Positions 1-10,639 of a DNA stretch of 10,639 nucleotides are shown one piece after another; within the stretch, counting starts at the first letter, position 1; every line of letters begins with the position of its first letter. Both the position numbers and the translations under genes were made by a program. Under the pieces are notes generated by a model. It ran no database searches, was not told the DNA's origin, and saw only the letters and a list, made by a program, of their open reading frames with translations. The stretch covers positions 1-10,639 of the forward strand of contig JANPEF010000032.1 of assembly GCA_031431875.1 (NCBI GenBank), read 5' to 3'. The stretch is from Candidatus Eiseniibacteriota bacterium. GTDB taxonomy: Bacteria; Eisenbacteria; RBG-16-71-46; DASYSL01.

Positions 1-1137
1 CAGGTGCGCGGGATCGCGATCGACGCTGCGGGCGACGTGTACATCGCCGATTCGGGGAACTTTCGCATCCAGAAGTTCGATGCGGCCGGCAACTTCCTGG
101 CGAAGTGGGGCACGGTGGGTAGCGGTGACGGGCAGTTGAACGTCCCGACCAGCGTCGCCATCGATCCCTCGGGAAATGTCTACGTCTGCGACGTCTCCAA
201 CAGCCGCATCCAGAAGTTCACGTCGACCGGAACCTATCTCGCCCAGTGGGGCTCGTTCGGAAGCGGCAACGGGCTGTTCCAGTTCCCGTGGGCCGTCGGG
301 ATCGACGCGGTCGGCAACGTCTACGTCACCGACGAGGTCAACAACCGCATCCAGAAGTTCACCGCTGGCGGCGGCTACCTCACGCAGTGGGGAACGGCGG
401 GCACGGGTGACGGGCAGTTCAACGCTCCGATCTCGCTGAGCATCGACACCGAAGCGAACGTCTACGTCATGGACTCGGGGAATTTCCGCGTCCAGAAGTT
501 CAGTGGCGCCGGAGTCGCCGAGTCGCGCTGGCCGATGAACTACGCGTTCGACCTCCGAGGCCCGGGCGTGAACAACAGCTTCTTCACGCCTGCCGGCATC
601 GGCGCGGCATCGGGGCCGTACGTCTACGTCGCCCAGGCCTCCGGCATCGTTCGCGCGCGGTCGTTCGGCGGCGCCACGGTCGAGCTCTATGGCTCACCCG
701 GGAGCGGAGACGGGCAGTTCAACCTCCCCGGCGGGGTCGCCACGGACGCGGCCGGCCTGGTCTACGTCGCCGACACGAACAACAACCGCATCCAGAAGCT
801 GTCGGCGAGCGGCGTGTTCATCACGAAGTGGGGATCCCTGGGCTCGGGCGACGGCCAGTTCAACCTGCCCACCGCCATTGCGGTCGACCCCTCGGGGAAC
901 GTGTTCGTCGTCGATGAGGTGAACCGCCGCATCCAGAAGTTCACGTCGAACGGGGCCTACCTCCTGAAGTGGGGATCCCTCGGCTCCGGAAACGGACAAT
1001 TCAACTTCCCCACCGGGATCGCCATCGACCGGAAACCAGACCGCAGAGTCAATCCTGGAGACGGTCGACCGAATGCTGGATGCAGGCGTGGACGCACCGA
1101 CGGAGGCGCAGCAGCTGGCCCTGGAAAACATCTATGA
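1..1137 (+). CDS. NHL-repeat (beta-propeller) protein; 5'-partial, and probably 3'-truncated at ~1029
   Basis: Frame 1 is open from base 1 (QVRGIAID...). About 7 tandem 47-aa units of the form P-x-GIAxDxxGNVYVxDxxNxRIQKFxxxGxYLxxWGxxGSGDGQF match the NHL consensus. The eighth unit stops after GIAID (1029) and is followed by a non-repeat tail ending at TGA 1135-1137. Confidence 0.9.
   Translation, partial: QVRGIAIDAAGDVYIADSGNFRIQKFDAAGNFLAKWGTVGSGDGQLNVPTSVAIDPSGNVYVCDVSNSRIQKFTSTGTYLAQWGSFGSGNGLFQFPWAVGIDAVGNVYVTDEVNNRIQKFTAGGGYLTQWGTAGTGDGQFNAPISLSIDTEANVYVMDSGNFRVQKFSGAGVAESRWPMNYAFDLRGPGVNNSFFTPAGIGAASGPYVYVAQASGIVRARSFGGATVELYGSPGSGDGQFNLPGGVATDAAGLVYVADTNNNRIQKLSASGVFITKWGSLGSGDGQFNLPTAIAVDPSGNVFVVDEVNRRIQKFTSNGAYLLKWGSLGSGNGQFNFPTGIAIDRKPDRRVNPGDGRPNAGCRRGRTDGGAAAGPGKHL
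10..1029 (+). repeat. Coding tandem repeat of ~141 bp (NHL units)
   Basis: cgcatccagaagtt recurs at 64, 205 and 346 (141-nt spacing). Related copies occur at 787 and 928, and variants of gacgggcagttcaac recur. Units 4-5 (~430-730) are divergent. Confidence 0.85.
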
Positions 1138-1513
1138 GGCCGCATGTCGTTGGCTTGGGCGTAGGTCGAATGAGGTACGCCTCGAAACCGCGACGCGCCC
1201 CGAGATGAGCGGGGACCTCCTCCAGCACTTCGGTGAGGAGATGTGGCGGCTGTATCGCGAACCGGCAAAGCGCCTGGGCTACAACGCGACCTACTTTCGG
1301 GAGTTGCTCGAGGACCGTGGGCCGGTGGAAACCGCAGTCTTTCTCGCTGGAGCCCCCGGTCACCATGAGGGCCTGACGACGCTCTACGAGCTCGGCGCAC
1401 TCAATCTCTCTGTCGAAGCGCTGATCCTTCGCGATCCGTGGTGCCATTACTTCGAACCGAAGACCTTGGCCGCGGCGCGGAAGAAGCTCGCGGCGCTCGG
1501 TTATTCGGAGTAG
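1073..1513 (+). CDS. Small helical hypothetical protein (146 aa from ATG 1073, or 102 aa from ATG 1205)
   Basis: The C-terminal ~100 aa (GYNATYFRELLEDRGPVETA...EGLTTLYELGALNLSVEALIL..PW..YF....LAAARKKLAALGY) matches a conserved unnamed domain I recognise from standalone proteins and from fusions with DUF262/GmrSD, HNH and caspase-like proteins. GGAG lies at 1057-1060. Codon usage is less GC3-biased than in the flanking genes. Confidence 0.75.
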   Translation: MLDAGVDAPTEAQQLALENIYEAACRWLGRRSNEVRLETATRPEMSGDLLQHFGEEMWRLYREPAKRLGYNATYFRELLEDRGPVETAVFLAGAPGHHEGLTTLYELGALNLSVEALILRDPWCHYFEPKTLAAARKKLAALGYSE

Positions 1514-1637
1514 CCGCCGCAACTTCGGGAGCCTGCCGCCGCATCCAGTCGAACTTCCGGTTTGGCCGCTCGCGTCTCCGCACCCCCAATCCCCACCCCC
1601 GCACCATGCATTCCGCACTCCCCCGCATTGCAATTCC

Positions 1638-1664
1638 TCAAGTCCCATTGCGTTTTGCCGATAC
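1638..1664 (+). promoter_or_regulatory. Putative sigma28 (FliA/SigD/WhiG family) promoter
   Basis: TCAA (1638-1641)-N15-GCCGATAC (1657-1664) against the consensus TAAA-N15-GCCGATAA. Spacing is exact, and the site lies 80 nt upstream of ATG 1745 in the AT-richest part of the intergenic region. Confidence 0.6.
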
Positions 1665-1730
1665 CGGCCCTGGGTAGGTCTCGTTCCCGTCTCCCACGAG
1701 GGGGGGCGGACGGGCCCGCACCAACCACCA

Positions 1731-1737
1731 GGGAGGA
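1731..1737 (+). promoter_or_regulatory. Ribosome-binding site GGGAGGA
   Basis: GGAGG at 1732-1736, 8 nt before ATG 1745. Confidence 0.8.
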
Positions 1738-1744
1738 TCTGGCA

Positions 1745-2260
1745 ATGCACCGAACGCTGCGCATTCTGACCGCGCTGGCCGTGACGGTGGCCGGACTGGG
1801 GAGCTGCGCGCTGGCCTTCGCGGAGGGGGACGTCACTGTCGCCCTGACCGCGCACCGCATCATGGTGAGCCAGGGCAAGGAAGCCCGTCTGCCTGCCGAA
1901 CAGGCCAAGCCCGGCGACGTCATCGAATACCGCGCCACCTACACCAACCACGGCGGCTCCGCCGTCCGTGACCTGCAGGCGACGCTCCCCGTTCCGGCCG
2001 GTCTCGAGTACCTGCCGAAGACCGCTTCGCCCGTGAAGCTCCTGGCCAGCCTCGACGGCAAGTCGTTCGCGCCGACGCCTCTGACGCGTCGGGTGAAGCT
2101 CGCGAACGGCAAGACCGAGCTGCGTGAAGTTCCCGCCTCCGAGTACCGCGCGTTGCGCTGGTCCATCGGGGCGCTGGGCGCCAACGCGGATCGCACGGTC
2201 GTCGCGCGCATGCGCGTCGCTCCGCTCGAAACCGTTGCCACCGTCGTCCCTGCGCGCTAG
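1745..2260 (+). CDS. Secreted single-domain DUF11-like (TIGR01451 conserved-repeat-like) protein, 171 aa
   Basis: The likely start is ATG 1745 (strong RBS), not 1562. Sec signal peptide MHRTLRILTALAVTVAGLGSCALAFA|E. DUF11-type motif AKPGDVIEYRATYTNHG...LPVPAGLEYLP, followed by the family-typical SLDGKSF.P.PL and EYRALRW. Confidence 0.85.
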   Translation: MHRTLRILTALAVTVAGLGSCALAFAEGDVTVALTAHRIMVSQGKEARLPAEQAKPGDVIEYRATYTNHGGSAVRDLQATLPVPAGLEYLPKTASPVKLLASLDGKSFAPTPLTRRVKLANGKTELREVPASEYRALRWSIGALGANADRTVVARMRVAPLETVATVVPAR

Positions 2261-2297
2261 TCGCGCCGTCCAAAGAACGCCAATCGGGAGTACCGAC

Positions 2298-4892
2298 ATG
2301 ACGCTTCAGCCGACGGTCCGCGCCACGCGCGCGGTCCGAACCGCCCTGTCGTGTGCCGCGGGCCTGCTTGCCGCCGCCACGATCCTTGCCTTCGCCGCCG
2401 ACCGGGCTTTCGCCCAGCCGCCGGTGGGCACGTCGATCGGGAACCAGGCCACGGCCTCGTATCTCGACGCGTCGTCCACGTCGCGCACGGTGACGTCGAA
2501 CCTGGTCACCACCATCGTCCAGCAGGTGGCCGGCTTTACGCTGACCGCCGACGGTGCCGTCGTCGCCGCTCCGGGCGGCCAGGCCGTCTTCCCGCACGTC
2601 CTCACCAACACCGGCAACGGTCCGGATACGTTCCCCCTCACGCTCGTCAACCTGGCGGGCGACGACTTCGACCTGGCCGGACTCGCGATCTATCCCGACG
2701 TCGACGGCAACGGCGTGCCGGACGTCTACGTCCCGCTCGTCACGACCGGGCTCCTGGCCGCCGGGGCGTCGTTCCGCTTTGTGGTCGCGGGCAACGTGCC
2801 GGGGGCGCAGCTCGCGGCCCAGGTGGCGCAGGTGCGGGTCAGCGCGCTCTCGGCGTTCGACAACGCGCAGACGGCGTTCAACACCGACGTCGTCACCGTC
2901 ACCGGCAACGCGGTGCTCAACGTGACCAAGGGCATCGACGTGACCAACGGCGCGTCGCCCTCGGGTCCGCGCACGTACACGATCTCGTACACCAACGCCG
3001 GCAACTCGACGGCGACGAACTTCCGGATCACCGACGTCGTGCCCGCGGGCATGACCTACGTGCCGGGCAGCGGTCGCTGGAGCACCACGGGTGCTGCGGT
3101 CCTCACCGACCTCAACCTCGCCGACGCCCAGGGCGTGGCACCCAACACGGTCATCTACGACTACGGCGTCACCGGTGCGGCGACCGTGACCGCGGTGATC
3201 AACCGCGTGCCGGCCGGTGCCAGCGGAACGCTGACCTTCCAGGTCAACGTCGACGCGGGCCTGGCGCCGCAGACGATCAACAACCTCGGCACGTTCGTCT
3301 ACAACGACGGCGTCGGCCCGGTCGGTCCGTTCACGACCAACGCCGCTCCGTTCACCGTCGACCCGAGCGCGTCGCTCACCTTCGTCGGCCAGGTCATTCC
3401 CTCGGCCACGCAGGGTGCGACCGTCGCGTTCTCGAACGTCCTGACCAACACCGGCAACGACGTCGACGTGTTCGACGTGACGATCGGCGCCGGCACCTTC
3501 CCGGGTGGCACGTCGTACTCGCTGTTCCAGGCGGACGGCGTCACGCCGCTCACCGACTCGGACGGCAACTTCGTCGCCGATACGGGCCCGGTCCTGCCGG
3601 GGGCTTCGGTCACCATCGTGCTGCGTGCCTCGCTGCCGCCGTCGGCGACGGGCGGGCCGTACCAGGTGCAGAAGATCGCCACCTCGCTGAACGACCCCGG
3701 CCAGTCGGCCACCGCGACCGACGTGCTGACCACGATCACGGCCAGCACCGTCGACGTGACGAACAACGCCCCGCTGCCGGGCGGCCTCGGCTTCGGCCCC
3801 GGTCCGGAAGGCGTGGCCCAGGTCACGCTGAACGCCAACCCGGGTGCGACCGTGCGCTTCACGCTGCACGTCAACAACACCAGCACGGTGACGGACAACT
3901 ACGACATGTCGTCGAGCGCGGTTCCGGGCGGCTGGACGGTCGTGTTCCGTGACGCCGGAAACGCGATCCTCACCAACACCGGTCCGATCGCGCCGGGCGG
4001 CAACGCGCTCGTCTACGCCGACGTCACCGTCCCCGCGGGCTACGCGGCGGGCACGGTGAGCGTCAACTTCACCGCCGCATCGTCGGTGTCGGGTGCGGAC
4101 GACACGATCCACGACGCGGTCACGGTCCTGACCGTGCGCAGCCTGCAGCTCATCCCGAACAACTCGGCGCAGGTGATTCCGGGCGGGATCGTGGTCTACA
4201 CGCACCTGCTCACGAACGCCGGAAACGTCGTCGAAGGCGACGGCGTCGGTTCGTTCACGGCCGTGACGGCGGGAAATAACCAGGCGGGCTGGAGCACCGC
4301 GTTGTACTACGACGCTAACCTTTCCGGCGTCTTCGACGCCGGAGACGGGCCGTTCACCGACCTGACCTTCGTCGGCGGCCTGGCTCCGGGTGCGACCGTG
4401 CGCATCTTCGCGCAGGTGTTCGCCCCGGCCGGCGCGGCGCTCGGCCAGGTCAACACGACGACCGTCACCGCCACGACCAGCAACGTCGGCTACGTCTCGG
4501 CCGTCGCCGCTCCGACGTCGGCGTTCGACGTGACCACGGTGATCAACGGGCAGCTTCAGCTCGTCAAGCGCCAGGCGCTCGACGCGAACTGCAACGGAAT
4601 CGCCGACGGTCCGTTCGACGTGATCGACATCACGACCGGCGCGATCCCGGGCGCGTGCCTGCGCTACGAGATCGTCGTCACCAACGTCGGGACCACGACG
4701 GTCACCAACGTGGTGGTCAGTGATGCGACGCCGGCGAACACGACCTACTCGGGCGTGGTCGCAGCGAGCACCTCGCAGGGATCGATCGTCACGCCGGCCA
4801 ACGGCGCGACGGGAATGATCACCGCGACGGTGGGCACGCTCGCACCGGGCCAGTCGGCCACGATCACGGTCGGCATCCGCATCGATCCGTAG
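2298..4892 (+). CDS. Secreted multi-Ig/DUF11 domain protein, 864 aa; candidate major filament subunit
   Basis: ATG 2298 with GGGAG at 2286-2290; signal peptide ending AFA|Q40. The mature protein has an N-terminal hairpin (GTSIGNQATASY...TSNLV), four Ig-like repeats (xFxHxLTNTGN type; ~2520-2900, 3366-3738, 3745-4130, 4134-4545), one complete DUF11 domain (2910-3359) and a C-terminal incomplete DUF11 domain (4551-4889). It is T/V/G/A/N-rich with strongly C/G-ending codons. Confidence 0.9.
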   Translation: MTLQPTVRATRAVRTALSCAAGLLAAATILAFAADRAFAQPPVGTSIGNQATASYLDASSTSRTVTSNLVTTIVQQVAGFTLTADGAVVAAPGGQAVFPHVLTNTGNGPDTFPLTLVNLAGDDFDLAGLAIYPDVDGNGVPDVYVPLVTTGLLAAGASFRFVVAGNVPGAQLAAQVAQVRVSALSAFDNAQTAFNTDVVTVTGNAVLNVTKGIDVTNGASPSGPRTYTISYTNAGNSTATNFRITDVVPAGMTYVPGSGRWSTTGAAVLTDLNLADAQGVAPNTVIYDYGVTGAATVTAVINRVPAGASGTLTFQVNVDAGLAPQTINNLGTFVYNDGVGPVGPFTTNAAPFTVDPSASLTFVGQVIPSATQGATVAFSNVLTNTGNDVDVFDVTIGAGTFPGGTSYSLFQADGVTPLTDSDGNFVADTGPVLPGASVTIVLRASLPPSATGGPYQVQKIATSLNDPGQSATATDVLTTITASTVDVTNNAPLPGGLGFGPGPEGVAQVTLNANPGATVRFTLHVNNTSTVTDNYDMSSSAVPGGWTVVFRDAGNAILTNTGPIAPGGNALVYADVTVPAGYAAGTVSVNFTAASSVSGADDTIHDAVTVLTVRSLQLIPNNSAQVIPGGIVVYTHLLTNAGNVVEGDGVGSFTAVTAGNNQAGWSTALYYDANLSGVFDAGDGPFTDLTFVGGLAPGATVRIFAQVFAPAGAALGQVNTTTVTATTSNVGYVSAVAAPTSAFDVTTVINGQLQLVKRQALDANCNGIADGPFDVIDITTGAIPGACLRYEIVVTNVGTTTVTNVVVSDATPANTTYSGVVAASTSQGSIVTPANGATGMITATVGTLAPGQSATITVGIRIDP

Positions 4893-4904
4893 TCCCAGGC
4901 GGTG

Positions 4905-4929
4905 GGGGGCGCGCCGGTTGCGCGCCCCC
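4905..4929 (+). terminator. GC-rich stem-loop after the major-subunit gene (partial terminator or mRNA stabiliser)
   Basis: gggggcgcgc-cggtt-gcgcgccccc is a perfect 10-bp stem with a 5-nt loop, 12 nt after TAG 4892. No strong U-tract follows. Confidence 0.55.
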
Positions 4930-5001
4930 TCTCCGCGTCCTTTCACCAATGGCGCCGGCGCCGGAGGCCTCCTCCGGCGGGCGGAGCCTCGGGATTTGTC
5001 C

Positions 5002-8000
5002 ATGCTCGGACGCGCGCATCGTTCCTTCGGGAGTGGCGACGTTCCGGACCCGCGTTCGCGCGGGGGCCGGGGCGTCGCCGCGCGCGTTTCTGGCGGTCTG
5101 CGGCGTCTTCGCGCGTACGCGCTCGCGGGCGCGCTCGCGTACGCGTACGTGTACGCGCGCGACACCGCGTACGCCGCGCCGCCGATCGGCGGGGCGATCG
5201 ACAACACCGCCACGGGCACCGGGCGCTTCGTCGCCGGCGATGTCCCGTTCACCCAGAACTCGAACACCGTCCGGGCCCGCGTGACCGCTCCGCCGCCGCC
5301 GCCCGTGCTCGCGTTCTTCTCCGGCTCCGACTTCGCGACCGTCGTGCGGTTCGGCGCTCCCGGAGCCCCGCTGCACGTCCAGGCGATCGCCCCGGGCTGC
5401 GACGCCCGGCCCGGCGTGCGCGACACGATCGCGGTCACGATCGCCTCGAGCCGCGCGCTCGACGTCGAGACCGTGGTCGCCATCGAGACCGGCCCGGCGA
5501 CCGGCGTGTTCCGCGTCGAGCCTGCGCTGCCCACGACCGGCGGCACGTTCGGCACGTCGTCGTCGGGCGACCGGATCCTCGCGACGATGCGCGGCGACGT
5601 CGTGACCGCGACGCTGTTCGGCTGCGGCGCGCCGCGCACCGATGCCGTGCTGTGGGTCGAGCCCAGCGGCGTGGTCTTCGCGGCGGTCGGCGGCGCGGTC
5701 GTCCCCGGCGCGCGGATCTCGCTGATCGACGTGACCGGCGCGGGTAACGGCGGCGACGCCGGCGGCCTGGCGCGCGTGTTCCAGCTCGACGGCGTGACTG
5801 TGGCCGCGAATCCGGCTGTGTCGGACGCGACGGGGCGGTTCTCGTTCCCGCTCGCGGCGGCCAGCACGTACCGGCTCGACGTCGTGGCGCCGGGCGGCTG
5901 GGCGTATCCGTCCAGTGTTGCGCCGGGCGCACTGCCGCCGGGGATGCTGGTCGACCCCGCGGGTTCGTACGGCGCTTCGTTCGTCACGACGGACCCGCTG
6001 GGGCCGGTCGTCTTGGACTTGCCGCTCGATCGGCTCGCCGGCGACGCGCTGTTCGTCGAGACCGACGCGCTGCGGCCCGTGGCCGAACTCGGGGATGCGG
6101 TCGACTTCGCGGTGCGCGTCGCGAACCGCACGGCGGGGCCGATCGACTCGATCACCGTCGAGAACAAGACGCCGATCGGGTTTGGATTTGTTTCGGGGAC
6201 TTTGCGAAGGATTGGGACGACGGCGGGCGCTTCGGCGGCCGCGGTGCGGAAGGGCGATGGCCTTCTTGCATCTTCCGGCGCTTCGCGCTCCGCGCTCGCG
6301 GCCGAAGCTCTTGTGCCGCTGCCGGGCGGAGACTCCCGCTCCTTCCGCTTCGCTGTTGGTTCCCTCGCCTCCGGCGAGGTAGCTGAACTCCGCTTCCGCA
6401 CCCGCGTGGGCGCGGGTGCGGTGGACGGCCCGGCCGTGAACCGTGCATGGGCGTTCGCGCCGCCGGCCATCACGTCGAACACCGCGACCGCGGTCGTCGA
6501 GCTCACGGCCGGTCCGTTCGCGATCGAGGGCACGATCCTCGGCACCGTGTTCGTCGACGCCGACGGCGACGGCCGGCCCGGCCGCGGCGAGCCCGCGCTG
6601 CCGGGCGTGCGGCTGTATCTCGACGACGGCACGTACGCGGTGACCGACGCCGACGGGCGCTACAGCCTCTACGGCATCGCGCCGCGCACGCGCGTGCTCA
6701 AGCTCGACGCGACGACGCTGCCGCCGGGAGCGCGCCCCGTGTCGACCGACGCGCGCGATGCGGAGACGCCGGGCCTGCGCTTCGTCGACCTCACGCTCGG
6801 CGATTTCCAGCGCGCCGACTTCGCGATCGCCGCCGACAGCGCGTTGATCGCCGCGTCCGAGGCGCGCCGGGCGGCGCTGGCCAAGACCGGTCGCGGCGAG
6901 CTCGACCGGGCGCTCGTGCGCGGCGCCAACCCGCTCGCGCCCGTGCGGCCCACGCCGGATCCGCGCTCGCTCCCGGCCGAGGGCATCACGACCGGTGAGG
7001 CTCGCCTGCCGCTGTTCGACGGCGCGCCCTCGTCGCTCGCGACGTCGCGCCGCAAGGACGCCGACGAGGGCGACGGCGCGCTCGAGTCGCGCATCGCCAC
7101 GCTCGGACCCGCGCCCGGGTTCGTGGACTTCGCCGCGGTCGACACCGTGGGCGCGACGCAGGTCGACGTGCGGGTGAAGGGCCCGTTCGGCGCGCTGTTC
7201 GGGCTTTCGGTGGGCGGCCAGATCGTGCCCGCGAGCCGCGTCGGCCGCAAGGTATCCTCGCCCGAGGCGAACGCCGAGGCCTGGGAGTTCGTCGGCGTGG
7301 CGCTGAAGCCCGGTACCAACACGCTCGAGCTCACCTCGATCGGCGGCCGCGACGGCGCGGCGACGGTGAACGTGCGCGCGATCGTCGTCGCACCCGATCG
7401 CCCCGCTCGGCTTTCGATCGACGCGCCCGCGCGGGTCGCCGCCGACGGCTTTGCGCCCGCGACGCTGACGCTCGCGCTCACCGACGCCGCCGGCGTGCCG
7501 GTCGCCGCGCGCACGCTGGTCACGCTCGAGGCGTCGCTCGGCCGCCTGCTCGCCGACGACCTCGATCCGACGACCGCGGGCACGCAGCTCGCGCTCGAGG
7601 GCGGGTTCGCGACGGTGGACCTGGCGGGACAGGGCGCGCCGGGTGTGGCCGACCTCACCGCGCGCACCGCTGCCGGGCTCGAGGCGACCGCGCGCGTTTC
7701 ATTGGTGCCGGACCTCCGGCCCACGCTCGCGGTCGGTTCGCTCGAGGGGGTGGTCGCGCTCAGCGGATCTCCGGGCGGCCGCGCGCCGGCCGACGTCCTG
7801 CCCCGGCCGCTGTTCGAGGCCGCGCCGGTCGCGTTCGTGTCGCAGAGCTCCGACGGCGACCAGATGGCGGCGATCCGCGGCTCGGCCTTCTATAAAGGAC
7901 GGGTCAAGGACGACATCCTGCTCACCCTGGGCTACGACTCGGAGCGGGCACCCCACGTCCGCGCGTTCCGCGACATCCAGCCCGACGCGTACTACCCGCT

Positions 8001-10203
8001 CTACGGCGACGCCGCGGTGCGTGGGTTCGAAGCGCAGTCGACGCGGCCGCTGTACGCGCGCGTCGATCGCCGCGGCGCCTCGCTCCTGTACGGCGACTTC
8101 GTGACGCCGGGCATGGGCGGCGGGCGCACGCTCGGCGGCTACAGCCGGAGCTTGAACGGCGTGGTCGGCAGCTACGAGGACGCGCGCGTTCGCTTCGCCG
8201 GCTGGTCGAGCCGCGAGCGCTCCACCCGCCAGGTCGACGAGCTGCGCGGGCGCGGCGTCTCGGGGCCGTACGCGTTGACCATCGCGCCGCTGGTCGACGG
8301 CAGCGAGCGCGTCGAGGTCGTGGTGCGCGACCGCAGCCAGACGGCGGTCGTGCTCTCGGCCGAGTCGCGGCAGCGCTTCGTCGACTACACGATCGACGCG
8401 CTCACCGGCGAGATCCTGCTCAAGGCGCCGCTGCCCAGCGTCGACTCCGACCTGAATCCGGTGTCCCTGCGCGTCACCTACGAGATCGAGGCCGGCGGCG
8501 AGGCCTACTGGACGACCGGGTTCGAGGGCAGCGTGCGCCGCGGTCGCGTGGAAGTCGGTGGCACCTACGTCGACGACCACGATCCGATCGCGGCTGGCTC
8601 GATCCGCAGCGTCTTCGCCGCGGCGAAGACCGGCGCGCGCTCGGGGCTCGAAGCCGAGTTCGCGACCACGCGCGAGAACGCGACCGGCGACAGCGACATC
8701 GGCGGCCGCGTCGAGTGGCGCCACGCCGCGACCGGTGTCGAGGCGCGCCTCTACGCCGGCGCGACCGGCGAGGAGTTCTTCAACCCGACGTCGGGCTACG
8801 GTGCGGGGCGTCTCGAAGGGGGCGGGCGGATGACCGCGGTCTTGAACCCCCGCCTGCGGTTCCATGGCCAGGCGATCTTCACCGGCGACACCAGGGGTGG
8901 CGAGCGGCGCGGCGGCGTGCTCGTCGCCGTCGAGCGGAAGCTGGGCGAGCGCTGGCGCGGCGAGCTGGGCCTGCGCCTGGCCGACGGGCGGACCGGCGAC
9001 AAGGTCGACGAGGACTTCGCGGCACTCGTGCGCGCGCGGGTGCTCTTGAGCGTGCCGTCGGTGCGTGCGCTCGACGCGTACCTCGAGCTCGAGCAGGACA
9101 CGCGGGATTCGGATCGCCGGATGGCGGCGCTGGGTGCGGAAATGCTCCTCATGAAGCGAGTCCGGGCCTACGGCCGCCATGAGTTCATCGGCGGGCGGCT
9201 CGAGCCGTGGGCGCTCACGGGCGCGACCGCGAACCACTCGACCGTCTTCGGAATCGACGCGAACGTCACGCCCGAGGCGCGCGTGTTCAGCGAGTACCGG
9301 GTCGACGGCGCGATCGGCGGCCGCGATGCCGAGGCCGTGATCGGGCTGCGCAATGCGTGGCGCCTGGCGGGCGGCGCGCGTCTGACCGGCTCGCTCGAGC
9401 GCGTGCAGCCGGTGGGCGTGACGCCGGACACGACCGTCGGCTCGATTGCCGACCCGGGCGCCACGTTCGCCATGGCGCTGGGCATCGACTACGCGACGAG
9501 CCCGTGGTGGAAGGGCTCGGCCCGCGCCGAATACCGCACGGGGAAGACCAGCGACGCCGTCCTCGGCACGTTCGCCGGCACGCTGCGCATCGACCGGGCG
9601 TGGAGCGCGCTGGCGCGCAACCACCTGTCGCTGATGCGCGAACACGGCGGCGGTCGCAGCGATCGCGAGCGGCTCCAGATTGGCGTCGCCTACCGGCCCG
9701 GCGACGTGTGGGACGGCGTCGCGCGCTACGAGTTCCGCTGGGACCGCGACGGTGGTGCCGATCCCGCGCCGGGCGAACTGCCCGAGGCCGACCTGCGGCG
9801 CACCGCGCACGTGTTCTCGGCACACGGCACGGGACCGTTGGCGAAGAAGACGACCGGGTCACTGGCGTGGGCCGGCAAGTGGGTGAACGAGCGGACGGAT
9901 GGGATTGCCACCGCGACGTCGGCGCAGTGGGTCCACGGCCGCGCCTCGTGGTCGCTGGGCACGCGCTATGACGCCAGCCTCCTGGCCAGCTTCCTCACCG
10001 GCACGCACAGCCGCCGCGGCGGCGTCGGCGCCGAGCTGGGCCGCCGCCTGGCACCCGGCGTGTGGCTGTCGGCGGGCTACAACCGCTTCGGCTACTCCGA
10101 CGACGAGCTCACGGGCGAGGAGTACACCCGGCAGGGCGTGCATTTGAGGGTGCGGGCGAAGTTCGATGAGAAGCTGCTGGGGCTGGGTGGGGGGGCGAAG
10201 TGA
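5002..10203 (+). CDS. Large outer-membrane protein: N-terminal hairpin, Ig/carboxypeptidase-regulatory-like domains, DUF11, SdrD-B-like, Big-like domain and a large C-terminal beta-barrel (1733 aa from ATG 5002; the ORF track uses TTG 4918)
   Basis: Signal-like region ending AYA|A at ~5175. SdrD-B motif GTILGTVFVDADGDG...EPALPGVRLYL...TDADGRYS at 6526-6725. DUF11-like domain at 6049-6505. Big_1-like ADGFAPATLTLALTDAAGVPV. From ~7870 there are many alternating-hydrophobic strands (AFYKGRVKDDILLTLGYDS, YYPLYGD, LLYGDF, WLSAGYN, GVHLRVRAKF). The start is uncertain, and TTG 4918 lies inside the hairpin. Confidence 0.85.
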   Translation: MLGRAHRSFGSGDVPDPRSRGGRGVAARVSGGLRRLRAYALAGALAYAYVYARDTAYAAPPIGGAIDNTATGTGRFVAGDVPFTQNSNTVRARVTAPPPPPVLAFFSGSDFATVVRFGAPGAPLHVQAIAPGCDARPGVRDTIAVTIASSRALDVETVVAIETGPATGVFRVEPALPTTGGTFGTSSSGDRILATMRGDVVTATLFGCGAPRTDAVLWVEPSGVVFAAVGGAVVPGARISLIDVTGAGNGGDAGGLARVFQLDGVTVAANPAVSDATGRFSFPLAAASTYRLDVVAPGGWAYPSSVAPGALPPGMLVDPAGSYGASFVTTDPLGPVVLDLPLDRLAGDALFVETDALRPVAELGDAVDFAVRVANRTAGPIDSITVENKTPIGFGFVSGTLRRIGTTAGASAAAVRKGDGLLASSGASRSALAAEALVPLPGGDSRSFRFAVGSLASGEVAELRFRTRVGAGAVDGPAVNRAWAFAPPAITSNTATAVVELTAGPFAIEGTILGTVFVDADGDGRPGRGEPALPGVRLYLDDGTYAVTDADGRYSLYGIAPRTRVLKLDATTLPPGARPVSTDARDAETPGLRFVDLTLGDFQRADFAIAADSALIAASEARRAALAKTGRGELDRALVRGANPLAPVRPTPDPRSLPAEGITTGEARLPLFDGAPSSLATSRRKDADEGDGALESRIATLGPAPGFVDFAAVDTVGATQVDVRVKGPFGALFGLSVGGQIVPASRVGRKVSSPEANAEAWEFVGVALKPGTNTLELTSIGGRDGAATVNVRAIVVAPDRPARLSIDAPARVAADGFAPATLTLALTDAAGVPVAARTLVTLEASLGRLLADDLDPTTAGTQLALEGGFATVDLAGQGAPGVADLTARTAAGLEATARVSLVPDLRPTLAVGSLEGVVALSGSPGGRAPADVLPRPLFEAAPVAFVSQSSDGDQMAAIRGSAFYKGRVKDDILLTLGYDSERAPHVRAFRDIQPDAYYPLYGDAAVRGFEAQSTRPLYARVDRRGASLLYGDFVTPGMGGGRTLGGYSRSLNGVVGSYEDARVRFAGWSSRERSTRQVDELRGRGVSGPYALTIAPLVDGSERVEVVVRDRSQTAVVLSAESRQRFVDYTIDALTGEILLKAPLPSVDSDLNPVSLRVTYEIEAGGEAYWTTGFEGSVRRGRVEVGGTYVDDHDPIAAGSIRSVFAAAKTGARSGLEAEFATTRENATGDSDIGGRVEWRHAATGVEARLYAGATGEEFFNPTSGYGAGRLEGGGRMTAVLNPRLRFHGQAIFTGDTRGGERRGGVLVAVERKLGERWRGELGLRLADGRTGDKVDEDFAALVRARVLLSVPSVRALDAYLELEQDTRDSDRRMAALGAEMLLMKRVRAYGRHEFIGGRLEPWALTGATANHSTVFGIDANVTPEARVFSEYRVDGAIGGRDAEAVIGLRNAWRLAGGARLTGSLERVQPVGVTPDTTVGSIADPGATFAMALGIDYATSPWWKGSARAEYRTGKTSDAVLGTFAGTLRIDRAWSALARNHLSLMREHGGGRSDRERLQIGVAYRPGDVWDGVARYEFRWDRDGGADPAPGELPEADLRRTAHVFSAHGTGPLAKKTTGSLAWAGKWVNERTDGIATATSAQWVHGRASWSLGTRYDASLLASFLTGTHSRRGGVGAELGRRLAPGVWLSAGYNRFGYSDDELTGEEYTRQGVHLRVRAKFDEKLLGLGGGAK

Positions 10204-10639
10204 TGCGGCATTTGAGGCCAGGCCTGGTGCTCGCTGCGCTCGCACTGACATTGCTCGCGCTGACATCGAACAGCGCCCGCGCACAAGTCGTGCGCGGGTA
10301 CACGGCCCGGTACAGCACGAATGGAAACGGCGACATCGCTGTCGTCGGCAACACGCTCATGTCCTGCACCGGAGGCGGCAACGGCGCGGGCAGTTGCAAC
10401 CAGGCGCGCGCCGGACCCGGCAATGCGCTGAACAACAACGACTGGAGCATGGTCTACGTCGACGTCGACGGGGACGGCTCGACGATCAACTCCAGTACGG
10501 CAACGCTGGCGTTGCCGGCCGGTGCGACCGTGCTGTGGGCGGGGCTGTACTGGGGTGGATACTCGGCAGGCGCTTCGCGGAATCAGCTCCGCTTCGGCAC
10601 GCCCACCGCCGGTTACGCGACGCTCACCGCAACGCAGCT
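10203..10639 (+). CDS. Secreted adhesin-like protein (DUF3344-like N-terminal domain typical of DUF11 adhesins), 3'-partial
   Basis: Not in the ORF track because it runs off the window. ATG 10203 overlaps the upstream TGA (TGATG). Translation: MRHLRPGLVLAALALTLLALTSNSARA|QVVRGYTARYSTNGNGDIAVVGNTLMSCTGGGNGAGSCNQARAGPGNALNNNDWSMVYVDVDGDGSTINSSTATLALPAGATVLWAGLYWGGYS... The motifs GNTL, NNN.W.M.YVDVD.D..T.NSS.A.L.LP.G..V.WAGLYW are those seen at the N-terminus of large DUF11-repeat surface proteins. Confidence 0.85.
   Translation, partial: MRHLRPGLVLAALALTLLALTSNSARAQVVRGYTARYSTNGNGDIAVVGNTLMSCTGGGNGAGSCNQARAGPGNALNNNDWSMVYVDVDGDGSTINSSTATLALPAGATVLWAGLYWGGYSAGASRNQLRFGTPTAGYATLTATQ

Follow-up and report, generated by a model that had tools for sequence, protein, structure and literature searches.

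The four-gene operon Z-A-B-C described here probably encodes a surface-fibre system of diderm bacteria, in which a CnaA-type CLIPPER/DUF11 domain is split between chains and subunits are joined head-to-tail, with a probable Lys-Asn lock. In the proposed scheme, each A and C protein terminates in the first eight strands of the split domain, with the lysine and the catalytic aspartate, and each mature A and B protein starts with the last strands, with the asparagine; the hairpin at the N-terminus of a subunit (the donor) would slot into the acceptor at the C-terminus of the one ahead. The fibre would have C at its tip (acceptor only), A, repeated n times, as its shaft (donor plus acceptor) and B at its base (donor only), where the barrel of B, of more than 30 strands, would hold it in the outer membrane. 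Domain completion would put K757 and N49 beside D809, where a spontaneous isopeptide bond would be probable; were this K757-N49 bond formed, the fibre would be covalent without a sortase.

The relevant features are listed below. The window, i.e. the whole stretch of DNA analysed, is 10,639 nt long, and positions refer to it unless another contig is named.

1745..2260, forward strand: gene Z, 171-aa secreted protein, signal peptide plus one truncated DUF11-like Ig domain (weak match, E 2.3e-4)
2298..4892, forward strand: gene A, 864-aa secreted protein, proposed shaft subunit; M1 at nt 2298
2298..2414, forward strand: putative A signal peptide, residues 1-39, cleavage between AFA and QPP as read from sequence and alignment
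2415..2519, forward strand: A donor hairpin, residues 40-74; N49 at nt 2442-2444
2889..3365, forward strand: A internal complete CLIPPER/DUF11 domain, residues 198-356; K211, D246, N329
4515..4889, forward strand: A acceptor, truncated CLIPPER/DUF11, residues 740-864; K757 at nt 4566-4568, D809 at nt 4722-4724
5002..10203, forward strand: gene B, 1733 aa; probable start ATG at 5002
5176..5283, forward strand: B donor hairpin, residues 59-94, APPIGGAIDN...SNTVRARV; N68 at nt 5203-5205; followed by the linker APPPPPV
7837..10200, forward strand: B C-terminal beta-barrel region, residues 946-1733, AlphaFold2 model
10200..10639, forward strand: start of gene C, its GTG overlapping the B stop; signal peptide, without donor hairpin; reaches the contig end
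Contig C91, 97902-99974, minus strand: probable C-terminal 691 residues of C, truncated DUF11 acceptor end, LALTK ... IAIAD ... VTFRVRVQ-stop

The four genes and their products

Protein A consists, in this order, of a signal peptide, the donor hairpin, an Ig-like domain, a complete CLIPPER/DUF11 domain, about four more Ig-like domains and the truncated CLIPPER/DUF11 acceptor, which contains a C765/C787 pair. The helix at residues 10-33 is modelled by AlphaFold2 with pLDDT below 50, and in the alignment conservation of A begins at residue 41. A matches the PF01345 profile with 47.6 bits (cut-off 24.6) and TIGR01451 with 63.4 bits (cut-off 24), all its Pfam matches being to DUF11-clan and NPCBM_assoc domains.

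The motifs on which the original prediction was built are placed correctly. In the internal domain these are LNVTK with K211 (nt 2928), RITD with D246 (nt 3033), the strand TLTFQVNVD (residues 311-319) and the segment of residues 327-354 (nt 3276-3359). In the C-terminal domain they are LQLVK with K757 (nt 4566) and VVSD with D809 (nt 4722), the protein ending at TITVGIRIDP-stop, and at the N-terminus they lie in the segment of residues 47-74 (nt 2436-2519), which includes N49. The count of exactly three lysines in A (211, 459 and 757) is likewise right.

As modelled, the internal domain has the CnaA-type fold of isopeptide-bearing pilin domains: residues 204-356 of the model align with the CnaA-type domain of BcpA (3kpt) with Z 14.9 and rmsd 2.5 Å over 135 residues, and with SpaD, RrgB, PilA, EbpB and CNA with Z 12-14 (structure alignment, VIA-align). 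A Foldseek search with the whole A model returned generic tandem-Ig matches only (axoneme proteins, PrgB, titin), and a PDB sequence search with whole A gave nothing useful.

Protein B begins with a signal peptide and a donor hairpin, followed by a Pro-rich linker, Ig-like domains and a giant C-terminal beta-barrel. The Pro-rich linker APPPPPV directly after the hairpin indicates that the latter is not part of a following domain. A donor HMM matches 58 of 61 B N-terminal parts, with the hairpin directly after the signal peptide; the donor asparagine is found in 46 of 52 aligned B homologues, and is replaced by Ser in four and by Ala in one, one further sequence having a gap. The last 788 residues of B model as a very large outer-membrane barrel (AlphaFold2, pLDDT 76.8, pTM 0.66), whose long strands number more than 30; it holds a small beta-sandwich insert and finishes in a conserved, beta-signal-like ...RVRAKF-DE. 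Every top Foldseek match of this region is an outer-membrane barrel (LptD, SlpA/SDBC, MtrB, BtuB; lowest E 2.8e-8, TM about 0.2). No usher is found among its 50 best Foldseek matches (LptD, SlpA, MtrB and TonB-dependent receptors), a distant relation being possible, and Pfam assigns neither an usher nor a barrel family to B. Nor does Pfam place B among autotransporters or proteins of the intimin/invasin type, the only match being a weak one to the Ig domain Invasin_D3 (23 bits, cut-off 33).

Gene C runs into the contig end, and its C-terminal part probably lies on contig C91; synteny in other loci suggests that both pieces are one gene. The C91 acceptor covers DUF11 profile positions 2-84 of 114, the same positions being covered in four of six C homologues scanned with Pfam. 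Altogether, 36 C-like ORFs of 285-3,484 aa were collected, all without donor and ending in the truncated domain; their acceptors have the aspartate in 36 of 36 cases, and the lysine within the at-least-90% consensus. C is a large adhesin-like protein. Z, rich in Lys and Arg, is devoid of the catalytic acid: in an alignment of 79 sequences the Asp position is taken by Thr, within a conserved 'atLPiP' motif. An ESM Atlas search with Z found clusters of hypothetical proteins only, and a role as chaperone or cap may at most be surmised.

Truncated acceptor, donor hairpin and fused relatives

The truncation of the C-terminal domain of A, as originally predicted, is real. Pfam DUF11 matches residues 785-861 at profile positions 16-83 of 114, and the acceptor chain, in which K757 and D809 are present, stops before the asparagine strands; for the terminal domain, the triad is not contained within one chain. 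Aligned by hhalign to the internal complete domain (157 columns), the C-terminal domain corresponds to columns 13-121 (E 7.8e-10) and the N-terminal segment to columns 126-151 of the same domain, the latter match being weak (E 0.014). On the AlphaFold2 model, DSSP assigns 8 strands to the last domain, against 11 for the internal one; the N-terminal segment forms four short strands, with pLDDT about 84, in the monomer model.

The ungapped 28-residue match between the N-terminal and the internal segment, put forward at the outset, has been counted correctly (8/28 identities), but as evidence of kinship it is not above chance. The N-terminal segment ranks 2nd of the 782 windows within A by BLOSUM62, and genome-wide 465 of the 4.64 million ORF windows reach 8 identities or more, many of them scoring higher; pairwise identity, being at chance level, was rejected as evidence. 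Isolated hairpins (from A, B and two homologues) gave no DUF11 match in Pfam at E up to 10, a test without power since the positive control, the internal hairpin, failed too. Within the 18,860 ORFs of the genome, the donor motif PP.G..I.N.A is found only in A and B.

The split architecture is kept in homologues. At 80 loci, spanning several phyla, 68 of 78 A-like ORFs end at most 3 residues from the last strand of the acceptor, the remaining 10 being interrupted by frameshifts, runs of N or the end of a contig; close homologues of A all end in ...RI[ND/VF/NY]P (29/29). Conservation of N49, K757 and D809 was confirmed as well: all three residues are intact in 312 of 318 relatives, the six exceptions comprising two N-terminally truncated sequences, one alignment shift and three proteins lacking K and D together. 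The donor hairpin motif is the most conserved stretch of A, residues I47, G48, N49, A51, D57, S67, N68 and V74 varying little or not at all across 69 complete homologues. In a mean-field DCA of 315 sequences (Neff 181), the K757-D809 pair ranks 32 among all couplings. Couplings of the hairpin with the acceptor and with domain 1 are both at noise level (at most 1.5), the best value of the null comparison, acceptor with domain 1, being 1.6.

Single-chain relatives place the two halves next to each other. Of 20 long relatives examined, 13 carry acceptor-hairpin junctions, 21 in all. Four are A-A tandem chains (P0127, P0128, P0277, P0278), with 12 junctions, in which the last acceptor strand is followed by a loop of 3-12 residues, the hairpin and domain 1; of the aligned residues, K occurs in 12/12, D in 9/12 (E in the other 3/12) and N in 12/12. 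The other nine, P0279-P0287, have the form A-(half A)-B, with no signal peptide at the junction and with Glu at the aligned lysine position in 7/9. These natural fusions join A to A and A to B exactly where predicted, with the split halves contiguous in the predicted order. The junction piece of P0128 gives a match to DUF7927, below threshold (20.2 bits, cut-off 31), which crosses the junction and reaches position 112 of 132, while the acceptor of A alone stops at position 95 of 132; this match is suggestive and no more. If the split is as proposed, it would be a clear case of a domain divided between genes and re-fused in evolution.

Probable covalent lock, proposed fibre and alternative readings

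The original prediction that the last domain of A is completed, head-to-tail, by the hairpin of the next subunit has thus gained comparative support, from the conserved split, the triad and the contiguous fusions, and its interpretation as a whole is partly supported. The further view of A as a homopolymer on its own was not upheld, as the operon adds a donor-only barrel protein, B, and an acceptor-only large protein, C. We infer that insertion occurs in trans, that assembly follows the order given above and that secretion takes place through B; a covalent N49-K757 bond and a filament are predicted. A more far-reaching proposal, which we hold tentatively and with rather less than even confidence, is that Z-A-B-C represents an undescribed pilus class of diderms, in which subunits would be completed in trans without enzyme or ATP and made covalent by Lys-Asn bonds, B would first secrete the fibre and then anchor it as the last 'subunit', and Z would act as a periplasmic hairpin holder.

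The same architecture might be held together by donor-strand complementation alone, with K757, D809 and N49 conserved for folding or packing. In agreement with such a non-covalent link, the three A proteins without K and D retain both the split and the asparagine, Ser or Ala replaces Asn in five of 52 B donors, and BsaA oligomers are SDS-stable even without their bond (PMC11580942). Together with the Glu found in seven of nine A-B fusions, these losses indicate that the bond is not universal. Conservation of the terminal triad is, however, tighter than that of the internal one, K211/D246/N329, which is intact in 307 of 318 relatives; among A relatives K757 and D809 are lost only jointly, and the aspartate is kept by every C acceptor. 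Moreover, A has just three lysines in total, and the DUF11/CLIPPER family forms such a bond in 9IFR (PMC12617251). A purely non-covalent link is considered unlikely, though it is the alternative to which we give most weight.

Completion might also take place in cis, or not at all, the hairpin packing on its own domain 1 or its own last domain and A being a monomeric fibrillar adhesin or envelope protein. The hairpin is structured in the monomer model, its pLDDT of about 84 indicating that it packs there on something in the same chain; the string of seven domains is long enough for looping back, and covariation did not favour the acceptor. Against this, B has a donor without terminal acceptor and C a terminal acceptor without donor, and such orphans call for partners in trans. 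Each hairpin that follows an acceptor in the fused relatives is part of the next unit rather than of the same one, and in B the hairpin sits on a Pro-rich linker. We regard completion in cis, or no completion, as improbable. Alternatively, the conserved mature N-terminus of A and B could be a targeting or secretion signal, and the truncated last domain a shorter, stable Ig variant. Short N-terminal export signals are known in other systems, and the motif, the best conserved part of A, lies directly after the signal peptide in both A and B. Yet C, which must be exported too, is without it; in single-chain relatives the motif is also internal, directly after acceptor domains, and cannot act there as an N-terminal signal; and the conserved K and D of the acceptor are left unexplained. 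This explanation is very improbable, and we rank it last. Insertion of the hairpin into the acceptor ahead, with a probable Lys-Asn lock, is the preferred reading.

Known systems and occurrence of the operon

In polarity and logic, the proposed Z-A-B-C fibre resembles chaperone-usher pili (Fim/Pap), in which the tip adhesin is acceptor only, shaft subunits have an N-terminal donor and an incomplete Ig fold, and the fibre is joined to an outer-membrane barrel from its own operon. The architecture of A and its fusions would fit such an incomplete Ig fold, completed by the next N-terminal extension. Chaperone-usher pili, however, donate a single strand, non-covalently, and depend on an usher of the PapC/FimD type and a PapD-like chaperone. 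In Z-A-B-C a donor hairpin is present on the barrel protein itself, and A is a string of about seven domains; no PapD-like two-domain chaperone family was found by Pfam in the scanned ORFs of the window, Z being a single DUF11-like domain.

Structurally, the internal domain is matched best by sortase-assembled pilins (BcpA, SpaD, RrgB, GBS80), with Z 12-15 and rmsd 2.3-2.9 Å over about 135 residues. Such pilins form covalent fibres of CnaA/CnaB-type domains with Lys-Asn bonds, a sortase joining the LPXTG threonine to the pilin-motif lysine. These pilins are Gram-positive, whereas A ends in ...GIRIDP-stop without LPXTG and its hosts are diderms; no sortase was found by Pfam in the ORFs of the window. 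In the SpyTag/SpyCatcher and SnoopTag/SnoopCatcher pairs an isopeptide domain is cut, and a short peptide with one reactive residue binds the remainder and becomes bonded to it spontaneously. There the splits were engineered, in CnaB-type domains of Gram-positive proteins; the split of A looks natural, concerns a CnaA-type CLIPPER domain and would serve polymerisation. If this is true, natural and orthogonal tag/catcher pairs could be drawn from a CnaA-type domain.

The isopeptide bond of DUF11/CLIPPER domains has been solved in fibrillar adhesins (crystal structure 9IFR, K715/D748/N806; PMC12617251). A shares with it the Pfam family, the Lys/Asp/Asn logic (K211/D246/N329 in A) and the occurrence in Gram-negative surface proteins. 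In that work the domain is whole, the bond lies within one chain and the domains follow one another in a long polypeptide, and the word 'split' is absent from the paper; the terminal domain of A is instead cut after its eighth strand, with the asparagine strands opening another chain. When 27 internal domains were combined into a profile and searched against PDB sequences, neither 9IFR nor any pilin was reached, so that residues are matched to 9IFR by analogy, through order and spacing only.

The nearest published mechanism is the "exchange and lock" of Clostridium BsaA. In C. perfringens BsaA, of the TasA family, an N-terminal segment enters the beta-sheet of the next subunit, and an acid-catalysed Asn-Lys bond forms spontaneously (N35, K74, E56; PMC11580942). 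There too no sortase is involved and some family members are without the triad; the intermolecular lock after strand exchange has already been shown by mutants in that work, so to call A the first natural tag/catcher filament would claim too much. BsaA differs in its unrelated TasA-like fold (Pfam finds none in A), its Gram-positive host and its single-domain subunit, and in being without an outer-membrane barrel partner or a tip/shaft/anchor set of donor-only and acceptor-only proteins. Archaeal threads of Saci_0406 likewise combine head-to-tail donor-strand complementation with an apparently enzyme-free isopeptide bond between subunits, formed here by the N-terminal amino group of Asp24 and by Asn57 of subunit n+2 (PMC9715654); their fold is another one, without Pfam domain, in an archaeon, which has no outer membrane. 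A paper on haloarchaeal 'tafi', retrieved only through DUF1102, was discarded as irrelevant to DUF11 pili.

Literature searches returned no description of this way of building fibres for outer-membrane bacteria. If the proposal is true, such bacteria make covalent surface fibres without a sortase and without classical chaperone and usher, and donor-strand complementation and autocatalytic isopeptide bonds, known separately, are combined.

Synteny across the 80 loci places A in a conserved four-gene operon, Z-A-B-C. A Z homologue lies directly upstream of A in 78/80 loci, and B directly downstream in 63/80; in 14 others at most 1,510 nt remain after A. A scan of positions 1100-5100 showed no promoter-like site, and its terminator-like sites were no more frequent than at shuffle level. 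Long ORFs on the opposite strand (e.g. 1920-6632, 1570 aa) were taken as by-products of the 70% G+C content; those at 1049-2299 and 1501-1938 have no Pfam match. DNA of the stretch is present in freshwater-sediment metagenomes. In one RNA-library run, short contigs of 151-340 nt match Z, A and B at roughly 85-95%; they come from relatives, with DNA carry-over possible, and give no evidence for expression of this A gene.

A search of 1.84 billion proteins retrieved 596 representatives at E up to 1e-30, which points to a large family that is still unannotated. Among phyla of soil, sediment and fresh water the operon is widespread, and the system occurs in Eisenbacteria, Verrucomicrobiota, Acidobacteriota, Burkholderiales, Nitrospirota and Desulfuromonadales. 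Cultured Burkholderiales of the genera Collimonas, Glaciimonas and Uliginosibacterium carry it, and thus provide a directly testable system.

Gene content of the window and the split domain of A

The window corresponds to the whole of contig C32, in a genome of 3.75 Mb divided into 166 contigs; its close relatives carry the label Candidatus Eisenbacteria, and its G+C content varies between 66 and 76%. The features identified are reported below, together with one located on a second contig of the same genome.

1-1137, +, NHL-repeat beta-propeller gene, 3' part (Pfam NHL, 155 bits; NCBIfam ScyF below cut-off, 235.7 vs 350)
about 1190-1513, +, small unrelated ORF (~100 aa) separating Z from the NHL gene
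1745-2260, +, gene Z
2298-4892, +, gene A
5002-10203, +, gene B
10200-10639, +, gene C, first 146 codons
contig C91:97902-99974 (L002:1498-3570), -, probable gene C, C-terminal 691 residues, in an ORF running off the contig end

The final ~35 residues of the NHL product are out of character, possibly because of a frameshift near the end. The small ORF sits in a stretch of lower G+C content (~66%), and its best match is a sub-threshold one, to Peptidase_C70 (18.8 bits vs 19).

According to the original prediction, A ends with a truncated DUF11 domain (the acceptor), whose missing end lies, as an Asn-bearing hairpin (the donor), at the mature N-terminus of the same protein. The motifs, residue numbers and coordinates assigned to A are all correct, and the protein does contain three lysines only (211, 459 and 757). 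Pfam, profile-profile comparison and an AlphaFold2 model all agree on the truncation: residues 785-861 cover positions 16-83 of the 114 of the DUF11 profile, and the model (pLDDT 81.9) features 11 strand elements in the complete internal domain vs 8 in the last one. When aligned to the 157 columns of the internal domain, the last domain occupies columns 13-121 (E 7.8e-10) and the N-terminal segment columns 126-151 (E 0.014), so that the two pieces tile one domain, with a gap of four columns. In the model, residues 46-74 form four short strands, with pLDDT about 84.

The similarity between the two 28-residue segments of A, also part of the prediction, was found to be less informative: the eight ungapped identities are there as counted, but do not exceed chance. 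The N-terminal window is only rank 2 of 782 windows inside A, and at least 8 identities are found in 465 of 4.64 million windows from the genome ORFs. The case for a split domain therefore rests on the other evidence.

Structurally, the internal domain (204-356) resembles the CnaA-type domains with isopeptide bonds that occur in collagen adhesins and in the pilins of Gram-positive bacteria, matching BcpA with Z 14.9 (135 residues, rmsd 2.5 A) and SpaD, RrgB, PilA/PilB, EbpB, GBS80 and CNA with Z 12-14.

A word-indexed search produced 872 relatives of A at E up to 1e-5 (846-894 aa for the best 120), and 596 were found at E up to 1e-30 when 1.84 billion representatives were searched exhaustively. 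N49, K757 and D809, as well as K211, D246 and N329 of the internal domain, are invariant in 29 close homologues, all of which end with ...RI-x-P. Among 318 relatives, with identities as low as about 36%, 312 have an intact N49/K757/D809 triad and 307 an intact internal triad; K459 is variable (present in 48 of 69). The six exceptions include two N-terminally truncated proteins, one alignment shift ('IINAQ') and three homologues, L050:9854-12520, P0147 and P0268, where acceptor Lys and Asp are jointly replaced (I/N, L/T, L/L), while both the donor Asn and the split are retained. Judging from their sequences, these could be natural 'bond-less' variants, and possible controls. The split architecture is itself conserved, the acceptor ending at most 3 residues from the stop in 68 of 78 A-like ORFs; the remaining 10 are cut.

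Natural single-chain fusions

The 150 best representatives, together with 19 long relatives, were surveyed for single chains in which acceptor and donor halves are contiguous. Twenty long proteins were examined in all, and 13 of the relatives surveyed have this arrangement. Four of them (P0127, P0128, P0277 and P0278) are tandem chains of two to five A units each. Their 12 A-A junctions have the order last strand of the acceptor (e.g. 'VITFGVQIG'), loop of 3-12 residues resembling a mature N-terminus (e.g. 'AGTPAGSAS'), hairpin (e.g. 'VDNQTSATY...TSNTVILVV') and domain 1. The aligned triad has Lys and Asn at all 12 junctions, and Asp at 9 or Glu at 3. P0127 and P0128 also start with an orphan donor hairpin after the signal peptide and end in repeats, 'DCDGIVGSDDLTVVTSKFGRE', which we take to be dockerin-like.

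The other nine proteins, P0279-P0287, come from four source collections and consist of A, a hairpin, half an A, and a B ending in its barrel. No signal peptide is found at their junction, which rules them out as read-through artefacts. Here Asp is found in 9 out of 9, the Lys position keeps its Lys in 2 and has Glu in the other 7, and the hairpin Asn is kept in 6, replaced by Asp in 2 and misaligned in 1.

The fusions indicate that the donor hairpin supplies what the acceptor domain lacks at its end, and that the predicted partner of an acceptor is the N-terminus of the following unit, not its own.

Partner proteins and their distribution

A scan of species-representative genomes yielded 135 A relatives, and 80 loci were kept. 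They span Eisenbacteria, Verrucomicrobiota (including an Akkermansia-labelled MAG), Acidobacteriota, Burkholderiales (Collimonas antrihumi, Glaciimonas soli, Uliginosibacterium silvisoli and others), Steroidobacteraceae, Desulfuromonadales and Nitrospirota. The three named species of Burkholderiales, represented by strains DSM 104040, GS1 and H3, respectively, can be cultured and carry Z, A, B and C. Immediately 5' of A, 78 of the 80 loci have a Z homologue, and immediately 3' of it, 63 have a B homologue; among the loci lacking the latter, 14 have 1,510 nt or less remaining after A, and three are frameshift or locus-end cases. Within the phylum, an even sample, which takes in genome G015, has A in 49 of 201 genomes (29 of 121 among those of good quality), all falling in two families of one order (2/8 and 46/87). 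With this occurrence, the system is accessory and patchy in the phylum, yet common to several phyla at 43-55% identity.

Hidden Markov models built from A residues 40-78 (donor) and 745-864 (acceptor) were run on every ORF of the 80 loci. The donor model matches 58 of 61 N-terminal parts of B, which read 'APPAGTPI-D/V-N-x-A ... SN-x-V ... VQ' right after the A-x-A signal-peptide site; the donor Asn is found in 46 of 52 aligned homologues, the others having Ser (4), Ala (1) or a gap (1). Of the 18,860 ORFs of the genome, only A and B contain PP.G..I.N.A, each once and at its mature N-terminus. In the window, the hairpin of B is followed by APPPPPV. The last 788 residues of B, modelled with pLDDT 76.8 and pTM 0.66, comprise over 30 long strands and a small sandwich, and end with a conserved '...RLRFKF-DE'. 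The best Foldseek matches are without exception barrels of the outer membrane, first LptD (E 2.8e-8) and then SlpA/SDBC, MtrB and BtuB, with a TM of about 0.2 indicating a different size class; no usher is found in the top 50. In three Eisenbacteria loci (L026, L030 and L031) a second B-like giant barrel protein, ~35% identical to B, lies several kb upstream of the operon, which suggests paralogous systems.

The complementary arrangement, an acceptor at the extreme end and no donor, was found in 36 C-like ORFs of 285-3,484 aa, which in most cases come third in the gene order. Asp is present in 36 of 36, a Cys pair is kept, and the first-strand Lys belongs to the at-least-90% consensus 'L...K.V'. 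In four of six C proteins analyzed with Pfam, the terminal DUF11 match spans positions 2-84 (or 2-83) of the 114 of the profile; a fifth has a terminal match to the related DUF7507, and the sixth has no terminal match. In one of these proteins, a DUF11 located internally spans positions 1-113. The C91 ORF, whose truncated DUF11 acceptor retains Lys and Asp, ends with ...LALTK...IAIAD...VTFRVRVQ-stop and covers positions 2-84 of 114, and is probably the other end of the gene C of the window, divided between C32 and C91 by an assembly gap.

Z, a secreted protein of 171 aa, has one DUF11-like domain, which breaks off where the acceptors do, with Thr at the catalytic Asp position within a conserved 'atLPiP'. 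Unlike A, Z has a high content of Lys and Arg. Our guess is that it acts as a periplasmic holder (chaperone) of donor hairpins, or as a cap.

A further ORF of the genome, C119:2233-5025 (+; locus L003), has 931 codons and internal DUF11-like domains (acceptor model E 5e-8, residues 539-614). It has no donor and no terminal acceptor, and is thus probably an unrelated DUF11 surface protein.

Proposed assembly and probable bond

The analysis directly shows the architecture and how it is conserved, as well as the complementary partners, the fusions and the folds; the scheme that we infer comprises docking in trans, the bond, a route across the outer membrane and an order of assembly. Covariation favoured neither the acceptor nor domain 1 as the partner of the hairpin, both sets of couplings being at noise level. 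After Sec export, the terminal acceptor of C would take the hairpin of an A, and each A acceptor that of the next A, until the hairpin of B closes the chain, tying the fibre to the outer membrane. The fibre would thus be assembled tip first and grow at its base, with the same polarity as chaperone-usher pili. In the completed domain K757 may attack N49, with D809 as the acid, by analogy to CLIPPER 9IFR, whose triad is given as K715/D748/N806 in PMC12617251. The three A proteins devoid of Lys and Asp, the Ser and Ala variants of B and the Glu replacing Lys in most A-B fusions are evidence that the bond may be dispensable in places.

No description of a split DUF11 fibre was found in the full-text literature searched, which covers few subscription journals and does not prove absence. 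The CLIPPER survey (PMC12617251) deals with intramolecular bonds only. The nearest published work also includes the BsaA 'donor-strand exchange and lock', backed by N35A, E56A and K74A mutants (PMC11580942), and, third, the archaeal threads (PMC9715654).

In a sediment metatranscriptome (run X20), short contigs, roughly 85-95% alike, fall on Z (1986-2316), A (2470-3619) and B (8293-8745), a weak hint, DNA carry-over being possible, that the operons of relatives are transcribed.

Follow-up and report, generated by a model that had tools for sequence, protein, structure and literature searches.

A candidate donor hairpin at the mature N-terminus of an outer-membrane barrel protein as a possible anchor for a DUF11 fibre in Eisenbacteria

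The locus and its proteins

The locus described here comes from an uncultured soil bacterium of the Candidatus Eiseniibacteriota. The window, meaning the whole stretch of 10,639 nucleotides that was analysed, includes the genes of a small secreted DUF11 protein, a multi-domain DUF11 protein of 864 residues, an outer-membrane barrel protein and a giant adhesin, the last of them incomplete. The following features, with the kind of evidence on which each assignment is based, are referred to throughout the text.

1745 to 2260, + strand: 171-aa secreted single-domain DUF11 protein (Pfam DUF11 23.3 bits, TIGR01451 29.3 bits)
2298 to 4892, + strand: 864-aa multi-domain DUF11 protein, putative fibre or stalk subunit (translation, Pfam, TIGR01451, AF2)
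2415 to 2519, + strand: putative donor hairpin of the 864-aa protein, spanning residues 1-35 of the mature chain (Asn49 codon 2442-2444)
4521 to 4889, + strand: C-terminal acceptor domain of the 864-aa protein, a DUF11/CLIPPER domain without its last two strands (Pfam, hhalign)
4566 to 4568 and 4722 to 4724, + strand: codons of Lys757 and Asp809 in the acceptor domain
5002 to 5175, + strand: start of the barrel protein (ATG at 5002) and signal peptide, with cleavage after AYA
5176 to 5283, + strand: putative donor hairpin of the barrel protein, residues 59-94 (36 residues; HMM, hhalign, co-fold)
5203 to 5205 and 5260 to 5265, + strand: codons of Asn68 and of Ser87-Asn88 in the barrel hairpin
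5284 to 5304, + strand: T-A-P-P-P-P-P linker (family consensus ...PPxLAFY...)
5305 to 7713, + strand: Ig-like stalk region of the barrel protein (Pfam matches, all under gathering scores)
7714 to 10203, + strand: C-terminal outer-membrane beta-barrel, 829 residues and stop (AF2, Foldseek, VIA-align)
10200 to 10637, + strand: 5' end of the giant adhesin gene, which overlaps the barrel stop and ends at the contig end

Re-translation confirmed the N-termini and positions that the original prediction had given for both mature proteins, including A59 of the barrel protein at nt 5176, Asn68 at 5203-5205 and Lys757 at 4566-4568. A59 lies immediately behind ...AYA, and the mature barrel protein begins with APPIGGAIDNTATGTGRFVAGDVPFTQNSNTVRARV, followed by TAPPPPP, while the 864-aa protein reads QPPVGTSIGNQATASYLDASSTSRTVTSNLVTTIV after its AFA. 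The closest homologue of the barrel protein (P0004) has the same start, MSGRAHRS..., and across the barrel homologues the motif sets in 14-95 residues from the start, mostly 28-45, directly behind A-x-A sites. The linker had been interpreted as a polyproline spacer; TAPPPPP is indeed present, but its last prolines form part of the conserved PP-x-LAFY opening of the next domain, as judged from the family consensus and from the N-termini of P0004, P0005, P0007 and P0017.

From N- to C-terminus, the 864-aa protein is composed of a signal peptide, the putative donor hairpin, alternating Ig-like domains and the truncated acceptor domain. As a whole it matches DUF11 in Pfam (47.6 bits) and TIGR01451 (63.4 bits). 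Its AF2 model has a mean pLDDT of 87.0, with 88 for the hairpin, and in this protein the hairpin may dock in cis, on the C-terminal domain or on domain 1. At least 120 homologues with 60-87% identity are available, all of which end in ...G[IV]RI[DN]P or close variants. Foldseek searches with the model retrieved nothing more specific than arrays of Ig domains (from ciliary central-apparatus proteins, PrgB, complement and macroglobulins). Searched against PDB sequences, the internal DUF11 domain gave one marginal match, 9ifr_A (E 0.039), a chain of 123 residues that bears the name 'OmpA-like domain-containing protein' and that we suspect to be the CLIPPER structure.

Within the stalk of the barrel protein, a VCBS-shared domain, CarboxypepD_reg, one complete DUF11, SdrD_B and an invasin-D3-like domain can be recognised, and the translation shows that this internal DUF11 retains its own hairpin (...VNRAWAF...SNTATAVVEL). 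The last 829 residues are modelled by AF2 as an all-beta, barrel-type structure with 39 strands of at least 8 residues (mean pLDDT 81.3, pTM 0.73), which supports a predicted barrel at the C-terminus and bears out the earlier statement that a C-terminal acceptor is absent from this protein. No PDB sequence matched the barrel at E <= 1. Foldseek and VIA-align retrieved large outer-membrane barrels only (LptD, SlpA, MtrB, TonB-dependent receptors, FimD/PapC and SprA), FimD/PapC being just some among many (Foldseek rank 25, E 5.3e-5; VIA Z 11.6, rmsd 8.6, 336 aligned). The barrel protein has no Pfam match to the usher family (PF00577), whose barrels come with plug and periplasmic domains, nor to the classical autotransporter (type Va) barrel PF03797, a C-terminal barrel of 12 strands, against the 39 long strands of the model. 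Membership in the usher, autotransporter or LptD-like groups was rejected, since no family stands out in the fold searches, although distant kinship is possible. In a Thalassolituus homologue, an OmpA domain (PF00691, 53 bits), which is a peptidoglycan-binding module, is placed between the Ig region and the barrel. At least that part should therefore be periplasmic, and the hairpin junction may be located in the periplasm or in the pore and not at the surface.

The 171-aa protein is acceptor-shaped, with a hairpin at neither end, and it is devoid of the catalytic Asp: the corresponding position of the alignment is occupied by L, N or Y in 8/8 orthologues, and the strand-A Lys is not conserved. 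Its gene is found upstream of, or between, the subunit genes in related loci. A possible lipobox (LGSC) made it a candidate lipoprotein, which was rejected because the lipobox is not conserved in the orthologues L005 and L015. At the other end of the locus, the barrel and adhesin genes overlap at GTGA. The adhesin has no N-terminal hairpin motif, and its orthologues, of about 1500-3400 aa as stop-to-stop frames, carry a C-terminal acceptor with Lys and Asp that ends after strand E (...YRVRVQ or ...FQVRVE at the stop). The 3' end of the adhesin gene in this genome is likely the one at G000 C91:97902-99974, minus strand. When the whole genome was searched with the hairpin and acceptor HMMs, no second donor-bearing gene was retrieved, and the other acceptor-type C-terminus was found solely on C91.

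The predicted operon is conserved. The order small acceptor, subunit, barrel and adhesin is present in those Eisenbacteria loci in which all four genes are covered, and it recurs in one delta-proteobacterial MAG, in which the adhesin was not found. Variants with two short subunits are present in Thalassolituus, Thiotrichaceae, Woeseia and a Pseudomonadota MAG, while Marinicaulis has a subunit-barrel pair and a Gemmatimonadaceae MAG the subunit gene alone. All the subunits encoded in these loci have the hairpin at their start and a stop right behind strand E. For the operons enumerated, the number of donors and of Lys+Asp acceptors is 2 and 2 in Eisenbacteria and 3 and 3 in Thalassolituus. The 864-aa gene is single-copy in each of the 26 positive genomes (one of them, G015, unpublished) among the 121 genomes of the phylum that were searched. 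A promoter and terminator scan of the window yielded no promoter-like site and two terminator-like sites, located inside genes and compared with a shuffle mean of 3.9, which have no bearing on the operon structure.

The incomplete C-terminal domain and the N-terminal hairpins

The C-terminal 161 residues of the 864-aa protein match DUF11 (PF01345) with 35.8 bits (cut-off 24.6), over profile positions 16-83 of 114. Alignment of the acceptor to a complete internal DUF11 domain by hhalign (probability 96.6%, E 6.9e-10) covers columns 5-117 of 153, where the protein ends. The N-terminal hairpins align to the rest of the domain. For the subunit family the match spans columns 118-153 (E 0.005) and places N10 over the invariant N290; for the barrel family it spans columns 118-151 (E 0.015). 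Taken alone, these hairpin-to-domain alignments are weak (probability 7% and 2.9%), and their weight comes from their register. As read from the aligned sequences, the predicted hairpin represents the final strand pair of a DUF11/CLIPPER domain in detached form and corresponds exactly to what the C-terminal domain of the 864-aa protein lacks. The acceptor is best regarded as a split form and not as a regular member of DUF11, since it stops at column 117 and the strand with the Asn occurs only in the N-terminal hairpins; regular domains of the isopeptide-forming type are complete sandwiches of 7-9 strands with the Asn in their own penultimate strand, and the acceptor has no such strand.

Recognition of this relationship depends on family profiles. 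Pairwise BLASTP of the two hairpin peptides of the window gave no alignment, which by sequence counts against the pair considered alone, so that profiles were needed, and a Pfam search with the isolated hairpins found nothing relevant even at E 10. In contrast, a profile built from 43 barrel-family hairpins aligns to the subunit-family hairpin profile with an hhalign probability of 98.6% (E 6.2e-16) over 38 columns with one 1-residue gap. From these profiles the two predicted hairpin families are homologous, and the shared motif with a 1-residue insertion is as it had originally been described.

Conservation of the motif was examined among the homologues of both proteins. The hairpin HMM matches the first 200 residues in 98 of the 106 listed barrel homologues (i-E <= 0.01), with N 90, S 7 and G 1 at the position of Asn68 and with high conservation at the other key positions (A in 93 at Ala70, S in 97 at Ser87 and N in 93 at Asn88). 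The conservation expected at the N-termini of barrel homologues is thereby upheld. The eight proteins without a match comprise two Massilia-type with short hairpins, one that is cut at the N-terminus, two VCBS proteins that share the next domain only and three distant ones. A strict regular expression identifies 82/106 barrel and 118/120 subunit N-termini, compared with 24/2120 shuffled N-termini and with 48/1375 internal windows of 170 residues, the latter of which contain genuine internal DUF11 hairpins. Within the subunit family the hairpin is nearly invariant, and Asn49 (mature N10) is present in 58/58 sequences. The domain that follows the hairpin is of the TNTGN type in most barrel homologues and a different one in the window protein, and a combined hairpin-plus-TNTGN HMM also matches inside the 864-aa protein (residues 393-548 and 675-802 of the stop-to-stop ORF). 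The TNTGN domain is absent, with the hairpin retained, from the window protein and at least seven relatives, and the domain that takes its place occurs without a hairpin in two VCBS proteins (P0101, P0102). Because the next domain is variable and also exists hairpin-free, the hairpin does not depend on what follows it, which, on sequence grounds, supports an independent conserved module at the mature N-terminus.

Partner of the barrel hairpin and the isopeptide triad

In a solved CLIPPER domain, a Lys715-Asn806 bond is formed with Asp748 (Costa et al., bioRxiv 10.1101/2025.04.25.650565). The corresponding residues of the complete internal domain of the 864-aa protein, K211, D246 and N329, are all invariant. 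In the split arrangement, Lys757 and Asp809 of the acceptor and Asn68 of the barrel hairpin match by sequence the Lys-Asp-Asn triad; Asp809 is equated with Asp748 from its spacing and from the way in which the acceptor aligns to the internal domain. Lys757 and Asp809, together with Cys765 and Cys787 (mature K718, D770, C726 and C748), are invariant in 58/58 subunits. When acceptors of subunits and adhesins are considered together, the Asp is present in 21/21, and the Lys in 14/14 of the subunits and 4/7 of the adhesins, in which the other three lose the Lys position to the 135-residue window cut. On the donor side, the Asn is found in 90/98 barrel and 58/58 subunit hairpins. Since the acceptor retains Lys and Asp and the hairpin retains Asn, spontaneous amide formation after insertion would be likely. 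The residues found at the Asn position in the remaining barrel homologues, Ser in 7/98 and Gly in 1/98, imply that a Lys-Asn bond cannot be universal in the family, and for the proteins of the window a covalent Lys757-Asn68 bond is, from sequence, a serious candidate at slightly below even probability.

The fit between the two partners was addressed by co-folding acceptor residues 742-864 with barrel residues 59-102, with three controls. The three runs gave ipSAE values of 0.59, 0.54 and 0.62 (median 0.59), against 0.00 for the best control, with a contact agreement of at least 94% and a partner pLDDT of at least 74, and the pLDDT of the hairpin dropped to 31 when the acceptor was swapped for another partner. 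By the calibration of the tool, this result is rated 'weak support': the mark is passed by 116/157 solved complexes and 2/215 mismatched pairs, and scores that pass at 0.60 or below come from just 18 of those 157 complexes and from both passing mismatches. Co-folding with the C-terminal domain of the 864-aa protein, the partner named in the original prediction, is thus separated from all three controls at this rating.

The explanation that best accounts for these observations, and which is probably correct, is a donor-hairpin complementation that anchors a fibre chain to the barrel protein. The hairpin of the barrel protein would insert in trans into an incomplete DUF11 domain and complete its fold. 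Candidates for the acceptor role are the 864-aa protein, with its C-terminal domain, and possibly the giant adhesin, with its own. Through insertion, a chain in which the barrel protein donates to the subunit or subunits, and these in turn to the adhesin, would be fastened by its proximal end to a very large outer-membrane barrel, and a Lys757-Asn68 amide would then likely form spontaneously, in a sequence of 'exchange and lock'. Binding of the hairpin in trans as an anchor is, taken by itself, also somewhat more likely than not.

The identity of the partner and the nature of the product are less certain. In the original prediction the hairpin captured the last domain of the 864-aa protein, and this finds backing in the exact complementarity, the conserved triad residues and the co-fold at 0.59; the adhesin, however, also ends in an acceptor domain with Lys and Asp and is therefore an alternative partner, so that preference for the 864-aa protein over it falls a little short of an even call. 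A reading with the same complementation and a different partner or product, in which the barrel hairpin takes the acceptor of the adhesin or is held by the 171-aa protein, or in which the 864-aa protein links the adhesin to the barrel protein in a fixed hetero-chain with no polymer and no 'termination', is considerably less likely. It draws on the adhesin orthologues, whose Lys+Asp acceptor stops after strand E, on the overlap of the barrel and adhesin genes and on the single copy of the 864-aa gene in each positive genome. Moreover, each operon type enumerated has as many donors as covalent-type acceptors, for which reason a fixed chain fits at least as well as a polymer. Against it stand the barrel hairpin and the 864-aa acceptor, the sole pair that was co-folded, which passed its controls, and the 864-aa protein itself, which has the donor and the acceptor that a polymerising subunit needs and a hairpin that is nearly invariant in its family. 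A homopolymeric filament is nonetheless rather unlikely.

Two further readings would deprive the hairpin of its role in trans, and both are improbable. If it folded back in cis on a domain of the barrel protein itself, unrelated to other proteins, the confident hairpin in the AF2 monomer of the 864-aa protein would be in line with it, as would the hairpin-plus-TNTGN arrangement that most homologues share with that protein, for which descent from one N-terminal module is possible. Yet the hairpin persists in proteins that have no TNTGN domain, the domain behind it occurs hairpin-free in P0101 and P0102, the sole recognisable DUF11 within the barrel protein comes with a final strand pair of its own, confidence in the hairpin collapses next to an unrelated partner, and the C-terminal domains of the neighbour proteins miss precisely these two strands. 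Marginally less probable still is a sorting or export signal for a secretion machine, for instance the barrel itself, in place of a structural donor. In both exported proteins the motif begins precisely where the mature chain begins, and it is missing from the adhesin, as might be the case for such a signal, but its alignment to complete DUF11 domains falls, in register, on their final two strands, the isopeptide Asn included, the succession of DUF11 hairpin and TNTGN domain repeats inside the 864-aa protein, and a signal leaves the truncated acceptors unexplained.

Relation to known fibre systems and significance

A close architectural precedent for donor-hairpin anchoring is provided by chaperone-usher pili, in which, according to the parts of the sources available, incomplete Ig-like subunits have their fold filled in by an extension at the N-terminus of the next, more proximal subunit (PMC11821415; PMC12122975). 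Here the exact split of the domain and the co-fold (0.59, with controls at 0.00, rated 'weak support') point towards such complementation between subunits. Type 1 and P pili have a large outer-membrane barrel in the operon (the usher FimD/PapC) and a dedicated cell-proximal end of the chain (FimI, PapH). The donor of the present locus is nevertheless a two-strand DUF11 hairpin, and not a single strand of a pilin fold, and the donor that ends the chain is placed on the barrel protein itself. Ushers have 24 strands, compared with the 39 long strands of the barrel model. No usher and no PapD-like chaperone family was found by Pfam among the proteins of the window; the small accessory protein, with DUF11 matches only, is an acceptor, whereas the PapD-like chaperone is a strand donor. 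The isopeptide triad is a further feature by which the locus departs from chaperone-usher pili.

Covalent fibres of Gram-positive bacteria include the sortase pili, which are built from Ig-like CnaA and CnaB domains with isopeptide bonds and whose subunits are joined by sortase at LPXTG. An LPXTG-type sorting signal is not present at the C-termini of the proteins studied here, which read ...IRIDP or ...RVRVQ, and the 864-aa protein ends in ...GIRIDP with neither a hydrophobic stretch nor a charged tail. Spontaneous ligation is known from SpyTag/SpyCatcher, an engineered split of CnaB2 in which the tag has one reactive residue and the catcher has the Lys and the catalytic acid. SpyTag is man-made, derived from CnaB, and consists of a 13-residue single strand with Asp, whereas the present system would be natural and CnaA-like, with a 36-residue hairpin that contributes Asn.

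CLIPPER/DUF11 domains agree with those of the locus in the Pfam family, in the Lys on the first strand, in the Asp about 35 residues further on and in the Asn on the penultimate strand; their triad, as far as the available part of the report goes, lies in one chain and forms an intramolecular bond (Costa et al., bioRxiv 10.1101/2025.04.25.650565), while here the strand with the Asn belongs to another polypeptide or is at the opposite terminus of the same polypeptide. That part of the report describes no split or intermolecular form of CLIPPER. An 'exchange and lock' mechanism, in which an N-terminal segment enters the sheet of the next subunit by donor-strand exchange and an intermolecular isopeptide bond follows, is outlined for the BsaA fibres of Clostridium perfringens, which differ in their TasA-like fold, Gram-positive host, lack of an outer-membrane barrel and secretion linked to type IV pilus genes (bioRxiv 10.1101/2024.11.04.621531, available part). 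The TasA-like (peptidase M73 / camelysin) fold is absent here, Pfam giving only DUF11-type and related Ig families in the three proteins. The Sulfolobus acidocaldarius threads (Saci_0406) also combine donor-strand complementation with proposed intermolecular isopeptide bonds and need no sortase; in the proposed bond, Asp24 is linked through its N-terminal amino group with Asn57 of subunit n+2, and, in the portion of the source available, the protein has no Pfam match and its archaeal host no outer membrane (PMC9715654). No paper that deals with split DUF11 domains, with donor hairpins or with this operon turned up in the literature searches.

Beyond the anchor itself, the locus could be read as a new pathway for surface fibres in diderms, although this wider reading is speculative. 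According to it, folded multi-domain subunits and the giant adhesin would each end in a 'catcher', a DUF11/CLIPPER domain short of its two final strands, and each more proximal component would start with the matching 'tag' hairpin. Insertion would trigger spontaneous Lys-Asn ligation, so that the whole stalk would become one covalent chain, and the last tag would be carried by the outer-membrane barrel of about 39 strands, which would serve as export pore and covalent anchor. The 171-aa protein would be a catalytically dead, single-domain catcher that acts as a reversible chaperone for hairpins; that it holds them in this way is, on its own, doubtful. It is equally tentative to regard the whole as a SpyTag/SpyCatcher-like system of natural origin that is coupled to a new translocon of the usher type.

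Self-catalysed isopeptide locking is known from the interior of Gram-positive pilins and from a small number of fibres in Gram-positive bacteria and archaea. If hairpin anchoring is true, the locus would join it to Gram-negative donor-strand complementation. The corresponding tag and catcher pairs would be natural, orthogonal and CnaA-like tools for protein ligation and surface display. The locus also raises the question of whether a very large outer-membrane barrel may pass folded proteins, and cultured, harmless carriers of homologous operons (Thalassolituus maritimus DSM 24913 and Massilia strains) make direct tests feasible. For the family, the split domain would explain why many metagenomic 'DUF11 repeat proteins' end abruptly in the middle of a domain, and for Gram-negative bacteria it would represent a further route to assemble and anchor fibres, beside the chaperone-usher, type IV, type V and curli systems.

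Gene layout and a split DUF11 domain

The nearest relatives of this genome are Candidatus Eisenbacteria MAGs. The window makes up one entire contig (C32, 10,639 bases), and the genes and regions considered here are distributed along it as follows.

1-1137, + strand: NHL-repeat gene encoding a six-bladed propeller, open at its 5' end, upstream of the operon
1745-2260, + strand: 171-aa secreted protein with one DUF11 domain (the small protein)
2298-4892, + strand: 864-aa DUF11-repeat protein (the subunit)
2907-3365: internal complete DUF11 domain of the 864-aa protein
4590-4592 and 4656-4658: Cys765 and Cys787 of its acceptor domain
5002-10203, + strand: 1733-aa barrel protein
7714-10200: barrel region of the 1733-aa protein
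from 10200 (to 10637), + strand: 5' end of a further large gene (the adhesin), cut by the contig end

Gaps of 37 and 109 bases separate the 864-aa gene from the 171-aa and barrel genes, respectively, and the barrel and adhesin genes overlap at GTGA. The NHL-repeat gene is not kept beside the operon in related loci.

The 120 proteins listed for the 864-aa family are 60-87% identical and all end in ...G[IV]RI[DN]P or a close variant, and the Pfam DUF11 match to the last domain of the 864-aa protein stops at profile position 83 of 114. Three pieces taken from a 58-sequence alignment of this family were compared by hhalign. The C-terminal domain aligned with columns 5-117 of the complete internal DUF11 domain (mature residues 165-317) and then ended (probability 96.6%, E 6.9e-10), while the N-terminal hairpin aligned with columns 118-153 (E 0.005, probability only 7%); the hairpin of the barrel family fell on columns 118-151 (E 0.015, probability 2.9%). 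Both hairpin alignments are weak when taken alone, and what counts is that both occupy the single register that extends the truncated domain with neither gap nor overlap, so that hairpin and C-terminal domain together make up one DUF11 domain, cut in the loop preceding its last two strands. The order of DUF11 hairpin and TNTGN-type domain is repeated inside the 864-aa protein, which resembles a repeat array that has been cut open inside a DUF11 domain.

According to Costa et al. (bioRxiv 10.1101/2025.04.25.650565), DUF11 has been renamed CLIPPER, and a solved CLIPPER domain contains an intramolecular Lys715-Asn806 bond with Asp748 as the presumed catalyst. K211, D246 and N329 of the internal complete domain (precursor numbering; codons at 2928, 3033 and 3282) are invariant in the 58-sequence alignment, and this domain is likely to form an ordinary intramolecular isopeptide bond. 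Also invariant are K757 and D809 of the acceptor domain and N49 of the 864-aa hairpin. In an alignment of 29 acceptor-type C-termini, drawn from the window together with 10 related loci, the Asp was present in 21/21 subunits and adhesins, and the Lys in 14/14 subunits and 4/7 adhesins, the other three adhesins falling short in the 135-residue window used; the donor Asn is found in all donors listed from these loci. Two cysteines of the long loop that follows acceptor strand A, Cys765 and Cys787, are invariant (58/58) and probably form a disulfide, which, if true, implies folding in the periplasm before export.

The donor hairpin of the barrel protein

The original prediction held that the barrel protein starts with the same donor hairpin as the 864-aa protein, and its sequences and coordinates proved correct on re-reading: A59 begins at nt 5176, immediately after AYA, the Asn68 codon is 5203-5205 and the Lys757 codon of the 864-aa protein is 4566-4568. 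Similarity between the two peptides is undetectable by BLASTP, which gave no alignment of the one against the other, yet it is strong at the family level. Searching with residues 1-500 of the barrel protein gave a list of 106 proteins, query included, nearly all of which carry A-P-P-x-G-T-x-I-x-N-x-A ... S-N-x-V-x-x-x-V directly after the signal peptide. A hairpin HMM matches 98/106 within the first 200 residues (i-E <= 0.01). The strict motif occurs in 82/106 barrel and 118/120 subunit N-termini, against 24/2120 shuffles, and alignment of the barrel-hairpin and subunit-hairpin profiles by hhalign (probability 98.6%, E 6.2e-16) recovered the single one-residue gap that had been placed between them.

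Among the 98 matches, Ala70 is conserved in 93, Ser87 in 97 and Asn88 in 93. The Asn68 position holds Asn in 90, Ser in seven and Gly in one (these eight being P0022, P0030, P0047, P0064, P0085, P0091, P0098 and P0081), which counts against a universal Lys-Asn bond. The eight proteins without a match comprise two of the Massilia type with a shorter hairpin, one that is N-terminally cut, three distant ones and two VCBS proteins that have only the following domain in common with the barrel family.

The suggested co-fold paired residues 742-864 of the 864-aa protein (58-row alignment) with residues 59-102 of the barrel protein (44-row alignment), and returned ipSAE values of 0.59, 0.54 and 0.62 (median 0.59, graded as weak support), with 0.00 for the best of three controls. 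The mark was attained by 116/157 solved complexes and 2/215 mismatched pairs, and values at 0.60 or under account for only 18/157 solved complexes and for both mismatches that passed. Contacts agree between runs by at least 94%, with partner pLDDT of at least 74; hairpin pLDDT is 31 once the acceptor is swapped for another partner, and that of the acceptor is 68-71 with the hairpin replaced, versus 80-82 with it.

The hairpin might instead fold in cis onto the barrel protein's own domains, a reading against which its independence from its neighbours argues. In the barrel protein and at least seven relatives the next elements are a proline-rich linker and a domain starting LAF[FY]; most other homologues have a TNTGN-type domain after the hairpin, as in the 864-aa protein. 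The LAFF...ETGPATGVFRV... domain (window 5305-5650), which matched no Pfam family, also stands without a hairpin at the N-termini of P0101 and P0102, VCBS-repeat proteins of 2400-2600 aa, and the sole DUF11 domain within the barrel protein retains its own last two strands. The polyproline stretch had been read as a spacer, which is a fair but minor point; its prolines partly belong to the conserved PP-x-LAFY motif with which the next domain opens.

The last 829 residues of the barrel protein were modelled with AF2 from a 51-row alignment (mean pLDDT 81.3, pTM 0.73), giving 39 strands that are at least 8 residues long, with model residues 199-236 forming a small inserted beta domain. Foldseek retrieved LptD, Deinococcus SlpA, MtrB, TonB-dependent receptors and FimD, with TM scores of ~0.2 throughout, and VIA-align gave SlpA at Z 14.3 (rmsd 12.1, 405 aligned), porins at ~Z 13, PapC at Z 11.6 and SprA at Z 11.5. 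A sequence search of the PDB gave no relative, and Pfam shows neither an usher nor an autotransporter match. The model predicts an unusually large outer-membrane barrel which, if single, would be among the largest and has no curated family.

Distribution of the operon

Species-representative genomes scanned with the 864-aa protein yielded 24 loci. Within the phylum, the protein occurs in 26/121 genomes searched (one of them, G015, unpublished), in single copy and in 2/17 families. The order small protein, subunit, barrel and giant protein is kept wherever an Eisenbacteria locus extends over all four genes; a delta-proteobacterial MAG has the first three, with no adhesin match found. In Thalassolituus (including DSM 24913), a Thiotrichaceae MAG and Woeseia, two short subunits (~330-430 aa as stop-to-stop frames) surround the small protein and the barrel follows, and a Pseudomonadota MAG has the same components. 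The large acceptor-only protein is found upstream in the case of Thalassolituus, whereas the two MAGs from Thiotrichaceae and Pseudomonadota have it downstream. A Marinicaulis MAG has subunit and barrel, and a Gemmatimonadaceae MAG yielded only the subunit gene, close to where its contig stops; Massilia, Polaromonas, Steroidobacteraceae and Limisphaerales are further sources of barrel homologues. In three related loci (L004 3971-9267, L007 12497-18179 and L014 12569-18137) two overlapping frames make up the barrel gene, which may reflect frameshifts or MAG assembly errors.

All subunits start with the hairpin and end just after strand E (...FQVTID*, ...QAEIN*), and the large proteins share this stop point (...YRVRVQ*, ...FQVRVE*) and have no hairpin. 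Adhesin orthologues span ~1500-3400 aa as stop-to-stop frames, with SdrD_B and beta-helix regions. In this genome the gene is spread over at least three contigs: the window end, C134, which has near-identical repeat units and is probably a middle piece of the gene, and C91, where a frame (97902-99974, minus strand) terminating in a Lys+Asp acceptor domain (...GSVTFRVRVQ*) is probably its 3' end.

The single DUF11 domain of the 171-aa protein also ends after strand E. In an alignment of eight orthologues spanning Eisenbacteria, gammaproteobacteria and a delta-proteobacterial MAG, the catalytic Asp is replaced throughout by L, N or Y (8/8; Asp 0/8), and the strand-A Lys is unconserved. The protein could serve as a cap, a primer or a hairpin chaperone that binds non-covalently; as a catcher without the catalytic Asp, it may hold hairpins reversibly until they are passed to a covalent acceptor.

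Proposed assembly and comparison with known systems

Each donor hairpin would complete the acceptor of the more distal component, which would place the adhesin (acceptor only) distally, the 864-aa protein (donor and acceptor) in the middle and the barrel protein (donor only) proximally. Being donor-only and proximal, the barrel protein would end the chain with its hairpin and connect it to the outer membrane, a connection that Lys757-Asn68 ligation would make covalent. The evidence favours the anchor originally proposed and supports the core of that proposal, namely a donor hairpin, an acceptor complementary to it and anchoring at the barrel, and a chain-ending anchor at the outer membrane is the most likely role of the barrel hairpin; alternatively, its partner may be the adhesin acceptor. 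A fixed chain fits at least as well as a polymer, as donors equal Lys+Asp acceptors in number (2:2 in Eisenbacteria, 3:3 in Thalassolituus).

An observation from Thalassolituus maritimus bears on the membrane side of the N-terminal region. Its barrel homologue (L020:12652-18492) carries a peptidoglycan-binding OmpA domain (PF00691, 53 bits) that separates the Ig-like region from the barrel, at residues 772-874 of the stop-to-stop frame, which makes that part of the protein periplasmic; P0104-P0106 carry PF00691 too. The stalk may run through the very wide barrel, which would then double as export pore.

The system resembles chaperone-usher pili in its complementation by N-terminal extensions, the barrel in the operon and the proximal terminator, but has no family-defining component of theirs and an accessory protein of opposite polarity. 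Chemically, the engineered SpyTag/SpyCatcher split comes closest. A chaperone-guided donor-strand pathway has reportedly been described for a Gram-positive pilus in a recent preprint (10.64898/2026.10.17.759780). Precedents for 'exchange and lock' are Clostridium perfringens BsaA and Sulfolobus threads, which differ in having other folds and hosts without an outer membrane. No description of split DUF11 domains or of the operon appeared in the literature searched, although the supplements of the Costa preprint might list truncated domains. The system is classed here as a variant of donor-strand assembly with isopeptide locking, and it could represent a distinct assembly pathway.
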